Source: a virus (taxonomy: Duplodnaviria; Caudoviricetes). From it: a DNA stretch of 64,000 nucleotides. Positions 1 to 64,000 of this stretch are shown in pieces. Every line of letters begins with the position of its first letter. The stretch's first letter is position 1. The stretch is from IMG/VR virus record IMGVR_UViG_3300011337_000669. One strand, given 5' to 3'. Under the pieces are notes generated by a model, which worked only from the letters and a program-made list of their open reading frames with translations, searched no databases and had not been told where the DNA came from. The position numbers were made by a program, and so were the translations under genes.

Positions 1-5
1 CATTA

Positions 6-872
6 TTATAATTGACTTTCTGCCGTGACTTTGACGTTGGATAACATCCATCCCGCGTCACATAGTTGGTCACTGTAACAATTTCCCGTGAACCACGGAG
101 TTGATGACGGTCCTTTAGGTGAGTATCCTTCCCAATATGAAGGTGTTATCCACCATCCTTTTTCCATACTAGATTTTAATGTGGACATATCTATTGTTGT
201 ACCATCTGCTCCACCATCTGCCAATACATCATATATTACAGCACTATTTCCGTTTTGTGAAACAGATATTGTCATATTAGTATAATCAGAATTAAACACT
301 ATGGTCATGTCAAATGGTTTAGTGATATCTAATACATCTACTAAATTATGTGTACCTTTGGATGGGTTATCACTCATATTTGATGGAGTATAACAATCAT
401 CATTCAACGCCCCGCTTGTATACGAATACTCAAATCTTTGTTGATTATTTAAATGAATTGTTTGTTGGAATATTCTATTTCCGTTTGTTTCCATAAAATC
501 AATCTCATTACAATATGGAGAACCTGCATTTCCTGCATCACAATAGTTAGTTCCTTTAGGTTGAACTGAATTGTTAACCATGTAAAAAGAAGCGTTTAAC
601 CAATTGTTCTTTTGTACGCTGTTTGGTGCCAATCCTGACAAATCAATTGTTGCAGTAATTTTGGATATGTTCTTATATCCATGAGTTGACACAACCCGAC
701 CTGGATTAAATGTAACACTTGAATCTGTAATAACAGGATCGAGTGTTGGATTACACCAATCACTAACCCAATCTTCTTCAAATGTAACATCATACGTTGT
801 ATTCGTAACAGTTTTTGGTTGACATCCGAATACCAATAATACCATTAAACCAAGGATAAATAATTTTTTCAT
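6..872 (-). CDS. Secreted lipoprotein with GH7-like (clan GH-B) glycoside hydrolase motifs
   Basis: Signal peptide MKKLFILGLMVLLVFGC (lipobox Cys17). Motifs IDLSGL, LNASFYMV, GTNYCDA, CNEIDFMETN (ExDxxE), LDITKPF, SQNG, SYW and LSNVKV occur in the same order as in GH7 enzymes. Confidence 0.6.
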   Translation of the reverse strand: MKKLFILGLMVLLVFGCQPKTVTNTTYDVTFEEDWVSDWCNPTLDPVITDSSVTFNPGRVVSTHGYKNISKITATIDLSGLAPNSVQKNNWLNASFYMVNNSVQPKGTNYCDAGNAGSPYCNEIDFMETNGNRIFQQTIHLNNQQRFEYSYTSGALNDDCYTPSNMSDNPSKGTHNLVDVLDITKPFDMTIVFNSDYTNMTISVSQNGNSAVIYDVLADGGADGTTIDMSTLKSSMEKGWWITPSYWEGYSPKGPSSTPWFTGNCYSDQLCDAGWMLSNVKVTAESQL

Positions 873-884
873 AGTTGTGTTTTA

Positions 885-1223
885 TCAGAAAACTCTTAAG
901 AAATGTCCTGCGAGTGCTAACAATCCAACAATGATTGGAACGTAGGTTTTTGATCCACCCATAAGTGATAAGTGCATTACGACCGCAGCACTCATGAATG
1001 ATGCGATTAAAATTGCTCCGAACAATGATGTAGTCGGAATCAAAAGTAATACAACTCCTAATAATTCACCTAATCCTGTAACAACTCTATACTTCTCTAA
1101 CTTCATGAATGCGAAGTTCCCCACCATTTCTTGTGTTCCAACAAGTTTATCGATTGCACCTTTTCCTAAAAAGAGTGCTGTGATTACGGATAGTACCCAT
1201 CCGATAATTGATAAAATTTCCAT
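885..1223 (-). CDS. DoxX-like membrane protein
   Basis: Four hydrophobic segments; GLGELLGVVLLLIP and GAILIASFMSAAVVMHL resemble DoxX-family patterns. Confidence 0.7.
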   Translation of the reverse strand: MEILSIIGWVLSVITALFLGKGAIDKLVGTQEMVGNFAFMKLEKYRVVTGLGELLGVVLLLIPTTSLFGAILIASFMSAAVVMHLSLMGGSKTYVPIIVGLLALAGHFLRVF

Positions 1224-1257
1224 AGTTTTGTTTTTTATATTTTTTTGTTAATTTTTC

Positions 1258-1482
1258 TTATTCTTCGACATCTTCCTCCTCATCTATTTCTCCACTACAA
1301 CGGTATTCAACCTCATCTCTGTATGAAGTGACATCTTGCTGGTGTTCCACACCATCGCATTCGTCCCAAGGACAATCTTCAACTATTTGTAACGCTTCTT
1401 CTTCTGTTTCAGCCTCAACGTGAAGGGTCCACGCCTCTTCCACATATCTCTCTGCAATAATGATAAATTTCTTCTTTGCCAT
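1258..1482 (-). CDS. Small acidic hypothetical protein (paralog of next gene)
   Basis: MAKKKFIIIAER...AWT...CPWDECD; clearly homologous to 1490..1744. Confidence 0.75.
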   Translation of the reverse strand: MAKKKFIIIAERYVEEAWTLHVEAETEEEALQIVEDCPWDECDGVEHQQDVTSYRDEVEYRCSGEIDEEEDVEE

Positions 1483-1489
1483 AACTTTT

Positions 1490-1744
1490 TTATTTTTTAT
1501 ATTTTTCTTCTAATTTTTTTAATTCTTCTTCATTCAAATCTTGTTCGTCATCTAATGAATATTCAATGTCATATGAATCAGTATAAACATTTTCATCATC
1601 GTGGTGATAGATATCATCGCATTCTCCATCAGGACAATTTTCAACTAATTCTAATGCGTCATCGTAATTTTCTGCCAAAACACTATATGTCCACGCGTGG
1701 ACATATGTCCTTTCCGCAATAATTGTAAACTTTTTCTTTGCCAT
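1490..1744 (-). CDS. Small acidic hypothetical protein (paralog of previous gene)
   Basis: MAKKKFTIIAER...AWT...CPDGECD; tandem duplicate. Confidence 0.75.
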   Translation of the reverse strand: MAKKKFTIIAERTYVHAWTYSVLAENYDDALELVENCPDGECDDIYHHDDENVYTDSYDIEYSLDDEQDLNEEELKKLEEKYKK

Positions 1745-1802
1745 ATTATTATTTTTGTTTAACTGTAAGAATTTATTTCGGTATTGTCAAATAAACACAA
1801 CC

Positions 1803-1928
1803 CTATTTTCCTCTTAAGAAAAATAATACTATTGCTCCGATGATTAGGTATGTCATAAAGTTTGGGATATTGGTCAGCCCCCAAACAATGATGAATCCTA
1901 CAATTAAAACATTGATTAGTCGTAACAT
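1803..1928 (-). CDS. 41-aa membrane protein (not in ORF track)
   Basis: Hand translation MLRLINVLIVGFIIVWGLTNIPNFMTYLIIGAIVLFFLRGK*; TATATTTG promoter element upstream at 1954-1961. Confidence 0.55.
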   Translation of the reverse strand: MLRLINVLIVGFIIVWGLTNIPNFMTYLIIGAIVLFFLRGK

Positions 1929-1953
1929 GAGTTATTTTTTTTTAGGTATGCCC

Positions 1954-1961
1954 CAAATATA
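1954..1961 (-). promoter_or_regulatory. Bacteroidota-type -7 promoter element TATATTTG
   Basis: Matches TAnnTTTG; lies upstream of the small ORF starting at 1928. Confidence 0.55.
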
Positions 1962-1982
1962 AAAAAAAATATCCGAATAAAA

Positions 1983-2005
1983 AAACCTCATCGATGGTGA
2001 GGTTT
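1983..2005. terminator. Intrinsic terminator hairpin
   Basis: aaacctca-tcgatgg-tgaggttt, with an A-run on the left (U-tract for minus-strand transcription), just past the stop of 2011..2550. Confidence 0.7.
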
Positions 2006-2010
2006 ATATT

Positions 2011-2550
2011 TTATTCTTCAGGTTTGTATCTTTTAGCCGCGTATAATAAGTTATCAATCCCTGACTTATCAGGATTTGTAATTGAAATGTATTTTATTAC
2101 ATCAGGGTCATTTAGTTTCTTCAAAAAACTATTGTTTCTACTTTGAGCATAAGTAACATCAGATCTCTTCTTACCTTTAATCCTAATTATCTCCAATTGG
2201 TCAATCATCTTCTTATACAACCAATATGGAATCTTAATGTAATTGAACCCCTCCATATCTTCAACATCTCCTAATACCTCCACTTGTGATTTTGGTAAAT
2301 TAAACTTTTGAACATTGAGATTATACTCTTGAGCGTTGTCCATAAAAATTCTGTTTTCACGAGCCATCTCTTTGATGTTCATGATTTGGATGCTATCACC
2401 ATCTTCTCCTGTAATCATATAGGCCCCAACAATTGATTTATCCTCAGGAATATAAGTTGTCTTATTAAAATCATAAGACGGATTGACATCTTGTTCTGAA
2501 ATCATTCCCATCACTTCTTTGATTCTATGTATATCCTCTTGTAAGTTCAT
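2011..2550 (-). CDS. Hypothetical protein with N-terminal MNLQEDIHRIKEVMGMISEQ tag
   Basis: Start moved to the ATG at 2550, which abuts the stop of the upstream gene; carries the N-terminal tag motif. Confidence 0.75.
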   Translation of the reverse strand: MNLQEDIHRIKEVMGMISEQDVNPSYDFNKTTYIPEDKSIVGAYMITGEDGDSIQIMNIKEMARENRIFMDNAQEYNLNVQKFNLPKSQVEVLGDVEDMEGFNYIKIPYWLYKKMIDQLEIIRIKGKKRSDVTYAQSRNNSFLKKLNDPDVIKYISITNPDKSGIDNLLYAAKRYKPEE

Positions 2551-2551
2551 C

Positions 2552-2998
2552 TTATTTCTTTTTCTTGATACAGTTCGGATATTTTTTACCAAACATTGTC
2601 TTCATACCTTTTTGAGTATAACCTTTCCAACATTTCTCAGTCAACTCACCTTCCATTTGCTCTTGCTTTTGTGTGTCTTTACAACCCCTAACGTACTTTC
2701 TTTTCAGATTTGGCTGTATATCAAAATTACTATCCAATAACATAAAAATGTCATTCATAATATCCTCTTGTACTGAAGTCCCACCAAAAGCATTCGCCAT
2801 TACTTGAAACGGATCGATATCGAAAGTTACGGTAACTAAATAACTTTTGTATTCACCAGCCTCTATTACATCGATATCAACATCACATATTTCTTTTTCG
2901 TACTGACGAACAATAATCCCATCAATCAGTTTTTTAATCAATGGCACTAAATTTTTTCGAGTTTCTTCGTGTAATATTTTTCTGATTAGGTCTCTCAT
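2552..2998 (-). CDS. Hypothetical protein, MRDLIRKILHEE tag and C-terminal CWKGY...PNC module
   Basis: ORF track; TATTTAT motif at 3004-3010 upstream. Confidence 0.8.
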   Translation of the reverse strand: MRDLIRKILHEETRKNLVPLIKKLIDGIIVRQYEKEICDVDIDVIEAGEYKSYLVTVTFDIDPFQVMANAFGGTSVQEDIMNDIFMLLDSNFDIQPNLKRKYVRGCKDTQKQEQMEGELTEKCWKGYTQKGMKTMFGKKYPNCIKKKK

Positions 2999-3019
2999 TG
3001 TAAATAAATACCAGAGAAA

Positions 3020-3364
3020 TTAGAATAACTTTGACAAAAATTTGAGTTTAATACTGTCCATCTTTGTAATCCCATTACGGGTCCATAGCGCCTTATCAAT
3101 TAAACTATCATATTTATTGTAAAGGTAATGTCTTAGAAACAAAAAATCCCAATGGTCAACAACAAACCTCCTTACATTAGTTTTATTTGGTAACCTGAAA
3201 GAAAAAGATAATAATGAACTCTTTTTAAGTTTATTGAGGACTGTGAAAACTCTGAAGTTAAATGAAGAAGAATCTCCATAATACCCAATAGTAAATAAAT
3301 TAACTTTGAACCTAACTCTATGTAGTTTCCACGAAACTTTCTCTAAAAACGTATTTATATCCAT
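3020..3364 (-). CDS. Hypothetical protein
   Basis: 114-aa ORF fitting the gene packing. Confidence 0.7.
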   Translation of the reverse strand: MDINTFLEKVSWKLHRVRFKVNLFTIGYYGDSSSFNFRVFTVLNKLKKSSLLSFSFRLPNKTNVRRFVVDHWDFLFLRHYLYNKYDSLIDKALWTRNGITKMDSIKLKFLSKLF

Positions 3365-3446
3365 ATTATAAAAATAAGAAAAAGTTTTTGATTATAAAGA
3401 AAGTGAATAGATTTTTCCAATCTTATTTTTGTTTATATTTCTTAAT

Positions 3447-3710
3447 ATGACAACCATCGAAAAACATATTGTGAAATACATTGATGATAAATTTGGTTTC
3501 CCCTATCTTCATTATAACCGAGAAGAACAAACATGGGTAAATGAGTTTTTTCTATTTGATATAAAACCACAAACGATGTTTATCTCTGACATTGCACGAA
3601 ATGAACTATACAAAAGATTTGGAAAAGGTTATATTGATAATGTCCTTTTGACCGTAGTTTCTTATTGGTTCAAAAAAACATATAAACTTGAAGTAAAGGA
3701 AGTCGAATAA
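3447..3710 (+). CDS. Hypothetical protein
   Basis: ORF track, start moved to ATG at 3447 (MTTIEK). Confidence 0.7.
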   Translation: MTTIEKHIVKYIDDKFGFPYLHYNREEQTWVNEFFLFDIKPQTMFISDIARNELYKRFGKGYIDNVLLTVVSYWFKKTYKLEVKEVE

Positions 3711-3722
3711 CTATTTACCAGT

Positions 3723-4376
3723 ATGAGTTACTTAGTTGCAAATGTCCCACCCGTAGAAGTTTTTATAGATAAAAAGTTTTTATACGATTTTCAGAAAGAT
3801 GAGTCAGGAAAATATTTGGGTGATGGTGAATGGGAAAAAGGACATTGGGTCAGTGTAAAATCTATTCCAAATCGAGCCTTGTTATTTGAAACTTATGTTG
3901 ATAAATTCGGAGCAGTTTACGATAAATTACCAATACATGCATTTCGTTGGAGGGAACCACAACCGAACGATAAGGTGTTTCCTTTGGATTTCTTACAACT
4001 TTGGGATTGCCTGTCATACAACATATCTGTAATTGAGAAACGTGTCCTGAGAGGTGTTAAAACCTACACTACGATGAAGGACCAAAGTATTGTTGAAGGT
4101 GAATATTTGTTCACAATCGACACAGCTCATTCAGATCCAAATGAGATTGATTGTGGATGGAGTGAAACTCCAAACGAACACAAATGTTACAACATATCCA
4201 AATTGGAAAATGGACAGATTTGTGCTCAACCTAACAACCGAACAAGATGGTACCAACCGAGTAGGACTTCGGATATTACACAAATTCCATATTTCAGGTA
4301 TTCAACAAAAATTTGGAAGTCTGAAGACTATAGTAAATGGCGTCCCTCAGATGAAAATTGGGATTATACTCCCTAA
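3723..4376 (+). CDS. Conserved hypothetical protein of large myoviruses
   Basis: YLVANVPP...SVKSIPNRALLFETY...AVYDKLPIHAF resembles a family I recall from T4-like environmental phages; function unknown. Confidence 0.7.
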   Translation: MSYLVANVPPVEVFIDKKFLYDFQKDESGKYLGDGEWEKGHWVSVKSIPNRALLFETYVDKFGAVYDKLPIHAFRWREPQPNDKVFPLDFLQLWDCLSYNISVIEKRVLRGVKTYTTMKDQSIVEGEYLFTIDTAHSDPNEIDCGWSETPNEHKCYNISKLENGQICAQPNNRTRWYQPSRTSDITQIPYFRYSTKIWKSEDYSKWRPSDENWDYTP

Positions 4377-4379
4377 AAA

Positions 4380-5183
4380 TTATATCTCACCAATCAATAC
4401 AACTGGAGTCATTCCTATTGCCGCCGCTGTTGATAGTCTTGTATTACCCGCAACCAAGTAATATCTATTACCAAACTTAAGTATCATCGGTCTATGATAA
4501 TCTCCTCCTAATAGTGCTTTGGCTAATTTAGTTGGATTGGTTTTGTTGAATTCTTTAGCAATTTTTCTTACCTTATCCATTTCTCCCACCTTGATTTCGT
4601 TGGAATGCGTGTTTTCCAATTTTCTCCACACATCAAAAGGAATTTCAATTTCAACACCGTTTCTGAAAGCCTTTACAATATCTTCAACTGATGTATTAAC
4701 CCCATAATTCCTCGATAAATCCTCCACCGTTCTTTCGATTTCTTCTATTTCATCATCGATTGAATCCTTTTTTTTCCCTTTCTTACCTTCGTAAAGTCTA
4801 TCTTTGAAATCGGGATTTTGTTTGTCAAACTTCTTAATAAAAATACCTGAGAGAACGTTACTCATGTTCTCCTCAGGTCCCCCTATGTCTTGTATTTTTT
4901 TCTTGTCGTCCAATCCCATCTCTTGATATTGATATTCATGAACCCATTCATGAGATATGGTTCTCAAGATGTCAATTAACATTCTACCTTTAGCCAAGAT
5001 ATACATTTTACTTCCTGGCATTCTAACACCTGTAGTAACTGTGGTAGATCTATCACTTGTGAGATTTACCTCTACATCTGACGATAGCGGAAGTTGGCTT
5101 TGTAGAAACTTGATAAATGAAGAAATAACTTCGAGTTGTTCCTGATTAACTTGTGACTTTGGACTTTTGATACAAACTTTCAT
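4380..5183 (-). CDS. Fusion of HExxH metallopeptidase-like domain and ParB/Srx-like domain
   Basis: ISHEWVHEYQ in the N-half; RPMIL...YYLVAGNTRL in the C-half; TATTTATA at 5188-5195. Confidence 0.6.
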   Translation of the reverse strand: MKVCIKSPKSQVNQEQLEVISSFIKFLQSQLPLSSDVEVNLTSDRSTTVTTGVRMPGSKMYILAKGRMLIDILRTISHEWVHEYQYQEMGLDDKKKIQDIGGPEENMSNVLSGIFIKKFDKQNPDFKDRLYEGKKGKKKDSIDDEIEEIERTVEDLSRNYGVNTSVEDIVKAFRNGVEIEIPFDVWRKLENTHSNEIKVGEMDKVRKIAKEFNKTNPTKLAKALLGGDYHRPMILKFGNRYYLVAGNTRLSTAAAIGMTPVVLIGEI

Positions 5184-5238
5184 CAGGTATAAATATTATA
5201 AAATATCGATATTTTCTAAGTAACTTACTCGATATTTG

Positions 5239-5373
5239 TTAAGAGTTGACTTCTTGTCTTCTTCGGTCTGTCTTTTTACATACGTTAGATACAATTTTGA
5301 CTAATTCTCCCATTGGATTGTTAGCTAAAAAAAATCTCATTCTAGTGTCCGATTCTAATCTTCTTTGTTTCAT
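5239..5373 (-). CDS. 44-aa hypothetical protein (not in ORF track)
   Basis: Hand translation MKQRRLESDTRMRFFLANNPMGELVKIVSNVCKKTDRRRQEVNS*; fills an intergenic gap. Confidence 0.35.
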   Translation of the reverse strand: MKQRRLESDTRMRFFLANNPMGELVKIVSNVCKKTDRRRQEVNS

Positions 5374-5424
5374 ATTGTTTCGTTTATTTTGTTATAAAAA
5401 TAAATAGTCGTAATTAACCAAATA

Positions 5425-5679
5425 TTATTTGGTGTGTCCCAATTTGTCAATTGCTTTGACGCATTTTTTAATCGCTTCGAACTGTCCATACGATAAATGT
5501 ATTTGGCGTTCCCCTTCGGAATCGTAAATATGAATATCATATCCTTCACAATTTGACCACTCAGTAACCTCGAGGAAATGACCTTCTTTTTCTTTGTCCT
5601 TTCCCATTGACCCGACACAATAATCTTTAAGTTCTACAAATGTAGATTTTCTGTTTGTAACTTCGATTTCTTTTTTCAT
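5425..5679 (-). CDS. Hypothetical protein
   Basis: 84-aa ORF coupled to the upstream gene by a 4-nt overlap. Confidence 0.75.
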   Translation of the reverse strand: MKKEIEVTNRKSTFVELKDYCVGSMGKDKEKEGHFLEVTEWSNCEGYDIHIYDSEGERQIHLSYGQFEAIKKCVKAIDKLGHTK

Positions 5680-6044
5680 CTTTGGTTGTTATCATAAGAT
5701 TTTACAGATGGTAACCCACTATACTCACAAAACAATTCTTCTCTCTCTTTTTCCAACTTCTCTTTTACTTCATTAGAAAAATACATACCATCCGATTCCA
5801 TATCAGCAATAGTTCTATCGAGAGTTTTGATTAATTTAACCTTGTCTTCTTTCGTATGTTTAGTATCGTCAAACAATCGTTCCATCATATCATACACTGC
5901 GTCTCTACCAAACTTTTTCCGAATTGGAGTGTATGTGTATTCTTCTTTTTCCATTTTAGAGAATTCTCTAAAGCAGCCTACAATAAAGATTAAAAATCCA
6001 GTTGCTACAAATGCAGATAAGATTATTACATCAAGATTTTCCAT
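5676..6044 (-). CDS. Membrane-anchored hypothetical protein
   Basis: N-terminal TM segment, then a helical domain ending CEYSGLPS. Confidence 0.75.
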   Translation of the reverse strand: MENLDVIILSAFVATGFLIFIVGCFREFSKMEKEEYTYTPIRKKFGRDAVYDMMERLFDDTKHTKEDKVKLIKTLDRTIADMESDGMYFSNEVKEKLEKEREELFCEYSGLPSVKSYDNNQR

Positions 6045-6216
6045 TTCTACCCTTGAGATTAAAGATTATTACAAAAAGCAAAATGGTAGGACACCACAAT
6101 CCAATGAAGATTGCCTTGAGAGGGTCGTCCAAAACTACGAAATAATATTCCGACACAGCAATCAGACTCAATACAATCACCAGGAGCGCTAACTCCGATT
6201 TTTTAAATTTATTCAT
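6031..6216 (-). CDS. Small two-TM membrane protein
   Basis: Two hydrophobic helices; AIFIGLWCPTIL. Confidence 0.7.
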   Translation of the reverse strand: MNKFKKSELALLVIVLSLIAVSEYYFVVLDDPLKAIFIGLWCPTILLFVIIFNLKGRNGKS

Positions 6217-6238
6217 GTTCCCTTTTTTTAGTTGATTA

Positions 6239-6246
6239 CAAAGGTA
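6239..6246 (-). promoter_or_regulatory. Bacteroidota-type -7 element TACCTTTG
   Basis: TAnnTTTG match upstream of the 6216 operon. Confidence 0.6.
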
Positions 6247-6284
6247 AATGAAATAAACGAGTTAAAAAAGTTTTGATATAAAAT

Positions 6285-6680
6285 TTATTCCCAAGTTCCT
6301 TCAGAGATGATTGTTGGTTTCTCGTTCCTGTCAATCATTGCCCATTCCGCTTTAACTAATCCAAACGGTTTAAAACATTCCATGACCTGTTCCAAAGCGA
6401 AACACTTACAACTATAGATGTCAAACTGTATCATTGGTAATTCCAAATTATCCCAACAATGAAGACTACAATGTGATGTTGCTAGTGTTACCGTACCTGT
6501 CAACCCTTCATTACCTGGATCCGATACATATACACTTGTTGGACCAGCAACAACCTTCATCCCCACCGTTTCAACCAAGTTTATAAACCATTTGTTTAAT
6601 ACCTCCTCTTCTTTGGGAGGATTAGTTACCCAACATTTAACCAATAAATGTTGGTGATAGGGATTGAATTTTTCCATCAA
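6285..6680 (-). CDS. speD: S-adenosylmethionine decarboxylase-like proenzyme (pyruvoyl-dependent)
   Basis: GLTGTVTLATSHCSLHCW (self-cleavage SH motif) and QFDIYSCK match the AdoMetDC class 1b pattern. Confidence 0.8.
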   Translation of the reverse strand: MMEKFNPYHQHLLVKCWVTNPPKEEEVLNKWFINLVETVGMKVVAGPTSVYVSDPGNEGLTGTVTLATSHCSLHCWDNLELPMIQFDIYSCKCFALEQVMECFKPFGLVKAEWAMIDRNEKPTIISEGTWE

Positions 6681-6793
6681 TATTATATGTAATTTTTTTA
6701 CATATATATCAGGATTTTGGAAAAAATTAATTAATCACAATTATCAAGATGAAAACAAGTTTGTCCCGTGCCTTCAATTTTTCATTATTGAGA

Positions 6794-6801
6794 TATTTAT
6801 A
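6794..6801 (+). promoter_or_regulatory. Phage TATTTATA promoter-like motif
   Basis: gaTATTTATA 6 nt before the ATG at 6808; the same motif recurs before at least 15 genes. Confidence 0.6.
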
Positions 6802-6807
6802 TAATAA

Positions 6808-7593
6808 ATGAGTAATATGTCCAAAAAATTATGTATAAAGTGTAATATTGAAAAGAATTTTTGTGAATTTCATAAATCAGTAAAATCTAAAGATGGGTTG
6901 GTGACTTATTGTAAAGAATGTAGAAAATTAATCAGTGCTGACTATAATAAAAAATATTCTGATAAGATCTCAATAAAAAGAAAAAAATATAAAGAAGAAA
7001 ATCCCGAAAAAATTAAAAATATTAACAAAATATCAGGGAAAAAATATAAAGAAAATAATAAGGATAAACTAAAACTTCAAAGTAAATTGTATAGAGAAAA
7101 AAATAAAGACAAAATAAAAGAACGGCACAAATTATATAAAGAAAAAAATAAAGACAAAATAAAAGAATATAATTCAAAAAATGCTGAATACATTAAAAAT
7201 TACAAAAAAAATCACTATCAAAAAAATAAAGTAATAATAAATGAAAAAATGAATGAAAAATACCATTCTGATTCAACATTCAAATTAATATGTTTAATTA
7301 GAGGAAGAATAAATAAGTTCTTAAAAATAAAAAATGTAGGAAAAAATAATTCAACATTTAATATGATTGGATGTTCTCCTTTAGAATTAAAAAATCATTT
7401 AGAAATTTTATTTACTGAAGGAATGTCTTGGGAAAATCATGATTTATATGGATGGCATATTGACCACATAATTCCTTTATCTTCAGCTAAAACCGAGGAA
7501 GAAATATATCAACTTTGTCATTATACAAATCTTCAGCCACTTTGGGCTGAAGATAATTTGAAAAAGGGTGATAAGTTAGATTATTTCTTATAA
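6808..7593 (+). CDS. HNH-type free-standing endonuclease (paralog 1 of 3)
   Basis: N-terminal CxxC Zn module, Lys/Glu/Tyr-rich middle, C-terminal WHIDHIIPLSS...HYTNLQPLWAEDNLKKG. Confidence 0.85.
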   Translation: MSNMSKKLCIKCNIEKNFCEFHKSVKSKDGLVTYCKECRKLISADYNKKYSDKISIKRKKYKEENPEKIKNINKISGKKYKENNKDKLKLQSKLYREKNKDKIKERHKLYKEKNKDKIKEYNSKNAEYIKNYKKNHYQKNKVIINEKMNEKYHSDSTFKLICLIRGRINKFLKIKNVGKNNSTFNMIGCSPLELKNHLEILFTEGMSWENHDLYGWHIDHIIPLSSAKTEEEIYQLCHYTNLQPLWAEDNLKKGDKLDYFL

Positions 7594-7892
7594 CAATCTT
7601 CACATAATTGTCCAGACCCTTCCACATAAAAAAACCTCATATCAATATGTGTAGAACGTAAGTATGAAGTCTTCTTACCACACACAACACAAGTATCATA
7701 GTCATCAGGACGATTTATAGCGGTCACCAGTCCATCTTCGTTGATAGTTAGACCAACATGTTCATCATCAATTTGAGGACCTTCTAAGTCCCTCTTTGCT
7801 TGCCAAAATCTATCATGGACTTTCTTACCCATATCATAGTAATTTGATGTAGATAAAATCTCTTCTTCAGTAAATGTAACTTTGATTGACAT
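7581..7892 (-). CDS. Hypothetical protein with C-terminal Zn-ribbon
   Basis: CVVCG...YVEGSGQLCEDC. Confidence 0.75.
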   Translation of the reverse strand: MSIKVTFTEEEILSTSNYYDMGKKVHDRFWQAKRDLEGPQIDDEHVGLTINEDGLVTAINRPDDYDTCVVCGKKTSYLRSTHIDMRFFYVEGSGQLCEDCYKK

Positions 7893-7954
7893 AATATGTT
7901 TTTTATATTCAAAACATAATTAGACAAAAAGAAAAAATAAATGTATTTATCAAT

Positions 7955-8320
7955 ATGATTGACACAAAAAAACTATCAGAGAAATTAAAATATTTAATGG
8001 AACAAGAATCAAATCGACAATTCGAAATATTTGATTTGGATGTGGATTTTTATGACGGAAACAGTGGATATCAATTATTCATTAAGTTTGACTACTTTGG
8101 GGTAATCGATTCTCAGATGCCAGGCTTTGCCACGGATATATCTAAAATGATAGGAAAAATAGAAAAAATTGTATCCAAAGTTACAATCACACCTGAAAAA
8201 AAATTATCTTTGTCTCAGGAAGTTGAGGTCGAATCTTTTATCGATCAAATTGATTATAAGATTGAAGATAGACATATTTTTACTCTTTCTTTTTTAGTTC
8301 ACTATCTTGATAATAATTAA
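7955..8320 (+). CDS. Hypothetical protein
   Basis: ORF track; TATTTAT at 7944-7950; N-terminal LSEKLKYLMEQ. Confidence 0.75.
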   Translation: MIDTKKLSEKLKYLMEQESNRQFEIFDLDVDFYDGNSGYQLFIKFDYFGVIDSQMPGFATDISKMIGKIEKIVSKVTITPEKKLSLSQEVEVESFIDQIDYKIEDRHIFTLSFLVHYLDNN

Positions 8321-8323
8321 TAT

Positions 8324-9154
8324 ATGAACGAGAAATTAAAAAAAATCGTCCTAAAACTTGAGGACTCAATCAAAAAATTTGATTCAATACAGGACTTGTA
8401 TTTCAAATTGAAGATAATTGCTATATCTCAGTCAGATTATTTTTCCTATTTAGGTCCAGACAACTTAATTAAATTAACCTTATACATTTACTCATACAAA
8501 ATGACAAAAGGTTTTGATATGGGTGATAAAATGATAAACAATTTATCATTTGCCGAATTGGCAACCCCATATGAACAACAATACTTGAAAACTTGCGAAC
8601 AATGTGAGGGAGATGGAGAGATGAAATGTCTATATTGTGGTGGAACCCATGAAATCAATTGTAAAAAGTGTAAAGGAGAGGGAGAAATAGATTGTGAATA
8701 TTGTAACCCTGAAGTATATTCATATGAGTGTGATGAATGTTTTGGTGAAGAGAGGGTCGATTGTGACGAATGTTATGGTAGAGGAGTTGTAAAATGTGAG
8801 GAATGTGATGTAAATGGAACAGTCGAATGTGATGAATGTGAAGGGCAAGGGGAAATCGAAACGGATGAAGTTGTAGTACGATTTGTTTTTATCGCAACTT
8901 GGAGCAAGAGAATCAAAGACCAATGTGAACTAAGTGTTGGAACAAACACCCCAATTATGTCTGAAGAGGAATTTTTGTCATTGGAATCTGACTTTATAAT
9001 ATTATCTTCCGGCGAAGGTCATCAAATTTTAGATGTTGATCCATATCAAATGTATTGTTTAAGTTATTCTGATGAACCAGCAATAAGTCTACATTCACAT
9101 TCGATGAACATACTACCTACCAACAAAACGAAAAACGCAGAATATTGGAAATAA
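8324..9154 (+). CDS. Protein with DnaJ-type CxxCxGxG zinc-finger repeats
   Basis: Eight CxxC pairs (CEQCEGDG, CKKCKGEG, CDECYGRG, CDECEGQG and others); no J-domain HPD. Confidence 0.8.
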   Translation: MNEKLKKIVLKLEDSIKKFDSIQDLYFKLKIIAISQSDYFSYLGPDNLIKLTLYIYSYKMTKGFDMGDKMINNLSFAELATPYEQQYLKTCEQCEGDGEMKCLYCGGTHEINCKKCKGEGEIDCEYCNPEVYSYECDECFGEERVDCDECYGRGVVKCEECDVNGTVECDECEGQGEIETDEVVVRFVFIATWSKRIKDQCELSVGTNTPIMSEEEFLSLESDFIILSSGEGHQILDVDPYQMYCLSYSDEPAISLHSHSMNILPTNKTKNAEYWK

Positions 9155-9156
9155 AA

Positions 9157-9178
9157 AAAGGAGACCGAAGTCTCCTTT
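9157..9178. terminator. Bidirectional terminator with cUUCGg loop on the minus strand
   Basis: aaaggagac-cgaa-gtctccttt between convergent genes. Confidence 0.85.
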
Positions 9179-9218
9179 AATTGGGCTCACAGGTTTGTGA
9201 AGCGTCCACCACCAAGTT

Positions 9219-9518
9219 TCATCTAACTTGGAAATCATCGTTTCTGAAAAGCACATTGGCAAAATCCTCCAAGTCTTTTCCACTCACATAACCAACAACA
9301 TCATCCCCATTTTCAGGAAAAAAGAACTTGGTAATGAATCTATGGTCTTGAGAATCAAATACCGCAATCTCGAAAGTTTTTTCGAAATCCCCATAGAGGC
9401 CCCGACCACCTCCAACAATAGATAACTCGTATTTACGGTTGAATATATTTGTCACCCTACCGTCTTGCGTCGAAGGGTGAGGTTTTGACCATTTTTTTAT
9501 GTCCTTGATTGTAATCAT
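9219..9518 (-). CDS. Hypothetical protein
   Basis: SIVGGGRGLYGDFEKTFEIAVFD; 4-nt overlap with the upstream gene. Confidence 0.8.
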   Translation of the reverse strand: MITIKDIKKWSKPHPSTQDGRVTNIFNRKYELSIVGGGRGLYGDFEKTFEIAVFDSQDHRFITKFFFPENGDDVVGYVSGKDLEDFANVLFRNDDFQVR

Positions 9519-9796
9519 TTTGTTACTTCCGCCTCGATTTTAGATTTGTTAATAAGATGCTCCGCTAATGTATAAGTATCCACATTCGTGGTAATGATGG
9601 ATTCAACCAAATGTTTGTAAGGGACGTGAACAAAGAAATCCACACCATTGAAAAACGTCAAATCATTTTTTAATTCGATACTTCCTTGAACCATTTTGAG
9701 GAAAAGTTTGAACTGAGTCCCATTCACAAAGGTCTCATTCAAAAGGACTCCAAATTTTTCGTGTTGAATCTTGATGTTGTGGGATGCCATGTTCAT
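9515..9796 (-). CDS. Hypothetical protein
   Basis: ORF track; TATATTTG promoter element at 9816-9823. Confidence 0.8.
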   Translation of the reverse strand: MNMASHNIKIQHEKFGVLLNETFVNGTQFKLFLKMVQGSIELKNDLTFFNGVDFFVHVPYKHLVESIITTNVDTYTLAEHLINKSKIEAEVTK

Positions 9797-9849
9797 ATCT
9801 TCGTCGTTTGTCTTACAAATATAATTAAATTCCGAACAATAAAAAAAAA

Positions 9850-10110
9850 TCCCCTACTTTTTTTAGTAGGGGAAGTTAGAAAAATAAGAAGAGGGTTTAC
9901 GACCCTCCACATTGATGACCGAACTTATATATTCAGTCAGATATCTTAAGTTGAATAACTTCTAAAAAAAAGTCCCACAAACTCCTTCTCTCTCGAACTC
10001 TCATTTGTGGGACAAATGTTTCACAAACATAGTAAGAATATTTTATTATATCAAACTAAAATGAAACTTTTTGTGGGGGTGTTGAATCTCTCGACTCAGT
10101 TTTATAAATA
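9850..10110 (-). ncRNA. Candidate structured non-coding RNA locus
   Basis: No credible ORF. Two promoter motifs (10103-10110 and 10024-10055) and several hairpins, including a GAGA tetraloop and a 10-bp stem followed by a U-tract. Confidence 0.4.
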
Positions 10111-10130
10111 TAAGTAAGTTTAATAAAAAA

Positions 10131-10544
10131 TCAAACTACCTCGAAATATTTTTTTAATATTGTTTGTAAATTGGATTCCAATCCCAATTTCTTTGTTTCT
10201 TTGAACGTAAAATATCCACATTTTGTGTGCTCATGACCATCTACCGCCGAATCCAAGTCAGGTAATATTTCATCAGTGAGTTCAGATATGAACACATAGA
10301 TAAAGTCCTTGTCGGACTTAACACCATTGTCGATTACAGGAATTGTTCCAATGAAATCTATATCATTCTCTGACAATTCAAAGTCAGTCTCTTCATAAAG
10401 TTCACGAACAGCCGCCTCGCGTGGAGTTTCCCCTCTTTCAATTTTACCTGTAGGAATGAACCATTGGTTAGGATGCGAATCCTCACCATTTCGTTTACAC
10501 AGTAAACACTTATCCTTGTATTTTAATATTACACCTGAGTACAT
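10131..10544 (-). CDS. Nudix hydrolase
   Basis: Nudix box GKIERGETPREAAVRELYEETD. Confidence 0.92.
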   Translation of the reverse strand: MYSGVILKYKDKCLLCKRNGEDSHPNQWFIPTGKIERGETPREAAVRELYEETDFELSENDIDFIGTIPVIDNGVKSDKDFIYVFISELTDEILPDLDSAVDGHEHTKCGYFTFKETKKLGLESNLQTILKKYFEVV

Positions 10545-10571
10545 TTCAACTTAAATTGTATTTATATAATT

Positions 10572-10919
10572 ATGGACGTATCAATAAATAATCACAGATT
10601 CGAAGTTACAACATTAATCGACCCAAAATCTCAAAGAATTGGAATGATGGGTAAAAGATTTTCACACATCAAACAAGGTATGTTGTTTTTGATGGGTGGA
10701 AAAGAACAATGTTTTTGGATGCTGAACTGTATAATTCCCCTCGATATAATCATAATAAAGAATAATATTATTGTCAACATCCATCACGATTGTCCTCCGT
10801 GCCAACAAGATGATTGTCCCTCTTTCTGTGGTAACGGAAATATTGTGTTAGAATTACGTGGAGGTGCTTGTCTGAAGTTAGGTATCAAACCAGGTGATAC
10901 TATCAATTACTTGTTTTAG
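10572..10919 (+). CDS. DUF192 family protein
   Basis: GMM...QGMLFLM...CFWMLNCIIPLDIIII...VLELRGG...GIKPGD; TATTTATA at 10559-10566. Confidence 0.85.
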   Translation: MDVSINNHRFEVTTLIDPKSQRIGMMGKRFSHIKQGMLFLMGGKEQCFWMLNCIIPLDIIIIKNNIIVNIHHDCPPCQQDDCPSFCGNGNIVLELRGGACLKLGIKPGDTINYLF

Positions 10920-12306
10920 ACAACTCAATCTTTTCTTTCAATACTTTTTGAAATTGATTAGCAATCATTTTGGTAAACTTGACAGTTGGCGAATCTTCCG
11001 ACTCTCCGTATCTTGTTCCACCACTTGGAGGTCTTGTACTTCTCCCAAGATAATTTAACCCTGAAATGTTTGTTATACATTTGTGGCCTCCCGAGTTGGC
11101 TTGTATCAAGTCCCAAGCATTTACACCGATTTTGTCCAAAATCTTCATTTCATCTTCAGTCAAACTTTTGAAAGATTTTTCCATCATGGTACCAATCTTG
11201 TCTAAGATTTGTTCACCATTATCCATAAACATTATTTTTTCACCATATAGGGCTTTGAAATCTTTGAATGTAAATCCAATACTTTCAGGTCCAACACTAG
11301 TTTCACTTACCCACTTTATTGTTGATAGTGGTACAGTTTTTTGTTTCAATTGGTCTTCCCATTTACTTAAAACTTCTTGTGCGATTTCCCCTAAATTAAC
11401 ACCTTTAAGTTCTCTATCTTTCTTAAACGGATTACAGGATGCTTGAACGAGTCCCATAGGCCATGCCATAATTAAAAAGTCTGCCTCAGGATTATTTTTA
11501 TAAGGAGTGTATCTATCATAAGAACCTGGCTTGAACATACTACCTCCTCCATATTGGAAAATAATATTATCAGTTACAGTTGGGAAAGATTTCATTTGCC
11601 CGATATAATCTTCAGCATTTTTCTGTAATTGTTCAGGTGATGGTGATCCCGTATTTCTCATCCAATTTTTTATATTGTTCAGTATTGAAAGCAAAGATGG
11701 TTCTGAATCCATTACTAACATTTCTAAAAATCCTGGCTTATTTTTGAAGGCCAACAACAGTTTGTTGATAACTAACCCCAATAACATTTTATTTGACTGA
11801 AGGGATTTTTCCTTGTCAATTCGAAATAAATAATTTACAACATCATCAGGTGTTAAATTTTTTCTTGCAAAGTCAGCAGAGTCAACAGTACTAATAAGTA
11901 AAATGTCTGGAGATGGGAACAATTCTTTTGGAGAAACAACTTGAGACAAAGTTTCCACGTTGGATCGGGACTGTCTAAATGAAGTTGATTTAGTATCTTC
12001 GGCACCAGCCTGTCTATCATGGTGGTCAGTGTGAATAACAAACATTGGTTTACCATGCGCAAAATCCACGAGAACTGGCATTGTGTCACCAGTCGCATCG
12101 TTTTTTTTCACAGCAAATTCTTTGTCTCCATATTGAATAATATGAGCATCAACAACTTTGATACCATTGTCTTCCAAATACTTTTTCATCGCGATGGCGG
12201 TTGTTACACCGTCCAAATCCTGATGGAAGTAGATTTCTGCCTTGGGATATCGTTTACTTAATTCTTTAATATCCCGAATACCACTCTCTTTTAATATTTT
12301 TTTCAT
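10903..12306 (-). CDS. DHH-family phosphoesterase
   Basis: HQDLDGV, LVDFAH and TDHHD motifs, C-terminal SGGH; start moved to ATG 12306 (ATGA overlap with upstream stop). Confidence 0.75.
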   Translation of the reverse strand: MKKILKESGIRDIKELSKRYPKAEIYFHQDLDGVTTAIAMKKYLEDNGIKVVDAHIIQYGDKEFAVKKNDATGDTMPVLVDFAHGKPMFVIHTDHHDRQAGAEDTKSTSFRQSRSNVETLSQVVSPKELFPSPDILLISTVDSADFARKNLTPDDVVNYLFRIDKEKSLQSNKMLLGLVINKLLLAFKNKPGFLEMLVMDSEPSLLSILNNIKNWMRNTGSPSPEQLQKNAEDYIGQMKSFPTVTDNIIFQYGGGSMFKPGSYDRYTPYKNNPEADFLIMAWPMGLVQASCNPFKKDRELKGVNLGEIAQEVLSKWEDQLKQKTVPLSTIKWVSETSVGPESIGFTFKDFKALYGEKIMFMDNGEQILDKIGTMMEKSFKSLTEDEMKILDKIGVNAWDLIQANSGGHKCITNISGLNYLGRSTRPPSGGTRYGESEDSPTVKFTKMIANQFQKVLKEKIELSKTSN

Positions 12307-12665
12307 TGGAACTGTTTTTTGACCCAATCGAGAAAATTTCCCCAAAGATCTTCGTGTACACCATACTCATTAGCAACTATGTTTTTCAACATAATTTTGT
12401 CCTTCTCAGGCATTTTGTTGTAAGTTTTATCACCCCAGACTCCATCCGTAGGATATACACCAATCATTTGTTGATATTTAGCGATTGCGTCTGCAGTCTT
12501 GGAATTTCGTCCAGTCCTCCCATCCAATTCCAAACCAGCGTTGATTCTTTTGTTCAGAAAAGCCTGAATTCTATAAACATGCTCTCGGTGATACATTTGT
12601 TCGTTAATTACTCTTTTAACAACTCTTGTCAAGTCGGACTCAGTCAATTTAATTATTTTTGCCAT
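12303..12665 (-). CDS. Peptidoglycan-binding-domain protein with LTESDL N-terminal tag
   Basis: MAKIIKLTESDLTRVVKRVINEQ, then IQAFLN...LDGRTG...TADAIAKYQ...DGVWGDKT (PG_binding_1-like). Confidence 0.8.
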   Translation of the reverse strand: MAKIIKLTESDLTRVVKRVINEQMYHREHVYRIQAFLNKRINAGLELDGRTGRNSKTADAIAKYQQMIGVYPTDGVWGDKTYNKMPEKDKIMLKNIVANEYGVHEDLWGNFLDWVKKQFQ

Positions 12666-12667
12666 AA

Positions 12668-13039
12668 TTAGTACTTTAGGGTTAATAAGTATTTTGATTT
12701 ATTTATTGTCGCCAACATTTCATCACGGATATTCAATAAATCTGTGTCATATCTTGTATCCAATTGGTCTGAAAAACTAACTAAAAATTCGGTAATTCCA
12801 TCCATAAAATTTTGTATACTGATGGAGGAGATGTCTTGGAACATCAACGCAAATTCAGGTTCGAATTCTGGCCTTCCATATTTTCCCATCATGACTTCAG
12901 TAAATTCATCAATTAAATCACCAAGTCCGTCATATAATTCTCCATAAGTTCTGTGTTTAGCATCTCCGTATGTTTGCCAATGTAAAAACTTCCATTGAAG
13001 TTGTACTTGTACCAATTTTTTAATTAATTCTTCTTTCAT
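12668..13039 (-). CDS. Ferritin/Dps-like four-helix protein (DUF5856-like)
   Basis: LHWQT...HRTYGELYDGLGDLIDEFTE; start moved to ATG 13039, behind TATTTAT at 13044-13050. Confidence 0.7.
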   Translation of the reverse strand: MKEELIKKLVQVQLQWKFLHWQTYGDAKHRTYGELYDGLGDLIDEFTEVMMGKYGRPEFEPEFALMFQDISSISIQNFMDGITEFLVSFSDQLDTRYDTDLLNIRDEMLATINKSKYLLTLKY

Positions 13040-13064
13040 CTTCATAAATATAACAATAACCAAA

Positions 13065-13087
13065 AAAAAGGTCTCAAGGACCTTTTT
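13065..13087. terminator. Intrinsic terminator hairpin
   Basis: aaaaaggtc-tcaag-gaccttttt. Confidence 0.7.
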
Positions 13088-13104
13088 AAGTTTTATTTTC
13101 AAAA

Positions 13105-14631
13105 TCAAGAACCCCTTGTTTTTTTTGATTCCATATGAGATGTAACATCATCCAATATATTGTTTCTCTTGGCGTATGTATAAGCTCCCATACTACCTAA
13201 TCTAAAAGCCTCTCTGTTTTGATATTTAAGTGCCTCTTGTTTAACCGATTCGTCATCCCAAACGTTTCTTCTTTTCATATGTTTAGTAACATCATTTATC
13301 CAACCGTATTTTATTGCCGCATCATAGGCAGTCTTATTGTTTTTTCTAAAGTCGACATAATTATCATATTTTTTTGCAATATCATTAACCAAATTTTTAG
13401 TCCAAACAAATTGTGACTCCATATGTTTTGTAACTTCATCTAACCAATTATTTTTTACCGCAGAATTATAGGCACCAGGCGAATTTTGTTGGAATTCCCT
13501 TCTCATTTTATATTTTTCAGCTTCTTTTTTAACATTATCAAAATCCATCCAAGGAAGTTCTTTCCTTTTCAAATTTTCAATCAAGTCGAACCACCTGTTT
13601 TTTAATATTGCGTTGTATGCTGATTCTTCATTTTTCCTAAAGTTTGCTAAAGTGTCATAGTTGATAATTATTTTTTGTAAAATCTCTCTAGTATATTTTT
13701 TAAATTTAACATCTTTTTCCAAATCTTTAACTACATCCTCATACCACCCATTGTTTACTGCCGCTTCCCAAGCATTTTTTTCATTATTCCTAAAATCTTT
13801 CAGTTTAGTATATTTTTTGGCAATATTCATGACTTTTTCTTTAGACCATTTTTGTAAATTACCACCTAAACCACCTGTTTTTACTTTATTCAATGGTGTC
13901 CAACCATTATTAATATACTGATTTAATATCTCATTTTCTTTTTGTACAGATTCCTCATTAGTAATAAATTCTGTAATTTTTTTCAAAACCGGTGTCAATC
14001 CAGTTTTTAATGTGTGCTGATACACAGAACTTTTTACATCCCTTAAATGGCTGTACTCCCTTTTCTTTTGATTATATGTTAGTCCAACATAAAAATAGTT
14101 ATCAGGAAATTCATACACATAAATCATTCTGTTATATCTATTCCCCAACAATTCCATATGTTGTGTAACATCATCCATGATGCCCATTCGTAAAGCGGCA
14201 TTATACGCATTTTGGTCATTTTTTTCAAATTCACTTCGATATTTATATTTTAATGCAATATCATGTATTTTTTTTTTATCCCATCGCGTATTTCGTTTCA
14301 TATGCGAAATTATGTCATCAATAAACCCATTTCTTTTAGCGAATAAAAAAGCTCCATTTTCATTATTTCTGAAATCTATAAATCTATCATAATTTTGTGC
14401 AATTCGAAATATATCATCATATGTCCAATTATTATTTCGTTTTATTACCATATGGGTTGTGACATCATCTATCCACCCGTTACGTCTAGCGGCTTCATAC
14501 GCGTTTGAGGATTTTTTTTGAAATTCTCCTCTATTCCCATATTTTTCCGCTTCTTTTTGAACCAATTCTTTAGTCCACTTGACTCTTTCAGTAATAATTT
14601 TTTTTATTTCGGCAAGAATTATTTGTTTCAT
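13105..14631 (-). CDS. GIY-YIG endonuclease flanked by eight ~47-aa helical repeats
   Basis: Central IYVYEFPDNYFYVGLT...R...H...E. Repeat consensus W(T/D)xxxVxxxAxKYxxxxxFxxNxxxAYxAAxxNGWxDDVTxHM, three copies before and five after. Confidence 0.8.
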   Translation of the reverse strand: MKQIILAEIKKIITERVKWTKELVQKEAEKYGNRGEFQKKSSNAYEAARRNGWIDDVTTHMVIKRNNNWTYDDIFRIAQNYDRFIDFRNNENGAFLFAKRNGFIDDIISHMKRNTRWDKKKIHDIALKYKYRSEFEKNDQNAYNAALRMGIMDDVTQHMELLGNRYNRMIYVYEFPDNYFYVGLTYNQKKREYSHLRDVKSSVYQHTLKTGLTPVLKKITEFITNEESVQKENEILNQYINNGWTPLNKVKTGGLGGNLQKWSKEKVMNIAKKYTKLKDFRNNEKNAWEAAVNNGWYEDVVKDLEKDVKFKKYTREILQKIIINYDTLANFRKNEESAYNAILKNRWFDLIENLKRKELPWMDFDNVKKEAEKYKMRREFQQNSPGAYNSAVKNNWLDEVTKHMESQFVWTKNLVNDIAKKYDNYVDFRKNNKTAYDAAIKYGWINDVTKHMKRRNVWDDESVKQEALKYQNREAFRLGSMGAYTYAKRNNILDDVTSHMESKKTRGS

Positions 14632-14652
14632 ATCTAGTAAATACTATTAAAT

Positions 14653-14680
14653 AAATAAACCCCAAATATGGGGTTTATTT
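14653..14680. terminator. Intrinsic terminator hairpin
   Basis: aaataaacccca-aata-tggggtttattt at the MTase gene stop. Confidence 0.75.
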
Positions 14681-15538
14681 ATTTTTTTCAAAATCTAATA
14701 TTTGTTGTCGTTTACTTTCAACAAATAAGTTAACTCGTTTTCTTGCAACTTCACAATAATTCGAACTGAGTTCGATTCCAATCCATCTGCGTCCTAACGT
14801 TTCTGCCGAGGCCAAACTAGTTCCGCTGCCTGTGAATGGGTCCATAATTATATCATTCTTGTAGGTAAGAATTTTTATCGCTTTCGTTGGGATGTCCATT
14901 GAAAAAGTTGCCTTTGTTTGTTGTCTTGTATCCGCAAAATATTCCCATTGACCATATACCAAACTCATAAAGTCCTTCTTATCTTCATCTTGATACATGG
15001 TTTTTTTCTTTATTGTTCCGTCTTCTTGTTCAACATCAACAACTTCCCCAACCCACTGAGGTTCCCCTTTAACTTTCTTAATCCTATCTTTCTTGTAAGC
15101 AAGGATTACACACTCTTTTGGATTGTAAATATATGGACTGGATGGACTCATCCAAGAACCCCAAGCGGTGGTCTTACTTCTATGTGGCGCATTCTCATCA
15201 AGGTCAACAAGTCCATAGAATTTGAACCCAACCTTTTTCATTACAGACCAAAATTCAGACATAAATAATACTCTACCACCTCTATCTTGGACATTGATTT
15301 CATAAGGAATATTAATCGCAACTCTACCATCTTCTTTCAATATTCTGAACGCCTGAGTTAACCAATTCTCAGTGAATTGCCAGTAATCATCCATAGATTG
15401 ATTGTCATCGTGAGTATCATAGTCAATACCGACGTTATAAGGTGGAGAGGTAACAATTAAATCAATTATTGACTCAGGTAATTTACCCATCTCAACAACA
15501 CAATCTCCATTTATAATCCTATTTGTTTCTAACATCAT
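14675..15538 (-). CDS. DNA methyltransferase, N4-C/N6-A, beta class
   Basis: Motif IV TSPPY precedes motif I DPFTGSGT. Confidence 0.92.
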   Translation of the reverse strand: MMLETNRIINGDCVVEMGKLPESIIDLIVTSPPYNVGIDYDTHDDNQSMDDYWQFTENWLTQAFRILKEDGRVAINIPYEINVQDRGGRVLFMSEFWSVMKKVGFKFYGLVDLDENAPHRSKTTAWGSWMSPSSPYIYNPKECVILAYKKDRIKKVKGEPQWVGEVVDVEQEDGTIKKKTMYQDEDKKDFMSLVYGQWEYFADTRQQTKATFSMDIPTKAIKILTYKNDIIMDPFTGSGTSLASAETLGRRWIGIELSSNYCEVARKRVNLFVESKRQQILDFEKNK

Positions 15539-15936
15539 AATTTACCTTCGTTTCTTAATTGTTCTCTAATCTTCGTCGCAGATATATCTGAAACTTCTTG
15601 AGGTGGAATATGTTCTATAATATCATAACCAACACCTCTTCCGAAGTTTATCGATTCAATATCAGGTATTATCATAACTTTAACTCTACCCTCCTGAATT
15701 AAGTCTATAAGTTCTCCAGTGATTCTATTCTCAACCTCTTGTGAAGTATAAGGATTTTTATCGTCAGGTTCAATGTCCCTAATACAAATTAGAACATTTT
15801 TACCATCGTTCAAGATTTCATTCACAATCCATCGATGACCCCCGTGAAATGGCTGGAACCTCCCCACAAACATAGAATACTGTTTACCTCCAGTATTTTT
15901 CAATTTTGGATCTCCCTCAACGTGTGTCTTTTTCAT
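15535..15936 (-). CDS. HIGH-superfamily (cytidylyltransferase-like) nucleotidyltransferase
   Basis: FVGRFQPFHGGH and ISATKIR motifs. Confidence 0.85.
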   Translation of the reverse strand: MKKTHVEGDPKLKNTGGKQYSMFVGRFQPFHGGHRWIVNEILNDGKNVLICIRDIEPDDKNPYTSQEVENRITGELIDLIQEGRVKVMIIPDIESINFGRGVGYDIIEHIPPQEVSDISATKIREQLRNEGKL

Positions 15937-15944
15937 TTTTGTTT

Positions 15945-16388
15945 TTAATTTGTTTTTATGAACTCCAAAATAATATTTACAGAATCCTCAATTGAGACAT
16001 TGGTCGTATCAATATCTATGTAATTCTCTGATGGTCTTCCATATTCTTTAACGAAATATCCTTCTCTTCCCCTAACTTCGGTGGTGTGGACATAAACTTC
16101 GATAAGATTATGTCCCATCTTTGATTTGAACTTATCTCTTTGGTCTTTATATGGAGACACTAAAGAAACAAATACCTGTTTACCTTTATTATGAAGATAT
16201 TCTGAGATTTGTTGCGCAAGTTCAATATTCTTTCTACGTCCAACTTCAGAATAATCTTTATTATCAAATAAATCTCTCAAATCATCTCCATCAATATGAA
16301 ATACATCCGAACCCATATTTAACATCATTTGTTTACATAGGGTTGTCTTGCCTGAACCAGGTTGTCCTGTTAACCAAATTATTGACAT
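15945..16388 (-). CDS. cysC: Adenylyl-sulfate (APS) kinase
   Basis: WLTGQPGSGKTT, IDGDDLR, GRRKN and SLVSPY...R motifs. Confidence 0.85.
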   Translation of the reverse strand: MSIIWLTGQPGSGKTTLCKQMMLNMGSDVFHIDGDDLRDLFDNKDYSEVGRRKNIELAQQISEYLHNKGKQVFVSLVSPYKDQRDKFKSKMGHNLIEVYVHTTEVRGREGYFVKEYGRPSENYIDIDTTNVSIEDSVNIILEFIKTN

Positions 16389-16609
16389 TTCTCTAAGTTT
16401 TTGATTTTTCTGTCTAAATAAAATGCAGCTTTTTTGAGGTCTTCTAATTCCTTTGTTCGGTCTTTTATACCCGCTCTTGCAACATATTTTACTACGTTAA
16501 ACAAATAAGCATCGTGGTCTAATCCCCAAGATTCACAAACCTTAATAACTTCGTACGGATTCTCTTCACCTCCATAATGGTTCGGGTGATTTATCATTTC
16601 TTTATTCAT
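16379..16609 (-). CDS. DUF3310 (SaV-like) protein
   Basis: INHPNHY...FNVVKYVARAGIK...EDLKKAAFYLDR; start moved to ATG 16609. Confidence 0.85.
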   Translation of the reverse strand: MNKEMINHPNHYGGEENPYEVIKVCESWGLDHDAYLFNVVKYVARAGIKDRTKELEDLKKAAFYLDRKIKNLEKCQ

Positions 16610-16739
16610 TATTTTTACCCCATTTTTTTCCGATGTATTCATTGTATCTATCATACTTGCTTGGACTATACAACATCCAAACAAAATAGATATCAATGAC
16701 CCATTCTATCTTTTTTAGAATTTTTTTAATTTTTTCCAA
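16602..16739 (-). CDS. 45-aa hypothetical protein (TTG start, not in ORF track)
   Basis: Hand translation LEKIKKILKKIEWVIDIYFVWMLYSPSKYDRYNEYIGKKWGKNNE*; overlaps both neighbours in operon fashion. Confidence 0.5.
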   Translation of the reverse strand: MEKIKKILKKIEWVIDIYFVWMLYSPSKYDRYNEYIGKKWGKNNE

Positions 16740-16938
16740 AATATTTTTCGATTGATTCAAGTCGGTCATCAGCGTCTGTCAACATTCGAAGTGCCTCTTC
16801 AGCATTCTCATAAAAATCTTTTGTTGAGTGGTCTCCAATACCAACTCCTGTATTACCCAATAGGTCCAAAGTTAGTAATGCTTTTGCTTTGTCTGCCTCA
16901 GCCGAGGTCTTTAACATTTTGATTAAATTTTTATTCAT
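16726..16938 (-). CDS. Hypothetical protein
   Basis: ADKAKALLTLDLL...VGIGDHS...FY. Confidence 0.8.
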   Translation of the reverse strand: MNKNLIKMLKTSAEADKAKALLTLDLLGNTGVGIGDHSTKDFYENAEEALRMLTDADDRLESIEKYFGKN

Positions 16939-16949
16939 AACTTGTATTT

Positions 16950-17135
16950 TTATAATTTGATTGATTTTAGAATTTCTTCATCAGTTTTTCCCTCAAGATA
17001 TAGATTATAAATCAATAAACAAATGGCATCCCCAAAATGTAACATTTCACTTTTACCATAATATTCTTTTAATTTACCTTCTTTTAGGGCTGAGACACAT
17101 TGGTCAAGGGTCACCCATCTCTTGTTAAAACTCAT
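16950..17135 (-). CDS. Hypothetical protein
   Basis: Start moved to MSFNKRWV at 17135. Confidence 0.7.
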   Translation of the reverse strand: MSFNKRWVTLDQCVSALKEGKLKEYYGKSEMLHFGDAICLLIYNLYLEGKTDEEILKSIKL

Positions 17136-17154
17136 TTTGAAAAAAATAAGAATT

Positions 17155-17934
17155 TTAGTTGGTAGAGTCAAGGTTGTTTGTCTTCTCAAAATTAACCATT
17201 TGAAAAATATAAGACATAACTTTTCGTTTGATAATCGGAATCATTGTTTCTTGAAACGGGAAATTCTGAGAACATTTAATTTCAAATATAGGTAACTGTT
17301 TGTAAAATTCTGTTTGATTCCACTTCGAATTACTATCTATAATCTCTGTAAGTGTTTTCTCATCGACTCCTCCCTCAGAGATTAAATTCAAATATGTCCG
17401 ATTTGTGGATTTATCTTTTTTATCAGATTTTATTTCATATTCCCACACATATAACTTTTCTTCGGACTTTCGATAGAAAAAAATATATCCTGAACCTGAT
17501 ACTAAATTGTTTTTATTTTTACGAAGATACAAATCAATTGATTCGAACGCTATATTCCAAATTGATTTGGCAATACTGAAAGCGTCAAATAATTTTGGAC
17601 CCGAAAACTTTAGAGTTTTATCTAACTCACTCTCTTCTTGTTCAGTTAATTGTCTTGGTTTTTTCGGAGTTAATTCTTTAACAAGTATCTCATCATCAGG
17701 AGATTCAAATTTCTTGTTGGTTAACAAAAGTGTATTCTCCTTTGATATTGACTGAATATTTGCCAAATGTAATGACAATTCCACAAAATTTGGGTATAAC
17801 TCAAACTTATCAAAACTCTGGTCACATTTCTGTAGATAGTCCAACAAGGTATATTTGTTGTACTCAAAATCCAATGGTTCTTTGAACATCCATTCTGGAT
17901 TTAATTTGAATGATATCTTTTTCTTTCTACCCAT
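17155..17934 (-). CDS. Conserved hypothetical protein
   Basis: PLDFEYNKYTLLDYLQK...ELYPNF; 259-aa ORF. Confidence 0.8.
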   Translation of the reverse strand: MGRKKKISFKLNPEWMFKEPLDFEYNKYTLLDYLQKCDQSFDKFELYPNFVELSLHLANIQSISKENTLLLTNKKFESPDDEILVKELTPKKPRQLTEQEESELDKTLKFSGPKLFDAFSIAKSIWNIAFESIDLYLRKNKNNLVSGSGYIFFYRKSEEKLYVWEYEIKSDKKDKSTNRTYLNLISEGGVDEKTLTEIIDSNSKWNQTEFYKQLPIFEIKCSQNFPFQETMIPIIKRKVMSYIFQMVNFEKTNNLDSTN

Positions 17935-17960
17935 AGGGAAATTATAATAGTTATTAACTA

Positions 17961-18806
17961 TTAATCAATTCTCATTATATAAAATAAGTCTCCGTCAGCA
18001 TAAACCTCGTGAGCTTCTCCATCGTAGGTCGCAAGGTAATGTCCGTAACCGTCCATGTCTATCGCTTCCTCTATTAGACTATCAATATCTATAAATTGCT
18101 CATAGTCTATGTCTAAATTTCCTATAAACTCCCAAGGATCATCTTTGGCCTCTAGTAATTTGGTTTCAATCATATCATCGATTAATTCATCGGGGAATTC
18201 TCCTTGAGGATCGGATCTTATTTCCAAAATTTCTAAAGTATATTCGTCAATTAATTCTTCAAACTCAGATATTTTGGATGCATAAAAATCTTCATTCCCT
18301 TTCTCCATAAAATTTTGAAGTTGTTTTACACTATTTTCTAATCTTTTTTGTTTGTTTGTCAAGATTTCGACTTGTTCTTGTTGTTTAGATGACAACATCC
18401 TTTGTGAATCTTCGAAATACCCTTCAGCGTAATTATAAACATCATCAGTATAATAATCTTGGGCGTATTCCATAACTCCTCTAATGTCCAAGTGACTTTT
18501 GAGGAAATCTTGATTGAAGACAGATACCCCTTCGGAATCTATCATATCTCTGATATATTGTTCAGCGGATTTTTGTGTTTCATCTTCATCACCCACCGAA
18601 TATTCAGTTCCCTCTACACTAAACCTATCCAAATCGTAGAAATCACCAACGAAAATAACATCTTCCAATGTAGTGTCTTCGTCCACCTCTCCAACATCTT
18701 TCAACCAACTCAAAAGAAGTTCAGCTCTCAATTTTAGTGAGGGATTATTTTCCATGTATAATTTGGTTCTATCTTCAGCGGATTGATTTTGTTCTAAAAA
18801 ATTCAT
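17961..18806 (-). CDS. Acidic hypothetical protein
   Basis: ORF track; ends DGYGHYLATYDG...FYIMRID; TATTTAT at 18820-18826. Confidence 0.8.
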   Translation of the reverse strand: MNFLEQNQSAEDRTKLYMENNPSLKLRAELLLSWLKDVGEVDEDTTLEDVIFVGDFYDLDRFSVEGTEYSVGDEDETQKSAEQYIRDMIDSEGVSVFNQDFLKSHLDIRGVMEYAQDYYTDDVYNYAEGYFEDSQRMLSSKQQEQVEILTNKQKRLENSVKQLQNFMEKGNEDFYASKISEFEELIDEYTLEILEIRSDPQGEFPDELIDDMIETKLLEAKDDPWEFIGNLDIDYEQFIDIDSLIEEAIDMDGYGHYLATYDGEAHEVYADGDLFYIMRID

Positions 18807-18861
18807 CAGTTTTTATTTAATAAATATCTAAAGATTATTGATTTTGTTTATATTTATAATT

Positions 18862-19455
18862 ATGGGATGCGGTATTTACAGGATTACAAATGAAGTAGAC
18901 AATAAAGTATACGTTGGTAGTTCATTGAATATTAAGAATCGAGAATATAAACATTTTTGGTTGTTACGTAACAATAAACACGATAACTCTTTTTTACAAA
19001 ATTCATTCAATAAAAATGGCGAATTAAAATTCAAGTTTCAAATAATTGAACTTTGTAATTCTTCCGAATTGATTGATAGAGAAAATTATTATATTGATTT
19101 ATTGAAATCAAACTTTCCTGAATTCGGATATAATTTAGCGAAAGTAAACGAATTCAGACGAAATACATATAACGATGAAGTAAAAAAGAAGTTATCTAAA
19201 TACAATTTACAAAAAAATTCCAACTTCAATCTATTTTACTTACAAAATATTTTATCAAATGAAATAAAAACATTTGACAATTTGGTAGATGCTGCTAATT
19301 ATTTAATAGATAATGGGTTTACCAATGGAACCCCAAGAAATGTTAGGATGAAATTATCAGTTGCCTTACGAGGTAAGAAAATAAATAATGGGAAAAACAA
19401 TAATGGGTCAATTAGAAAAACTTGTTATAAACATAAATTTGAAATAATAAACTAA
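18862..19455 (+). CDS. GIY-YIG homing endonuclease
   Basis: GIYRITNEVDNKVYVGSS...R...H...ENYYI...GYN; start moved to ATG 18862, behind TATTTATA at 18851-18858. Confidence 0.92.
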   Translation: MGCGIYRITNEVDNKVYVGSSLNIKNREYKHFWLLRNNKHDNSFLQNSFNKNGELKFKFQIIELCNSSELIDRENYYIDLLKSNFPEFGYNLAKVNEFRRNTYNDEVKKKLSKYNLQKNSNFNLFYLQNILSNEIKTFDNLVDAANYLIDNGFTNGTPRNVRMKLSVALRGKKINNGKNNNGSIRKTCYKHKFEIIN

Positions 19456-19472
19456 ATTAAATAACAAAAATC

Positions 19473-19631
19473 ATGGCGTGCGGATGCAAAAACAATAATC
19501 AATCACAGCCTCAAGCTCAACAGCAGCAAGCAACAACTCAATTAGCTAAAGAACAACAAAATGAGAGTGTTAAAGCCGCTATCAAAAAAACTGTAGAGAA
19601 GTATTATAACGTAAATAAAACTTCTAAATAA
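19473..19631 (+). CDS. 52-aa protein starting MACGCK (not in ORF track)
   Basis: Hand translation MACGCKNNNQSQPQAQQQQATTQLAKEQQNESVKAAIKKTVEKYYNVNKTSK*; followed by a terminator. Confidence 0.65.
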   Translation: MACGCKNNNQSQPQAQQQQATTQLAKEQQNESVKAAIKKTVEKYYNVNKTSK

Positions 19632-19655
19632 GTTTAAGTAAGAGGGATATATGAG

Positions 19656-19680
19656 AGGGACAATTTTTTTGTCCCTTTTT
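19656..19680 (+). terminator. Intrinsic terminator
   Basis: agggaca...tgtccct stem followed by a T-run. Confidence 0.75.
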
Positions 19681-19693
19681 TGTATTTATTAAT

Positions 19694-20689
19694 ATGGATT
19701 TTCAAGAAATAATAGATGATTTCAATAATGGAGAGTTTGACGCCGAACTTTTTTTCGGTGATTGGGACACATTTTTTAGTGTATTGGATAAGAGAGGATT
19801 AATTTCTCAAATCGATCTTGAAAACACGGAAGTACAGAATTCGTTGTTAATTTGGCTTCATGGACGAGACCGCAAAAGATTTCATGAATTTGTTGTAGAT
19901 AAATTGTCCGATGTTGACATGGACGAAAACGGTGTAATTTATTTAGATTTGGACGACAGGTCTGAATTATCAAATTTTTTCTGTGAAAGTTCCCGTAACG
20001 GTCTCTCAAAAGGTTATGTTGAAAATATTCTTTCGGGTGAAAGCGATCTTTACCACTACGACTACACAACTGATAGTGTTTATCGTGATGTTATTGAAGG
20101 GCTAAACCCAAAAAATATGAAACACCTTAGAGAATATGTTGTCGAAAATCTAAAAGGTCAAAAAATAGAAACTGGAACTATAGAATTAGAAGATATTGCT
20201 AGAGAACAAGGTCATCCCGAATATGTGACAGTTGATAATCCTATGACAGCACAGACTATCATAGACGACAAGGAGTCAATGAATCACCTTTTGGATACTT
20301 ATCTTGAAGACTTAAAATCCGAATTAGAATCCATTCACAGGAATGCTTATAACCAAGCATATGAGAGTGAAACATATGAAAACATTTTTAGTGAATTACA
20401 AGAGTATATAAACGGTAATGGTGAATATTATTCTCAACCTCACCGTTTCAAAAAAGATACCATGACACAACGTTTCAGAGTTCCTGTTGCATCAAACTTT
20501 GACGAAATAATCTTAGACTATTTAATTTCAAATAAGAATCGAGGATCTCGTGGATTATTAGAATATTGGGGCGATTACATACCAATAGTTCAAGATGAAC
20601 AAGATTGTTTAACGGTTAATTCTCCCGACTATCCTGATTTCAGAAAGATCGAAGAAAATATTAATGAAATTTTCACTGATTACATCTAA
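19694..20689 (+). CDS. Acidic hypothetical protein
   Basis: 331-aa ORF; TATTTAT at 19683-19689; ends DYPDF...INEIFTDYI. Confidence 0.85.
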   Translation: MDFQEIIDDFNNGEFDAELFFGDWDTFFSVLDKRGLISQIDLENTEVQNSLLIWLHGRDRKRFHEFVVDKLSDVDMDENGVIYLDLDDRSELSNFFCESSRNGLSKGYVENILSGESDLYHYDYTTDSVYRDVIEGLNPKNMKHLREYVVENLKGQKIETGTIELEDIAREQGHPEYVTVDNPMTAQTIIDDKESMNHLLDTYLEDLKSELESIHRNAYNQAYESETYENIFSELQEYINGNGEYYSQPHRFKKDTMTQRFRVPVASNFDEIILDYLISNKNRGSRGLLEYWGDYIPIVQDEQDCLTVNSPDYPDFRKIEENINEIFTDYI

Positions 20690-20746
20690 TTATTCTATTC
20701 TTTTTGTAAGTGTAATTTATTATCATTCAACAAATCAGTTAATTAA

Positions 20747-21493
20747 ATGATATTAAAGAAGACTAACAGTAGGGTTTATACAATAAATTTATTTTCAGAC
20801 TATCTCCTAAACAAAATCCCAAACACAGAAGAATCAATTTTCTCTGTAGCAGATTGTAAAAATTTCATAATTATAAAAGGTAAGACCTCCCATAAAGAAA
20901 TTTTAGATATCAGTTCAATAACAAAAGAGTTCAACGAAAAATACGAACCTGAGACACCAATCTCCCATACAATAGATTTAATTGAATATGATTGTAAGTT
21001 ATCCAAAGTAAAAAATTTGGAATTTATCTTACATAAGTCTGAGAATTGTTCTTACCATAAAACCCAAATTGAAAAATTCTTATTGAATGAGTCATCATTT
21101 GATTTCAGCGGTTATTCATTAGAAGTCTCTGATGATAAATTGATTGTTACATCTGAATTCCCTCATGGATATTCACTGAATCAGGGAAGACTTATCTATC
21201 TTTACGGAAAACATATTTTTTATAGTATCCCAACTAACTACACAGATTCATCCATTATTTTTAATCTGTCTTTGAACAAAGATGATGAAAATGACAATAT
21301 TATATCAATCTTTAATGTAGATAAAAACTCTGAAGATGAAACCTTGAAATCAGCAATATTAGATGTATTCGATTTCAATATGTCTTGGCTATCATCTGAA
21401 ATGAAAAAAGTGGATTGGAGTATCGAACTCACAAATCCACTCGAAGATTATTCTTTTGTTAAAAAGAAAAATAAAGATTTTGTTATTTTTTAG
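20747..21493 (+). CDS. Hypothetical protein
   Basis: 248-aa ORF; weak recollected resemblance to the MetK N-terminal domain, but no MetK catalytic signature. Confidence 0.7.
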   Translation: MILKKTNSRVYTINLFSDYLLNKIPNTEESIFSVADCKNFIIIKGKTSHKEILDISSITKEFNEKYEPETPISHTIDLIEYDCKLSKVKNLEFILHKSENCSYHKTQIEKFLLNESSFDFSGYSLEVSDDKLIVTSEFPHGYSLNQGRLIYLYGKHIFYSIPTNYTDSSIIFNLSLNKDDENDNIISIFNVDKNSEDETLKSAILDVFDFNMSWLSSEMKKVDWSIELTNPLEDYSFVKKKNKDFVIF

Positions 21494-21795
21494 ATTATAC
21501 CGATATTTTTTCGGTGTTCTTTAATTATTTGAATAGCTTCAGTCAACTCATTATAATTTTTATCGGGAGTATATAGGAAAGACTTATAATTCTTCCCATC
21601 TCCCTCAATAATAAGTAACGCTGGTATTAAATCATTGTCTGTTATTTCACTGAACACATCATATTCATCTTTATGTTCATCGATATCTCTATCGAAAAAC
21701 TCTATACCTTCTTCATTTAACATTTTTTTGAAGTCAACGCAGAAAGGGCATCCTTTCATAGTATAGACAATAACATTCAAATCTTTCATATTCAT
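21490..21795 (-). CDS. Glutaredoxin-like protein
   Basis: VYTMKGCPFC active site. Confidence 0.88.
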   Translation of the reverse strand: MNMKDLNVIVYTMKGCPFCVDFKKMLNEEGIEFFDRDIDEHKDEYDVFSEITDNDLIPALLIIEGDGKNYKSFLYTPDKNYNELTEAIQIIKEHRKNIGII

Positions 21796-22112
21796 TAATC
21801 TAATAATTTAAGAAGTTGGTCTGGTGAAATCACGCCCGGTCTTGAAAAAGTTTCTTCTCCATTCTCGAATATTTTAATCGTCGGAACTCCCCTAACATTC
21901 CACTCTTTCATAAGGTCCATATCTTGTTCAATGTCAAATTTATAAACACTGTATTTTGGTGTTCCTTTTTGCATTAAAGATTCATTAACTTTTTCAAGGT
22001 TCCCCAACATTATTTTGCACGGTCCACACCAAGTCGCAAATAGGTCAAGTACGAAGTTTTCCTTGTTGTTAATTTTTTGTTTTAGTTCTTCACTTGTTAG
22101 TTGTTTTGTCAT
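21795..22112 (-). CDS. trxA: Thioredoxin
   Basis: FATWCGPCK and VRGVPT motifs. Confidence 0.93.
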   Translation of the reverse strand: MTKQLTSEELKQKINNKENFVLDLFATWCGPCKIMLGNLEKVNESLMQKGTPKYSVYKFDIEQDMDLMKEWNVRGVPTIKIFENGEETFSRPGVISPDQLLKLLD

Positions 22113-22434
22113 TGTTAAATTGTTTTATAAGTTGTCTTAAAAAAATTGTTAATTCACTTTCTTGATTTTGTTTATAATAAACAACTAAATTCACATCGGT
22201 AGTATTCAATAATAAATACAAATAGAATCCTTGTTTTGTTTTGAAAATTATTTTTTCGAGTATAATTTTTCCTGAACCTGCATCTACATCAATTAGTCCT
22301 TTACTCCAAACGACTTCGAAACTTCTACCATTCAAGAATTTGAAAATAGAATCGTCAGGAAAATTGATTTGGATCGATGACAAAACCCCTAAAGATTTTT
22401 CATTATTCTTTATAAATTTTGGTTTTTTTATCAT
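22090..22434 (-). CDS. Hypothetical protein
   Basis: ORF track; coupled to the thioredoxin gene. Confidence 0.7.
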   Translation of the reverse strand: MIKKPKFIKNNEKSLGVLSSIQINFPDDSIFKFLNGRSFEVVWSKGLIDVDAGSGKIILEKIIFKTKQGFYLYLLLNTTDVNLVVYYKQNQESELTIFLRQLIKQFNNDKTTNK

Positions 22435-22439
22435 AGTTA

Positions 22440-24119
22440 TTAAAAGTCTAATGTACGAGGTCCCTCGAGTATTTTATTATCCCATTTCAAAAAACCATCC
22501 TCATCCCAATATGAGCTGGATTCAAAGAATGTTCCATTATAACACTTTTTGGTTATTTTTACAGGTTCAAATCTGTCATCGTTTACGTAATATAACATTT
22601 TCAAATCCAATTTCAATAGCCAGTGTGTCCATTCATCTGATAATTTCCCATTGTATTTCCCCAAACTTTGTACTCTACGACATTTAACCTTATCATCCTC
22701 TCGATATAGCTGATATTCAATAGTTGCCCTTTCCTCAGAATTTCTTGACCCCTTTCTTAAAGATATAATTATATTTGACGACTTTCCAATATAGGTTTTT
22801 ACACAATTTGATTGGGTTGAACTCTCTTCATTATATGATGTTGAATCATCCAATAATACAGGATAATACTCTCCCAATGGTTGTTCCAAATGTTCGTAAG
22901 AATAGATGGGATAAATCCTTTCATAGTGACCATTTTTATAGAATGTTAATTTATCCGACCAATCCAAATGTTCATTTCTAAAGGTATCCACTTCATTACT
23001 CATCCACCTCAAATCAGTTTCACCATACATTTTTAATTGGGTGTAAATTTCAATGTGGTCGATGAATGTATAGGTGTCAAACATTTCTTCAAAATATACT
23101 TTCTTGAAAAGATTGAATACCCTACGTAGTTCATCTTTACCAATTACATTTACAAACTCAGCGGGAATATCCCTATCTTTGATGTTGAATTCAGAATTCA
23201 AAGTTTGTAAAATAAAATCATCATCCTGATTAATCCAATCATCCCCGAATAATCTTCTTGCCATCAAGTACAAGTCCAAGTTAAGTGATTTACAACTATG
23301 AAGACATTTTTTTAATTTCTTTCCAGTTAATCCATTATGTATCATAAACGCGTCCACCAATCGATTGTCATTCTTTTTGAGTATCTTTCTAAAAATCGGA
23401 CCAACTAATTTAGAAGAATACAAACGGAAATTGTTTGGATACTTAATCCCTTTTTTATCTAAATAAAACTTGAATAATCTCTTTTCGAAGTTGAATTCGT
23501 ATGGTTCTTCCCTACCGTCAATCTCATGCATGAATTTTGATACCGCGTCATTAGCAATCTCGGAACTATTGTGTGAGTATGACCACCCTTTGTCTCTAAT
23601 GGTATACATTACTTGTGCTATTGGTTCATTCAAAAAAAAGTTTTTGTTAAGTTTTTTCCGTACCTTCTTTTTATTTTGATAATTGTGTAGAAATCCTGAA
23701 TATACATCACCAGTTTTGGTGTTGACAGTAATGTAGTCCACGTTCCGAACAACTTTGAACCATTTGTTTCCCATTTTCCTTTCCCTATACCCATTAAAAA
23801 CCTTCATAGAGACCTTATCTCCATCTCGTTCGACCACAACCATCAAATAAGATTTAAGTACCCTGGATAAAGGATTTCCGTAGTATAAAACAAAATCCTG
23901 TTCAACATTCGAAACATAGTTTTCTATAAACACATCAGAGGTTTTAGACAAATTAACTTGGTCATATGCTATTTTATAGAAGTCTTTTTCCCAAATATCC
24001 CCATCATCATCATCGAAAAAAAATTTGTTTTTTGGATGTGGAAAAGATATAGGAACAGTGTCGTGAAATACAACCGTTGTGTAGGACTCATAATTAACTT
24101 TGAAAATTTCTTCTTTCAT
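22440..24119 (-). CDS. PcfJ-like domain protein
   Basis: C-terminal YNEESSTQSNCVKTY...ISLR...RATIEY...VQSLGKYN. Confidence 0.7.
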   Translation of the reverse strand: MKEEIFKVNYESYTTVVFHDTVPISFPHPKNKFFFDDDDGDIWEKDFYKIAYDQVNLSKTSDVFIENYVSNVEQDFVLYYGNPLSRVLKSYLMVVVERDGDKVSMKVFNGYRERKMGNKWFKVVRNVDYITVNTKTGDVYSGFLHNYQNKKKVRKKLNKNFFLNEPIAQVMYTIRDKGWSYSHNSSEIANDAVSKFMHEIDGREEPYEFNFEKRLFKFYLDKKGIKYPNNFRLYSSKLVGPIFRKILKKNDNRLVDAFMIHNGLTGKKLKKCLHSCKSLNLDLYLMARRLFGDDWINQDDDFILQTLNSEFNIKDRDIPAEFVNVIGKDELRRVFNLFKKVYFEEMFDTYTFIDHIEIYTQLKMYGETDLRWMSNEVDTFRNEHLDWSDKLTFYKNGHYERIYPIYSYEHLEQPLGEYYPVLLDDSTSYNEESSTQSNCVKTYIGKSSNIIISLRKGSRNSEERATIEYQLYREDDKVKCRRVQSLGKYNGKLSDEWTHWLLKLDLKMLYYVNDDRFEPVKITKKCYNGTFFESSSYWDEDGFLKWDNKILEGPRTLDF

Positions 24120-24166
24120 ACTTTAATTATAATAAAAAAAATGGGGAGTATAAACCCCCCACTTAA

Positions 24167-24916
24167 TTAACAATAAGACTCTGCCAACTCCCAAAGATTA
24201 GTATTAATCTTGTTGATTGATTGGAAGTTTTTTAATTCCTTCATTGAAGTGAATCTTCCTTTTTCGGATTGGTACCTCAAACCTCCACGAACAAACTTCT
24301 CTTGAATTACGTTGAACGTAGTCCAAACTGAACTTCCTGAATCCTCATGTCTGATAGGATGAAGGAAGTCTTCAAATTTGATTTTAGGGATTGACCCTTT
24401 TTCCCAACGGATTGAGGTGGCTTTGGTGACAAAGTCAACCACTTTTTCTTCATCCAAGAAGGTAGTCTCCATCTTACCTACAGACCTTTGGATTACTGGC
24501 AGTCTTTCCGCGAATTGGTCTGTGATTTGTTTCACTGTTCCCATGTCAAACTTCATGTGTTTAACAGAAATTTTATCCGAAAGGGATGTTGGTACTGTTA
24601 GACCATTGGAACAAACTAATCGATGAAGTCCAGCACTTACTGAGAACGTACTCATTCCGTTGTGAGAGTTTCTGATAATCGCCTCTACCAAAGAATCACC
24701 TACCTGTGGAAATTCAACATTACGTAGTCTTAACTCATGCTGAGCGTAAGATCCTCTACCATTTTGGTTAGCGGAGAATACTTTCCATCCTTCATTCTCA
24801 AAGTTTTCGAGAATATCCATTGTCGGTACAAAAGTGTACTTGTTCGACATTTTTGGAGATGGAGAGGTGGTGAATACTGAGGGAGCGATTCTCTTGAGGT
24901 AGTCTGTCGTTATCAT
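24167..24916 (-). CDS. DUF932-family protein
   Basis: SNKYTFVPT...HELRLR...IIRNSHNG...AGLHRLVCSNGL...WTTFNVIQE. Confidence 0.85.
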   Translation of the reverse strand: MITTDYLKRIAPSVFTTSPSPKMSNKYTFVPTMDILENFENEGWKVFSANQNGRGSYAQHELRLRNVEFPQVGDSLVEAIIRNSHNGMSTFSVSAGLHRLVCSNGLTVPTSLSDKISVKHMKFDMGTVKQITDQFAERLPVIQRSVGKMETTFLDEEKVVDFVTKATSIRWEKGSIPKIKFEDFLHPIRHEDSGSSVWTTFNVIQEKFVRGGLRYQSEKGRFTSMKELKNFQSINKINTNLWELAESYC

Positions 24917-24935
24917 GTCTTATTGATTTAGAATT

Positions 24936-24967
24936 CAAAGATATGATAAAAAATTTAATTTACCAAA
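24936..24967 (-). promoter_or_regulatory. Complete Bacteroidota-type promoter TTTG-N20-TATCTTTG
   Basis: -33 at 24964-24967 and -7 at 24936-24943, upstream of the DUF932 gene. Confidence 0.8.
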
Positions 24968-24969
24968 AC

Positions 24970-25239
24970 TCAATTCAAAAAAAGATCACCAAAAATAGTT
25001 TTTTGTGTTGCGTTAATTTTAGTTTCTTTAGGCTGATTAATTTCTGAACACAAATGAAGTAATTGAGATTGGGTGAGGCTAACATCCTCACCCTTTTCAT
25101 AATTTTTAATTGCAGCTTCTTTGATTTTGATATAAAAAAATTCTTCCTTGTCTTTAGAAACTAAGTTCAATAAATCATTAGGATTTTCTCTGAAAAACTT
25201 AATGACATTGTTCATGTATATTTCAATATCAAGATTCAT
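24970..25239 (-). CDS. Hypothetical protein
   Basis: 89-aa ORF in the operon. Confidence 0.75.
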   Translation of the reverse strand: MNLDIEIYMNNVIKFFRENPNDLLNLVSKDKEEFFYIKIKEAAIKNYEKGEDVSLTQSQLLHLCSEINQPKETKINATQKTIFGDLFLN

Positions 25240-25256
25240 AAGACATCATTTAATAA

Positions 25257-26582
25257 TTAACCCCCCAAATCCCACATACCAGGTTGCATCTCTTCACCCT
25301 TATCAGTAATTGAACTTGGAATTTTTGCATTGGGACTTTCCTTAAGATTCAAGAACATTAGACTTGGTAAATTAGCAATACATTCAGGTATTGTTGTCAA
25401 CTCAGGATTTTTCATAACCGCTAAGAATTTCAATCTCGGTAATTCACAAACTGATTCTGGTATACTTTTGAATGAAACATTATCAGTAATAATATGAACC
25501 AAGTTTTTGAATTTACCTATCTCTTGAGGAAGGTCTATTTTGATAGCATCTTTGCTATCTCTATTTTGTATCGAGAAAGATTCTAATGTATCAGGTAAAC
25601 TTCCAATCAAGTCATCCAATCCATATAAAGAAATAAATTTACCTACCGCGCCAGAAGATAAACCATCAACTTTGAACTCTTTCCCTGAGGTACCCGTAAG
25701 ACCTTTTGCAAACTCGGGTTTGAAGAAGGTTTTAAGTTCATTCATAGGTCCATTCAATAGTCCTACTAAATCCTGTTGACGATCATCCTTATCCATAAAT
25801 TGATTGGATGGGAAGTGAAACTGATATCTATTTTTAGGTAATCCTGTATTTGGACTAACATCAGTATCATTTGGATCGAAAATAACGTATAATGGTCCAT
25901 CTTTAATATATCTATCAAACCAACTAGCACCTGGTGCCGATGTACACCATCTTGTTTCAACGTTGTTACCACCATAAAAACATGCCGCCTCTTTTCCAAC
26001 TTGTCCTTTATCTTCGATTTCTACAACTCTCCAATTAGGACCATCAAAAACCAATTTAGCCCCAGGATGGACTGGCGCAGATTTTCGTTCTGCTTTGGTT
26101 GTAGTCGCCATGGTTAAATCAAAATCCTTAACCGCGTCATATAGTTGGTCAGGTGTCAATTTATTAATGTCTCTCATTTCTTTAGGGAGACGCACCTTAA
26201 ATCTCTCAAACTTTTTGAGATCATCAGTTACTTTATACAAATCTTCTAAGAAAACCTCTTTAGCCTTCTTCAACTCTCTTTCGTATGAATAATCACCAAC
26301 AGAACTTTCAGTCTTAGGTAGTAAATAATTTTTTACCAACCATGGTACATAACTACCGGCTTTGATTTTACCTAATTCTTCAGGAGTTGCAGTTTCAACA
26401 TCTACATTGTTCAACCTAGTTGTCGGGTCAGCTAAAACTAAATCCAAAAATTCTTTCTTAGAAAGTTTTGGTTTTATCTTCTTGCCCTCTTTATCCTCAC
26501 CAGATTTTGTTAAAGCATTCAATAATACCTCAAATCTTGATTGTTCAACTATGATTGATTTTAATAACGAAGTAAATTTCAT
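25257..26582 (-). CDS. Protein with 'YG...TRWCT' domain and C-terminal leucine-rich repeats
   Basis: N-tag MKFTSLLKSIIVEQ; CFYGG...TRWCTS; LRR-like LPQEIGKFKNL / IPESVCELPRL / IPECIANLPSL. Confidence 0.8.
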   Translation of the reverse strand: MKFTSLLKSIIVEQSRFEVLLNALTKSGEDKEGKKIKPKLSKKEFLDLVLADPTTRLNNVDVETATPEELGKIKAGSYVPWLVKNYLLPKTESSVGDYSYERELKKAKEVFLEDLYKVTDDLKKFERFKVRLPKEMRDINKLTPDQLYDAVKDFDLTMATTTKAERKSAPVHPGAKLVFDGPNWRVVEIEDKGQVGKEAACFYGGNNVETRWCTSAPGASWFDRYIKDGPLYVIFDPNDTDVSPNTGLPKNRYQFHFPSNQFMDKDDRQQDLVGLLNGPMNELKTFFKPEFAKGLTGTSGKEFKVDGLSSGAVGKFISLYGLDDLIGSLPDTLESFSIQNRDSKDAIKIDLPQEIGKFKNLVHIITDNVSFKSIPESVCELPRLKFLAVMKNPELTTIPECIANLPSLMFLNLKESPNAKIPSSITDKGEEMQPGMWDLGG

Positions 26583-26626
26583 CTATTTTTAATTTATTAA
26601 TAAATATATTGTTATTACAAAAATAA

Positions 26627-27466
26627 TTAATAATTCAATATTAACAGCTCTTCTCCCATATTTTGTTTTGTTCCTTTTTTAGCTGCCGCAGCCTTTGCAA
26701 ATTCTTTTTTTTCCCACCGAAACATATTTTCAGGAAACCAATCGTGTAATAATTCAAAATCATAGTAGGATAAACTGAACTTACCTTGTACCTTGTTCAA
26801 GGCAATCGCCAATCTTTCATGGTCTTCCCGATCGAAGTCATGATTACTATAGTAGTTTTCAGTTTTCCAATAAGGAGGATCTAAATAGATGTAAGTTGTC
26901 GGAGAATCATACTTCTCAATAACATCTTGAAAGTCTAAATTTTCAACGTGGGTGATTTTTGTGAAGTGCTTAACCCATTCAGGTTTACTCAATTTATCTC
27001 TAAAAGCAAGATACTTCGACCTATACTTCCCTTTGAGGTCTATAAAACTTGATGTTTCAGGTTTACTTCCACTAAATACTTGTGATAACACATAAACATA
27101 CTTTGCAGCTGTAACATAGTCAGGATATTCAACCTTAAATCCCTCACCAAATATTTCACTTTGGAAACTTATAAACTTCTCTTTTAACTCAGGTTGAGTA
27201 TTATCCACACCGACTTGTTGGACTTCTATTTCATCCATTACTCGTTGAAGTTCGGATGGGTTTTGAACACACTTAAATAAATTGTAATTTAATGGATTAA
27301 AGTCATTGTAAACGACTTTCTTAAGGTTTGGATACTTATCCAAGTCCATATTAAAAAAACACCAGAACATACCTGAAAATGGTTCTACGTACGTTTCCAT
27401 GTCTGTGGGGTAAAATGGAACAATCCATTTACCTATTTTTGATTTACCTCCAATATAACTTATCAT
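26627..27466 (-). CDS. dam: Dam-like (D12 class) N6-adenine DNA methyltransferase
   Basis: YIGGKSK, YVEPFSG and YLDPPY motifs in alpha-class order. Confidence 0.9.
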   Translation of the reverse strand: MISYIGGKSKIGKWIVPFYPTDMETYVEPFSGMFWCFFNMDLDKYPNLKKVVYNDFNPLNYNLFKCVQNPSELQRVMDEIEVQQVGVDNTQPELKEKFISFQSEIFGEGFKVEYPDYVTAAKYVYVLSQVFSGSKPETSSFIDLKGKYRSKYLAFRDKLSKPEWVKHFTKITHVENLDFQDVIEKYDSPTTYIYLDPPYWKTENYYSNHDFDREDHERLAIALNKVQGKFSLSYYDFELLHDWFPENMFRWEKKEFAKAAAAKKGTKQNMGEELLILNY

Positions 27467-27501
27467 GAAACAATGATAATAAAAAAAACTAAGAAAGGCA
27501 A

Positions 27502-27675
27502 TTACTTATAACAATTTTTGTAGGGACGACATGAAGCTTTCTGAGTAAATCCCATTTCATCACACGGTGTAGATTTACAATAGGATTTACTATACTTGCG
27601 AGGTTTTTTATATTTTCCTTGTTCCTTCTCGTCAAGGTACATATAAAGAATTCTACGAATTTGTTCACTTAACAT
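27502..27675 (-). CDS. 57-aa Cys-containing protein (not in ORF track)
   Basis: Hand translation MLSEQIRRILYMYLDEKEQGKYKKPRKYSKSYCKSTPCDEMGFTQKASCRPYKNCYK*. Confidence 0.7.
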   Translation of the reverse strand: MLSEQIRRILYMYLDEKEQGKYKKPRKYSKSYCKSTPCDEMGFTQKASCRPYKNCYK

Positions 27676-27685
27676 ACTTATAATT

Positions 27686-27826
27686 ATGTCGGAATGTAAA
27701 AAATGTAATCAAAAACCAACAAGTAAAATTCAATATTTTACAATCGTTGGAGGATTCTACCTCTTGGGGTCATCAATCTACGGAACAGTAAAAATATTTG
27801 AATTGTTATTCAACTTATTTGATTAA
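27686..27826 (+). CDS. 46-aa membrane protein with CxxC (not in ORF track)
   Basis: Hand translation MSECKKCNQKPTSKIQYFTIVGGFYLLGSSIYGTVKIFELLFNLFD*. Confidence 0.65.
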   Translation: MSECKKCNQKPTSKIQYFTIVGGFYLLGSSIYGTVKIFELLFNLFD

Positions 27827-27852
27827 TCACATCTAAGTGATTATATTTCATT

Positions 27853-28008
27853 ATGAATGAATCCGAAAAATTTGAACCGAATCAACCACTTAAAATCAAA
27901 CCTCATCACTTTATAATCGGAATGGGAGTTTTTTTACTAGTATTTAATACTATGATTAAAATAATCAACTTGTTAATTGATTCATTTATTTATTTCTTTC
28001 AAACTTAA
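27853..28008 (+). CDS. 51-aa putative membrane protein (not in ORF track)
   Basis: MNESEKFEPNQPLKIKPHHFIIGMGVFLLVFNTMIKIINLLIDSFIYFFQT*; overlaps the dnaJ stop convergently. Confidence 0.45.
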   Translation: MNESEKFEPNQPLKIKPHHFIIGMGVFLLVFNTMIKIINLLIDSFIYFFQT

Positions 28009-28903
28009 CATTCAATTTCAAATACATATCTCCCCCATTGTAACCCTTTCCCCTCAATCTTAGTGGTTTAGATGTATCGAATATCTTTGGAGAATCGATT
28101 CTTAGTTCTCCATCGGGATGTGGAATATTATATTTATCGTTTTTCAAATCCTCCAAATTCAAAAATAAGTTATAGATTAAGTCGTTATTGAACTTTTCGA
28201 AACCATCCTTAGGTACAACTTCAATTTGAATCACCAAATCTCCATATTCTCCATTCTTGAAATCACCAGCCCTCTCTATTTTCAAGTACTGACCACTATC
28301 AACCCCTTTGGGTATCATAACCCTTAAATCTGCCGCCGTTTGTCTGGATCCTCTTCCATCACATCCATAACATTTATGTACCAAAGTATAACCTTTACCT
28401 CCACAGGTGGGACAAGCACTTCTTACTTGTTGACTCATGAATGCGGTACCAAAAGATTTAATGAAAAATCCCTGACCATTACAGGATGTACATTTTTGTT
28501 GTTCCCCTCCCGCACCATTACAGGTTCCACAATGAGTATCTTTCATATATTGAATTCTTTTCTCCTCACCTTTGTAAGACTCTATAGGACTAATTTGAAC
28601 CTTAACAATTTTATCAGGAGCATTCTTTCTTTTTGTTTGTTGAAATCCTCCTCCACCAAACATCTGTGAAAACATTTGTTCGTATGATGTACCTTGAAAC
28701 GGGTTACTTCCTCTATTATTATACGCAGCTCTTTTATCAGGGTTACTAAGGGTTTCATAAGCCTCTGCAATCTCTTTGAATTTTTCTTCTCCCTGAGGAT
28801 TTCTATCTGGATGATATTGTGCCGCAAGTCTTCTATAAGACTTTTTTATTTCATCCTGAGATGCTTTCTCTTCAACTTCTAAAATTTTATAGTAATCTTT
28901 CAT
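27986..28903 (-). CDS. dnaJ: DnaJ chaperone
   Basis: J-domain with HPD, G/F stretch, four CxxCxGxG motifs, C-terminal domain. Confidence 0.95.
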   Translation of the reverse strand: MKDYYKILEVEEKASQDEIKKSYRRLAAQYHPDRNPQGEEKFKEIAEAYETLSNPDKRAAYNNRGSNPFQGTSYEQMFSQMFGGGGFQQTKRKNAPDKIVKVQISPIESYKGEEKRIQYMKDTHCGTCNGAGGEQQKCTSCNGQGFFIKSFGTAFMSQQVRSACPTCGGKGYTLVHKCYGCDGRGSRQTAADLRVMIPKGVDSGQYLKIERAGDFKNGEYGDLVIQIEVVPKDGFEKFNNDLIYNLFLNLEDLKNDKYNIPHPDGELRIDSPKIFDTSKPLRLRGKGYNGGDMYLKLNVKFERNK

Positions 28904-28905
28904 AT

Positions 28906-29550
28906 ATGGAGAACTACATGGTAGTCTTATTTAAGAATAAAAAAAAGAAAAAAATTATAAAGAAGTTTATAACATTCTCCCGTGCTAAACAATTTTACGA
29001 CAAATTAGTCAAAGAATCAAACGAAGTATTATTTGATGTTAGAGTTGAAGGTGGTAAAGAATGTAAATACGAGTTGGGTATTATAGAAATGAGTGCAAAA
29101 CAACTAATACCAGTCTATATGACCGATGAGTTTGGAAGAAATATTAAAGTCAAACTAGATGAAGATGGAATGACTCTATTCAAAATAGAAACTTACAAAA
29201 AAGAAGAAACCATTTACGACATAAAAGACCATAAAAAGATTACAACTCAAACCTTAATTAAAAAATATTTGAAGGGTGATGGTCTAAAAATGATTTCAGT
29301 ACTTAATAACAAAATTGTCCTTCAGGAAGATGAAAAGATTCACCTCTTCACATTAAAGTCAGAGAGTGAGTCTTCAAGGTTTGTCGATAGTTTGTCCTCA
29401 CATTTTTTCAAAATAAAAAGAGGAGATTGTTTGTTTGTTAAAGACTATTCAATCGCACAAAGAAAATCATTATATAAGTTGTTAGAGTCTTCAGGTATTG
29501 ACAAAAAAATACTTTATAGAAAATTTACGACGTTACCTCAGTCAAAATAA
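28906..29550 (+). CDS. Hypothetical protein
   Basis: Start moved to MENYMVVLFKNKKKKK at 28906, 2 nt from the divergent dnaJ start. Confidence 0.75.
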   Translation: MENYMVVLFKNKKKKKIIKKFITFSRAKQFYDKLVKESNEVLFDVRVEGGKECKYELGIIEMSAKQLIPVYMTDEFGRNIKVKLDEDGMTLFKIETYKKEETIYDIKDHKKITTQTLIKKYLKGDGLKMISVLNNKIVLQEDEKIHLFTLKSESESSRFVDSLSSHFFKIKRGDCLFVKDYSIAQRKSLYKLLESSGIDKKILYRKFTTLPQSK

Positions 29551-29755
29551 AATGAAACTCCGTACCTGAAATATCTATGGAGAATTTTTTGTGATGTCTA
29601 TCCACTTCTCTAAAATGGTTAATAACACTAGTGTATTCTCCTTTTGGTAATTCAAAAACAATTGTCGCTTTACCACTGAAAACAGTTTGACATGATTCAG
29701 CAATTAACGCCAACTTTTCTAATTCCCCAAAATTAATATCTTTATTTTCTGCCAT
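29525..29755 (-). CDS. Hypothetical protein
   Basis: ORF track; operon overlap. Confidence 0.75.
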   Translation of the reverse strand: MAENKDINFGELEKLALIAESCQTVFSGKATIVFELPKGEYTSVINHFREVDRHHKKFSIDISGTEFHFILTEVTS

Positions 29756-29913
29756 AGTGTTAATTTTTTAGGTATTACAAATAATTCTTCTTTTTTGATA
29801 TTTCGGATTTCTTCGATATATTTTCTTTTTGTATTTTCGATTTCCTTATTATCTTTTAATTTTTCACTTTCCAACCAATTCAGTGTCGATTGGTTCTTGT
29901 TCGTCTTGCTCAT
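29719..29913 (-). CDS. Hypothetical protein
   Basis: ORF track; ends LTLWQKIKILILGN. Confidence 0.7.
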   Translation of the reverse strand: MSKTNKNQSTLNWLESEKLKDNKEIENTKRKYIEEIRNIKKEELFVIPKKLTLWQKIKILILGN

Positions 29914-30337
29914 AGTCTAAATCATTATCAGTATCTTCTAACTCAACATTTAACTCAGGTGTATCATCCTCTTCCTCAAAATAAAAATTTAGATTTTTGA
30001 GTTTATCCAAATCAGTTTTTTCAAACGTGCTTTTTAATTGTTCCACGGTTTCTCTGAACAGTCTTTCTTTTAATTCTTTTTCTTTATTCAATTTGATGAT
30101 TTTAGCAATTTTAGCTAAGTTTTTGGAAACTTCGGAATCATCGGTGGGTGAAACAAATGAAATACCTTTTAAGTTTTGATTTTCAGCCTCGAACCCAACA
30201 ATTTGACCTTCTTCAAGAAGATTTTTGGGAAGTGACCATTTACTGGGAAAAACCATATCAAAACTTAGATAGTTTTTTAGTTTTCTAATGGAATGTAGAT
30301 ACTCGACAAATGGACTTAATTCTGTATAAAAACTCAT
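29864..30337 (-). CDS. Hypothetical protein with acidic tail
   Basis: ORF track. Confidence 0.8.
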   Translation of the reverse strand: MSFYTELSPFVEYLHSIRKLKNYLSFDMVFPSKWSLPKNLLEEGQIVGFEAENQNLKGISFVSPTDDSEVSKNLAKIAKIIKLNKEKELKERLFRETVEQLKSTFEKTDLDKLKNLNFYFEEEDDTPELNVELEDTDNDLDYEQDEQEPIDTELVGK

Positions 30338-30522
30338 GATACGTATATGTAGGTGATAATATAACTTATTGATAAACCTAAAATTATAAGTTCCCTGTTA
30401 GTATAAGCCAATGGTTTTGGATTTTTTTCTAACAGGGCACTCACAATTTTTAGTCCGTGTCTTAATGACACTAATACTGTTAACACAAATATAAACAAAT
30501 ATATTGTATTAATATTATGCAT
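30334..30522 (-). CDS. Small two-TM membrane protein
   Basis: Two hydrophobic helices. Confidence 0.7.
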   Translation of the reverse strand: MHNINTIYLFIFVLTVLVSLRHGLKIVSALLEKNPKPLAYTNRELIILGLSISYIITYIYVS

Positions 30523-30697
30523 TTTTTTCGGTTTTGCCGTGATTAAGAACTTCAGTTCTAAATTCTTGAAGTAATGCCTTTAATTCTTGAGCAGATTTTC
30601 TTGCACGGGTACCCGCACTTTTATTACCTTTATAGAATTTAACAGCATCAACTGATAATAGCTCAGTAAGTTCTTTAATTTTTTCTAATGTTTCCAT
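30515..30697 (-). CDS. Histone H1-like protein Hc1 family
   Basis: KFYKGNKSAGTRARKSAQELKALLQEFR matches the Hc1-like signature of Bacteroidota/Chlamydia proteins. Confidence 0.82.
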   Translation of the reverse strand: METLEKIKELTELLSVDAVKFYKGNKSAGTRARKSAQELKALLQEFRTEVLNHGKTEKNA

Positions 30698-30779
30698 TTC
30701 TAATATAATTAATGTTTATTGTTTATGTTTATAAAAATAACTTTTTTTACTCTTGTGTAAATAGAGTATGGGAGTTTTT

Positions 30780-31256
30780 CTACTTAACATTTTTTTCCAT
30801 CATCTTATATATCTCAGTAATCATATCTAAATCTGATTTACTAAATGGTTTAGACATGTTGAATATCTCATTGAGAAATACTGGTACAGAGTCTTTAACA
30901 TTCTTCTGAGTTTGATTGTAGAATGTGTCCGTATAAAATGACCACAAATAGTCTTTGTGTTCTCCATCTATTGTGATAGTAATATTTTCTTTTTGAAAAT
31001 TTTCAACCATCTTACCCCAACACCAATCGAAGTGAGATTTTTTATCACTGGGGGACAAAACTATTTTAGTTTCGGGTGAATCTCCATTTGAATCACCCAT
31101 ATAGGTGTCAGTAATAACATAGTTTAATGATTTGAATATATCACCATATAATTCAATTTTTTCATAAATCATATTATGCACGTTGAACCAAATGGCCACT
31201 TCGTCATTCGGAACAGGTTTAGATATCCAATCAAAAAAATTCTCCATAGAGTTCAT
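30780..31256 (-). CDS. Hypothetical protein
   Basis: 158-aa ORF. Confidence 0.8.
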   Translation of the reverse strand: MNSMENFFDWISKPVPNDEVAIWFNVHNMIYEKIELYGDIFKSLNYVITDTYMGDSNGDSPETKIVLSPSDKKSHFDWCWGKMVENFQKENITITIDGEHKDYLWSFYTDTFYNQTQKNVKDSVPVFLNEIFNMSKPFSKSDLDMITEIYKMMEKNVK

Positions 31257-31295
31257 CTATGGAGAATATAATACAAATCAAATAAATGTGAATTT

Positions 31296-32951
31296 TTATT
31301 GTGTTTTTCTGTTGTATCCGATAAGATTTTTCATCTTTTCCATCTCTTCAGAAATAACTTTAGACTTTTTGTCTTCAGTTGACTCAAGTTGATTCATTAT
31401 TTTCTGAGCCTTTGCAGTTGAACCTTTCTTCAATCCACCTGATTCTTTCTTTTCACCAGCAATATCTACAGGTTGTGGTTGTCTTTTGTATGATACGTTC
31501 ATTTGTTCCGCCCCATACAAGTTTTCGTCGAAGTTCTTTTTGAATCTTTCACCAGTTTTTTGGCTTCTCTTAGAAACATTGCCTAATGCTTTACCATCTG
31601 AACCTGTAACCGCATTACCATTTTTAGAATCACCTTTGATTTGTTTTTCAATCATTTCCTCATCTGGTTTGATTTCATCATAAACCAAGTTAGTCATACC
31701 AGGATATGCGAAAGCCTCGATGTATTCTTCCACAGCGTCAGATGGATGATATTTCTTCTCTTTGTGGTCTTTTTCCATATCGTAATTACTTTGAGGGAAA
31801 TCATCAGGATTTTCATCATATCCATTTTCACCTGAGAACATATCCTTCATATAATCCTTCATTTTTTTGACAACCTCTTGTGCGTAATCATCATTTTCTT
31901 TCTTGTTAAGCCCTAACACTTTTTCAGTTTTTTTCAAACCTTCAGGACTTTTCTTACCGATGTTTTCTTTCTCAGCAATGTCCTTAACTTTTTGTTCCAA
32001 AACTATTTGTTCAATCATATCAATCAATTCATCTTCTGTCAAAGTCAAAGAGGATTTTGTACTTTCTTTAACTTTTTTTAATGTTAAAGCCAAATTTACT
32101 TGCTTCAAGAGTTTAGCGTCAGATGTTGAAAGTTTTTTGTCACCTTCACCTTTTTTCATTAATTCACTTTTGAGTGATTTCAATTTGGATACAGGAATTT
32201 TTTCGCCTTCAGGAACTCCTAATTTTTTATGAAGTGCTCCTTTTTCCATATCAGTTTTTTGAATCCACTTTTCTTCCGCTTCTTTAACTGGTAAAATTTT
32301 TCCACCAACTTCCATAGTTTTATCTCCCGCATCTCTAGCTTGTTTTAGTTTGTGGGTAAATTCATTACCTTCCTCAGTTTCAGCCTCTTCCATATCTTTA
32401 CGAAGTCTGATTTTCATCGGTCCATATTTTTTTCGATAGATGTCGAAAAACTTTCTACCTTCGTCTCCAGGCGCAAAAAATCTTTGATTTTTCCCAAACT
32501 TTGAGGTGAAAGAATCAAAGTCGTCAAATTCCTCCTCGTCGTAATCAAAATCAAAATCTCCAATAAATTCTCCTTCATTTTCATCGTACCATCCATCATC
32601 ACCGAATGATGCCATCATTTTTGGTCTACCGGTTATGTGAAAACCATTTCTACCTGTCATATCTTTATTACCCATTTCTTCTCCATCACTTTCTTCAGTA
32701 TCATAGTAAAACCGTTCCTCAACTTCTTTCTTGTGAGATTTAGCATCTCTCAATTTTTTGAAATCGTCAGCCGTTAATTTACCTTTTGGTTTTGCAACAT
32801 CCAATTTCATTTGACCTCCGTGTAATTCTTCGTCAACTTCAATTTCAGTCCACTCACCCATCTCTTCAGAGATTTGTTTAACTTTGTTACTAATCTCCTC
32901 ATTTAATATTTTGGAAACTAATTTGTCTATATTATTCTTGAAATCACTCAT
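31296..32951 (-). CDS. Large modular acidic protein, probably head/virion-associated
   Basis: N-tag KLVSKILNEE, internal LTLTEDELIDMIEQIVLEQ, KWIQK...GALHKKLGVP module; TATTTAT at 32967-32973. Confidence 0.75.
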   Translation of the reverse strand: MSDFKNNIDKLVSKILNEEISNKVKQISEEMGEWTEIEVDEELHGGQMKLDVAKPKGKLTADDFKKLRDAKSHKKEVEERFYYDTEESDGEEMGNKDMTGRNGFHITGRPKMMASFGDDGWYDENEGEFIGDFDFDYDEEEFDDFDSFTSKFGKNQRFFAPGDEGRKFFDIYRKKYGPMKIRLRKDMEEAETEEGNEFTHKLKQARDAGDKTMEVGGKILPVKEAEEKWIQKTDMEKGALHKKLGVPEGEKIPVSKLKSLKSELMKKGEGDKKLSTSDAKLLKQVNLALTLKKVKESTKSSLTLTEDELIDMIEQIVLEQKVKDIAEKENIGKKSPEGLKKTEKVLGLNKKENDDYAQEVVKKMKDYMKDMFSGENGYDENPDDFPQSNYDMEKDHKEKKYHPSDAVEEYIEAFAYPGMTNLVYDEIKPDEEMIEKQIKGDSKNGNAVTGSDGKALGNVSKRSQKTGERFKKNFDENLYGAEQMNVSYKRQPQPVDIAGEKKESGGLKKGSTAKAQKIMNQLESTEDKKSKVISEEMEKMKNLIGYNRKTQ

Positions 32952-32976
32952 TGTTTTATTTTTATAATAAATATCT

Positions 32977-33795
32977 TTATTTGTTTCTTTTACTCTTCAT
33001 TTGGTACTCATGTTCCAAAATAGTTATAATAACAGATTCATCGATATTCAATTTATTTGCAACATTTTTTATTGCGTCTTTTACCGATTCATTTTTACTT
33101 AGTTTGAGTGCATTGATGTCTCCTTGATTACAGTATGGGAATTTAGTACATTTCTTTTTTACTTGAACAAATGAACCTCCTTTATATTGTGTCTTTCTGC
33201 TCGGTCCCCAATCTTTTTTACTGGTAGATTTTGCCCACATAGCCGGTGTCTCATATCCTCCTGAAGAACCTGTGGTAGTTGCCTCTTTCGCTTCAACTTT
33301 TTCCACATCACTCTCTTTTAATCCAGGAGTTTCACTCCTACTTTTCTCCCAAAACTCATCGTTACCTCCGAATACAGGTCCTGAGTAAGCACCTGAAGAT
33401 CCAGATCCAGTAGCCTCTTTATTCTCTTGTTTCTTTACTCCTCCTAACTTACACATCTTCAAAAACTCGTTGGTATCTACCTTGATATTCTCTTTTTTGA
33501 ATTGTTTAATCATGTTTCGAGCAATCTGTTTCTTATTTTCAACATCTTTGACTTGATTGATAATATCAACAATACCACGTACCATTTCATTATCATTCTT
33601 ACTCAATTTCAAATCTTTGGTCTCCATTTTTTTCAATTTTTTGTAATAGTTAGGATCTTCAAATACACCTTCTAAGTTTTCCTCTGTGAATCCTTGCTTG
33701 TATTTCATGTGGTCTTGTAATGTCGATGAGTTGAGACTTATCTGCGAAAACGCTTTATCTAAATTTGTTTTGAATAATTCTCCTGAACTTTTCAT
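32977..33795 (-). CDS. Hypothetical protein with repeated EATxxGSSGxY motif
   Basis: KEATGSGSSGAY and KEATTTGSSGGY; CTKFPYCNQG module. Confidence 0.8.
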   Translation of the reverse strand: MKSSGELFKTNLDKAFSQISLNSSTLQDHMKYKQGFTEENLEGVFEDPNYYKKLKKMETKDLKLSKNDNEMVRGIVDIINQVKDVENKKQIARNMIKQFKKENIKVDTNEFLKMCKLGGVKKQENKEATGSGSSGAYSGPVFGGNDEFWEKSRSETPGLKESDVEKVEAKEATTTGSSGGYETPAMWAKSTSKKDWGPSRKTQYKGGSFVQVKKKCTKFPYCNQGDINALKLSKNESVKDAIKNVANKLNIDESVIITILEHEYQMKSKRNK

Positions 33796-33797
33796 AA

Positions 33798-34043
33798 TTA
33801 TGCATTTTTAAGTCTTGGCTCCCAATAACTTCTATTCACCCACATGAACTGATAGAATTCTCGAAACATTCTCAATGTAATATCTTTAACCTCACCTTCG
33901 AGTTTTCCTCGTTTGATTTCACTTTGAATCCTGTCCATTAAATGTTCTTCAAATTGTTTAATGGTGTTATGGCTCATAAAGGATTTTATTTCTTTACGAA
34001 TCATAACTTCTATTTCTTTTTGTTCTGAACTTGTAAGTGCCAT
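33798..34043 (-). CDS. Hypothetical protein
   Basis: 81-aa ORF in the operon. Confidence 0.8.
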   Translation of the reverse strand: MALTSSEQKEIEVMIRKEIKSFMSHNTIKQFEEHLMDRIQSEIKRGKLEGEVKDITLRMFREFYQFMWVNRSYWEPRLKNA

Positions 34044-34468
34044 TAGTTACTAATTAATAAAAGTGATGTTAATCCTATTCCAACAAAGGCCCCAACTTTC
34101 CATAGAAATGTTTTAGCTCTTTGACCTTTTAATTCTTTATATAAATTATCAGTTAATTCTTTGGATAGTTTAAGTTGTTCATCTTTTTTCCCAATGATGA
34201 ACTGATTGTTTTCATCTTTCTGTGTTAAAATAGTAATTATACCATCCTTTTGAATTTCTCGTTCTTCCAATTTTTGAAACTTTAGTTTCATTAAACTTAC
34301 TTCCTCTTTCAACCCATCATACCTTAATAAGTCTTGATATACTAGTCTTGCAACTTTTACATCGAGGACAACTTTGGAAGTATCAACTGTTTTAGTTTGA
34401 ATAACGGTCTGCGAAAAGCTTCTCGAGCTCAGCATTACCAATAAAACCAACACTAATAACTTTTTCAT
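34043..34468 (-). CDS. Secreted coiled-coil protein with C-terminal TM anchor (lysis-associated candidate)
   Basis: Signal peptide MKKLLVLVLLVMLSSRSFSQ, coiled coil, C-terminal hydrophobic helix. Confidence 0.7.
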   Translation of the reverse strand: MKKLLVLVLLVMLSSRSFSQTVIQTKTVDTSKVVLDVKVARLVYQDLLRYDGLKEEVSLMKLKFQKLEEREIQKDGIITILTQKDENNQFIIGKKDEQLKLSKELTDNLYKELKGQRAKTFLWKVGAFVGIGLTSLLLISN

Positions 34469-34742
34469 CAGTTTGTTCTTTTACCATTTCTATACTATTA
34501 TCGATGTTATGAATCTCTTTAGTAATTGAATTAACTGTTTCCTTAATTACCAAAACTTTTTCATCCATCTCTTTGTTAACCAACTGTACAGAATCTACTT
34601 CAACTTGAATATTTTCAATTTTTTTCTTGTAGGATTTTACATCGGTTTTAATACTATTGGTATTCAAAATATTCCATAACGCCAATATTATTATTATCCC
34701 TAATAATATGTTTTGTCTATTATTGATTATTTTTTCCCTCAT
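34392..34742 (-). CDS. N-terminally anchored coiled-coil membrane protein (i-spanin-like candidate)
   Basis: Single N-terminal TM then coiled coil; overlaps the next gene by 77 nt. Confidence 0.65.
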   Translation of the reverse strand: MREKIINNRQNILLGIIIILALWNILNTNSIKTDVKSYKKKIENIQVEVDSVQLVNKEMDEKVLVIKETVNSITKEIHNIDNSIEMVKEQTDEKVISVGFIGNAELEKLFADRYSN

Positions 34743-35314
34743 TATATTGGTGATTCCTTCGTTTTTTTTCTACTAGCTAAAACTTTACCCCACTTAGACT
34801 TAAATTTTTGATAGAATTGTTGTAATTTATTTATCATAGTAAGGAATTCACTATCAACCTTAATCATTTCACCGTTAATATAAATTCCACTATCTTCTCC
34901 GATTGTAAAAATAAATTCAATATCTTCATCGATAAGTTTTCCTGACCATTCAACACTATTTTTATATACGTTAAGGGTTTCGAAGTCAACCAAATCGGAA
35001 ACCTCCTCAACGAATTCATCCATAGTCTCTTGGAAAGCAACTTTCTCATCAGTGGTGATATCCAAATCACTTCTATCTTTACCATGAAGTTTCAAGATAC
35101 CACCAGAAATTCTGTATTTTTGTGATTTGTCCTTTGGTGTTGGTTCTTCCCCATCCTCAACGTCAGTCTCGGCAGTATCATACTCAACATCTTGAGCGAT
35201 TCTACTCTCAACATCTTTCGCAACGTTTATTTGTCCGTCTTGCTCAAAGAGTAATTTGGACTTCTTTAATAGAGATTTAATCTCATCGTACCTTTCGTTA
35301 TGTAAATTGCTCAT
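34742..35314 (-). CDS. Hypothetical protein with N-terminal tag
   Basis: RYDEIKSLLKKSKLLFEQ. Confidence 0.8.
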   Translation of the reverse strand: MSNLHNERYDEIKSLLKKSKLLFEQDGQINVAKDVESRIAQDVEYDTAETDVEDGEEPTPKDKSQKYRISGGILKLHGKDRSDLDITTDEKVAFQETMDEFVEEVSDLVDFETLNVYKNSVEWSGKLIDEDIEFIFTIGEDSGIYINGEMIKVDSEFLTMINKLQQFYQKFKSKWGKVLASRKKTKESPI

Positions 35315-35903
35315 TTTCTAAAAATTTAGTAAAGGTTTCAAAATTGAATGATGGGTTTAGGTCAGTATAATTGGAATCGTAATTACTTCTTGAACAAATC
35401 CCTTCGAAGTTTTCTATACCATCCACCTTTGTGTTATGACCTACACACGTCTTTTCAATTTGAAGAGTTTCTGTTAAGTGTTTACACAATTCAGCACTCA
35501 TTTTGATTTGTTGAGGTGTGTAAGGTTGCCAGAAATAGAAATCTCTCCATTTTTTTTCGTAAACCTGTTCATTATAAATACTTCCTTTCCAGTTAATATA
35601 ATGGTTGGTTAGTGGTTTCTTTTCCAACCACCCTAAATTCTCCAACATCACAAATATTGACAGTTTATTTGTTATATGATCATCAAAGAAATTACCAAAC
35701 CCTTGGTCTGATAATAACTGTAAAACTTTACCCTCTCGGGTCACAACATAATTAGGTATTTTGTCATACTTGGAATTATATCTAAATTTAAGGGAAGCCA
35801 AGTATTCCTCGACTTCCCTTGAAGTATGGCACAAAATTATTTGTGTCTTTTTTTTGTACTTACCTACTGATTTGAAATTTCCGTGTTTTTCAAAATTAAC
35901 CAT
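35298..35903 (-). CDS. N-acetylmuramoyl-L-alanine amidase (Amidase_2), putative endolysin
   Basis: IILCHT, PNYVVTREGKVLQL, SIFVMLEN, VGHN and TDLNPSF motifs. Confidence 0.8.
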   Translation of the reverse strand: MVNFEKHGNFKSVGKYKKKTQIILCHTSREVEEYLASLKFRYNSKYDKIPNYVVTREGKVLQLLSDQGFGNFFDDHITNKLSIFVMLENLGWLEKKPLTNHYINWKGSIYNEQVYEKKWRDFYFWQPYTPQQIKMSAELCKHLTETLQIEKTCVGHNTKVDGIENFEGICSRSNYDSNYTDLNPSFNFETFTKFLENEQFT

Positions 35904-36675
35904 GACTTCTTACGTAACTGAGTCTTTTCTTTTCGGTATCATTAAAATTTGGTTCATCTTCCAATCCATCCATAATTGTATCCAAGTCGGAAAATTCATC
36001 CTTTAGCTCTTCATAATTTTCAACTATCTCAGGTTGTAGTGGTCCAAATTTTTGTTCGTTCAGTTTTCTCAATTCATCTTCCAACTTTTCCAATTCTTCT
36101 TTGGTTGGTGTATATTTTTCTTGGTCAATCTGAGCTTCCATCTTACCTGCCTGAATACTCAATTGGTCAATATCTAAAACCTGCTGAGGTTGTGGTGTTG
36201 AAACTTTTTTCTTCTCGTCTTCTTCAAATTTTACTAACATGTGTAAGAATGAAAGAGAGATTATTGGTAACATTCCACCAGCAAACAAAGATAAAAATCT
36301 CTTATGACCAACATAATCACCTGATTCAACTCCCAAGTATGAAACCAATGGGTCAACTAAATCAACCCAATCCTTAAACGCTGGTGAATTAATATCAATG
36401 TATTGATAAGCAAAGAAGATATTTCCAATGAATTGTATAAGAGTTACAATACCAAACGGGAAATATACCTTAGACCCCATCTGAGCAGATATTGCCGCAA
36501 GTGCTGACAAAGCAGCAATTTCAATACCAACAGACAAATATATTGACCAACTAACAGGATTTGACAATCCATACCAAGAAGTAACGTGAGATATGGAAAC
36601 AAATGCCACAGTTAAAATTGGAACAAGGAATGAAATATAAATTATTGCTTTGAAATTCTTCTGAACCCAATTCAT
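35896..36675 (-). CDS. Multi-pass membrane protein (holin candidate)
   Basis: Four TM helices in the N-half and an acidic cytoplasmic tail; directly upstream of the amidase. Confidence 0.6.
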   Translation of the reverse strand: MNWVQKNFKAIIYISFLVPILTVAFVSISHVTSWYGLSNPVSWSIYLSVGIEIAALSALAAISAQMGSKVYFPFGIVTLIQFIGNIFFAYQYIDINSPAFKDWVDLVDPLVSYLGVESGDYVGHKRFLSLFAGGMLPIISLSFLHMLVKFEEDEKKKVSTPQPQQVLDIDQLSIQAGKMEAQIDQEKYTPTKEELEKLEDELRKLNEQKFGPLQPEIVENYEELKDEFSDLDTIMDGLEDEPNFNDTEKKRLSYVRSHG

Positions 36676-36959
36676 TTTCTCTGTGATTTAAGTTTCTTTA
36701 TCTCATCTTCGATTTCAGTTTGTCTTCTAACATCGAATAATTTTCTGTCAGTTGCCTGAATCATTCTTTTCTCGGCTTCTAATCCTGAAATTTGTAATTC
36801 AATATTTAATTCTTGTTTGGTGTATGTCGAGTCTTTGATTGCGGTTACTTCCTGTCTCACTTTGGTCAATTCTCTTGAATCTCCACAGGACTTAAATAAG
36901 GTAAGTAAAGTAATTACCAATACGATAATCACGAAGTTGTTTTCTATAAATTTTTTCAT
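36672..36959 (-). CDS. Putative lipoprotein or membrane-anchored coiled-coil protein
   Basis: Hydrophobic N-terminus ending LFKSCG. Confidence 0.65.
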   Translation of the reverse strand: MKKFIENNFVIIVLVITLLTLFKSCGDSRELTKVRQEVTAIKDSTYTKQELNIELQISGLEAEKRMIQATDRKLFDVRRQTEIEDEIKKLKSQRK

Positions 36960-37028
36960 GTCGATTTTATTTTAATTTATCCTTAAAATATAAAAGGTGT
37001 ACTTAATAAATACACCCTTTATCACATT

Positions 37029-37826
37029 TTACAAATAATCGAACAGAGAAGCCGTTTCGTTTCTTAATTTTCTCAAAGCCTTTTCTTTAATCTGTCTTAC
37101 TCGTTCCTTAGTCAAATCAAAGTCACTACCGATGTCCTCAAGAGTTCTGGTTGAACCAGATAACCCAAAATAATCTTCGATGATAACCTTTTCCCTTTCA
37201 TCCAAAACATTTAACATGTTCAAAAGTTTTTCTTTCAGGGTGTCATCTGTAGATAAATTTTTATCCGCCGAATCTGCATTAGGGTTAACCAAAATGTCCA
37301 ACAGTGTATCCCCTTCTTCATTGAGGGGATTATCCAAATTAATTGTATAAGGTAAACTCACCATTTTATCGGGTAATGCGACTCCAGCTTTTTCAAGTTC
37401 CTTCTTAGCTTTATGAAGTTCTTGAACAACGTTTACTGGTAGACGAATAGTACGAGCATTCTCATTCAATGATTGCAAGATAGATTGTCTAACCCACCAT
37501 ACCGCATATGAAATAAATCTAAGTCTTTTCGTCCAATCGAAATTCTCAATCGCCTTCATTAGACCAAGATTACCCTCAGCAATCAAGTCACTCAAATCTA
37601 AACCTTGATTTTGATATTGTTTTGACACTGTAATCACAAAACGTAAGTTTCCTACCAACAATTCTTTTTGGATTTCTTTCTTCTCTTCTTCTGTGATAAC
37701 ACCTGACAACATTCTCTCAGCTAGCTCACGCTCCCTCTCAGGAGTCATGACTCTAATCTTTCTGATGTCTTTCAGATAATGACTAATCTCTTCTTGATTG
37801 ATTGGAATTGATGATTTTTCTTTCAT
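37029..37826 (-). CDS. RNA polymerase sigma-70 family factor (regions 1.2-4)
   Basis: YLKDIRK, GNLRFVITVSKQYQNQGLDLSDLIAEGNLGLMKAIENFD, FISYAVWWVRQSI, TLEDIGSDFDLTKERVRQIKEKALRKLR. Confidence 0.95.
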   Translation of the reverse strand: MKEKSSIPINQEEISHYLKDIRKIRVMTPERERELAERMLSGVITEEEKKEIQKELLVGNLRFVITVSKQYQNQGLDLSDLIAEGNLGLMKAIENFDWTKRLRFISYAVWWVRQSILQSLNENARTIRLPVNVVQELHKAKKELEKAGVALPDKMVSLPYTINLDNPLNEEGDTLLDILVNPNADSADKNLSTDDTLKEKLLNMLNVLDEREKVIIEDYFGLSGSTRTLEDIGSDFDLTKERVRQIKEKALRKLRNETASLFDYL

Positions 37827-37827
37827 A

Positions 37828-38403
37828 TTAGTTATTGCTGTAGTTTTGAAGTAGAGTTAATTCGTGTTTGGTAAGGGAGTCCATTCCTAAGACATTTATC
37901 TTATCCAAGATGGTATCCAAAGTTGTTTTAGTTGCAGGAGTACCCATCCATTGTGAAATCTTAGCCTTAATCTCTGAATGCAAGTCGTTTGGAAGATTTA
38001 TTTCGTTTGAAAAACTTATGTCAATATCGTCATCCTCATCATAGTCACTATATAAATCAGTATTCTCAACAACACCTTTCATGTCGATTGAATAGTCATT
38101 ATTCTGACCAGGATTATCTAAATCAAATAAATGTCCAGATCTTTCGTAAGGGACGTGAACTGACACTTTGTCAGATACTTCTGTCAAAATTAGTATTTCA
38201 CTATCAACATGGATAAGCCCAATGATATATTCAAAGATTTCGTCTTTAGGAACCTCTGTTGCGAAGTGCATCATTATAATTCCTCCTCCGAATTGATACT
38301 TCATGTTTGGTGAATCCACCAATGGCGCGACTGCCATTACCAGTTGATTACAACTTTCGTCTGTAATAAAATTACCAATAACTGTGGCTAAGTAGTTTTT
38401 CAT
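37828..38403 (-). CDS. Hypothetical protein with C-terminal 'LDxILDKI' helix module (DUF6576-like)
   Basis: LDTILDKINVLGMDSLTKHELTLL; TATCTTTG at 38423-38430. Confidence 0.7.
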   Translation of the reverse strand: MKNYLATVIGNFITDESCNQLVMAVAPLVDSPNMKYQFGGGIIMMHFATEVPKDEIFEYIIGLIHVDSEILILTEVSDKVSVHVPYERSGHLFDLDNPGQNNDYSIDMKGVVENTDLYSDYDEDDDIDISFSNEINLPNDLHSEIKAKISQWMGTPATKTTLDTILDKINVLGMDSLTKHELTLLQNYSNN

Positions 38404-38419
38404 ATTTTACGTTTAATTT

Positions 38420-38920
38420 TTACAAAGATACTAATTTTCTATTACTCTCAAAATAAACTCTTCCTTTTGTTCCTGAATGTTGCTCGTACCACTTACCCTC
38501 TTTATCTTTCCAAACATATGGATTGGTCGGGTCAACACTCCACCTATACTGAGAATAGAAGTCGAAGTCTTTTTTTAATAGATTGGATTTGTGTGAGTCA
38601 TGAAACTTTTGGTTACCAAACCAATCAGGATAAGTCACCTCCTCATCGATATCCTCCTTATCCATTGTGTTCTTGAATCCACGACTAACCCACTCATCAA
38701 TACTCGCATTCAAGTACATCTTAAGAAGTGGTACATGGTTTCTCCACATAACAGAGCATGGATGGTTAATCCACCCTTTGTAGGGGGTACCATCCAACTT
38801 TAATCTGCCAGTGATTGCACTAATAATTTGATAGGTTTCAACTCGTTGTTTGCCAAGTCTCTTGTTATCAAGGACTCTGAGTGATTCGATTAAATCTGCG
38901 TATGGTAGAAATGTTTGCAT
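38420..38920 (-). CDS. Pyrimidine-dimer DNA glycosylase-like protein (MSMEG_6728 family)
   Basis: MQTFLPY...LDNKRLGKQRVET.QI...GWINHP...MW...HDSHKSNLLKKD. Confidence 0.85.
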   Translation of the reverse strand: MQTFLPYADLIESLRVLDNKRLGKQRVETYQIISAITGRLKLDGTPYKGWINHPCSVMWRNHVPLLKMYLNASIDEWVSRGFKNTMDKEDIDEEVTYPDWFGNQKFHDSHKSNLLKKDFDFYSQYRWSVDPTNPYVWKDKEGKWYEQHSGTKGRVYFESNRKLVSL

Positions 38921-38924
38921 ACCA

Positions 38925-38956
38925 CAAAGATATGGATTAATTTGATATTAGCTCAA
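38925..38956 (-). promoter_or_regulatory. Bacteroidota-type promoter TTG-N21-TATCTTTG, probably leaderless
   Basis: The -7 element ends 4 nt before the ATG at 38920. Confidence 0.75.
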
Positions 38957-39421
38957 CATTAAATTCGATAATCCATCTATTTTAATTTTACAAGCCAAAT
39001 AACTCTCGTAATTCAAATATGTTGGATTTTGTTTTGCAACAACTGTAACCTTACTATGCTCATGTTTCGATAACTTAACAGTAGAGCAATACTTTTTCAA
39101 AATTTGGATGAACTTACTCAATTCCATATTCTCATCCCTATCCAACTCAGAAAAGATAAATTTCATTGCCTTACTTCTTTGAATGAAGTGGTCATCAACC
39201 AACTCAGATAACTCAATATTTTTTGCGGACTCAGACATTAACCCAGTCTTGAAAAATTTACAGTTAGTTACATCCCAAATCGGATTTCTGTTTCTAACAA
39301 AAAACTGTCTTAACTTAGTTTCATCACCTTTAATACTTCTATAACGTATCAGTAATACCTTGAAATCTTCCAAAGTTTCCTCGATTTTGAATAATTGATT
39401 ATGATTTAGATCTCCTTTCAT
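38948..39421 (-). CDS. Hypothetical protein
   Basis: Start moved to ATG 39421, 5 nt after TATCTTTG. Confidence 0.75.
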   Translation of the reverse strand: MKGDLNHNQLFKIEETLEDFKVLLIRYRSIKGDETKLRQFFVRNRNPIWDVTNCKFFKTGLMSESAKNIELSELVDDHFIQRSKAMKFIFSELDRDENMELSKFIQILKKYCSTVKLSKHEHSKVTVVAKQNPTYLNYESYLACKIKIDGLSNLMLS

Positions 39422-39426
39422 AAACA

Positions 39427-39458
39427 CAAAGATAATGGTTTTATTTTATACTGTCAAA
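39427..39458 (-). promoter_or_regulatory. Bacteroidota-type promoter TTTG-N20-TATCTTTG
   Basis: -33 at 39455-39458 and -7 at 39427-39434. Confidence 0.8.
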
Positions 39459-39460
39459 TT

Positions 39461-39486
39461 AAAAACCCCACCGTTGAAGGTGGGGT
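39461..39486 (-). terminator. Intrinsic terminator
   Basis: accccacc-gttgaa-ggtggggt with a U-tract on the minus strand, after the 39493 stop. Confidence 0.85.
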
Positions 39487-39492
39487 CTATTA

Positions 39493-40416
39493 CTACTTCT
39501 TCAAGAAACCAAGTTCATACACCAATGGTCTCATTCTATCTTCAAGGTTCTTATACAACTTACGGAACTCTTTGAAATCTTCTTGAAAATATTCTTTCCA
39601 AACTAATTTGAGTTGAGCATATCCTGCGTCCCACGAGTTAAGGTGGTTTTCTTCGTTTGCCATAACTTGACGAAGTTCCATAGATTTCTCAACAAGTTCT
39701 GTAGCTTTATCCAAAACTAATTTTGCATCAGGAGAAAGTTTACCATAAATTCTTTCTTCACCAAATAGAAGTTTGTGAACATAACGATCGGGAGATGTTC
39801 TCGCGTCGTTGTAAAGTTCATCATATCCGTTTTGGTCCGCAAGTTCTTTCATCTTGTCCACAGACATCCAAAAGAATTCGTTTTTGATGTCCCATAGTCT
39901 ATGCTTGTATTCCACTTGACGTAGAGAGGATTGTTCTGACGAGTTATTGAATAAGGAGTAAATCATAGAATCAACCATAAATTGATTGTATCTTTCATGA
40001 TTTTCATTAGGTGCAAAATACTCATCTTTATCATTGAGCCAATCTCCATTGATAGATTTTCTTGCACAGAATAAAACCAAAACCTTTTTTAGATTTTCTT
40101 TAGTGATAGATAAACCTGATTTATTACTAAAGGCTGAAGAAAACAACGAAACATTAGTTCCGTTATAATAAACATTATTACCCGCATTGAAAAAATATCC
40201 AAAGGCTCCTTCACAAAGTTTACTATAACCCTTTTGTTTAACCTTCAAAGCCGAACTCAATTTCGGAAAATCGAGATTACTTTTTTTCCCTTTAATTTCC
40301 TTTCTAACCCAAGTTGATGCGGTTATTTTGCCATCTACATTGTAAATTGATTTGGTTCCAAGATTTTCAATATCTCCAAAACCTTTATTCTCTAAAATAT
40401 CAAATTTGTATTCCAT
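39493..40416 (-). CDS. C-terminal/specificity part of a type IIG-like restriction-modification protein
   Basis: Directly follows an REase-MTase ORF that ends without a target-recognition region; has no catalytic motifs of its own; has its own promoter. Confidence 0.55.
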   Translation of the reverse strand: MEYKFDILENKGFGDIENLGTKSIYNVDGKITASTWVRKEIKGKKSNLDFPKLSSALKVKQKGYSKLCEGAFGYFFNAGNNVYYNGTNVSLFSSAFSNKSGLSITKENLKKVLVLFCARKSINGDWLNDKDEYFAPNENHERYNQFMVDSMIYSLFNNSSEQSSLRQVEYKHRLWDIKNEFFWMSVDKMKELADQNGYDELYNDARTSPDRYVHKLLFGEERIYGKLSPDAKLVLDKATELVEKSMELRQVMANEENHLNSWDAGYAQLKLVWKEYFQEDFKEFRKLYKNLEDRMRPLVYELGFLKK

Positions 40417-40420
40417 AACG

Positions 40421-40451
40421 CTAAGGTATATTAAATTATTTAATTTTCAAA
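40421..40451 (-). promoter_or_regulatory. Promoter TTTG-N19-TACCTTAG straddling the RM gene split
   Basis: The -33 lies inside the last codons of 40436..41923; the -7 ends 4 nt before ATG 40416. Confidence 0.65.
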
Positions 40452-41923
40452 ATGGAAAAAGAAACCCCCCATTTAGTTGAAACATCATCAAATTCAGAGG
40501 CTTTGAATATAAACCCCTTTTCGAAAGTGAATTGATTTAAGGTTTTGTTTCTGAAAATTTCAAAATCAATTCCTGAAAACATAAGTGGTTTACTAAAAAC
40601 CGCAATATTCATCTTTCCTAATTTTGTAATCCTATAAATAAATTGGGAGTATAGGTTTTTAACTGACATACCCATCTTTTCTTCGTTCATACTAATTTTT
40701 ACTTTAGTATTTTCTACTTCGTTTTTTGAAGACCCACCATCATTCACAATGTTTTTGAAATCATTTACAGTCGCATATGGTGGATTCATCAAAACAATAA
40801 TATCTTTACCTTCTTCAATCGCTCTCTTTAATCCGGTTGGAAGTTTTTCATAGTCATCATTCAAAAAGTCATATTGAAACTTGACCGCCTCAGTATTATA
40901 TCCCATTTGATTTGCAGTATCAATATCGGATTGATTAAGAGTTGAAACATAAAGTTCTTTGAACTTGTAATCACGGGTAAGATTACCTGTTCCCCAAGCT
41001 GGGTCCCATACTACATATTTCTCTTTCCAATCTTCACCAAAAACCGATGCAACATACTCATGGGCTTTGTCCACCCAAATTGCAGGTGTGAAGAACTCAC
41101 CTTGTTTACGACGAGTAGTATCTTCAACAATACGGTCAACCACCGCAGCCAACTTGTGCTTTTGTGATGGTGTATAAGAAGATGAGAAGTGACCGAAAAA
41201 CGATTCAAAAGCATCCCTCGATACAATGGATACTTCACCAAATGATTTGGTTACAACGGTCTTTCTTTTCTTCACAGGATGAAGATAATTATCATCTTTG
41301 TTCACCAAAATTTGAACGAATAAATTTGCTCTTTCATTCGTAGTCAATTTGTTTTTACCCAATACTTTCTCATCAAAGTAACGGAATACCTCAGTGATAT
41401 TTTTATCAGTAACAAGAACTCTTCGTTGAACATTATCGGTCAAGTCTTTAACTTTTTGAACACATTCCATAAAGTCGTCAGAACTGTAAACAAATGGTCT
41501 GATTGACTCATCTTTCATCATAGCCAAAACTAATTCAGCAATGTTATGAGCAGAAGATGGTGCGGTATTCCAATTCAAGTCCATTTCAAGATACTTGATT
41601 ACATCATTAACGTGTAACGTGAGGCATTCATTTCTATCCCCAATGAAAATTGTGGTAGGTGGAATAATTCCCTTGTCATAAAAACGTTTAATATAAAACA
41701 CAGATTGAGCAAGGACCTTCACCAAATCTGACTTGTTAGAGAGATTGATGTCATCCTTGTACTCCATAAGAACTCTTACCTTATCAGATTTGGAAACACC
41801 AAACCCATCACATCCAAATGGAGAAGTAATCTCCATATCCTTGAATTTCTTGAGGAAATTGTGACGGTAGGTGTTCTCTACATCTTTTTCGTTTATAGCG
41901 GAAGTCAATACGTTTGTCATCAT
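40436..41923 (-). CDS. Fused PD-(D/E)xK endonuclease and N6-adenine MTase (type IIG-like), N-terminal part
   Basis: GCDGF...LMEYK nuclease motif; GEFFTP, VWDPAWGTGNL and MNPPY gamma-class MTase motifs. Confidence 0.8.
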   Translation of the reverse strand: MMTNVLTSAINEKDVENTYRHNFLKKFKDMEITSPFGCDGFGVSKSDKVRVLMEYKDDINLSNKSDLVKVLAQSVFYIKRFYDKGIIPPTTIFIGDRNECLTLHVNDVIKYLEMDLNWNTAPSSAHNIAELVLAMMKDESIRPFVYSSDDFMECVQKVKDLTDNVQRRVLVTDKNITEVFRYFDEKVLGKNKLTTNERANLFVQILVNKDDNYLHPVKKRKTVVTKSFGEVSIVSRDAFESFFGHFSSSYTPSQKHKLAAVVDRIVEDTTRRKQGEFFTPAIWVDKAHEYVASVFGEDWKEKYVVWDPAWGTGNLTRDYKFKELYVSTLNQSDIDTANQMGYNTEAVKFQYDFLNDDYEKLPTGLKRAIEEGKDIIVLMNPPYATVNDFKNIVNDGGSSKNEVENTKVKISMNEEKMGMSVKNLYSQFIYRITKLGKMNIAVFSKPLMFSGIDFEIFRNKTLNQFTFEKGFIFKASEFDDVSTKWGVSFSILKIK

Positions 41924-41927
41924 GATG

Positions 41928-41958
41928 CTAATGTAATCATAATTAATTTAGATACAAA
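41928..41958 (-). promoter_or_regulatory. Promoter TTTG-N19-TACATTAG
   Basis: The -7-like element ends 4 nt before ATG 41923. Confidence 0.65.
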
Positions 41959-41974
41959 AAAAAAAATCTCACAA

Positions 41975-44308
41975 TTATTGTGAGACTTTTGAAATGTTGT
42001 CAATCTTGGTGATTCTGACCGTGTTATTTGCCCAATTATTTACTAAAGGGTTGTGGGTAATAACGAATATCTTTTCAAAATAGTCTTTCATCTTTGTAAA
42101 AAACTCGCCTACCATTTCCAAATTATCATTCGATATCTTTCCGAAGACCTCGTCCCAAACAATTACATTTGCCTTTGGTAAAGAACATACCTTAGACAAT
42201 ACGGCTCTCAATGCCATTGCCGCAATTGTTCGTTCGTAACCAGACCCTGAAACCATAAGTTTTTCAACACCAGTCGAGTTATCGATCATTATGAACTCAA
42301 CCTCATTCTTGTCATTGATTCGAATCTCCAAGTTAAAGTAAGCCGAATCCTGTAAAAGTCTTTGAAGTTCAGAATTAATTAGAGGAATCAAGGTCTTCAT
42401 AATCACTTTGGTGATTCCATTCTTACCGTATACTTCAACATAGATTTTATAAATCTTCTCTCTTTCGAACTCTTCAGCAATTTTCAAGATGAGGTCTTTA
42501 TTCTTTTCGATTCTTGATTCAATAGTTTCAATATGAGTTGAGTTTGTATTTTGAACTTTTTCGTAACCTCGTTTCTCATTAATCAATTCGTCAATACGTA
42601 ATCCCGCCTTTAACAACTGAGCATCAATCTCATTGTTCTTCTTGATTTTGTCTTGGACTTCCTCATATCTTTTGAGTTTATCTTTGACTTGTTCCAATTT
42701 GAGTTGAGTGGATTCCAAAGATAACTCATATTTTTCTTTTATGAGCTTGTTTCTCTCATATTCATCGAAGTCCTTCTTGAGTTGTGTAAAGGATTGTTCT
42801 TTCTTTTCGTACCCATCAATTTCTTCTTTAAAGTCTTGAACAAGTCTTTTGAATGAATCGAGTTGTTTAATTTTCTCGTTGGTCAATTTAGCTTCCATCA
42901 ACTTGATACCACAATGGTCACATTGAATTCCATCACCATACTTTTCAATAAGGTCTTGAATTTCCTCAACTTTATTCTCGCAAGTAACAAGTTCAGCGAA
43001 TCTTGATTTGATAACCTCTTTTACGTTATCATGTTTATCCTCATGATAAAATTCTTTGGGTTCAACTATCTTAATACTCTTGATGTCCTGTTCGGTCTTT
43101 TGTTTCGAGTCCTCTAAGTTGCTTATCGAAGATTGTAATAACAATGGATTCAAGGTAATGAGTTCTTTATCCAAATCAGTGAATTTGGATTTCAACAAAT
43201 TATCTTTATAATCCTGCCCCTTCTGAAGTCTTTTGTCGACATCTGAGATGTTTTTGGACATCTCGATAATCTCATCCTTCATTCGGATAATCTCCTCACC
43301 AGAGGTCTGATTATCCTGTTTAAGAGACTCTGTATTATACACATTAGAAATCATTCCTTTGGAGAATTCAGAATAAAGTTCTTTACCAGTCTCTTCCTTT
43401 TTCTTAAGGAATTCTAAGCCCAAGAATCGAGTTAATACCTGTCCACGAGCAGTTGGTTTTGCGTCCAACAAATCCTCAAGGTTGGATGCTGTTGTAACAA
43501 TGGTCATCAAAAAGTCTTCCATACTTCCGATGGATTTCTTCATGAAGTTTTCTGTCTCACGTCTTTGTTCACCAGTGAAGTTTTGAAGTTGACCATCAGC
43601 AAGTTTCTTGAAGAACTCAAGTTCGGTCTTAATATTCCATTCACCAGCCTTGGATTTCTTTCTTTCAATTTGACGAACAATCACATAGTCTTCACCATCG
43701 ATTGTGATGTCACCCTTAACACTAACTTTATTTACATCAGTAAACCTGTTGAAGATTTCTTCAGCCTTTTGAGTTTTGGTTGTCGTGTTAAAGAACAAAA
43801 ACAATAGAAGGTCAACGGTTAATACCGTCTTCCCTCCAAAGTTTGGTGGATCCGATTCAACTACAGTAATCCCATTACACTTATCAAAATCAATTACTTG
43901 GTTTTGTCCGTAAGATAAGAAGTTATCGAACTCAATTTTTTTGATGTACCATCTTTTGAATGGAGTAACCTCAACTTCGTTTGCCAACATTCTGTTTTCA
44001 ACCGCAAGGTCGATGTTCATTAGTCGGTCAAAATATTGTTCTTGACCTTTGGATTCCAAATATGTTTTTACCAACTCTGTCTGATAATTCTTATCCATGA
44101 TGTTCACTGAAACATCAATGGTCTGCATGGAGTCTTCATCCGATGTCTTCACTTTGGTGATTACATTAATGTTTGTTGAAGAATACTTTTTTATAAAGTA
44201 CTGCTTCACAGACTTAATTCTTTCCTGAGTAAAGTTTTCTGGTGAGTCTTCCCAAATCACCTGAATGTAAGGGTTTTCGAGTTGACTGATATCAAGTTTT
44301 GTTGCCAT
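41975..44308 (-). CDS. sbcC: SbcC/Rad50 (gp46-like) SMC ATPase
   Basis: IEFDNFLSY, Walker A PNFGGKT, coiled coils with CDHC Zn-hook, signature GSGYE, Walker B VWDE, FVITH; start moved to MATK at 44308. Confidence 0.92.
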   Translation of the reverse strand: MATKLDISQLENPYIQVIWEDSPENFTQERIKSVKQYFIKKYSSTNINVITKVKTSDEDSMQTIDVSVNIMDKNYQTELVKTYLESKGQEQYFDRLMNIDLAVENRMLANEVEVTPFKRWYIKKIEFDNFLSYGQNQVIDFDKCNGITVVESDPPNFGGKTVLTVDLLLFLFFNTTTKTQKAEEIFNRFTDVNKVSVKGDITIDGEDYVIVRQIERKKSKAGEWNIKTELEFFKKLADGQLQNFTGEQRRETENFMKKSIGSMEDFLMTIVTTASNLEDLLDAKPTARGQVLTRFLGLEFLKKKEETGKELYSEFSKGMISNVYNTESLKQDNQTSGEEIIRMKDEIIEMSKNISDVDKRLQKGQDYKDNLLKSKFTDLDKELITLNPLLLQSSISNLEDSKQKTEQDIKSIKIVEPKEFYHEDKHDNVKEVIKSRFAELVTCENKVEEIQDLIEKYGDGIQCDHCGIKLMEAKLTNEKIKQLDSFKRLVQDFKEEIDGYEKKEQSFTQLKKDFDEYERNKLIKEKYELSLESTQLKLEQVKDKLKRYEEVQDKIKKNNEIDAQLLKAGLRIDELINEKRGYEKVQNTNSTHIETIESRIEKNKDLILKIAEEFEREKIYKIYVEVYGKNGITKVIMKTLIPLINSELQRLLQDSAYFNLEIRINDKNEVEFIMIDNSTGVEKLMVSGSGYERTIAAMALRAVLSKVCSLPKANVIVWDEVFGKISNDNLEMVGEFFTKMKDYFEKIFVITHNPLVNNWANNTVRITKIDNISKVSQ

Positions 44309-44398
44309 ATTTTTGTAGTTAAAGGTAGGTATAGGATTGAATAAATCCCATGTTTGTACGTGTTGACCGTTGCGTTTCATAATCGAACCATAATAACA

Positions 44399-45217
44399 TT
44401 ATGAAATCGCTCTTCCTTTCATTTTTTCCCAATCTCTGTTTTTACGGATTTCATCATTTGTTTTTTGTGCCGCAATCAACACATTATCAGTTGTACTTAA
44501 CTGTGTGGTAAGGTAAATGAGTGCAGCCAAGTCTTTTGGAAAACAGTGTCCTCCGAATCCAAAATCACCATCAGGTCCAGGAACCCCCCAATGTGATTTA
44601 CCTAATCGATTATCCATTGTCGCGTATTCAACTACCTTATCGTAGTCAATTCCAAGTTTTCCACACAATTGATAAATTTCATTCGCGAACGATACTTTCA
44701 CTGACAGGAAAGTATTAGTTAAATACTTAACCATTTCAGCGTGAGTGGAATCAGTCTTGATTATATGAGAGTTAGGAAAAACTTTCGAAAAAATTTGTTT
44801 GAGTTCTGTTGTCGCAGGTCTTGGTCCCCCTAATATAATTCTATTTTGGTTCTCATAATCACTTACCGCATTTCTTTCGGTGAGAAATTCCGGATTAAAT
44901 ACAATTTGTAAATTCGGGTATAAAGAATTGATTCTTACTGTGGTTCCTGGAGAGACTGTGGATTTAATAACTACTATCTCACTTTTTCCGAAGTCAGAAA
45001 TATCTTTTATTGTATCCTCGACTAAGGTAGTATTACAATTACCATCTTGATTCATTGGTGTTGGTAAACACACGAATACAATTTTGCTTCCTATGGTGTC
45101 TATTTTTAATGAATTACACTTTGTAGAATCAAGGTCATAAGTGTTAACCTCATAATACTTTTTGAATTTTTGATAAACAGCGTTACCAACAAATCCTTGT
45201 CCAACAATTCCAATCAT
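44399..45217 (-). CDS. UDP-glucose/GDP-mannose dehydrogenase family protein
   Basis: GIVGQGFVG, FVCLPTP, IKST, FNPEFL, AEMVKYLTN, GFGGHCFPKD. Confidence 0.92.
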   Translation of the reverse strand: MIGIVGQGFVGNAVYQKFKKYYEVNTYDLDSTKCNSLKIDTIGSKIVFVCLPTPMNQDGNCNTTLVEDTIKDISDFGKSEIVVIKSTVSPGTTVRINSLYPNLQIVFNPEFLTERNAVSDYENQNRIILGGPRPATTELKQIFSKVFPNSHIIKTDSTHAEMVKYLTNTFLSVKVSFANEIYQLCGKLGIDYDKVVEYATMDNRLGKSHWGVPGPDGDFGFGGHCFPKDLAALIYLTTQLSTTDNVLIAAQKTNDEIRKNRDWEKMKGRAIS

Positions 45218-46065
45218 AAGTTTTGAATATAATTTTTCAATCTATCTTTAGGTTCCCAACCAAGTCTTTCTAACGTGTCATTGTTTTCTCTCAAGGTCAC
45301 TCTATAATTTCCTTTTTGTTCTGGTATGTGAAGTTTATCAACTCCGAATTTTTCTTGGAACATTTCATAAACTTGGTTAATCGAATAGTTAGTTCCTGTA
45401 CCTAATTCCCAAGCATCATCATGTTTTTCACCACTGATAGTTATTTTATATAATCCATCAATGATATCCTCAACGTGAGTAAAATCACGTCTTTGTTCTC
45501 CGTCACCAACAATGGTTATCGGTAACCCATCTCTAACCTGTCTTCTCCATATCCCGATTACGGCCGCCCAATCTCCATCAACAATTTCTTTCGGACCATA
45601 TACGTTGTAGAATCTCGTAATTTCTACTTCAACACCATAACACTTTTGATATAGTTTACACAATTCTTCTCCCAAATGTTTGAAACAAGCATATGGCGAT
45701 TGAAACGGATCATGCCATCTTGATGATGATCCCGAATAGATAACCTTAACATTGAATCGTCTTGCCCATTCCAAAACAAATTTAGTCCCAATTGTATTAA
45801 CTCTGAAAGTTTCATTCGGATTCTCGAAGGAAGGTTGAATTCTAGATAATGCTGCCAAATGATAGACTAAATCAAAGTCATTACCATCCAAATCTTCTAT
45901 AGACTCAATATCTCCCTTGAGGTAGGTACAACCTTCTATATGGTTGTCTTCAGTGCCACTATCGTAGTTGTCTAAAGAAAAAACTTCATGTCCTTCTTTC
46001 AATAACCTATCGATAAGATTAGAACCAATGAATCCCGCCCCACCCGTTACTAATACTTTCTTCAT
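45214..46065 (-). CDS. NAD-dependent sugar epimerase/dehydratase
   Basis: VTGGAGFIGS, HLAA, YACFK (YxxxK), RYF-like RFYNVYGP, RDFTHVED. Confidence 0.93.
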   Translation of the reverse strand: MKKVLVTGGAGFIGSNLIDRLLKEGHEVFSLDNYDSGTEDNHIEGCTYLKGDIESIEDLDGNDFDLVYHLAALSRIQPSFENPNETFRVNTIGTKFVLEWARRFNVKVIYSGSSSRWHDPFQSPYACFKHLGEELCKLYQKCYGVEVEITRFYNVYGPKEIVDGDWAAVIGIWRRQVRDGLPITIVGDGEQRRDFTHVEDIIDGLYKITISGEKHDDAWELGTGTNYSINQVYEMFQEKFGVDKLHIPEQKGNYRVTLRENNDTLERLGWEPKDRLKNYIQNL

Positions 46066-46253
46066 TATTTATCCGAGTTATCTGTTGATGATGAACCCTC
46101 TTCTTGTTTTTTCTTAAACTCTTCCATTTGAAGTTTCATTGTTTCATTGAAAAGTTTCTGAATTGCAGATTGCTGTGTCTTAATGTTTTGATTTCTGTTC
46201 TCAACTCTTTTTCTGTGAGCCTTATCTCCACCTCTTACTTTTGATTTTCCCAT
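46065..46253 (-). CDS. Small basic hypothetical protein
   Basis: MGKSKVRGGDKAHRKRV. Confidence 0.75.
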   Translation of the reverse strand: MGKSKVRGGDKAHRKRVENRNQNIKTQQSAIQKLFNETMKLQMEEFKKKQEEGSSSTDNSDK

Positions 46254-46257
46254 TTTA

Positions 46258-46851
46258 TTAGTCGTTTAATGTAAATAATTGAACGGTTACACCTTTTCCA
46301 TTGGTTGCTTGAAAGTCATAATCAACTTCCAATTCACTTCCTTTGAAGAAAACTTTATCAATGAAATCATAATCTGCGTAGTCAGTTCCTATTGTACCAG
46401 GAATATATGAAAAATCTTTTGGTGTTGGAACTTCTTCAGATTCAAAATTGAATCCATAAATAATTCCTTTGTTTTCTTCCATGAAAAGCAAAACATTCTC
46501 ATTCTCTCCTTCAGAAGGATATCCATGATAATCGACACTTTCGTAATTCTCGTCAATCTCATAATGGTCGGTCATTTCGTCCAACTTGAATGTTGAAATA
46601 TCTTCACCATTTTCATCTGCAATTATGAAACTAAGTCCATCGTTGTCAGATGGTTTGTCAATAACCCACATATTTGTGTTAAAGGGTTCATAACCTTCAA
46701 CGATTGTTTCCAAGTCCCAAGCCATTTCACTCAGATCCTCATATCCATTTTCTTCTTGATATTCTTGAATATCTTGAACCTGTTGGTCAGTAATAGATTG
46801 TGCGGATGCATTCAATTCCCACCCGTAAACTTTTAATTGATACTTTGCCAT
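46258..46851 (-). CDS. Acidic hypothetical protein
   Basis: 197-aa ORF. Confidence 0.8.
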   Translation of the reverse strand: MAKYQLKVYGWELNASAQSITDQQVQDIQEYQEENGYEDLSEMAWDLETIVEGYEPFNTNMWVIDKPSDNDGLSFIIADENGEDISTFKLDEMTDHYEIDENYESVDYHGYPSEGENENVLLFMEENKGIIYGFNFESEEVPTPKDFSYIPGTIGTDYADYDFIDKVFFKGSELEVDYDFQATNGKGVTVQLFTLND

Positions 46852-46888
46852 TGTTTTTTTAGTTATTTGTTTGTGATAAATTTGTTTT

Positions 46889-47242
46889 TTACTCTGATTT
46901 AGGTCGATTGACTTCGAACCATTCTATAATAGCGTTTATTGCCCACACAGATCCCGATGACAAAAATGCATCAAAAAACCAAGAAATCCAAATAGGTACG
47001 TCAAGAATATGGCTAACAGGTGAATAAATTGTTAATGCCAAAAACCAACCAGCGTGGAACCCGAAACACATCATGCAGGACATCATTTCGGTTAAAAACT
47101 TCCCTAAGTCACTAAAGACATAATATTCTTCCTCTCCCCATTTTCTAATCCAAGTTCTTGGTCTATTAAAAATACTTCCATAAACAACGATATTACTTAA
47201 ACCGTAAGCCAATATCATCCATAGTAATAATTGTGTAAACAT
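46889..47242 (-). CDS. Membrane protein with CxxC (DUF1360-like)
   Basis: Start moved to MFTQLLLW at 47242; MMSCMMCFGFHAGW; several TM helices. Confidence 0.7.
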   Translation of the reverse strand: MFTQLLLWMILAYGLSNIVVYGSIFNRPRTWIRKWGEEEYYVFSDLGKFLTEMMSCMMCFGFHAGWFLALTIYSPVSHILDVPIWISWFFDAFLSSGSVWAINAIIEWFEVNRPKSE

Positions 47243-47249
47243 ATTTTTT

Positions 47250-48149
47250 TTATTTATATAGTGTGTCGTCCAAATTTGAACCTTTGAGGAATGCCGCTTT
47301 CCTATCTTGTTGAAACTTTTGAATTTCTTGAATAGTTTTTTCGTATTCCATAATTTTTTTATCTTTCTCGATATTGTCAAGTTTAAGCTTTTGGACAGTA
47401 TTCTGAATTGCGTCCAATTTTGATTTCAATCCAATATCAGTACTTTCTTTTTCAATAACCACTTCCTTAATAATTTCCACAGGAACTTCTTTAATCACTT
47501 CAACTACTTTTTCGAGTGGTGGAGTTTGTCTAAGAATGTCTAAAGAATGTCTAAGTTCGTCTAATTCTTTATCCTTTTTAGACATTTCTTCTTGGAAAAT
47601 ATTTTCCATTTCTTGAGTCTTAGTGGAAAATATTTTGCGTTGTTCTTCGAATTCCTGTTCTTTTTGGAAAATTTTTGTGTTCATCTCTTCTTGGTCAGTA
47701 ACATAAACTACTTTCTCAACAGGAACCTCTTTGATGACATCCTTAATTACCACCTTCTCAACTGGTATTTCTTTGATAATCTCAACGACATTTTCAACAA
47801 CCCTTTCAACAGGAACTTCTTTAATAATTTCTACAACCTTTTCGACAGGTACTTCTTTGATGATTTCTTTGTAGACTATTTTCTCAACAGGTTTTTCTAC
47901 TTCAACATATTCAATCTTAACCACCTCTTTGATAACTTCAACTGGAATCTCCACCCGTTTTTCAACAATAACCTCCTTTTCCACCTGTTTTTCACGAGTT
48001 CCACCCACATTTAACAAACCATACCTTTCAATGTTAAATCCTTCAAGGTAAGATTTCTTAATCACCTCACTAATTCTAAAGTCATTCATATTACAATATG
48101 TAATGAGATCTTTGTTTTCAGTGGAAGAAAGGTTTAGTTTATATTCCAT
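47250..48149 (-). CDS. Protein with EVPVEK/V-E-K-rich repeats and coiled coil
   Basis: Repeated IKEVPVEKVV units; C-terminal coiled coil ending FLKGSNLDDTLYK. Confidence 0.85.
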   Translation of the reverse strand: MEYKLNLSSTENKDLITYCNMNDFRISEVIKKSYLEGFNIERYGLLNVGGTREKQVEKEVIVEKRVEIPVEVIKEVVKIEYVEVEKPVEKIVYKEIIKEVPVEKVVEIIKEVPVERVVENVVEIIKEIPVEKVVIKDVIKEVPVEKVVYVTDQEEMNTKIFQKEQEFEEQRKIFSTKTQEMENIFQEEMSKKDKELDELRHSLDILRQTPPLEKVVEVIKEVPVEIIKEVVIEKESTDIGLKSKLDAIQNTVQKLKLDNIEKDKKIMEYEKTIQEIQKFQQDRKAAFLKGSNLDDTLYK

Positions 48150-48374
48150 TTAGTAATTTACAAGTTTTTCGGTTCCCTCTGATAAAGAATCAATTGAGTT
48201 AATATAGAATTTCAAGAAAGGTTTTGGGTTTGGTAGGTTTATGAATGTATAATCATCTTTTTCAAGTTCATATACACCATACCCATGCTGACTAATATTT
48301 TCACCGAAGTTCTGTTGTATTGTTGAACCAACTTGAATTACAGGTATTTTTTTTCTTAATTTAACTTTTGCCAT
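48150..48374 (-). CDS. sbcD: SbcD/Mre11-like nuclease, C-terminal fragment
   Basis: VGSTIQQNFGE...HGYGVYEL is the segment that normally follows phosphoesterase motif V. Confidence 0.8.
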   Translation of the reverse strand: MAKVKLRKKIPVIQVGSTIQQNFGENISQHGYGVYELEKDDYTFINLPNPKPFLKFYINSIDSLSEGTEKLVNY

Positions 48375-49276
48375 ATTTCTTTCATTTTATTTATTACTTC
48401 TTCTTTTTTATTCTTCACATCACTACCCCAAAATCTAACTATTTCATACCCATTTTTAATCGCAAACTCTTCTTTTATTTTATCGTTCTCTTGAACTGAT
48501 TTTTGGAATTCACTTACCTCATTAAAAATATTTTTATTTCCGTGCCAATAATCACCATCAACTTCTATTAAAATATTACTATTGCATATTAAAAAATCAT
48601 ATTCTCTATACCAAAAGTTAATTTTATCTTTATCATAAATTCTAAATTTAACTTGGTAAGATATGTTTAACTCAATTAAAATATCTTCAAAAATTATTTC
48701 AATATCGGTTTTTTTACCAAAATGATGAGAATATTCCATTAACATATCTGTAGAACTTTTTCCATATAAATTAATTGTTGTTTTATCACATTTTCTATCA
48801 CCATACTTACCTGTCCAATTGTGACTAACACCATATCTTTCCATCATAGTTTCTTTCCTTTTTCTAATAGATTCATCATCCATTCCAGGGTAATAACCAT
48901 TTTTTTCAATAAACTTAGAAATACCTTCTTTTATTTTATCCGCATATTCTTTTGTTTGCCACAATTTTTTACTAATTTCAGACCTAAGTTTCCTTTCATC
49001 GTTACTAACTATCCTATCGAAACTTGGGTTAGTTGTCCCGGTATATAACATTTTTTGGTGAGCATCTTTACATTCCCTACAACAATATTTACTCTTTCCT
49101 TTTTTTAATTTATTCGGTAATGTATAAAATTCTGTTTCACAATATAAACAAGTTGTTTTTACTTTTTCTAATTTAGGTTTTCGGTAAGACTGATGTTGGC
49201 ATTCAACAGAACAATATTTTTGTTTCTTTTGTCTTGCATTGTAATTTTCATTACACATTTCACATATTTTCTCCAT
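48356..49276 (-). mobile_element. Free-standing endonuclease gene (Zn modules and DUF559/Vsr-like nuclease) inserted in sbcD
   Basis: Two CxxC...YCxxxC modules; C-terminal YDF...LIEVDGDYWHG...NDKIK...GYEIVRFW; own TATTTAT at 49297-49303. Confidence 0.85.
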
Positions 49277-49330
49277 AGTTTTATTGTATTATACTAATAA
49301 ATATCTACAATTCAACAAAAGTTTAGAGAA

Positions 49331-49975
49331 TTACACCTTTTCCCAACCTTTTTTTAGGTATTCTTCAACTTTACTTTCATCAACCTCAATAACAGAATCA
49401 GTGTATAATGTTTGCCTTAAATGTATATCACCGCATAAAACTATTTCAGTCCCATTAAATTTACTAATATCATACGAATCTTCACCAAACGAAAATCCTA
49501 AATCAGTTTTTAATCCATTTATCGGTCCGTGAAATAACCCAATATTAACATTATTGTTTTGCGGTATATCCGGTGGAATGTTGTGTTCCATCAAAGAATA
49601 TACACACCAATTAACGTTTTCATCCTCATAAACCCCACGGTTCTTATAATAAACTATGTTTGGATTTTTCAATGTGTCAATAATAGGGGTTAAAGTATCA
49701 AGTCTTTCTAAATTAGACTCGATCATATCATGATTTCCTATTATTATAATAGTTTTGGATATGTTTGCACACTCAGTAAGTATCCAAGCAACAAATTCCA
49801 CCAACTCAGGTGTCATCTGATTTTTGGAATGTACCAAGTCCCCCGTAAAAACTATTCTGTCAGGTTGTAAAGTTCTCCATTCTTTCAACGCAGACTCAAG
49901 GATTCCACGATATAAATCATGGTCCTTGAATAGTCTTACGTGTAAGTCAGAAAAATGAACTAGTCTGTTAATCAT
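49331..49975 (-). CDS. sbcD: SbcD/Mre11-like metallophosphoesterase, N-terminal fragment
   Basis: HFSDLH, TGDLVH, GNHD, LFHG and GDIH motifs I-V; start moved to MINRL at 49975. Confidence 0.9.
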   Translation of the reverse strand: MINRLVHFSDLHVRLFKDHDLYRGILESALKEWRTLQPDRIVFTGDLVHSKNQMTPELVEFVAWILTECANISKTIIIIGNHDMIESNLERLDTLTPIIDTLKNPNIVYYKNRGVYEDENVNWCVYSLMEHNIPPDIPQNNNVNIGLFHGPINGLKTDLGFSFGEDSYDISKFNGTEIVLCGDIHLRQTLYTDSVIEVDESKVEEYLKKGWEKV

Positions 49976-50201
49976 TAATGATAACTTTCGGTTCTTCAAA
50001 AGGATTGAATCCTTTGTTTATGTGTCCACAAGAATCACACTTGTAGATTGGAAATGGTACAGTTGTGTCTTCGGATGAACCAGTCATCAACTTTGGAACT
50101 AACTTCAGGTAAGTAACTTCTCTGAAATAAACTCCTCCACAATTATCACATTTGATTGTCGGTACGTCTCTTAAATTAATTTTAGGTTTTTCTAACTCCA
50201 T
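49968..50201 (-). CDS. Zn-ribbon protein
   Basis: CDNCGG...YKCDSCGH. Confidence 0.8.
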   Translation of the reverse strand: MELEKPKINLRDVPTIKCDNCGGVYFREVTYLKLVPKLMTGSSEDTTVPFPIYKCDSCGHINKGFNPFEEPKVIIND

Positions 50202-51066
50202 ATTTTGTTTTGTTTAATGATTCTATAAATGATTCTACTTTTGTTTGTGCCTTATTAATATAAGATAAATCCCCACCTTCATCAAGTCTAGACAAGTGTA
50301 ACTCGAACTTTGTAAAATCAAGTTTACTGATTGTGTTTACAAATGAGTTGACGAAGTCTTTGCTCAATTTAGCTTCTCTCGTCTTAAGGAAGTGATATCT
50401 AAAGGTTGTGAAGATTTGAAATAACTTTTCGATGTCCCATTCACTCGCAATTAAATGACTCTCATGAGCATACTTATCCTTCACATCATATATCTTAATA
50501 CTTTCGTTCAACCCTCCTTGAGCAAACTCAAGGTACAAAGCAACTTTCCTGTAGTTTTCATTCTTGGTTTCTGTTTTATCAATCAGGTATGCAAGAAATC
50601 CGTCTCGAGTGTAGTTCTTAAAAATTGATTCGTTGTTTTTAGTTGTAGTACACCATTTTGTGTTCGCTCCATACTTCATGGAACCTTTATGGGTTTTGGG
50701 TTGAAGTAAAATAAACTCTTCCGTCTCAAGGAGAACATTGATATGGTCTTCCTTTACGAAAGATTTTTCTTCTTTTGCTTGTTCCGCAATTTCAATGATA
50801 TCGATTAACTTTTGGTAATTGCCATAATATTCTTTGGAATAAATGTCTTTATTGTCGATGTATGGTAGCAACTCATTAAACTTAATGACATCTTTAATGA
50901 TACTACCAGTCGTTCTATAAGGTGCAAGAATTTTCCTATCCTCCCAAGTTTTCAACATATAGTCCAAATACTTTTTTGTTGGCGTGGTATCTGCTTCAAC
51001 AAATTTAGTGAAACTTGCTGGAGAAACCTGAGAATATTTCTTTTTCAAATCATCTACCTTTGACAT
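50182..51066 (-). CDS. Protein with 'YG...TKWCT' domain
   Basis: SMKYGANTKWCTT...FKNYTRDGFLAYLID; start probably ATG 51066. Confidence 0.8.
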   Translation of the reverse strand: MSKVDDLKKKYSQVSPASFTKFVEADTTPTKKYLDYMLKTWEDRKILAPYRTTGSIIKDVIKFNELLPYIDNKDIYSKEYYGNYQKLIDIIEIAEQAKEEKSFVKEDHINVLLETEEFILLQPKTHKGSMKYGANTKWCTTTKNNESIFKNYTRDGFLAYLIDKTETKNENYRKVALYLEFAQGGLNESIKIYDVKDKYAHESHLIASEWDIEKLFQIFTTFRYHFLKTREAKLSKDFVNSFVNTISKLDFTKFELHLSRLDEGGDLSYINKAQTKVESFIESLNKTKYGVRKT

Positions 51067-51127
51067 ATCGACCTTACAATTAATGTTAGACACAATAGTA
51101 CGAATAATTTTTGACTTTTCAAAAAAA

Positions 51128-51145
51128 AACCACCCTTCGGTGGTT
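51128..51145 (-). terminator. Intrinsic terminator
   Basis: aaccacc-cttc-ggtggtt with an A-run on the left (U-tract on the minus strand). Confidence 0.8.
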
Positions 51146-51986
51146 ATTTCTTTAGATACTTTTTCATATCCATTCTCATAATAATATCAATTACTTCTTG
51201 AGGGACTTTATACTCATCATAAGAAGAATCCTCCTTTAAGTGAGATATCACACATCCATACAACTTAAGATTCTCGTATTTGGTTCCCTGTAACATTTTT
51301 ACCAGTAACTTACCATAGAAAGGTAGTTGAAGGTAATAGTGGCCCAAAGCAGTATCAGGGTACTTACCGAATGGTTCTTTAAGTCTTTTAGTATAACTTG
51401 TTTCTTGGAAATTTTTTGGTTTGTTTGTTTTATAATCTGTTATGACAATCCCATATTCAGTTTTATCACGATTCATCATTAACCACACTTTATCGGGAGC
51501 TCCAGTATATCCCAATTCAGGATGTCCCAACACCATTTCCGTATCAAGTAATACTGCACCTCTTTCTTCCATTAAATTTAGGTATTTCTTACCCGCAACA
51601 ATCATATTATCACCCTTCATTATCTGTGTTAAATCACACTTGAACTCAGGTTGTCTGACCTCTTTATAATTCCCATTTCTCTTAATAAGTTCAGTTTCTA
51701 ACACAAAGTGAACACGACTTCCTATATTTGTAGAGTATTCACCTGCGGCCGCCCACTCTTCTATAAGTTCTTGTTGACGTTGAGGATTTCCACCCGCTTT
51801 ATTATACGCAGCCTCTTCGGTTGGAAACTCTGTATAGAATTTCTTTAATACTTTCGAAACGGATGGATAATCTGTCCTACCGTTCATTGTATATATGTGG
51901 TTTTCTTCTTCAAAAGAAAGTCCAAATTCAGTTTGTTTTTGGGTAATAATATCTCTTATTTCTTTTGTGATATTGTTTAAATTCAT
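51144..51986 (-). CDS. PD-(D/E)xK exonuclease
   Basis: GSRVH...TEMVL...GAPDKVW...ITDYKTNK...YYLQLPFY. Confidence 0.85.
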   Translation of the reverse strand: MNLNNITKEIRDIITQKQTEFGLSFEEENHIYTMNGRTDYPSVSKVLKKFYTEFPTEEAAYNKAGGNPQRQQELIEEWAAAGEYSTNIGSRVHFVLETELIKRNGNYKEVRQPEFKCDLTQIMKGDNMIVAGKKYLNLMEERGAVLLDTEMVLGHPELGYTGAPDKVWLMMNRDKTEYGIVITDYKTNKPKNFQETSYTKRLKEPFGKYPDTALGHYYLQLPFYGKLLVKMLQGTKYENLKLYGCVISHLKEDSSYDEYKVPQEVIDIIMRMDMKKYLKK

Positions 51987-52609
51987 ATTAATTTAGTTCC
52001 TTTTTTTAAGTTTTCTTCTCCCCATAATGGTTGAAGATTAGTATAATGACAAAGTTTATAAACATCTTCTTCTGTTTTTGCAGATGATAATGGTATAATA
52101 TGGTCAATATGCCAACCAAAAAATCCGTGATTATCCCAAGACATCCCAGTCTTAAATTGTTTTTCAATATGTTCTTTTAATTCTTTAGGATTACATCCAA
52201 CAATTTCAAACGTAGTATTTTTTTTAGTAATTTGTCTAGAATTCAAAAATAATTTCACTCTATTCTTCATGTTTGTTCTTAACCTAAAAATTTCATTTTC
52301 AGTATATTGTTTTTTAATTCTTTCATTTATTTTTATTCTATTTTTTTTACGATATTCTTTTTCTTTCTCTGAATTTTTTTTGTGTTTTTCCGCGGTTCTT
52401 TTTAATTCTTTATCATGATTATTCCAATAATTCTCTCGATGTCTTTTTCTTGTTTTTTCTAGGTTTATTATTTTATTATTATATTCGTTATAATAAACCC
52501 TTCTACAAACTTTACATCTATTCGAATATCCGTATTTTACACCGTTTCTTTTATCAAATTCACAAAGTTTTTTTTCAAGATTGCATTTTTTACAAATTTT
52601 TGTTTCCAT
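51983..52609 (-). CDS. HNH-type free-standing endonuclease (paralog 2 of 3)
   Basis: KICKKC...CKVC N-terminus; WHIDHIIPLSSAKTEEDVYKLCHYTNLQPLW. Confidence 0.85.
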   Translation of the reverse strand: METKICKKCNLEKKLCEFDKRNGVKYGYSNRCKVCRRVYYNEYNNKIINLEKTRKRHRENYWNNHDKELKRTAEKHKKNSEKEKEYRKKNRIKINERIKKQYTENEIFRLRTNMKNRVKLFLNSRQITKKNTTFEIVGCNPKELKEHIEKQFKTGMSWDNHGFFGWHIDHIIPLSSAKTEEDVYKLCHYTNLQPLWGEENLKKGTKLI

Positions 52610-52751
52610 TTTCCTTATGTGTTTCTAACAAATGGTTTATTAAAGATGATAAATTAACATGTAAACTCCTATAATAATCCAAAAGTTCTGGTTTCAATGC
52701 TATAGATATACTTTGTTTTTTATCTTCAGGTTTTTTCTTTACTCTTCCCAT
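52590..52751 (-). CDS. Small ribbon-helix-helix-like protein
   Basis: MGRVKKKPEDKKQSISIALKPELLDYYRSLHVNLSSLINHLL; start at 52751 behind TATTTAT at 52756-52762. Confidence 0.65.
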   Translation of the reverse strand: MGRVKKKPEDKKQSISIALKPELLDYYRSLHVNLSSLINHLLETHKENGNKNL

Positions 52752-52798
52752 AATAATAAATATCTCAGATGTGTCAAAAATTGTTATTTTTAACAATT

Positions 52799-53713
52799 TT
52801 ATTTTATTTCGTAATAGTACTCATCTATTCTGCCTCTCAAATCTGCAACATCCATTCCTTTTGGTGGTTTGATTATCTTTATTTTGTTATACAATCTTCC
52901 ACCATTAAGAGTGTGGTATAATTTTAATGCGTCAGTCCATGCATCCTCATCTAAACATATTATAATATTTCCGTTCGCCTTATTGTATATTGTTGCAAAC
53001 ATTAATTCACACATTTTCTTTCCCAACATTACTATGGGGTTATCCAAAAAAAACGAATCAAATACTCCTTCACACACATATATGTCTTTTTCCCAATCTA
53101 TATTATTTTCACCAAAAATAATTTCATCCTTAGGTACTGATGGATTCTTGTATTTCATTTTTTTTGGAACGAACGACCTTGCAACAAAATAATTTAAGGT
53201 GTTTTCGGTGTTATAAGACGGTACAATAATTCTGTAGGCAAAGTCACCACTTACGGTATAACCTATCTTGAACCTCTCAATCATCTCATCAGTAATACCT
53301 CTTGATTGGAGGTATCGATATGCTTCCATGTGTGGAATGAATCTTGGATTGGAATCTTGAAATGTGGTGTAACCTTCAGGTAGTCTGAGTTTTGGACGTT
53401 TGATGTCTTCCTGTTTGAGTTCCTCAGGTTTGATTAAGTTATAAACCTTCTTTTGACTTTTGGTAGCATACTGGTCAAATAGTTTCCCTAATGGTCCATG
53501 AGTTCCGTGAGTTTCTGAGCACGCCCAACACTTGTACACATGCTTACTGTAGTTGATTTCCAAGTTACCTTTACCATCACCGTCATCCAAACCTTTTTCT
53601 TCAGCACAGACAGGGCAATTGAACGCGACTTGAAATTTTGATTCGTAGTGTTGTTTATAATCACCAAGAAACTCTGTGAGTAATTCTATTAATACGTCAA
53701 CCTCGTCTGTCAT
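52799..53713 (-). CDS. dnaG: DNA primase (Zn-finger and TOPRIM)
   Basis: FNCPVC...YKCWAC, YLQSRGI, RIIVPSY, YFVARS, KYKNP, VCEGVFD, CLDED. Confidence 0.9.
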   Translation of the reverse strand: MTDEVDVLIELLTEFLGDYKQHYESKFQVAFNCPVCAEEKGLDDGDGKGNLEINYSKHVYKCWACSETHGTHGPLGKLFDQYATKSQKKVYNLIKPEELKQEDIKRPKLRLPEGYTTFQDSNPRFIPHMEAYRYLQSRGITDEMIERFKIGYTVSGDFAYRIIVPSYNTENTLNYFVARSFVPKKMKYKNPSVPKDEIIFGENNIDWEKDIYVCEGVFDSFFLDNPIVMLGKKMCELMFATIYNKANGNIIICLDEDAWTDALKLYHTLNGGRLYNKIKIIKPPKGMDVADLRGRIDEYYYEIK

Positions 53714-53730
53714 TCTACAAGTATAATCAA

Positions 53731-53898
53731 TTATTCCTCATTATCATCAGGATAGGGATTCAACCCAACAATGTTTTTTCTCCACCATATCATAACAGGG
53801 TGAGTTTCATCAAGATACCTTTCAATAAAATAATAAGCAATCGCGAATACGGTTGTCATAGTTAAACAACCGAAATAGAATAGAATCAACCAATCCAT
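53731..53898 (-). CDS. 55-aa membrane protein (not in ORF track)
   Basis: Hand translation MDWLILFYFGCLTMTTVFAIAYYFIERYLDETHPVMIWWRKNIVGLNPYPDDNEE*. Confidence 0.65.
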   Translation of the reverse strand: MDWLILFYFGCLTMTTVFAIAYYFIERYLDETHPVMIWWRKNIVGLNPYPDDNEE

Positions 53899-54251
53899 TT
53901 TATGGTGTTTATATCTGCCTTATAATTCAGTCGAACCCCAAAAATTGACAAATGAGATTGTAGGTGACTAAAAAAGAATCTACGCATCACTCCATAGAGT
54001 TTTACTTTGGAAATACGTTCGAAATCTTTTGTGTATTGTTGGTGATCGAACCAAATTAGACCACCTACGTATTTAACATGAATTTTTCCTACGAAAGTAA
54101 CATCAACCTGTTCTTCGAAATCATACTGGCGATAGTGGGTGATTTGAATGGTTCCATCCAAATTATCGTCTTTGATATTCAAAGTACCGTACTTCTTGAC
54201 AACTCGTCTGAGTGCTTTTGCTTCGGGGGTTTTGACTACGTATCTTTTCAT
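53886..54251 (-). CDS. Hypothetical protein
   Basis: ORF track; TATCTTAG at 54256-54263 ends 4 nt before the ATG. Confidence 0.75.
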   Translation of the reverse strand: MKRYVVKTPEAKALRRVVKKYGTLNIKDDNLDGTIQITHYRQYDFEEQVDVTFVGKIHVKYVGGLIWFDHQQYTKDFERISKVKLYGVMRRFFFSHLQSHLSIFGVRLNYKADINTIKWIG

Positions 54252-54279
54252 AATGCTAAGATACTATAAAAAAATTAAT

Positions 54280-54882
54280 CTACCAAATTTCTTTCATCTT
54301 CATGAATCCAAGTGCGGCACAATAAGCATCGGTTTGGTCGAAATTTTCTTTCTTGAGTGTATTGTTCTTTGTATACAACCAATTTATTTGAGGTTCTCTT
54401 TTAGCAACCAATTCCCAAATAACAACTTTTTTGTCAATGTCTTTCGGCATACCTCCAAACAAAACATATTTGTCTTTATTATTGGGTTGAACTAAATGTG
54501 GAAACGCAAACTTTCTTGAATTATATGTTGAAATAAATTCAGGGACAACTCCCAACACATCATAAACTTCTTTACAAATTAATGTGTTGAATCTCATCAG
54601 AGTACTGACAGTATAAACGTTATTGGAGTTCAATAAAGGTTCCTCAATAACAACATACTGAATACCAAGTTCTTTGTATGATAGTAATTTTTCTCTAAAA
54701 ATTTGTGCCTTGAGAAGTAATTCTTCGATTTTATTTTCTACCTTTGGTTTCGGAACTGGTGAAATGTGAGTTAGTTCTAATAATTCTTTAGTTTGAATAT
54801 CAAATAATGCGACCCCAATTGTGCGAGTAGAAACATCTAGCCCCAATACTTTGGGAGAATCTTTTTTAATTTTGTTTGCCAT
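54280..54882 (-). CDS. RuvC-like Holliday junction resolvase
   Basis: VLGLDVSTRTIG, VVIEEP and DQTDAYCAA, the RNase H-fold acidic pattern. Confidence 0.75.
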   Translation of the reverse strand: MANKIKKDSPKVLGLDVSTRTIGVALFDIQTKELLELTHISPVPKPKVENKIEELLLKAQIFREKLLSYKELGIQYVVIEEPLLNSNNVYTVSTLMRFNTLICKEVYDVLGVVPEFISTYNSRKFAFPHLVQPNNKDKYVLFGGMPKDIDKKVVIWELVAKREPQINWLYTKNNTLKKENFDQTDAYCAALGFMKMKEIW

Positions 54883-54885
54883 AAA

Positions 54886-55752
54886 TTACAATATTTTAGC
54901 ACCTTTCTTTATGTTATCAGATGCCCACATAGGTTGTAAATTAGTAAAATGGCATAATTTGTAAAGTTCTTCTTCGGTTTTTGCACTTGATAGTGGTATT
55001 ATATGGTCTATGTGCCAACCATAATAACCATAATTTTCCCAAACCATATCTTCTGTAAATTGTTTTTCTAAATGTTCTTTTAAAGAATCAGGAGAACAAC
55101 CTATAATGTCAAAAGTTTTACTATTTTTTCTTATGTTTTTTACCTTAAGATAAAAAAGTAATCTATTTCTAACATTATGTTTTAGTTTTTCTAATATTAC
55201 TGTATTTCTTTTTTCTTTAGTTTTTTTTGAATTTTTTTTAATTAACTCATTCTTATTCTTTTCATAATATTCTTTCCACCTCCTCTTTTCTGAATCTAAA
55301 TTATTTTCTCGATATTGCTTATTATAATCTTGTTTTTTTTCTATATTTTGGATATTTCTTTTTTTTGTACTTTCAAGAATAATTTCTTTATTTTTCTCAT
55401 AGTGCTCTTTTCTTTTTAATTTTCTTTCTTCTTTGGTCTCATCCAAATATTTTTTTATTTTTTCAAGATTATTCTTGTAATAATCCTTCATATAATTTTT
55501 AATCAAATCTTTTTTAGAGTCTCTATATTGTTTTTGTTTTTCTTGATTTTCTACGTAATAATCTTTTATTTTTTGAGAATTATTCTTCTTATATTCCCTC
55601 ATTTTTAAAAGGTTTTGTTCACGATTTTTGAAATATTTTTCTTTATCACATTCTTTACAAGAACAATGAAGTTTATCTTTAGTCTTATTATTTTTAGAAA
55701 AAAAACTTATGTCTTTGATGATTTTACATTTACTACATTTTTTTGTTCCCAT
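54886..55752 (-). CDS. HNH-type free-standing endonuclease (paralog 3 of 3)
   Basis: KKCSKC...CKEC; WHIDHIIPLSSAKTEEELYKLCHFTNLQPMW. Confidence 0.85.
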   Translation of the reverse strand: MGTKKCSKCKIIKDISFFSKNNKTKDKLHCSCKECDKEKYFKNREQNLLKMREYKKNNSQKIKDYYVENQEKQKQYRDSKKDLIKNYMKDYYKNNLEKIKKYLDETKEERKLKRKEHYEKNKEIILESTKKRNIQNIEKKQDYNKQYRENNLDSEKRRWKEYYEKNKNELIKKNSKKTKEKRNTVILEKLKHNVRNRLLFYLKVKNIRKNSKTFDIIGCSPDSLKEHLEKQFTEDMVWENYGYYGWHIDHIIPLSSAKTEEELYKLCHFTNLQPMWASDNIKKGAKIL

Positions 55753-55754
55753 AG

Positions 55755-57941
55755 TTACATGTCAAGCTTAATTACGTACTGTTGGATACCCTGACGAAGT
55801 TCTGGTGATTGTAATTTAGAAATAACAATAAGGTCTTTATTACTATCATATAAACCAATTTCAGTAACATATGATTTTGTTCCAGTCGTCCATGTAGGGT
55901 TGGAAGTATTTGTAAATTGATTTCTATTCAAGTTAATCAAATACTTCATCTCGTAAATCGTTGCCGAGATGTCAGTTTCCAAATTGCCATAAAATGCGTA
56001 TTCGTCCCCGAAGTTCAAGACATCAGGTTCCCCATTCAATGGAATGTCCAAATAATTCTGTAACTGATATGCTGCGGCACCGTTATAATCATCAAGACCA
56101 ATTTGGAATGTTGTTCCAGTCAATGATGCTTGAGTGATGTATCCATTCGACAAAGTCATTGCTGACGTTACATCTATCTGTTTCCAAGCGGTCGGTGATG
56201 GTCTTGTATCACCTGTAACCATTTGACAGATAATCTTCATCGATGTTGCAGTATAACCTGTAAATTCATTTTGACCCAAGAATCCAAACTCTCCTCCGAA
56301 TCTTACAGCAACGTTTTGAGTGTTTGCTGTAACCGAACTTGTTGGTTGTACCACGGAATAATAATTACAGTGAAGGGAACTTGTCACACCTGTTTGTGAT
56401 TCGAATAAATAACTCACCCAAAATCTCTGAGCCGGATTGTTCATCAGACCTGTAGAATTGTTTCCTGTATCACAAATATTTGGTGTTAAAAGACTTAACT
56501 TTGGCGCAGGTAATGTAAAGTTTCTGTTTGATTTGTATGACAATGCTGCGATTACTTCCTCATCATCAACGACAATAATTTCTTGGTCAGGAAATACTTT
56601 ACCAATTCGATTCAAGTTACCATTACTGTCAGCGTTAGTGTCCCACAAATGATAGTACCTAATACCAGGGTCATTCATGTCAATGTTTTTTGTCGACTTG
56701 ATATAATATGGTATACATAAATTATATCCTGGAGGGTCGATGAAAAAGGTTTGTCCGATTGTGGTACCTGTTGATTTATGCCACATCAATGTTGGTATAC
56801 TCAATTTGAAATGTCTTGCCAATCCAATATCATCGGTCGGATTCTGTGGGTCAAATGGTTGTGTTGAGAATTTCTCCCCATAAACGTGGTCAATATCTTG
56901 ATTAGTATAATGGATAATCGCAATGGCTTTTTGGTCCTGTGGTCTTACGACAATTTTCTCATCGAAGGAATTATAATAAAATACTTGACTCGTATCAGTT
57001 TGTCCTGATGGTTCGTTGTATCCCAAATATTCTTTGGTACCTATGTAAGACACCGATCCAAACTTGGTATAATCCTCATATTGATTACTAAATAATCCCG
57101 CGGGACTCTCGGTCCAAGGAATATTCATGTTCCATATCGGGGTATTTTCTCGATTGGACACATCACAAGGTGACTCAAAGTTTAGAGTGTCTGTTTGCCA
57201 ATAAGGTGCTGGTGTAACAAAATCATATAATTCTGTCATACCTGATGGATAAACATACAATCTGGCATAATTTGTTTCAATTGGTAAGTTATCAAATGTT
57301 GGCAACGATCTATCTAATGTTAATGTAAATGTACTTCCTGTTGTTCCTGTTACAGGACTCATATTTTGAATCTTATATGTTAAGATTTGGTTTGTAGTGA
57401 AATCGCCACATCCACCGTTTCCATCATATACTATGGTTACAAAATCGTTAATCGATGGAGTACCTGATGTTAAACAACTCGTTGGTGAGCTGTCAAATTC
57501 TATTTCCATTGAAGTTTGTCCTAATAGTGTTGACATATCTACCCAATAACTTGTAGTCATTGTATATGCCGTACTTGTCTGTATCAGGGTCGTACCCGTT
57601 GTGAAGAATCCTTTAACACCTGCAGAATTGTAAACCTGTGTAAAGTTACTATCCATAAAAGGTATTCCATAGGTATTACCCTGTGAACCTTGGACGTAAT
57701 ATGGATATTTTATATTTTGTTTGTTTGACTGTGGTGAACCTGTATCATTTTGTGCGTTGAACGCTGGCATCAAAATATTATTATTGGTCTGATTATAGTT
57801 TGGTACTGCAGTATAACTCACTTCACTATCTCCAATTTGGAAATAAGAGATATTGAAGTTGCCTTGAGAAAGATTTCTCCGTCCAACATCAGTTAATCTG
57901 GTGTTAATAAGTCCTGAAGTATTTTTAATAATATAAGCCAT
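55755..57941 (-). CDS. Virion structural protein (tail/baseplate-associated)
   Basis: N-terminal LTDVGRRNL...YFQIGDSEV and C-terminal YVTEIGLYD...ISKLQSP resemble tail-collar/baseplate modules; TATTTATA at 57946-57953. Confidence 0.65.
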   Translation of the reverse strand: MAYIIKNTSGLINTRLTDVGRRNLSQGNFNISYFQIGDSEVSYTAVPNYNQTNNNILMPAFNAQNDTGSPQSNKQNIKYPYYVQGSQGNTYGIPFMDSNFTQVYNSAGVKGFFTTGTTLIQTSTAYTMTTSYWVDMSTLLGQTSMEIEFDSSPTSCLTSGTPSINDFVTIVYDGNGGCGDFTTNQILTYKIQNMSPVTGTTGSTFTLTLDRSLPTFDNLPIETNYARLYVYPSGMTELYDFVTPAPYWQTDTLNFESPCDVSNRENTPIWNMNIPWTESPAGLFSNQYEDYTKFGSVSYIGTKEYLGYNEPSGQTDTSQVFYYNSFDEKIVVRPQDQKAIAIIHYTNQDIDHVYGEKFSTQPFDPQNPTDDIGLARHFKLSIPTLMWHKSTGTTIGQTFFIDPPGYNLCIPYYIKSTKNIDMNDPGIRYYHLWDTNADSNGNLNRIGKVFPDQEIIVVDDEEVIAALSYKSNRNFTLPAPKLSLLTPNICDTGNNSTGLMNNPAQRFWVSYLFESQTGVTSSLHCNYYSVVQPTSSVTANTQNVAVRFGGEFGFLGQNEFTGYTATSMKIICQMVTGDTRPSPTAWKQIDVTSAMTLSNGYITQASLTGTTFQIGLDDYNGAAAYQLQNYLDIPLNGEPDVLNFGDEYAFYGNLETDISATIYEMKYLINLNRNQFTNTSNPTWTTGTKSYVTEIGLYDSNKDLIVISKLQSPELRQGIQQYVIKLDM

Positions 57942-57945
57942 TGTC

Positions 57946-57953
57946 TATAAATA
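57946..57953 (-). promoter_or_regulatory. Phage TATTTATA promoter-like motif
   Basis: Ends 4 nt before ATG 57941. Confidence 0.6.
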
Positions 57954-57967
57954 GTTGTTCTGTTTTT

Positions 57968-60463
57968 TTATTCTATTGGTCCGAAGTCACAATTTACTAC
58001 AAGAGTAAGACAAGTAACATTACTTGGATTATTTGCGTCTCTCAATCCAATATACCACGTTCCACTTGGTACGTAAAGATAATCTTTGGAAGTTCCATTT
58101 AAGAAATTGAATGTCCCATTTATTGCCTCATTACAATTTGAGTAATATGTGTCAGTGACATCATATTGTCCTGAACCACCAGCGAAGTTTGTAAGAACTA
58201 CAAGTGCAAATCCACCGAATCCACACTCTATTGTTGATTTCGCATATAAAGGTTTTGAAGGAGCGTTACCAGTCGAATTGAATGTAACACTGTTTGAGTT
58301 AATTGTATTAGATGTCGAATCTGCAATTACTTGACAGCATCTACATCCATTAATACTTTGTTGAGTAAATTGTGCAGTAATCTGTTGTGTTAAGTTAGTC
58401 AAACAATTACTTTGAGCTCCTGATTGTCCTTGTGTAATTGATAACACCGATGTATTTTCGATAAATACAGGATAATTGTTTCCAATTTGTAATTGGTAAG
58501 TATCCGCTTCAGTAACGGCTGTGAATGTTTCAGGACTACAATTAGGTCTACTACCTGTTTGAACGATTGTCTGAGTTGTTGTTGGAGTTTTGGTGACTCC
58601 ATTCTCAGTTATGGAGAACGTGTCGGTAATCAATCCTGTTCCAGGTCCATTGTAAGTTTTGATTGATGATAGTGTCAAATTGAATGGTATAGTAAGCCCT
58701 GGAGGCAATGGTGGAGTACTAACAATCTGATAGAATGTTGTACGAGAGTTATAGTTACTTAAAGTAATATCTTGAGTAGCCGCAGTGTTAGCACTTAGGG
58801 ATAACTGATAAGTAACAGGTTGTTGATTAAACCCAACTGTAGCAGTTTCGATGTCGGTGTTACCTGCAGAATCTATTACGGTTATTGTATATGTTCCAGC
58901 ACATAGGTCTTCGAATGTATTAGTTGACTGATAAGTTGAACCTCCGTTAATTGAGAATAGATATGGAGGATATCCATATTGTGCGTTCACAATTATATCA
59001 CCGTCACAATTTGTAACACTATCACATGAGTTATTATTTACCGACAGACTAACTTGTACCGGTATTACTGCTGGACAAACACCTTGAGTCATAGTTACAC
59101 TATATGTATTAACTCCACCAGCAATAACCCATCCTGATAACGGCACCGAAGCAGTTGACGTACTTATGAATATGCCACCTCCAACAGGGTTGAATGGTAT
59201 TGTCGGATTCGATCCAGTGACTTCCCATCTACCAACTGTAGAGTTCCAAACAATATTATATTGTCCGTCTGAAGTTGACCATGTTGTTCTTCCATTTCTC
59301 AATCCACTACAGTTAAATTGTAGTGGACCATAAGCGGTTGAAGTACTTAAAGCAATTAAACACAATTGAGGACAAATTCCCGATGGAGTCATAGTTGGCG
59401 TTGTAGTTGGGCTTGGAGTGATAGTCTGTGTTGGAGGAAATAAACTACAAATAGTTGAAGCAGTATAATCTCCATAATAATCCACAACTGTTACTTGATA
59501 GGAACCCTGAGGAATTCCAACCAAAGTTTGAGTTCTCTGTCCTCCTTCCCAATAAATAGAATAAGGACTTGTACCACCAGTAATTTTTAAAGACAAGATA
59601 CCATCCAATGAACTTGATGAATTCGGCATTAATATTGGAAAACAAGTTACTCCCATATCAAAAAGGGTGAATACATCACAATTGTTTCTTAATGAAAGAA
59701 CTTGACTGTTTGTTGGTGTTTGAGTTGGCGTTCTAGTTACTAATGGTGTCGATGAACTAGTAGGTGTTACAGTCGGAGTTGCGGTATTCGTAGGTGTTAC
59801 AGTCGGAGTTTGAGTCGGTGTTGGAGTAGGACAACTAACTGATGCATTTACATTCAACTTAACCACACCATTAGATGGCTTGGTATAATCCATAGTTATG
59901 GATATTCCACTCTGAGTTCCCTGTTGGAAATTACCACAACAATCGGTATAAAAATAACTTGAACCTGTGTTAGCTAAGGTATATGCTTGTCCACATAAAA
60001 TCGGTGTTGTCGATGGTGTGACGTTCGGGGTTCTTGTTTGTGTTGGTGTATTGGTTGGCGAAGATGTAATGTTTGGAGTTGGTCTTGGGGTTCTGGTTGG
60101 TGTTACAGTAGGTGTTTGAGTTGGAGTGTTGGATGGCGTATTGGTTGGTGTGGAGGTTTGAGTTGGCGTAACAGCAGGATAACAACTATTGTTGTCTGTA
60201 CATATATTCTCAGTATCAGTTACGGTGATTCCCTCAATTAATACCGTCTCTCCGAAGAAACCATATTTGAAAGTTGGTGAACCTAAAATAGATGAACAAA
60301 TATAAAAAGCAAACGAACTTCCAAGATTGGTATTTGGTAAGTTTAAGGCTATTGCGCTATCTGCTTGACCATCACAGTCGGTATATACGACATATAAATC
60401 TTGACCTCCACTGGTGGCTAAATCGTAAGGGACTTCAATGTAATAACAAGTACAGGTCGACAT
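57968..60463 (-). CDS. Cys-rich virion/adhesin protein with Thr-Pro linkers and SprB-like repeats
   Basis: Three TPT tracts; LKITGGTSPYSIYW and YGYPPYLFSINGG...LCAGTYTITVIDS units. Confidence 0.7.
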   Translation of the reverse strand: MSTCTCYYIEVPYDLATSGGQDLYVVYTDCDGQADSAIALNLPNTNLGSSFAFYICSSILGSPTFKYGFFGETVLIEGITVTDTENICTDNNSCYPAVTPTQTSTPTNTPSNTPTQTPTVTPTRTPRPTPNITSSPTNTPTQTRTPNVTPSTTPILCGQAYTLANTGSSYFYTDCCGNFQQGTQSGISITMDYTKPSNGVVKLNVNASVSCPTPTPTQTPTVTPTNTATPTVTPTSSSTPLVTRTPTQTPTNSQVLSLRNNCDVFTLFDMGVTCFPILMPNSSSSLDGILSLKITGGTSPYSIYWEGGQRTQTLVGIPQGSYQVTVVDYYGDYTASTICSLFPPTQTITPSPTTTPTMTPSGICPQLCLIALSTSTAYGPLQFNCSGLRNGRTTWSTSDGQYNIVWNSTVGRWEVTGSNPTIPFNPVGGGIFISTSTASVPLSGWVIAGGVNTYSVTMTQGVCPAVIPVQVSLSVNNNSCDSVTNCDGDIIVNAQYGYPPYLFSINGGSTYQSTNTFEDLCAGTYTITVIDSAGNTDIETATVGFNQQPVTYQLSLSANTAATQDITLSNYNSRTTFYQIVSTPPLPPGLTIPFNLTLSSIKTYNGPGTGLITDTFSITENGVTKTPTTTQTIVQTGSRPNCSPETFTAVTEADTYQLQIGNNYPVFIENTSVLSITQGQSGAQSNCLTNLTQQITAQFTQQSINGCRCCQVIADSTSNTINSNSVTFNSTGNAPSKPLYAKSTIECGFGGFALVVLTNFAGGSGQYDVTDTYYSNCNEAINGTFNFLNGTSKDYLYVPSGTWYIGLRDANNPSNVTCLTLVVNCDFGPIE

Positions 60464-60474
60464 CTATTAATTTA

Positions 60475-60663
60475 TTATATCCTATAATTATAAGTTATAA
60501 GTATTTTTTGTATAGGATTATTCATTATGTTGTTGCCGTTGTTGGTTGGCATATTGGTAGGAGTCTCCGGTGCCATATAATTATTATTACCCCTAAACAG
60601 GGTGCTCTGCGCATTCGAAGTGAATGTCGAAAGAACTAATAAAAGGGTGAATATTTTTTTTAT
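60475..60663 (-). pseudogene. Remnant of a secreted-protein gene with ATA in place of the start codon
   Basis: Frame reads (I)KKIFTLLLVLSTFTSNAQSTLFRGNNNYMAPETPT...*; a typical signal peptide lacking ATG, ending after 62 codons. Confidence 0.4.
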
Positions 60664-60696
60664 TAAATGATAGTTTGATGTGGTATTTAATAATCG

Positions 60697-62196
60697 TTAA
60701 TTGATATTGTATTTTGCTTTATTGTCATTGTAAATTTGACTTATTTCTGCGGCACTTAGTTCTCTATTAAAAAAAAGTATCAACCCAATATTGGCATCCA
60801 TATTCACTCCAGCACCATCATCTCTCACCCAACCTATACACACTTTATTGACAGCAGTATTTGGGATATTATTAATTAATGGATCCGATTTATCTAAATT
60901 TCCATTCACATATACTATTTCTGTACCATTTCCATAAGTAGTAGCTACGCAAACATAGGAAGTAGTAGTCGGCGCAACCCCGCTTGAATTAAACCAAGTT
61001 CCTCGTCCTCCGCAAGAACCACCAGAATATTTACCTCTATCTCCAATAGCAAGCGGGTGTATTTGGGTCCCTTGACAAGAATTATCTGCCGGTCCAAGAC
61101 TCAATAGAAATCGGGAAGAGGTGGTTGCATTTGGTTTAAAAAAGGCAATTGCAGTATAAGGACTATTTCCTAACGGTAAATTGTTGTAAGTTGTGGAAAC
61201 CATCGCTCTTAATGAGTTAATTGTATCGGTAGTTTTAATTGCCTTAATACCATTATCGATAATAAATTGAGGAGAAGGCGTAGACCAATAAATATGATTA
61301 TTACTTCCACTGATATCAAACCAAGTAGTTCCAGAACCGGGGTAACTTAATGGATTACTGGCGTCCAAATTCAAAACCAGCCCATTGATTAGTCCAGGTG
61401 TTACTGAAGGAGTTGGAGTTGTGGTATTTGTTGGAGTATTAGTTGGAATTGGAGTGTTTGTTGGTGTCTCACTATTAGTTGGTGTTGGTGTTGGTGTCAC
61501 ATTAAATGTTGATCCAGATATTTCACCTACTAAATAATATTGAGATGACCCTGTCATGTTAAATGTTAATCCAGAGAATGAATTCTCCTGTGTTAGATTA
61601 TTATAGTCGTAATCTGTAAATGTTTGAGTATAACCAGTTGTTTGTCCCGATAAAATTTCAACAGAACTATTAATTAATAATGGAGTTCCTGTAATAGTCC
61701 CTAAAACATCAGTAAAATTAATTATTATGTCGTTATTTAATGGTTTCGTTACAGTGGCTTGGTATCCAGCACCTACCGAACCTTCAAAGTAAAATCCCTC
61801 CAAAATAACATTAACAGTATTATAACTTGTATAAAATCCGTTATCATTTAACCATGTTACAGCATCATTGGTATTTGTGAATGGTGGTTGACCATTTTTG
61901 GCCCCAACATAGTTTGCTAAATTCAAGAAGGCACCATCAGTTTTATCCCCTAAAGGTGTTCCCCAAAATCCAACATTGGCAGTTTCGGTTACTCCTGAAG
62001 GAACTGGTTGTCCACCAGGCCTAGCATTACCAATGATATATCTTAAATCTTCATCAGGTCCTCCCCACCATACAACTCCACCATAATCGGCAGCGTAATC
62101 TGCCACAATATTACCGACTACTAAATCTCCATATTGTGTTGTTCCCGATATTGGAGAACCTGTGTTATTATATGCGAAAGGTCTTGAAAGTGCCAT
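60697..62196 (-). CDS. Virion protein with Thr-Pro linker and C-terminal LamG/ConA-like domain
   Basis: TPT tract then GLVLNLDASNPLSYPGSGTTWFDISG...YVNG...IG...FNRELSAAEISQIY; TATTTATA at 62207-62214. Confidence 0.75.
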   Translation of the reverse strand: MALSRPFAYNNTGSPISGTTQYGDLVVGNIVADYAADYGGVVWWGGPDEDLRYIIGNARPGGQPVPSGVTETANVGFWGTPLGDKTDGAFLNLANYVGAKNGQPPFTNTNDAVTWLNDNGFYTSYNTVNVILEGFYFEGSVGAGYQATVTKPLNNDIIINFTDVLGTITGTPLLINSSVEILSGQTTGYTQTFTDYDYNNLTQENSFSGLTFNMTGSSQYYLVGEISGSTFNVTPTPTPTNSETPTNTPIPTNTPTNTTTPTPSVTPGLINGLVLNLDASNPLSYPGSGTTWFDISGSNNHIYWSTPSPQFIIDNGIKAIKTTDTINSLRAMVSTTYNNLPLGNSPYTAIAFFKPNATTSSRFLLSLGPADNSCQGTQIHPLAIGDRGKYSGGSCGGRGTWFNSSGVAPTTTSYVCVATTYGNGTEIVYVNGNLDKSDPLINNIPNTAVNKVCIGWVRDDGAGVNMDANIGLILFFNRELSAAEISQIYNDNKAKYNIN

Positions 62197-62240
62197 TTTT
62201 TTTCTATATAAATATATTAATTTTTTTATTTATAAATATA

Positions 62241-63998
62241 TTAAGAGTATTTTTCTGTACAGGTTACCGAAGCCGATATTGGGGTCGCGTCTCCACCAAA
62301 AGCAAGTCCTGCAGTTTGTGTTCCCGCACCTCCTAATCTATTTCTTGCAGTATTCATAGAGCTACTGGTGGACCATGTTGAACCATTATATTCTTCTGTA
62401 GATGCGCAGTTGGCGGTATTAGTACCACCAAAAGCAAGTCCTGCATTCTGTGTTCCTGCTCCTGATAAACAATTTCTTGCAGTATTTAAATTTCCACCTG
62501 CGGACCATACATTTGTAGATCCATTATATTCTTCGGTAAATACTTGTGACGCTACTGCACATTGACCCCCGAAAGCAAGTGCGGCATCTTGCGTTCCTGT
62601 ACCCGCTAAAGCCGTTCTTCCAACTATTAAATTTCCACCTAAGGTCCATGAAGCTCCATCATATTCTTCTGTACATCGTACTACAGCAGGGGTTTGTCCA
62701 CCAAAAGCAAGTGCCGCATTTTGAGTTCCCGCTCCCGCTAAAAGAGATCTTGCAGTTATCAACTGCTGAACTACGGACCATGTTGCACCATTATATGATT
62801 CTGTACATGATACGATAGCAGGTGTATTACCACCAAAAGCAAGTGCTGCATTTTGTGTTCCTGATCCTGCTAACTGAAATCTTGCAGTGTTTAAATTATT
62901 ACATGTAGTCCATGTTGCACCATCATATGCTTCTGTACATCGTAATGCCGTAGGAAAAAATCCACCAAAAGCAAGTGCGGCATTTTGTGTTCCTACTCCT
63001 GATAAAGCTCGTCTTGGAGTTATTAAACCCTGAACTGAGGTCCATACTCCTAAAGGTATAGTTGGTGTTTGACTTGGTGTTGCCGTTGGAGTTAATCCAA
63101 CAGTTACTGTTGGGGTCGCTGTTCTCGTTGGTGTATTGGTAGGAGTAACTGTTGGGGTCGATGTTCTCGTTGGTGTATTGGTAGACGTATTAGTTGGTGT
63201 TTGAGTTGCTGTATTAGTAGGAGTTTCTGTGTTGGTAGGAGTATTGGTTGGTGTTTCTGTAGTAGTTTGAGTTGGAGTTTCTGTATTAGTTGGAGTATTG
63301 GTTGGAGTAACTGTTGGGGTCACTGTTGGGGTCGCTGTTCTCGTTGGTGTATTGGTAGACGTATTAGTTGGTGTTTGAGTTGCTGTGTTAGTAGGAGTAT
63401 TGGTTGGTGTTTGAGTCGCAGTGTTAGTAGGAGTTTCTGTGTTAGTAGGCGTATTGGTTGGTGTTTGAGTCGCAGTATTAGTAGGAGTTTCAGTGTTGGT
63501 AGGCGTATTGGTTGGTGTTTGAGTCGCAGTATTAGTTGGAGTTTCTGTGTTGGTAGGAGTAACTGTTGGTGTTTCTGTAGCAGTTTGAGTTGGAGTTTCT
63601 GTGTTGGTAGGAGTATTAGTTGGAGTTTGAGTGGATGTCTGAGTTGGAGTTTCTGTAGCAGTTTGAGTTGGCGTTTCTGTAGCAGTTTGAGTCGGAGTAT
63701 TGGTAGGAGTATTGGTTGGTGTTTCTGTAGCAGTTTGAGTTGGAGTTTCTGTGTTGGTAGGCGTATTGGTTGGAGTCTCAGTGGATGTCTGAGTTGGCGT
63801 TTCTGTGTTGGTAGGCGTATTGGTTGGAGTCTCAGTGGGTGTCTGAGTTGGAGTTTCAGTGTTGGTAGGTGTTTCTGTAGCAGTTTGAGTTGGAGTTTCA
63901 GTATTAGTAGGTGTATTGGTAGGTGTTTCTGTAGCAGTTTGAGTTGGTGTTTCTGTATTAGTTGGAGTATTGGTAGGAGTTTTTGTAGGAGTCTGAGT
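62241..63998 (-). CDS. Mucin-like Thr/Pro-repeat protein with C-terminal Kelch-like beta-propeller (5'-partial)
   Basis: Where checked, the frame reads as T/P repeats up to the window edge ([12 protein letters not shown]), so the GTG start in the ORF track is internal; five to six repeats of [20 protein letters not shown]...TEEYxG. Confidence 0.8.
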
Positions 63999-64000
63999 TG
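63061..64000 (-). repeat. Coding tandem repeat ([16 protein letters not shown] units, ~12-nt period)
   Basis: Degenerate gttggtgt/gtaggagt units throughout; about 300 codons almost entirely T, P, N, Q, E, A. Confidence 0.9.

Follow-up and report, generated by a model that had tools for sequence, protein, structure and literature searches.

A predicted lipoprotein of a very large freshwater phage is distantly related to GH7 cellulases

The DNA analysed here, a stretch of 64,000 nucleotides from a tailed-phage record (referred to as the window), carries on the minus strand at positions 6..872 a stop-free open reading frame whose translation, P0001, comprises 288 residues. When the family HMM was run against the six-frame translation of the window it gave a single match, so P0001 is the sole copy. 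An earlier note, made from the letters alone, had described this reading frame together with nine motifs in a fixed order, and all nine are found in P0001: IDLSGL (residues 76–81), LNASFYMV (residues 92–99), GTNYCDA (residues 107–113; 534..554, minus strand), CNEIDFMETN (residues 121–130; 483..512, minus strand), TIH (residues 138–140; 453..461, minus strand), LDITKPFDMTIVF (residues 181–193), SQNG (residues 205–208), MSTLKSSMEKGWWITPSYW (residues 229–247) and LSNVKV (residues 277–282). GTNYCDA aligns with the YCDA/YCDS segment of GH7 enzymes, and its residues Tyr110, Cys111 and Asp112 are near-invariant. CNEIDFMETN is assigned as the catalytic strand from alignment, conservation and the structural model, while TIH, with Thr138 and His140 invariant, aligns with the conserved GH7 histidine that follows this strand. 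The C-terminal block, which extends from MSTLKSSMEKGWWITPSYW to Trp260 (93..188, minus strand), contains Trp247 and Trp260, which align with two GH7 tryptophans (SLW...NWLD). The classical GH7 motifs that the note had listed also have their counterparts in PDB sequences, which show CNEMDIWEAN, YCDAQ, VDTSRPFTVVTQF and GMVLVFSIW...NWLD.

The first 17 residues (822..872, minus strand), read directly from the sequence, form a putative signal peptide that ends in the lipobox VFGC. In the N-terminal sequence, MKKLFILGLMVLLVFGC, a basic start and a hydrophobic core precede the lipobox at residues 14–17, which was recognised by a regular-expression match; the lipoprotein signal with Cys17 proposed in the earlier note thus agrees with the sequence criteria for a bacterial lipoprotein. 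Almost all of the 80 loci that were examined have a lipobox, with varying sequences (LAAC, LIGC, LFSC, LLSC), and the lipobox column holds a cysteine in 143 of the 199 aligned sequences of clade B, the phage clade to which P0001 belongs. Six further cysteines of P0001 are conserved (residues 40, 111, 121, 160, 265 and 271), which fits with an oxidising, extracytoplasmic location. As judged by these features, P0001 is likely to be exported and lipid-anchored. Anchoring is not essential to function, however, because in close relatives (L010–L013 and L015) a charged segment replaces the hydrophobic signal core, with the cysteine also lost in L013 and L015, and yet purifying selection persists in these relatives.

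Upstream of P0001 and in the same orientation lies the gene for a DoxX-like integral membrane protein of 112 residues (885..1223, minus strand). Locus L006, whose GH7-like protein is 99 % identical to P0001, has an open reading frame of the same length at the matching upstream position that matches DoxX_2 of Pfam at E 4.5e-9. Because only 12 nucleotides separate the stop of the DoxX-like gene from the start of P0001 and the two are co-oriented, they probably form one transcription unit. A contig from an RNA library (780-1210) spans their junction; this is weak evidence and, as RNA libraries may carry DNA, the cover of P0001 by such contigs is a weak hint of expression, and stretches that lack cover are uninformative. 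Matches to sigma-70-type promoters around P0001 were not above shuffled expectation. Shine-Dalgarno motifs were found upstream of 6 of the 61 window genes, which corresponds to background, and in 0–6 % of genes in GH groups 1, 2, 4 and 7. Bacteroidota, whose glycanases include surface lipoproteins, typically show such a scarcity of these motifs.

Among the related loci, the GH7-like gene lies between ribonucleotide reductase (RNR) subunits, with a glutaredoxin, in 37 loci. It also repeatedly adjoins a second phage lipoprotein, with which it is fused in three contigs. This partner lipoprotein, which in L006 is encoded at 7690-8388 and in L057 is naturally fused to the GH7-like protein, had no Pfam match and gave only chance-level matches in the PDB profile search, and its AlphaFold model has a pLDDT of 39; its nearest Atlas clusters are Bacteroidota lipoproteins with a score of 0.88, which lies below 0.9 and is taken as a lead only. 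The accessory domains fused to GH7-like modules elsewhere (L028, L066, P0127, P0129 and others) likewise had no Pfam match.

The source of P0001 is a very large freshwater phage. Small DNA runs labelled 'organism A' contain its locus at full identity. PHROG matches in the window include a primase, an HNH protein, a DNA methylase and an SbcC-like protein, the window genes are dense and intron-free, and a related contig (G004) encodes Terminase_6N. No capsid, portal or tail genes were seen within the window, and they are placed outside it. The SbcC-like protein was considered as a clue to the host and set aside, as it matched only very distant jumbo phages. The window also encodes a UDP-glucose dehydrogenase and a sugar epimerase. 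Several relatives of P0001 could point to another origin, namely that the element infects eukaryotic plankton as a virus or is mis-binned DNA of a eukaryote, that P0001 is a protist-derived GH7 and that its lipobox is an ordinary signal peptide: the nearest Pfam-positive relatives come from dinoflagellates and other protists, a dinoflagellate pair is nested in the phage clade, one viral match (L062) is labelled as a giant-virus MAG, and L074 and P0134 share a different N-terminus. We consider this origin highly improbable, given the phage-type genes and PHROG-only families of the window, the absence of introns from its dense genes, the terminase on the related contig, the canonical lipobox cysteine in most copies with its varied surrounding sequences, and the nearest Atlas clusters to P0001, which are 'Viruses 100 %, Uroviricota'. 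A search of the related contigs for the NCLDV capsid family gave no match, but as the control genomes likewise gave none, this result carries no weight.

P0001 is truly related, though very remotely, to the GH7 cellulases that fungi and protists make. When all PDB sequences were searched, the family profile matched 8pof (RsSymEG1) at E 1.9e-8, and P0001 alone matched the same chain with a phmmer E of 7e-4. Comparison by hhalign with the short GH7 modules of marine protists gave a probability of 99.6 %, E 6.3e-25 and 26 % identity over 193 columns, in an alignment that spans IDLSGL to LSNVKV. An exhaustive phmmer search with P0001 reached proteins above the threshold of Pfam PF00840; these PF00840-positive proteins score E 2e-25 to 2e-9 with the family HMM (E values scaled to 1.84 billion library sequences), and every distant sequence match that bears any Pfam domain bears PF00840. 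The classical fungal GH7 enzymes in the PDB had no direct sequence match to P0001 or its profile and are joined to it via the short GH7 profile, at E 1e-26 to 1e-35; this profile reaches E 2.9e-39 with 8pof and 4e-26 with T. reesei Cel7A. The search against Pfam Glyco_hydro_7 that the earlier note had called for was negative: with an E limit as high as 10, PF00840 does not detect P0001, and 19 of its closer relatives gave no match at E up to 0.01-0.1. A profile word-search added no further named relatives. Two other matches were rejected, DUF3244 of Pfam at a chance-level E of 0.05 and phrog_9091 of PHROGs, a chance-level match on the signal peptide. On the strength of these alignments the similarity between P0001 and GH7 far exceeds what chance would give, and P0001 is judged homologous to GH7. 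P0001 is missed by the Pfam GH7 model and may be either a formal member of GH7 or the representative of a new sister family; the silence of PF00840 further suggests that the specificity of the protein may by now lie far from cellulose.

The AlphaFold model of P0001, which has a pLDDT of 91.4, was compared with known structures by VIA-align. The best match was again 8pof, with a Z score of 18.0, a root mean square deviation of 3.2 Å over 227 aligned residues and 21 % identity, followed by Cel7B (Z 17.0) and a Cel7 cellobiohydrolase (Z 16.5), so that GH7 enzymes hold the top three places with 227–230 residues aligned. Foldseek matches at the top were mostly GH7, with classical fungal GH7 structures at E 2e-9 to 1e-7. 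The model thus predicts a compact GH-B jelly-roll that is closest to the small GH7 endoglucanases, in line with the GH-B jelly-roll anticipated in the earlier note. That P0001 is instead a divergent GH16 enzyme, resembling GH7 through the shared clan fold and ExDxxE, is nevertheless conceivable in that ExDxxE is the GH16 motif as well, GH16 enzymes are common in bacteria and present in viruses, and GH16 structures reach Z scores of 12–15.6 against the model. The highest of these belongs to VvEG16, though, with the other chains at 13.6 or less and 173–208 residues aligned, such that GH7 stands above GH16 in Z score, aligned length and TM score alike; among Atlas clusters, GH7 gave TM scores of 0.66-0.68 and GH16 0.54-0.55. 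In sequence, P0001 had no match to the Pfam GH16 family PF00722 at E up to 10, and at the same limit neither P0001 nor the family profile matched any of the many GH16 chains in the PDB, from which the GH7 chain was drawn at 1.9e-8. Moreover, the distant Pfam-bearing matches are all PF00840, and the GH7-specific YCDA...C, T-x-H and two C-terminal tryptophans are conserved outside the catalytic strand. An assignment to GH16 is therefore very hard to sustain, and nesting within that family, which the earlier note had named as one outcome that would overturn its reading, finds no support.

CNEIDFMETN aligns with CNELDIWEAN of 8pof and CPEVDIMEAN of the short GH7 modules. Glu123-Ile-Asp125-Phe-Met-Glu128 and the following His140 match the motif of 8pof and the short GH7 modules residue for residue, and residues 123–130 of the model correspond to the β-strand that carries ExDxxE; the residues previously proposed as catalytic are thus placed on the catalytic strand and aligned with the GH7 triad. 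By this alignment Glu123 is the predicted nucleophile, Asp125 its helper and Glu128 the predicted acid/base. Among 199 distinct clade B relatives, Glu123 and Asp125 are each conserved in 199 of 199 and Glu128 in 198, with His140 invariant or nearly so, although these sequences diverge to less than 35 % identity. Trp247 is kept in 175 and Trp260 in 173 of the same 199 sequences; their counterparts in Cel7A are the sugar-stacking platforms on either side of the cleavage site. The conservation of Trp247 and Trp260 together with Asn93, Tyr97, Tyr110 and Asp112 speaks for a similar pyranose-chain substrate, as far as can be read from the alignment. P0001 is under purifying selection, with dN/dS values of 0.09-0.16 against its relatives. 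ConA-like jelly-rolls, many of which match the model at Z 10-12, are often lectins, and receptor-blocking phage lipoproteins such as T5 Llp are known. P0001 might for this reason be a non-catalytic, glycan-binding lectin on a GH-B scaffold, serving for example in receptor masking or exclusion at a surface polysaccharide or porin glycan. A lectin would not be expected to retain so strictly the complete catalytic set (nucleophile, Asp, acid/base and His) across 199 sequences that fall below 35 % identity, and we regard this role as very unlikely. P0001 is very probably a retaining endo-β-glycanase of the GH7 lineage. Sequence profiles, fold, invariance of the catalytic residues and distribution agree on this point, as the earlier note had suggested in calling the protein a compact GH7-like glycanase of clan GH-B.

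Relatives of P0001 were found on viral contigs at 70 IMG/VR loci and in 5 of about 185,000 species genomes, where the copies nest inside phage clades. Among deposited phages, tblastn with P0001 found no match in 50,697 records, and megablast with 20 kb of the window found none. In a tree built without classical fungal GH7 and GH16 sequences, and hence unrooted with respect to the clan, phage clade B is split from clade A, the Pfam-positive short GH7 sequences, with 100/100 support. The phage clade also contains a small number of bacterial copies and a dinoflagellate pair; there are bacterial copies that carry a dockerin (Planctomycetes) or stand in a chromosomal context (Haliea). About 200 distinct sequences of the clade are annotated only as hypothetical proteins, and our literature search found no report of a viral or bacterial GH7. 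The clade of P0001 is unannotated and occurs almost only on tailed-phage contigs. The undescribed viral branch of clan GH-B envisaged in the earlier note is thus recovered as a separate, fully supported clade; its description as prokaryotic or viral holds in that the clade is overwhelmingly viral, and is to be qualified by the few bacterial copies and the one dinoflagellate pair within it. A bolder reading, which we think improbable, is that this clade is the prokaryotic-world branch of GH7, with eukaryotic GH7 descending from a phage or bacterial lineage, or with an ancient protist gene having been captured and then radiated among tailed phages whose hosts belong to two or more bacterial phyla. 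The protein would then be an envelope device for destroying receptors or clearing matrix, sometimes joined to the second lipoprotein, rather than a nutritional cellulase.

The reading that we favour, to which we assign a probability of roughly 60 %, is that P0001 is a lipid-anchored retaining endo-β-glycanase of the GH7 lineage with a role at the envelope that serves the phage. In the proposed mechanism, the jumbo phage makes P0001 in its bacterial host, the protein would be exported by Sec and lipidated at Cys17, and the enzyme, probably with three disulfides formed there from its six conserved cysteines, would sit on the envelope. There it would cut within the chains of a β-1,4-type gluco-configured polymer by double displacement; endo-cutting is proposed because P0001 is without the long tunnel loops of the cellobiohydrolases. 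Its target on the infected cell may be a β-glucan that is host-made or cell-associated, such as a capsule, an EPS or biofilm glucan or a glycan receptor, and the benefit would be either easier release and dispersal of progeny or a block of re-adsorption and superinfection. This phage-serving cleavage of host or cell-associated β-glucan is, taken by itself, a tentative proposal. The rarity of cellular copies and their nesting in phage clades, together with the repeated adjacency to and fusion with a phage lipoprotein, argue for it over a gene borrowed from the host.

P0001 could alternatively be the product of an auxiliary metabolic gene, a surface or periplasmic glycanase that breaks down environmental β-glucans (algal or plant cellulose, mixed-linkage glucan, xyloglucan or laminarin-like polymers) and supplies a polysaccharide-eating host with sugar and energy that go into making phage. 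Such a role would suit the Bacteroidota-like scarcity of Shine-Dalgarno motifs in the window and GH groups, the Bacteroidota clusters that are, as a lead only at 0.88, nearest to the partner lipoprotein, and the UDP-glucose dehydrogenase and sugar epimerase of the window; the site between RNR subunits with glutaredoxin in 37 loci is a classic spot for metabolic add-on genes, and the dockerin-bearing and chromosomal copies are compatible with enzymes that simply degrade polysaccharide outside the cell. Host homologues of auxiliary metabolic genes are normally abundant, however, whereas the cellular copies of P0001 are very rare and nested in phage clades. P0001 is also absent from deposited phages and from named bacterial glycan-utilisation loci, and neither a carbohydrate-binding module nor a partner transporter was recognised. 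The metabolic role therefore appears rather unlikely.

No cellulases are better studied or of greater industrial importance than those found in GH7. To our knowledge GH7 is regarded as a family of eukaryotes only. In prokaryotes, GH48 and other families are said to take its place (PMC7571853). If the activity of P0001 is confirmed, the phage clade would bring viruses of bacteria into the GH7 lineage and would place a further class of enzyme among the few phage lipoproteins that act on the envelope. It would also provide a minimal scaffold of about 270 residues, easily expressed in bacteria, for the study of GH7 catalysis, and it would become testable where GH7 arose and in which direction genes passed among protists, bacteria and phages.

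Among known systems, P0001 is best matched by sequence and structure to RsSymEG1 (8pof; 321 residues) of a termite-gut protist. The two are alike in their compact size class, the CNE-x-D-x-x-E-x-N...H centre, YCDA and the C-terminal tryptophan block. RsSymEG1 is, however, eukaryotic, secreted without lipidation, Pfam GH7-positive and a cellulase by its entry title, whereas P0001 is shorter still, PF00840-negative and part of a separate clade. The short GH7 modules of dinoflagellates and other marine protists (Prorocentrum cordatum and Breviolum, for example), about 270 residues in length, have the invariant residues in common with P0001 and differ in that they are arranged in tandem within long eukaryotic proteins that are membrane-anchored or bear CBM1, and fall in clade A; the GH7 endo-β-1,4-glucanase of Breviolum acts on the alga's own cellulosic wall (PMC10438907). 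As compact protist GH7 enzymes such as RsSymEG1 and the dinoflagellate modules already exist, the small size of P0001 is not new by itself. The fungal GH7 enzymes (T. reesei Cel7A and Cel7B, Humicola Cel7B) have the fold and catalytic motif in common with P0001, but they are eukaryotic, glycosylated proteins of 370-440 residues, often with CBM1, whose long loops build a tunnel or deep cleft. GH16 enzymes (VvEG16, bacterial laminarinases, lichenases and XETs) have the GH-B jelly-roll, ExDxxE on one strand and a similar size, as P0001 does, and are common as bacterial lipoproteins; they differ in lacking YCDA...C and T-x-H and in having no detectable sequence relationship to P0001. The viral GH-B proteins in BFVD, which include the GH16-like proteins of chlorovirus and pithovirus and 'laminarinase-like' phage proteins, are virus-encoded like P0001 and have ConA-like or GH16-type jelly-rolls, and they match P0001 weakly in structure (best Foldseek E 1e-6, TM 0.41-0.45), with no GH7-like protein among these matches. 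Finally, T5 Llp is a phage lipoprotein that acts as a small receptor blocker at the envelope of the infected cell and has no enzyme fold, while P0001, to judge from its aligned residues, appears to keep the full active site of a glycosidase.

The GH7-like gene (6..872 (-)) was called and translated as an ORF of 288 codons with no interruption, and it occurs once in the window. The earlier note had read nine GH7-like motifs in its product; all nine are found, between residues 76 and 282 and in the order claimed, and our reading of the N-terminus, MKKLFILGLMVLLVFGC, likewise bears out the proposed lipoprotein signal, which is of the textbook type with its cysteine at Cys17. Pairwise dN/dS values against relatives of 70–92% identity are 0.09–0.16, which marks the gene as real and subject to purifying selection. 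A lipobox stands at the start of nearly all homologues and varies in kind (LAAC, LIGC, LFSC, LLSC). In a sub-clade with 70–75% identity to the window protein (loci L010, L011, L012, L013 and L015, gene at ~6001-6867 in each), the hydrophobic core of the signal is swapped for an amphipathic segment rich in Lys, such as MEKIIKIYEQIKKLFGC, and in L013 and L015 the lipobox Cys is also gone. Purifying selection on the domain persists in this sub-clade (dN/dS 0.14), and anchoring is thus not indispensable. Extra domains are joined to the GH7-like module at two further loci, one of ~175 residues at the N-terminus (L028:5470-6867, in group 2 of our sets of related loci, with proteins of 465–470 residues) and one of ~155 residues at the C-terminus (L066:5959-7242); neither added domain matched Pfam.

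Searches with the window protein gave a single chance match in Pfam and, in PHROGs, a match confined to the signal peptide. Against all PDB sequences, phmmer returned one meaningful match, 8pof ('Putative glycosyl hydrolase family 7', 321 residues; E 7e-4), with an alignment spanning GTNYCDA...CNEIDFMETN...TIH...KPF. With a profile built from 32 family members, the match to this entry extends over 157 positions with E 1.9e-8, and up to E 10 that search returned no chain of GH16. When phmmer was run exhaustively over 1.84 billion representatives, just 67 clusters matched. The distant ones (27–32% identity) are long proteins above the Pfam gathering threshold for PF00840, and with E-values scaled to the whole library the family HMM matches these proteins at 2e-25 to 2e-9. 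Fifteen modules from the PF00840-positive proteins were aligned, and hhalign joined this alignment to that of the phage family with 99.6% probability (E 6.3e-25, 193 columns, from IDLSGL to LSNVKV). The module alignment in turn finds 8pof at 2.9e-39, endoglucanase I at ~1e-32 and T. reesei Cel7A (1cel) at 4e-26 in the PDB. The profile, hhalign and module links are all statistically significant, which carries the GH7 resemblance beyond a likeness of motifs. Because statistics link every step, the homology chain from the phage protein to the classical cellulases is closed at the sequence level.

AlphaFold2 with the family alignment predicted a nearly all-beta structure (pLDDT 91.4, pTM 0.88). 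When the model was compared exhaustively with 48,161 PDB representatives, the first three ranks were taken by GH7 enzymes: 8pof, which is RsSymEG1, 'a unique form of smaller GH7 endoglucanases' (Z 18.0, rmsd 3.2 Å, 227 aligned), Cel7B (6su8; Z 17.0, rmsd 3.3 Å, 229 aligned) and a Cel7 cellobiohydrolase (2rfw; Z 16.5, rmsd 3.2 Å, 230 aligned). GH16 begins at rank 4 with VvEG16 (5dzg; Z 15.6, rmsd 3.1 Å, 182 aligned), and the remaining GH16 chains, from rank 5 on, reach Z 13.6 or less with 173–208 aligned. GH7 also made up most of the Foldseek matches, both in the PDB and among AlphaFold DB clusters. The predicted fold, with GH7 structures ahead of GH16, agrees with the kinship that had been proposed from motifs. 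The three nearest ESM Atlas clusters are unnamed and annotated 'Viruses 100 %, commonest Uroviricota' (TM 0.75–0.87), followed by PF00840 clusters (0.66–0.68) and then GH16 clusters (0.54–0.55). BFVD, which covers known viral proteins, held no close structure, its best being GH16-like at TM 0.41–0.45.

The catalytic set is intact almost throughout the clade. Among 199 distinct members, E123, D125, T138 and H140 are found in 199, E128, N130, Y110 and C111 in 198, and D112 and C121 in 197, and the eukaryotic short GH7 proteins have the same residues in the corresponding columns. In particular, E123, D125, E128 and H140 align on the E/D/E/H of CNELDIWEAN...H in 8pof (HMMER) and of CPEVDIMEAN...H in the protist modules (hhalign), and the motif is predicted to sit on strand 123–130 of the model. 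The two Trp of the GH7 SLW...NWLD block, which in Cel7A presumably stack on sugars on both sides of the scissile bond, are matched in the alignments by W247 and W260. Six further cysteines are conserved (40, 111, 121, 160, 265 and 271), fitting with three disulfides and an extracytoplasmic location. The protein would be exported by Sec and lipidated at Cys17, and its disulfides would then form, leaving the enzyme anchored at the envelope. Cutting would be of the endo type by double displacement, with E123 as putative nucleophile and E128 as acid/base, and the substrate may be a beta-1,4-type gluco-configured polymer held in an open cleft, which we propose since the protein lacks the tunnel loops seen in cellobiohydrolases.

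Sixty dereplicated domains, all from the family or its short GH7 relatives, form two clades in a maximum-likelihood tree, with support of 100/100 for the split between them. Clade A holds the Pfam-positive short GH7 proteins of marine eukaryotes, drawn from MERC and EukProt, one of them from Prorocentrum cordatum; sequences from Pirum gemmata and from one further EukProt entry also belong here. All phage copies fall in clade B, separate from these eukaryotic GH7 proteins, which accords with the prokaryotic or viral branch suggested by the earlier note. Clade B also includes, at nested positions, the MAG copies from bacteria, three sequences whose N-terminus differs (one lies on a contig that bears a giant-virus MAG label) and, on a long branch, a dinoflagellate pair, P0156 and P0157, from Biecheleria cincta (EukProt). 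A protein of the ichthyosporean Pirum gemmata (P0180) is Pfam-negative, yet groups with the eukaryotic clade. Together with the Biecheleria pair, this placement suggests that genes have passed between protists and the phage/bacterial pool, and a tree of this scope is compatible with either direction. Bacterial copies (L001-L005) are rare, and those of Halieaceae are lipoproteins with a Gly/Thr-rich linker. The copy on a 212-kb Haliea MAG contig (L004:5986-6969) lies between UvrB-like and PurK/PurE-like genes, judged from translated ORF starts, and has a GC content below that of its flanks; it is thus chromosomal and was probably acquired by transfer. The Planctomycetes copy (L005) and the related protein P0132 have a dockerin-like N-terminal segment.

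The window gene lies 12 nt downstream of a same-strand gene for a 112-residue DoxX-like membrane protein. Just upstream of this pair are tandem paralogues (1258-1482 (-) and 1490-1744 (-)) encoding small acidic proteins of 74 and 84 residues, which both start MAKKKF.IIAER and carry a CP..EC motif. At 37 loci from four groups (L016:51-3631 and 36 others), the GH7-like gene stands exactly between the two ribonucleotide reductase genes, large subunit and small subunit, with a glutaredoxin gene after them; these copies come from many phages with GC of ~40–48%. A second phage lipoprotein of ~232 residues adjoins the gene in groups 1, 2, 3 and 7, and a distant copy lies ~5 kb away in a group-0 locus (L020). 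In L006, a contig whose GH7-like protein is 99% identical, this partner is found at 7690-8388, a position just past the left edge of the window, and in L057 (6001-7536) and L051 (3037-4671)/L052 it forms an in-frame C-terminal extension of the GH7-like domain. Its invariant motifs are FCGASGA.PTG, EGCA.CP, SESNMF.MP and GPLNEAAVPLRKA; neither Pfam nor the PDB gave a family assignment, and AlphaFold no confident structure (pLDDT 39). The association is one-sided, since the partner is far more widespread, occurring in 308 viral stretches, mostly with no GH7-like gene nearby, and having one as a neighbour in 4 of its 80 best loci.

The window is AT-rich (GC ~32%) and encodes a phage-type primase, HNH, DNA methylase and SbcC-like proteins and several PHROG-only families; related contigs of 117–163 kb have an estimated completeness of ~49%. 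Adjoining genes at 44399-46065 (-) match phage UDP-glucose dehydrogenase (phrog_9148) and nucleotide-sugar epimerase (phrog_540), and by these matches the phage has its own sugar-nucleotide metabolism. A 499-residue protein (60697-62196 (-)) with a C-terminal Laminin_G_3/ConA-like lectin domain (Pfam E 7e-11) is a further jelly-roll glycan-binding candidate, unrelated in sequence to the GH7-like gene. The family comprises 70 loci in IMG/VR, no member among 50,697 deposited phage genomes, and five copies among 185,579 species represented by one genome each (four Halieaceae MAGs and one Planctomycetes MAG). Riverine metagenomes and small runs from one organism contain the locus itself at full identity. 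Metatranscriptome contigs (three runs, two studies) cover much of the gene, one crossing the junction to the upstream gene, which hints weakly at expression. In the window (6 of 61 genes) and in groups 1, 2, 4 and 7, Shine-Dalgarno motifs occur at the background rate; they reach 35–41% in groups 0 and 5, which are related phages with GC of 39–44%. A near-background frequency is typical of Bacteroidota and their phages, and the pattern tentatively suggests hosts from at least two phyla.

The role that we consider likelier is one that serves the phage through action on a glycan associated with the host, such as release and dispersal, receptor destruction or exclusion, because cellular homologues are so rare and nested in phage clades and because a second phage lipoprotein is repeatedly found with the gene. 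Nearly as good is a nutritional auxiliary gene serving a polysaccharide-feeding host, for which the likely Bacteroidota-type host, the position among ribonucleotide reductase genes and the dockerin-bearing bacterial copies all speak.

GH7 has been treated as a eukaryotic family, with prokaryotes served by GH48 and others (PMC7571853), and the GH7 endoglucanases of dinoflagellates act on the alga's own wall (PMC10438907). In the literature searched, which did not extend to CAZy, GH7-like families of phages or bacteria are not reported. Compactness by itself is no novelty, since 8pof already belongs to this size class. The novelty lies in a distinct and strongly conserved clade that Pfam does not recognise, bearing a bacterial lipoprotein signal and distributed across tailed phages.

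What the first reader, a model, noticed from the sequence alone, without database searches (positions are those of the whole stretch)
13105..14631. GIY-YIG nuclease embedded in an array of eight ~47-aa helical repeats: possible modular DNA-recognition system
Seen: three repeats, a GIY-YIG core (IYVYEF...FYVGLT...R...H...E...N), then five repeats. Consensus WxxxxVxxxAxKYxxxxxFxxNxxxAYxxAxxNGWxDDVTxHM, with fixed aromatic/Ala framework positions and variable polar positions (e.g. KWTKELVQKEAEKYGNRGEFQKKSSNAYEAARRNGWIDDVTTHM versus VWDDESVKQEALKYQNREAFRLGSMGAYTYAKRNNILDDVTSHM). Established: GIY-YIG homing nucleases are monomeric and rely on appended DNA-binding modules, normally C-terminal (NUMOD/HTH). 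Inference: the repeats may each read a short DNA segment on both sides of the cut site, like a TALE-style array, which would make specificity repeat-programmable.
Basis: partly seen in the sequence, partly recalled or inferred. Interest (0 to 1): 0.72.

Follow-up and report, generated by a model that had tools for sequence, protein, structure and literature searches.

The report
Mobile GIY-YIG nuclease flanked by helical repeats
A selfish DNA-cutting gene has inserted into the end of a jumbo phage's DNA methyltransferase gene; its nuclease core sits between 3 and 5 copies of a common but undescribed 46-residue helical module that probably forms its DNA-binding arms, though nothing supports a TALE-like code.

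Summary
ORF 13105-14631 (minus strand, 508 aa) has three ~46-aa helical repeats, a GIY-YIG core with all catalytic residues invariant, then five more repeats.

New here: the gene is a mobile cassette.
- About 30 of 80 related phage contigs, all lacking the gene, have the methyltransferase (MT) gene followed directly by the next gene. Only one of the 80 carries the gene.
- A 326-kb relative rated 100% complete has no copy.
- The 1612-bp cassette (13131-14742) brings its own diverged MT 3' end and a terminator. A remnant of the ancestral MT 3' end lies behind it.
- The window allele has lost a C-terminal C2H2 zinc finger kept by 93-94% identical alleles.

The repeat matches nothing in the Pfam copy searched or in PDB sequences. 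It still occurs in about 9,800 protein clusters (50% identity), with 5-18 copies per protein among the 258 surveyed and variable placement around the core. It also occurs with zinc ribbons, a helicase, other nuclease-like domains, or no detected nuclease. Both arrays are under purifying selection.

DNA binding is a reasonable inference but is not shown. The TALE analogy is not supported: repeats are 18-50% identical, show no hypervariable pair, and are not modelled as a fixed array. The scan noted a similar protein on other DNA (e1-5212467).

The parts
13105..14631 (-). ORF of 508 aa: GIY-YIG nuclease with a 3 + 5 helical repeat architecture (P0001)
14152..14583 (-). N-terminal array, repeats R1-R3 (aa 17-62, 67-112, 115-160)
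   Evidence: AF2 models each unit as four short helices with pLDDT about 85-94. dN/dS is 0.05-0.18.
13867..14139 (-). GIY-YIG catalytic core (aa about 165-255), with Y171, Y181, R191, H195, E232 and N248
   Evidence: Pfam E 2.7e-4. Foldseek to I-TevI 1mk0/1ln0, probability 1.0/0.99. Residues invariant in 46 homologues.
13129..13854 (-). C-terminal array, repeats R4-R8 (aa 260-305, 311-356, 360-405, 408-453, 456-501)
   Evidence: dN/dS is 0.18-0.36.
13131..14742 (-). The inserted cassette: 1612 bp that replace 23 bp of the gene-less allele
   Evidence: blastn against empty-site locus L017: homology stops at window 14743 and resumes at 13130. Junction sequences.
14675..14742 (-). Replacement 3' end of the methyltransferase gene, carried by the cassette. 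It encodes ...KRVNLFVESKRQQILDFEKNK*, where empty alleles have ...KRVQHFINQKKQGVFDFESKT*
   Evidence: The same replacement end is present in the gene-carrying loci L012 and L001.
14649..14684 (-). Terminator-like hairpin (AAACCCCATATTTGGGGTTT plus a T-rich tail) between the methyltransferase gene and the nuclease gene
   Evidence: Five terminator-like sites were found in the region against 0.4 expected.
13056..13130 (-). Remnant of the ancestral methyltransferase 3' end (reads QKKQGVLDFENKT*) plus its terminator hairpin (13065-13087). Codons 502-508 (SKKTRGS) and the stop of the nuclease ORF are read from this remnant in another frame.
14675..15538 (-). N6/N4 DNA methyltransferase gene, the host gene of the insertion
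   Evidence: PHROG 67, E 3.9e-37. PF01555 on the orthologues.
12671..13039 (-). Downstream flanking gene (DUF5856 / Dps-like). In empty alleles it follows the methyltransferase gene directly.

Best explanation
The ORF is a free-standing GIY-YIG homing-type endonuclease gene carried on a 1.6-kb cassette. The cassette has invaded the 3' end of the DNA methyltransferase gene of a freshwater jumbo phage. It supplies a diverged replacement for the last ~22 methyltransferase codons, a terminator and the nuclease gene. The methyltransferase therefore stays intact while the original sequence at the insertion point is broken up. The inferred mechanism is that the enzyme cuts the uninterrupted methyltransferase 3' end of cassette-free relatives during co-infection and is copied in by repair. 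The I-TevI-like catalytic core would make the cut. The eight ~46-aa four-helix modules would be independently folded DNA-binding units joined by linkers of a few residues. Together they would hold a long site on both sides of the core, in the manner of zinc-finger or NUMOD arrays rather than a TALE solenoid. The window allele is a derivative: recombination with a cassette-free allele at an A-rich stretch removed the C-terminal C2H2 zinc finger. Shown here: the architecture, the fold of the core, the conserved catalytic residues, the cassette boundaries, the presence/absence polymorphism, purifying selection and the size of the family. Inferred: cleavage of the empty site, DNA binding by the repeats, and that the finger-less allele is still active.
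For: Core:
- Pfam GIY-YIG at E 2.7e-4.
- Foldseek to I-TevI 1mk0/1ln0, probability 1.0/0.99.
- The catalytic residues Y, Y, R, H, E and N are invariant in 46 homologues.

Mobility:
- Of 80 viral contigs with a 66-91% identical methyltransferase, one (L012) carries the gene.
- About 30 of them have the methyltransferase gene followed after ~58 bp by the next gene. Most others have a gap of about 1.1-1.2 kb there, which in L008 holds an unrelated ORF.
- Exact boundaries lie at 14743 and 13130. The methyltransferase 3' end is duplicated and diverged.
- The full-length allele L086 shows how the window allele arose.
- A 326-kb relative rated 100% complete has no copy. Another relative has a 37%-identical copy at a different place.
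- Cultured Vibrio, Rhizobium and Burkholderia phages match at 1-6 places per genome.

Repeats are functional:
- dN/dS is 0.05-0.18 in the N-array, 0.15-0.22 in the core and 0.18-0.36 in the C-array, against three alleles.

Repeats as nucleic-acid modules (circumstantial):
- The protein has pI 9.5, and repeats carry a mean net charge of +2.4.
- Basic residues are conserved at four positions of the unit.
- The repeat occurs in 9,799 clusters. Number and placement around the core vary from 0-12 before it to 1-9 after it.
- Partner domains: CapR/DUF723/DUF4379 zinc ribbons, a ResIII/DEAD helicase (E 3.6e-13), and weak T5orf172-like and PD-(D/E)xK-like domains.
- Close alleles add a classical C2H2 finger.
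- Barth et al. 2023 (PMC10448857) describe the same beads-on-a-string logic for zinc-finger repeats in T5orf172 homing endonucleases.
Against: - There is no direct evidence of DNA binding or cleavage.
- The single-repeat model matches no known DNA-binding fold: best VIA-align Z is 3.1, and Foldseek finds nothing.
- Two of the eight repeats are net acidic.
- 24 of the 258 surveyed proteins have no nuclease domain that my HMMs detect. Several of these carry unassigned tails, so the module need not serve only nucleases.
- The Pfam score of the core is 1 bit under the gathering cut-off.
- The window allele lacks the zinc finger and may be impaired.
- The T5orf172 and PD-(D/E)xK partner assignments rest on sub-threshold E-values of about 1e-3.
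Confidence: 0.6

Rival explanations
1. Restriction-modification-like pair. The nuclease works with the adjacent methyltransferase, which protects phage DNA while the nuclease degrades unmethylated host or competitor DNA.
For: The gene lies directly downstream of the N6/N4 methyltransferase in every close orthologous locus found, at 55-94% protein identity. GIY-YIG restriction enzymes exist (background knowledge).
Against: The methyltransferase stands alone in 79 of 80 related contigs and in a complete 326-kb relative. The junctions show an insertion into the methyltransferase 3' end, with a duplicated remnant. A terminator separates the two genes. Family members elsewhere sit in other contexts. 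Site-specific homing explains the adjacency.
Confidence: 0.07
2. A decaying or domesticated allele. The finger-less 508-aa form no longer homes. It persists either as a remnant or with a new role, for example as a DNA-binding regulator or a weapon against competing phages.
For: The C-terminal C2H2 finger was lost by recombination with an empty allele. Alleles of 256-509 aa coexist with the 540-aa form in the same 90% cluster. Homing endonuclease genes are known to degenerate or be domesticated (PMC10448857).
Against: The reading frame is intact. All catalytic residues are kept. dN/dS is 0.25 against the full-length allele. The exact protein is seen on 6 contigs and a 509-aa variant on 13.
Confidence: 0.2
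3. The repeats are not DNA readers. They bind protein or RNA, act as spacers, or are regulatory modules, and DNA targeting is left to the core and, in full-length alleles, the zinc finger.
For: No structural match to a DNA-binding fold. The only rows above chance for the whole model outside the core are weak resemblances to PPR and TPR-like repeat proteins, at probability below 0.25. Proteins with repeats and no detected nuclease exist.
Against: The repeat's partners are nucleases, a helicase and zinc ribbons. The protein is basic, with conserved Lys/Arg positions. A bare GIY-YIG core has little site specificity of its own, and known homing enzymes need appended DNA-binding domains (background knowledge on I-TevI).
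Confidence: 0.15
4. TALE-like programmable array. Each repeat reads one short DNA step through a few specificity residues, so swapping repeats would re-programme the site.
For: Repeat number and order vary widely between family members. Framework positions are conserved and polar positions are variable.
Against: Repeats are only 18-50% identical to each other. Variable positions vary as much among orthologues as between repeats, so there are no RVD-like columns. AF2 predicts no fixed arrangement of the repeats (pTM 0.32).
Confidence: 0.1

Closest known systems
I-TevI, I-BmoI and the T4 Seg free-standing GIY-YIG homing endonucleases
   Same: An I-TevI-like GIY-YIG catalytic fold with the same catalytic residues. 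A free-standing gene inserted in or next to a conserved phage gene, with sporadic presence among close relatives.
   Different: The catalytic domain is central rather than N-terminal. No NUMOD, IENR or HTH domain is detected. Eight copies of an undescribed helical module lie on both sides of the core.
T5orf172 homing endonucleases with repeated CapR/DUF723/DUF4379 zinc-finger DNA-binding domains (Barth et al. 2023, PMC10448857)
   Same: A nuclease of the GIY-YIG superfamily joined to a variable number of small repeated modules, 'beads on a string'. Repeat number varies between relatives. Some members of the present family also carry a DUF723/CapR-like zinc ribbon.
   Different: The repeat here is a four-helix unit with no cysteines in this protein. 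It shows no profile similarity to the DUF723-like ribbon (hhalign probability 0.4%). The arrays flank the nuclease on both sides.
TALE / BurrH-type DNA-binding repeat arrays
   Same: Tandem helical repeats of about 34-46 aa in variable number, with a conserved framework.
   Different: Repeats are far more diverged (mean 36% identity). There is no hypervariable residue pair and no predicted superhelix, and DNA binding is unproven.
PF18780 HNH_repeat (homing-endonuclease-associated repeat)
   Same: A helical repeat of about 50 aa found in arrays next to nucleases and SF2 helicases, and in repeat-only proteins.
   Different: No HMM match of any of 136 repeats to PF18780 at E <= 1. A profile-profile comparison could not be run.

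Membership tests
GIY-YIG nuclease superfamily (PF01541) | GIY-YIG alpha/beta fold with the two Tyr-containing strands | tested here: met
   Foldseek to the I-TevI catalytic domain 1mk0/1ln0: probability 1.0/0.99, TM by target 0.65-0.71. Pfam gives E 2.7e-4 and 21.6 bits against a cut-off of 22.6. Homologues score up to 34 bits.
GIY-YIG nuclease superfamily (PF01541) | Conserved catalytic Arg, His, Glu and C-terminal Asn | tested here: met
   R191, H195, E232 and N248, with Y171, Y181 and G183, are invariant in 46 homologues.
GIY-YIG nuclease superfamily (PF01541) | Metal-dependent DNA cleavage | not testable with these tools
   Needs a biochemical assay.
Free-standing homing endonuclease gene | Presence/absence polymorphism at one precise site among closely related genomes | tested here: met
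   One of 80 methyltransferase-bearing contigs has the gene and about 30 have the empty site. Boundaries are at window 14743 and 13130. A complete relative has no copy.
Free-standing homing endonuclease gene | The insertion alters the sequence at the insertion point while preserving the host gene | tested here: met
   A diverged replacement methyltransferase 3' end lies upstream of the nuclease gene and a remnant of the ancestral end lies downstream.
Free-standing homing endonuclease gene | Cleaves the gene-less allele and is copied in by repair | not testable with these tools
   Needs a cleavage assay on the empty allele and co-infection crosses.
I-TevI / Seg architecture | N-terminal catalytic domain, linker, then a C-terminal NUMOD or HTH DNA-binding domain | tested here: not met
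   The core is at residues 165-255 of 508, with repeats on both sides. No NUMOD, IENR or HTH family appears at E <= 1.
TALE-like repeat array | Near-identical repeats that differ at a few hypervariable specificity residues | tested here: not met
   Repeat-to-repeat identity is 18-50%, mean 36%. No column is variable between repeats yet fixed among orthologues to the degree of an RVD.
TALE-like repeat array | Continuous superhelical solenoid wrapping DNA | tested here: inconclusive
   AF2 gives pLDDT 85 but pTM 0.32, so the relative placement of repeats is not predicted. The model was made without DNA.
CapR/DUF723/DUF4379 zinc-finger repeats of T5orf172 homing endonucleases | Cys/His zinc-ribbon module | tested here: not met
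   The repeats of this protein contain no Cys. hhalign of the repeat profile against DUF723-like modules gives probability 0.4%.
PF18780 HNH_repeat | Match to the family HMM | tested here: inconclusive
   None of 136 repeats matches at E <= 1. No match in a related 326-kb phage. A profile-profile comparison was not possible.

The most novel reading that the evidence does not exclude
The 46-aa module is a new class of modular DNA-binding unit. Each repeat contacts a short, definable DNA step. The central nuclease cuts inside a long bipartite site read by the two arrays. Repeat order would then dictate the site and could be re-arranged to re-target the enzyme.
Probability: 0.15. Interest if true: 0.85.

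Novelty: new variant of a known kind. Interest (0 to 1): 0.6.

Why it matters
Characterised GIY-YIG homing endonucleases have the nuclease at one end and the DNA-binding domain at the other. Here the nuclease sits in the middle of two arrays of a small helical module. That module matches no family in the Pfam copy searched and has no solved relative by sequence. No paper describing it turned up in five full-text searches. It nevertheless occurs in about 9,800 protein clusters, mostly viral. If the module binds DNA, it is a large unexplored family of modular DNA readers, used by phage selfish elements with several different nuclease and helicase partners. The locus also gives a defined test substrate, because the empty allele shows where the enzyme should cut. 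The insertion is a clean example of a homing cassette that carries a spare end for the gene it invades.

Tried and rejected
- Sequence search of the whole protein and of a 136-repeat profile against PDB: only chance hits, namely interleukin-3 at E 0.38 and a designed repeat protein matched over 10 residues.
- Pfam scan of 136 single repeats at E <= 1: no family matched by more than two repeats.
- NCBIfam: a spurious SseD hit at 18 bits against a cut-off of 130.
- PHROGs: only phrog_20046, of unknown function.
- Fold search of the single-repeat model: Foldseek/PDB found nothing; VIA-align wide gave a best Z of 3.1, which is noise level.
- Whole model against PDB and Swiss-Prot AFDB: only the GIY-YIG core is significant. 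PPR/TPR rows have probability below 0.25.
- hhalign of the repeat against the DUF723-like zinc ribbon: no relation.
- PF26058, listed for some homologues in precomputed annotation, is not in the local Pfam copy and in no paper. The nearest Atlas clusters list only PF01541, so PF26058 is probably not the repeat.
- No whole genome is held for the window.
- blastn against cultured and deposited phages found only short matches to uncultured megaphage records.
- Literature searches for a description of the repeat found none.
- The idea that the SERRATE/Ars2, AbiEi or PAXIP1 Pfam hits in homologues are meaningful was dropped: none of their matched stretches passes the E-value limit on its own, and all lie inside repeats.

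Full report
**Observation.** The window holds a 508-codon ORF at 13105-14631 on the minus strand. Using repeat 1 as a phmmer seed recovers all eight units. Seven match at i-E 1e-6 to 4e-13. They lie at residues 17-62, 67-112, 115-160, 260-305, 311-356, 360-405, 408-453 and 456-501. An HMM of the eight finds no other copy in the six-frame translation of the window.

**The core.** Pfam GIY-YIG matches residues 170-239 at E 2.7e-4. The score is 21.6 bits, 1 bit below the gathering cut-off of 22.6. An AF2 model built on 46 homologues has mean pLDDT 85.1. Its core matches the I-TevI catalytic domain: 1mk0 with probability 1.00 and TM by target 0.65, and 1ln0 with probability 0.99, TM 0.71 and rmsd 3.0. 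It also matches a Neurospora intron-encoded endonuclease in Swiss-Prot AFDB, probability 0.98. Y171, Y181, G183, R191, H195, E232 and N248 are invariant across the 46 homologues. An active nuclease is likely.

**The repeat.**
- Each unit is modelled as four short helices. The single-repeat model, built on 136 repeats, has pLDDT 89.8.
- In the whole-protein model every unit is confident but pTM is 0.32. The relative placement of units is therefore not predicted.
- The consensus over 136 repeats from 18 proteins is xxWTKExCxxEALKYxxRxEFxKxxxxAYxxAxxxGWLDEICxHM. W, F, A and H are at least 90% conserved.
- The repeat matches no Pfam family in the local copy, no PDB sequence and no solved fold above noise. 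The best Z is 3.1, and Foldseek finds none.
- Within this protein the repeats are 18-50% identical, mean 36%.
- Positions that differ between repeats are about as variable among orthologues of the same repeat. Nothing resembles the TALE pattern of near-identical repeats with a hypervariable residue pair.

**Family.**
- A word-indexed search gave more than 1,836 relatives.
- An exhaustive profile search with the repeat found 9,799 clusters at 50% identity with E <= 1e-3. Of these, 3,788 have E <= 1e-30.
- In the 258 proteins I surveyed, total repeat number runs from 5 to 18. The GIY-YIG core can sit after 0-12 repeats and before 1-9. The 3+5 layout is the commonest.
- Twenty-five of the 258 did not match my GIY-YIG core HMM. 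One of them (P0250) nevertheless reaches the Pfam GIY-YIG threshold.
- Leftover regions include a solid ResIII/DEAD helicase (E 3.6e-13). They also include weak T5orf172/MUG113-like (E 2e-3) and PD-(D/E)xK MTES_1575-like (E 1e-3) domains.
- N-terminal CapR/DUF4379/DUF723-type zinc ribbons also occur.
- The repeat profile is unrelated to those ribbons.
- Atlas neighbours are mostly viral.
- In deposited phage genomes the family occurs in 28 records. These include KVP40-like Vibrio jumbo phages, Rhizobium phages and Burkholderia BcepSauron, with 1-6 matching places per genome. All are annotated as hypothetical or as a GIY-YIG domain protein.

**Mobility.** I searched viral contigs with the upstream methyltransferase. 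This returned 80 loci at 66-91% identity.
- tblastn with the window's neighbouring genes shows that only one of them (L012) has the nuclease gene.
- In about 30 loci the methyltransferase gene is followed after ~58 bp by the DUF5856/Dps-like gene.
- Most of the rest have a gap of about 1.1-1.2 kb at that spot, which in L008 holds an unrelated ORF.
- Against the empty allele L017, homology stops at window 14743 and resumes at 13130. So 1612 bp replace 23 bp.
- The cassette begins with a diverged copy of the last ~22 methyltransferase codons, ...KRVNLFVESKRQQILDFEKNK*. Empty alleles read ...KRVQHFINQKKQGVFDFESKT*.
- A terminator-like hairpin (14649-14684) and then the nuclease gene follow.
- Behind the nuclease gene lies a remnant of the ancestral methyltransferase end (QKKQGVLDFENKT*) with its terminator (13056-13130).
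- A 326-kb relative rated 100% complete has no copy of the family. Another relative has a 37%-identical copy elsewhere.

These are the expected marks of a free-standing homing endonuclease gene. The gene is always next to the methyltransferase in orthologous loci. Site-specific insertion explains this better than a restriction-modification partnership.

**The window allele.** Alleles that are 93-94% identical (P0002, L086) are 540 aa long. They end in a classical C2H2 finger, C-x2-C-x12-H-x4-H. In the window the ORF leaves that sequence right after ...SHME. It then runs into the methyltransferase remnant in another frame and ends SKKTRGS*. The two sequences share an A-rich stretch at the junction. 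This is consistent with recombination between an occupied and an empty allele. The exact 508-aa protein is on 6 contigs, the longest 276 kb, and a 509-aa variant is on 13. The allele is therefore real and circulating.

**Selection.** Nei-Gojobori dN/dS was computed against three alleles at 94%, 78% and 55% protein identity. It is 0.05-0.18 for the N-array, 0.15-0.22 for the core and 0.18-0.36 for the C-array. The repeats are at least as constrained as the catalytic domain.

**Interpretation.**
- The best reading is a mobile GIY-YIG homing-type nuclease whose helical modules are its DNA-binding arms. They would act as beads on a string.
- Barth et al. (PMC10448857) proposed the same logic for zinc-finger repeats in T5orf172 endonucleases.
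- DNA binding is inferred from several lines. The protein is basic (pI 9.5). Lys/Arg are conserved at four repeat positions. The partner domains are nucleases, a helicase and zinc ribbons. A GIY-YIG core also needs an appended DNA-binding domain (background knowledge).
- The binding has not been shown.
- The TALE-like programmable reading remains possible but unsupported.

**Prior notes.** I did not compare the sequences. The 2006 survey of the superfamily (PMC1564403) lists no such architecture.

Noticed in passing
L008:2274-3361 and the equivalent stretch of L001:5485-6492; absent from the window: A second variable insert occupies the same hot spot between the methyltransferase terminator and the DUF5856 gene. 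It is about 1.1 kb and carries a 335-aa ORF with no Pfam hit. A gap of the same size is present in many relatives, and in L001 the insert occurs together with the nuclease cassette.
   Followed up: partly
alignment A2, columns 9, 45 and 47: In the wider family most repeats have Cys at two positions (72 and 85 of 136) and a near-invariant His (132 of 136). The two Cys tend to co-occur (59 both, 38 neither, 39 one only). This could be a metal site or simply core packing. The window protein has Val/Ile/Leu and mostly Thr at these positions.
   Followed up: partly
L005:7126-7978: In one nuclease-carrying relative the methyltransferase is called as three fragments (68, 151 and 71 aa). It is either a broken gene or contains sequencing frameshifts.
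   Followed up: no
L002:930-1520 (also in L003): A separate 196-aa GIY-YIG gene without repeats lies about 6.5 kb upstream of the repeat-bearing one in a related phage contig.
   Followed up: no
window 14675-16696: A run of minus-strand genes: DUF3310-like (by position; its orthologues in L002 and L086 carry PF11753), APS-kinase-like, a small nucleotidyltransferase-like gene and the DNA methyltransferase. It is conserved in relatives and is the subject of another note of this scan (e1-5410603).
   Followed up: no
L088 (G005:C1:79461-82886): A 419-aa open frame with the same repeats (37% identity to the N-array) lies at a different place in a related 84-kb phage contig.
   Followed up: no
P0001:1-16; P0076 and P0106 N-termini: A short helix (MKQIILAEIKKIITE here, MKDLIRHILRE and MRDLIKRIVRE in distant members) precedes the first repeat in several family members. 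Its role is unknown.
   Followed up: no

What the first reader, a model, noticed from the sequence alone, without database searches (positions are those of the whole stretch)
48150..49975. sbcD/Mre11 nuclease gene split in two by a free-standing endonuclease, with new terminal extensions and no intron
Seen: 49331..49975 contains phosphoesterase motifs I-V and ends GDIHLRQTLY-TDSVIEVDESKVEEYLKKGWEKV*. The continuation VGSTIQQNFGE...HGYGVYEL is in a separate ORF (48150..48374) starting MAKVKLRKKIPVIQ. Between them is a DUF559/Vsr-like endonuclease with its own TATTTAT promoter. Only 54 nt separate fragment 1 from the endonuclease, and the endonuclease stop overlaps the fragment 2 start, so a group I/II intron core cannot fit. 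The ends share similar sequence in different frames (TGGGAAAAGGT versus TGGCAAAAGTT). Established: Aeh1 nrdA split by mobE and T4 topoisomerase 39/60 split by mobA still yield functional multi-chain enzymes. Inference: a new case of a genes-in-pieces enzyme, in which the added ...IEVDESKVEEYLKKGW and MAKVKLRKK segments may fold together and staple the halves.
Basis: partly seen in the sequence, partly recalled or inferred. Interest (0 to 1): 0.8.

Follow-up and report, generated by a model that had tools for sequence, protein, structure and literature searches.

The report
Endonuclease-split phage Mre11/SbcD nuclease gene
A freshwater giant phage encodes its Mre11/SbcD-type DNA-repair nuclease as two separate proteins with a selfish homing-endonuclease gene between them, held together by an acidic tail and a basic head; the case is real, but the same arrangement was reported in 2009.

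Summary
On the minus strand, 49331..49975 (214 aa, phosphoesterase motifs I-V) and 48150..48374 (74 aa, the next part of the same fold) are two ORFs. A 306-aa DUF559/Vsr-like endonuclease ORF (48356..49276) lies between them. In 75 of 80 related phage loci the gene is one 259-aa ORF, and its model matches Mre11/SbcD best.

No intron or intein fits. Tail and head are under purifying selection (dN/dS about 0.23). Split alleles with only 0-27 nt between the halves exist. A complex prediction places the acidic tail strand against the basic head strand (ipSAE 0.95, best control 0.00).

Against its closest relative, the window has a divergent tract from about 49780 to 48150 inside 93-100% identical flanks. 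This fits import of the cassette by homing with co-conversion.

The extensions are not new. They are conserved in split homologs only 35-47% identical, persist after endonuclease loss, accompany a second nuclease type, and occur uninterrupted in a few intact homologs.

Dassa et al. 2009 (PMC2677866) described a Lake Gatun SbcD-like locus with a Vsr-like ORF, a 25-residue tail and a 9-residue head. This scan has also found the arrangement on other DNA. It is therefore a well-documented new member of a known kind.

The parts
49331..49975 (-). Fragment 1 (214 aa): Mre11/SbcD-like phosphoesterase with motifs I-V. Residues 1-188 are core and 189-214 are the tail.
   Evidence: aligns to residues 1-190 of the intact 259-aa homologs
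49334..49411 (-). Acidic C-terminal tail (26 aa, net charge -3): a strand, a helix and a G-W motif. It is absent from close intact relatives.
   Evidence: dN/dS 0.23; predicted contacts with the head
49277..49330 (-). 54-nt spacer with promoter-like elements (TATTTAT; TTGAAT-N16-TATAAT) upstream of the endonuclease gene
48356..49276 (-). Free-standing homing-endonuclease gene (306 aa): N-terminal Cys-rich DNA-binding region and C-terminal DUF559/Vsr-like nuclease
   Evidence: 58-62% identical copies at the same site in L004, L039, L086, L088; dN/dS 0.25
48150..48374 (-). Fragment 2 (74 aa): a basic head (residues 1-14, net +5), then motif VI and the last strands of the phosphoesterase fold
48356..48374 (-). 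19-nt overlap between the endonuclease 3' end and the fragment 2 start
   Evidence: the same overlap is reported for the 2009 SbcD-like locus and for Aeh1 nrdA
49335..49345 (-). Left copy of the border repeat (TGGGAAAAGGT), read W-E-K-V at the end of fragment 1
48363..48373 (-). Right copy of the border repeat (TGGCAAAAGTT), read W-Q-K-L at the end of the endonuclease ORF
48150..49780 (-). Tract that is divergent or absent relative to the closest relative L005: about 360 nt of fragment 1, the 1089-nt cassette, and all of fragment 2. It is read as an imported (co-converted) tract.
41975..44380 (-). Rad50/SbcC-like ATPase (801 aa), the presumed partner. It is fused to the nuclease in most distant homologs.

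Best explanation
The phage's Mre11/SbcD-like nuclease is made as two polypeptides that reassemble without covalent joining. The break lies in the turn of the beta-hairpin between phosphoesterase motifs V and VI. Fragment 1 carries all the metal-binding motifs. Fragment 2 supplies core strands that pair with strand 1 of fragment 1. An acidic 26-residue tail on fragment 1 and a basic 14-residue head on fragment 2 extend the hairpin into a longer two-stranded zipper capped by the tail's helix and its Trp. The unit tail - promoter - endonuclease gene - head behaves as one mobile cassette. In this genome it replaced 46 nt of an intact allele. This most likely happened by endonuclease-triggered double-strand-break repair that also copied about 360 nt of left and about 180 nt of right flanking exon sequence from a divergent donor.

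Shown here: the anatomy, the intact relatives, the selection on the tail and head, the recombinant tract, and the existence of alleles without the endonuclease.

Inferred: expression of both chains, their assembly and activity, cleavage of the intact allele by the endonuclease, and the direction of the historical events.
For: The gene is intact (259 aa) in 75 of 80 related loci. The break maps between residues 190 and 201 of the intact protein. The AF2 model of the intact homolog (pLDDT 94.9) places that stretch at the hairpin formed by strands 186-191 and 195-200. The top 44 PDB matches are all Mre11/SbcD, with E down to 3e-11.

Pooled dN/dS is 0.23 for the tail, 0.24 for head codons 7-14, and 0.19 for the adjacent core. 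About 50 protein clusters of fragment 2 at 60-100% identity are all 74-75 aa long and keep the head motif.

Complex prediction (ESMFold2): ipSAE 0.95, best control 0.00. That mark was reached by 51 of 78 solved complexes and 2 of 108 mismatched pairs. The runs share at least 96% of contacts and the partner's pLDDT is at least 81. Tail residues 189-196 touch head residues 6-12, W211 touches L6, and fragment 1 residues 4-8 touch fragment 2 residues 32-37. Because these are halves of one fold, the pass may partly reflect likeness to solved single-chain Mre11.

Tails carry net charge -3 to -6. Heads carry +4 to +7, with one exception at +1.

Against L005, the flanks are 93-100% identical in nucleotides, but 49780..49422 and 48332..48153 are only 58-85% identical.

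Split alleles sit in at least 2-3 backgrounds of the junction-proximal tree and are scattered in the wide family tree. The endonuclease ORF is intact at 306 aa in five alleles, with dN/dS 0.25.

Against: There are no protein or activity data. The RNA data are too thin to use: two RNA-library runs gave only short contigs, one crossing the endonuclease/fragment 2 border unspliced, and DNA carry-over cannot be excluded.

The complex score for two halves of a known fold can come from memory of single-chain structures.

No donor allele for the imported tract was found. The nearest, L084, is 76% identical over the junction-proximal protein and carries a different nuclease.

The dN/dS values pool non-independent pairs, and synonymous sites are near saturation.
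Confidence: 0.78

Rival explanations
1. The split is older than the endonuclease and independent of it. The gene, or an insert-bearing variant of it, had already become two cistrons. Endonuclease genes of two kinds later settled in the gap, as free-standing homing endonucleases often do between conserved genes. Under this reading the two-chain enzyme works as described, but the endonuclease did not create the break.
For: Split alleles without an endonuclease exist in three lineages. L082/L083 have a 27-nt gap, and that fragment 2 protein is indexed in 186 blocks of the collection. L092 has a 173-nt gap. L094 has overlapping stop and start (TAATG). Two different nuclease domains, DUF559/Vsr-like and TnsA-like, occupy the same gap. 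The tail plus head exists as one uninterrupted insert in intact homologs. The same question was raised for gene 43 of Aeromonas phages 25 and 44RR (PMC2988022).
Against: L082, which lacks an endonuclease, is nested among endonuclease-bearing alleles (98/83 support), which points to secondary loss. The window's closest genomic background is intact, and the whole cassette arrived together with the endonuclease. L090 shows an endonuclease ORF broken in frame, which looks like a decay stage.
Confidence: 0.25
2. The gene was inactivated by the insertion, and the two ORFs are decaying remnants with no function.
For: No expression or activity data exist. Many phages tolerate loss of accessory repair genes.
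Against: Both fragments, including the tail and head, show pN far below pS across alleles whose synonymous sites are nearly saturated. Fragment 2 keeps exactly 74 aa in about 50 clusters. The split persists in abundant lineages after endonuclease loss. All metal-ligand residues are retained.
Confidence: 0.05
3. One polypeptide is restored by RNA splicing (group I or II intron), by protein splicing (split intein), or by ribosomal bypassing or frameshifting.
For: Vsr-like endonucleases also occur in group I introns and between split-intein halves (PMC2677866). T4 gene 60 combines a mobile endonuclease with a translational bypass.
Against: No intron family matched at E up to 10. Only about 128 nt lie 5' of the endonuclease ORF and about 23 nt lie 3' of it within the insert, and most of that sequence evolves as protein-coding sequence. 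Alleles with 0-27 nt between the stop and the start cannot hold an intron. Tail plus head total 40 aa, far below a Hint domain. No joint skipping the insert was seen in RNA or DNA contigs, though coverage was low. A 956-nt gap holding an expressed ORF is implausible for bypassing.
Confidence: 0.03

Closest known systems
[quoted passage not shown]
   Same: Both have two ORFs matching the N- and C-terminal halves of an SbcD-like exonuclease, a Vsr-like endonuclease ORF between them and no intein. The published locus has a 25-residue C-terminal and a 9-residue N-terminal extra segment that were not found in intact SbcD-like proteins. Its endonuclease 3' end overlaps the downstream ORF. It comes from freshwater and is probably phage. 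These figures match the window almost residue for residue.
   Different: The published case is a single metagenomic locus with no flanks and no analysis of the extra segments. Its sequence could not be compared because no supplement text is held. This work adds the full genomic context, intact relatives, the imported tract, alleles without an endonuclease, a second nuclease type, uninterrupted-insert homologs, selection estimates and a predicted interface.
Aeromonas phage Aeh1 nrdA-a / mobE / nrdA-b (Friedrich et al. 2007; Crona et al. 2011, PMC3045599)
   Same: A free-standing endonuclease lies inside an essential DNA-metabolism gene, at a turn between two adjacent beta-strands. The endonuclease 3' end overlaps the downstream fragment. 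Oppositely charged tails are absent from intact homologs. No RNA or protein splicing occurs.
   Different: MobE is an HNH enzyme and the target is ribonucleotide reductase. The charge polarity is reversed there: the C-tail is basic and the N-tail is acidic. In Aeh1 the tails are needed for dimerisation of heterodimers, not for pairing of the fragments. In Aeh1 the function is shown by biochemistry. Here it is only predicted.
T4 topoisomerase genes 39 and 60 with mobA; Aeromonas phage 25 gene 43A/43B with a seg gene and phage 44RR with an endonuclease-free spacer (PMC2988022)
   Same: A phage replication or repair enzyme is encoded in two cistrons with a free-standing endonuclease in or beside the gap. 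A related phage keeps the split without the endonuclease.
   Different: The enzymes and endonuclease families differ. T4 gene 60 adds a translational bypass. No conserved portable tail/head pair has been described for those cases.
Fractured genes with split inteins and a free-standing endonuclease (Dassa et al. 2009)
   Same: The order of parts is the same (N-half, endonuclease, C-half). The Vsr-like endonuclease family is the same. In both, charge-complementary strands are proposed to bring the halves together.
   Different: No Hint domain is present here. The added segments are 26 and 14 aa, so no protein splicing is possible and the halves must stay non-covalent.

Membership tests
Mre11/SbcD nuclease (calcineurin-like phosphoesterase) | Phosphoesterase motifs I-V with their metal ligands | tested here: met
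   Pfam Metallophos E 2e-11. D10, H12, D46, N81, H82, H149 and H184 are invariant in 36 homologs. Motif V reads G-D-I-H rather than G-H-x-H.
Mre11/SbcD nuclease (calcineurin-like phosphoesterase) | Fold closest to solved Mre11/SbcD structures | tested here: met
   The intact homolog was modelled at pLDDT 94.9. PDB ranks 1-44 are all Mre11/SbcD, with E from 3e-11 to 7e-9 and TM 0.60-0.71. By sequence alone the match is weak: E 0.002 to T. maritima Mre11.
Mre11/SbcD nuclease (calcineurin-like phosphoesterase) | C-terminal capping domain and Rad50-binding helices on the nuclease chain | tested here: not met
   The intact protein has only 259 aa and ends about 57 residues after motif VI. The equivalent region of the fused homologs continues into the ATPase chain.
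Mre11/SbcD nuclease (calcineurin-like phosphoesterase) | Paired with a Rad50/SbcC-type ATPase | tested here: met
   An 801-aa ORF at 41975..44380 matches NCBIfam Rad50 at E 2.6e-10, below the curated cut-off. It is 30% identical over 844 columns to the C-terminal part of fused homolog P0006. Most homologs are fusions of about 1050 aa.
Genes-in-pieces made by a free-standing homing endonuclease, with tails (Aeh1 nrdA type; 2009 SbcD-like locus) | The gene is uninterrupted in close relatives | tested here: met
   75 of 80 loci have one 259-aa ORF.
Genes-in-pieces made by a free-standing homing endonuclease, with tails (Aeh1 nrdA type; 2009 SbcD-like locus) | An endonuclease ORF with its own start and stop lies between the halves, and no intron or intein is present | tested here: met
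   alleles with a 0-27 nt gap
Genes-in-pieces made by a free-standing homing endonuclease, with tails (Aeh1 nrdA type; 2009 SbcD-like locus) | Extra tail and head segments are absent from intact homologs | tested here: inconclusive
   They are absent from all close intact relatives. They are present as one uninterrupted insert in a few distant intact homologs: P0143, P0032, P0069, P0148.
Genes-in-pieces made by a free-standing homing endonuclease, with tails (Aeh1 nrdA type; 2009 SbcD-like locus) | Both chains are made and assemble into an active enzyme | not testable with these tools
   Only a prediction is available: ipSAE 0.95 against a best control of 0.00, plus purifying selection.
Vsr-like / DUF559 homing endonuclease | Sequence match to DUF559/Vsr with the conserved core motif | tested here: met
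   DUF559 scores 21.4 bits against a cut-off of 20.6. The Vsr model gives E 5.7e-4, below its cut-off. The I-E-V-D-G-D-Y-W-H-G core is conserved in five alleles. The match is marginal in score.
Vsr-like / DUF559 homing endonuclease | Presence/absence polymorphism at one conserved site with co-converted flanks | tested here: met
Vsr-like / DUF559 homing endonuclease | Site-specific cleavage of the empty allele | not testable with these tools
   Requires an enzyme assay.
Group I/II intron or split intein | Ribozyme core, or Hint-domain halves flanking the endonuclease | tested here: not met
   No Rfam match at E up to 10. The tail is 26 aa and the head 14 aa, and both evolve as protein-coding sequence. 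The split is kept with no spacer in L094.

The most novel reading that the evidence does not exclude
The acidic tail and basic head are the two halves of one small portable clasp domain that travels with homing-endonuclease genes between very divergent phage Mre11/SbcD genes. The clasp neutralises the break without RNA or protein splicing and stays behind when the endonuclease is lost. It can then be re-fused into a permanent insert of the host protein, as in P0143, P0032, P0069 and P0148. On this reading, endonuclease cassettes would be a source of new protein inserts.
Probability: 0.3. Interest if true: 0.6.

Novelty: new member of a known kind. Interest (0 to 1): 0.4.

Why it matters
This is a third way for a selfish element to sit inside an important gene without destroying it: non-covalent reassembly, beside introns and inteins. 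Only one case, Aeh1 NrdA, has been studied biochemically. This phage family offers a natural series in one gene: empty site, occupied site with two nuclease types, a broken endonuclease, a split kept after endonuclease loss, and an uninterrupted insert. With that series, the origin and necessity of the clasp can be tested directly.

The target is also notable. In T4, the Mre11/Rad50-type nuclease (gp46/gp47) is among the functions thought to process the breaks that homing depends on (PMC2988022). An endonuclease that disabled this gene might therefore harm its own spread. That last point is inference.

Tried and rejected
1. Group I/II intron: the Rfam scan of 47900..50200 at E up to 10 found only chance snoRNA and miRNA matches.

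2. Tail as a remnant of a degenerate DUF559 nuclease. By eye, I-E-V-D and L-x-x-G-W-x-V resemble the nuclease core motifs. hhalign of 16 tails against the endonuclease alignment gave probability 0.1% over 3 columns. This is not supported, though the segment is too short for the test to have power.

3. Pfam on the uninterrupted inserts of P0032, P0148, P0069 and P0143: nothing.

4. Regenerating one ORF by a simple crossover between the two border repeats: it does not work. The repeat is in the same frame for fragment 1 and the endonuclease, so a crossover ends at the endonuclease stop. An in-frame fusion to fragment 2 would need one extra base.

5. Single-sequence AF2 model of P0032 residues 1-300: pLDDT 45, unusable.

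6. Nucleotide search of the phage collection with 47000..51000: no match. A single-protein scan with the endonuclease found one weak locus.

7. No whole genome is held for this window.

8. Reads. One metatranscriptome contig (288 nt) lies inside the endonuclease ORF. Contigs from a run guessed to be RNA cross the endonuclease/fragment 2 border and the endonuclease start. No joint skips the insert. Coverage is too low, and DNA carry-over too likely, to count for or against splicing or expression.

9. Supplementary Figure S2 of Dassa et al. could not be read, so the published tail sequence was not compared.

10. The endonuclease of L090 is 60% identical to that of L084, while their host genes are 47% identical. 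This is suggestive of transfer but not decisive.

Full report
ANATOMY. All features are on the minus strand.
- Fragment 1 (f1) is 49331..49975, 214 aa.
- A 54-nt spacer follows.
- The endonuclease ORF is 48356..49276, 306 aa.
- Fragment 2 (f2) is 48150..48374, 74 aa. Its ATG lies 19 nt inside the end of the endonuclease ORF.

f1 matches Pfam Metallophos (E 2e-11) and the PHROG 'SbcD-like' profile at positions 29-223. f2 matches the same profile at positions 227-277. The middle ORF matches DUF559 at threshold, DUF7487, phrog_559 and, weakly, the Vsr model.

WHAT THE GENE IS. A scan of viral contigs found 469 relatives. Of the 80 kept, 75 carry one uninterrupted 259-aa ORF. These contigs reach about 320 kb and come from freshwater samples. 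An AlphaFold2 model of the intact protein (pLDDT 94.9) matches Mre11/SbcD structures at PDB ranks 1-44, with E down to 3e-11. Sequence similarity alone is weak.

Most distant homologs are single chains of about 1050 aa that fuse this nuclease to a Rad50/SbcC-like ATPase. In the window the ATPase is a separate 801-aa ORF at 41975..44380. The nuclease chain lacks the capping and Rad50-binding parts of canonical Mre11. It works like Mre11/SbcD and is the closest fold, but it is a divergent, shortened member.

WHERE THE BREAK IS. Intact proteins have 12 residues between the R-Q that follows motif V and the V-G-S of motif VI. In the model these form the hairpin of strands 186-191 and 195-200. In the window, 46 nt of the intact allele are replaced by 1089 nt. 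That insert comprises a 26-residue tail on f1, the spacer, the endonuclease gene and a 14-residue head on f2.

NO SPLICING.
- Rfam finds no intron.
- The tail and head evolve as protein. Pooled over eight split alleles, dN/dS is 0.23 for the tail and 0.24 for head codons 7-14, against 0.19 for the adjacent core.
- Split alleles exist with 27 nt (L082/L083), 173 nt (L092) or no spacer at all (L094, where stop and start overlap as TAATG) between the halves.
- Forty added residues cannot form an intein.
- The few RNA-library contigs are unspliced but too sparse to count.

ASSEMBLY. The complex test gave ipSAE 0.95 with a best control of 0.00. That mark was reached by 51 of 78 solved complexes and 2 of 108 mismatched pairs. 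The three runs share at least 96% of their contacts, and the partner's pLDDT is at least 81. Tail residues 189-196 lie against head residues 6-12, W211 lies against L6, and f2 residues 32-37 pair with strand 1 of f1. Because these are two halves of a fold with many solved single-chain structures, the pass may partly be memory. It supports binding but does not show it. Tails are acidic (-3 to -6) and heads are basic (+4 to +7, with one exception at +1).

MOBILITY. The closest genome (L005) is 93-100% identical in nucleotides on both sides. From about 49780 to the insert, and from the insert to the end of f2 (48153), identity falls to 58-85%. This is the pattern expected from import of the cassette with co-conversion of flanking exon sequence.

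In a tree of the junction-proximal protein, split alleles fall in at least two to three backgrounds. The endonuclease-free L082 is nested among endonuclease-bearing alleles. In the wide family tree, split alleles are scattered, several as well-supported sisters of intact ones.

The DUF559-type endonuclease is intact at 306 aa in five alleles, with dN/dS 0.25. A second type shares the N-terminal Cys-rich region but carries a TnsA-like nuclease domain. It occupies the same gap in L001, L084 and L090. In L090 it is broken in frame.

The spacer upstream of the endonuclease is conserved and carries TATTTAT, a motif found upstream of 14 of 73 long ORFs against about 1 expected. The standard sigma-70 scan is not enriched over shuffles.

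THE EXTENSIONS ARE NOT NEW. The tail consensus is I-E-I-D-E-x-x-L-E-x-Y-L-K-x-G-W. It recurs at the C-terminus of 13 of the roughly 125 representative homologs that carry motif V, at 35-47% identity to f1. The matching head recurs on their downstream ORFs. Several intact homologs carry tail and head as one uninterrupted insert of 43-53 residues: P0143, P0032, P0069 and P0148.

Which state came first cannot be settled here. Either an insert-bearing allele was bisected, or a split allele was later re-fused.

A short repeat (TGG-G/C-AAAAG) marks both cassette borders in all seven alleles of this phage family. It is in frame with the end of f1 and with the end of the endonuclease ORF. A simple crossover between the copies would not restore one ORF. 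The repeat's meaning is unexplained.

PRIOR KNOWLEDGE.
- Dassa et al. [quoted passage not shown] It has 25 extra C-terminal and 9 extra N-terminal residues and the same ORF overlap. This is essentially the same arrangement.
- Crona et al. 2011 (PMC3045599) showed that comparable tails are essential in the Aeh1 NrdA split. They predicted that such tails would be found elsewhere.
- Earlier reports of this scan describe the same split on other DNA and pointed me to the 2009 paper, which I then read myself.

VERDICT. The finding is real, and the mechanistic reading (a two-chain enzyme held by a tail/head clasp) is the best supported. It is a new member of a known kind. Its value lies in the natural series of states, not in a new mechanism.

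Noticed in passing
window 54886..55752 (-) and 51983..52609 (-): Two further endonuclease-like ORFs (288 and 208 aa, both phrog_1035 'endonuclease VII'/HNH-like) lie in the same replication/repair cluster. Both are absent from the closest relative L005, where the gaps fall at 54892-55742 and 51915-52796. Together with the DUF559 gene, that makes three presence/absence endonuclease genes within 8 kb.
   Followed up: partly
window 44399..46065 (-): A UDP-glucose/GDP-mannose dehydrogenase-like gene (272 aa) and an NAD-dependent epimerase/dehydratase gene (283 aa) sit between the nuclease cluster and the ATPase gene. They are absent from L005, where the gap falls at 44351-46100.
   Followed up: partly
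window 44270..44380 (-), N-terminus of the 801-aa ATPase: The first ~35 residues of the ATPase align to the same segment of fused homolog P0006 (about 215-250) as the C-terminal part of fragment 2. The older nuclease/ATPase fission therefore left an overlapping, degenerate duplicate of that segment. About 145 residues precede the ATPase start motif.
   Followed up: partly
window 47250..48149 (-): The 299-aa protein rich in E-V-P-V-E-K-type repeats, directly downstream of fragment 2, varies strongly in repeat content among relatives. It is 96% identical in L005 but only 33-69% identical, with internal rearrangements, in others.
   Followed up: no
L090 4205..4896: The TnsA-like endonuclease between the halves of a 47%-identical split homolog is broken into two frames at a T-run. 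It is either a decaying endonuclease gene or an assembly error.
   Followed up: no
window, whole: TATTTAT lies within 45 nt upstream of 14 of 73 ORFs of at least 100 aa, against about 1 expected from its overall density. No Shine-Dalgarno-like sequences precede the genes examined. The nearest cultured-phage hits are Tenacibaculum phages. Together these hint at a Bacteroidota host.
   Followed up: partly
P0042 (284 aa): One distant split homolog continues about 50 residues past the G-[WY] end of the tail into unrelated sequence. This may be read-through into a spacer or a different cassette.
   Followed up: no
window 49335..49345 and 48363..48373: An 11-nt border repeat is conserved at both cassette borders in all seven family alleles, including the endonuclease-free L083. 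It is in frame with the end of fragment 1 and the end of the endonuclease ORF. Its origin is unexplained; it could be a target duplication or a shared ORF end.
   Followed up: partly
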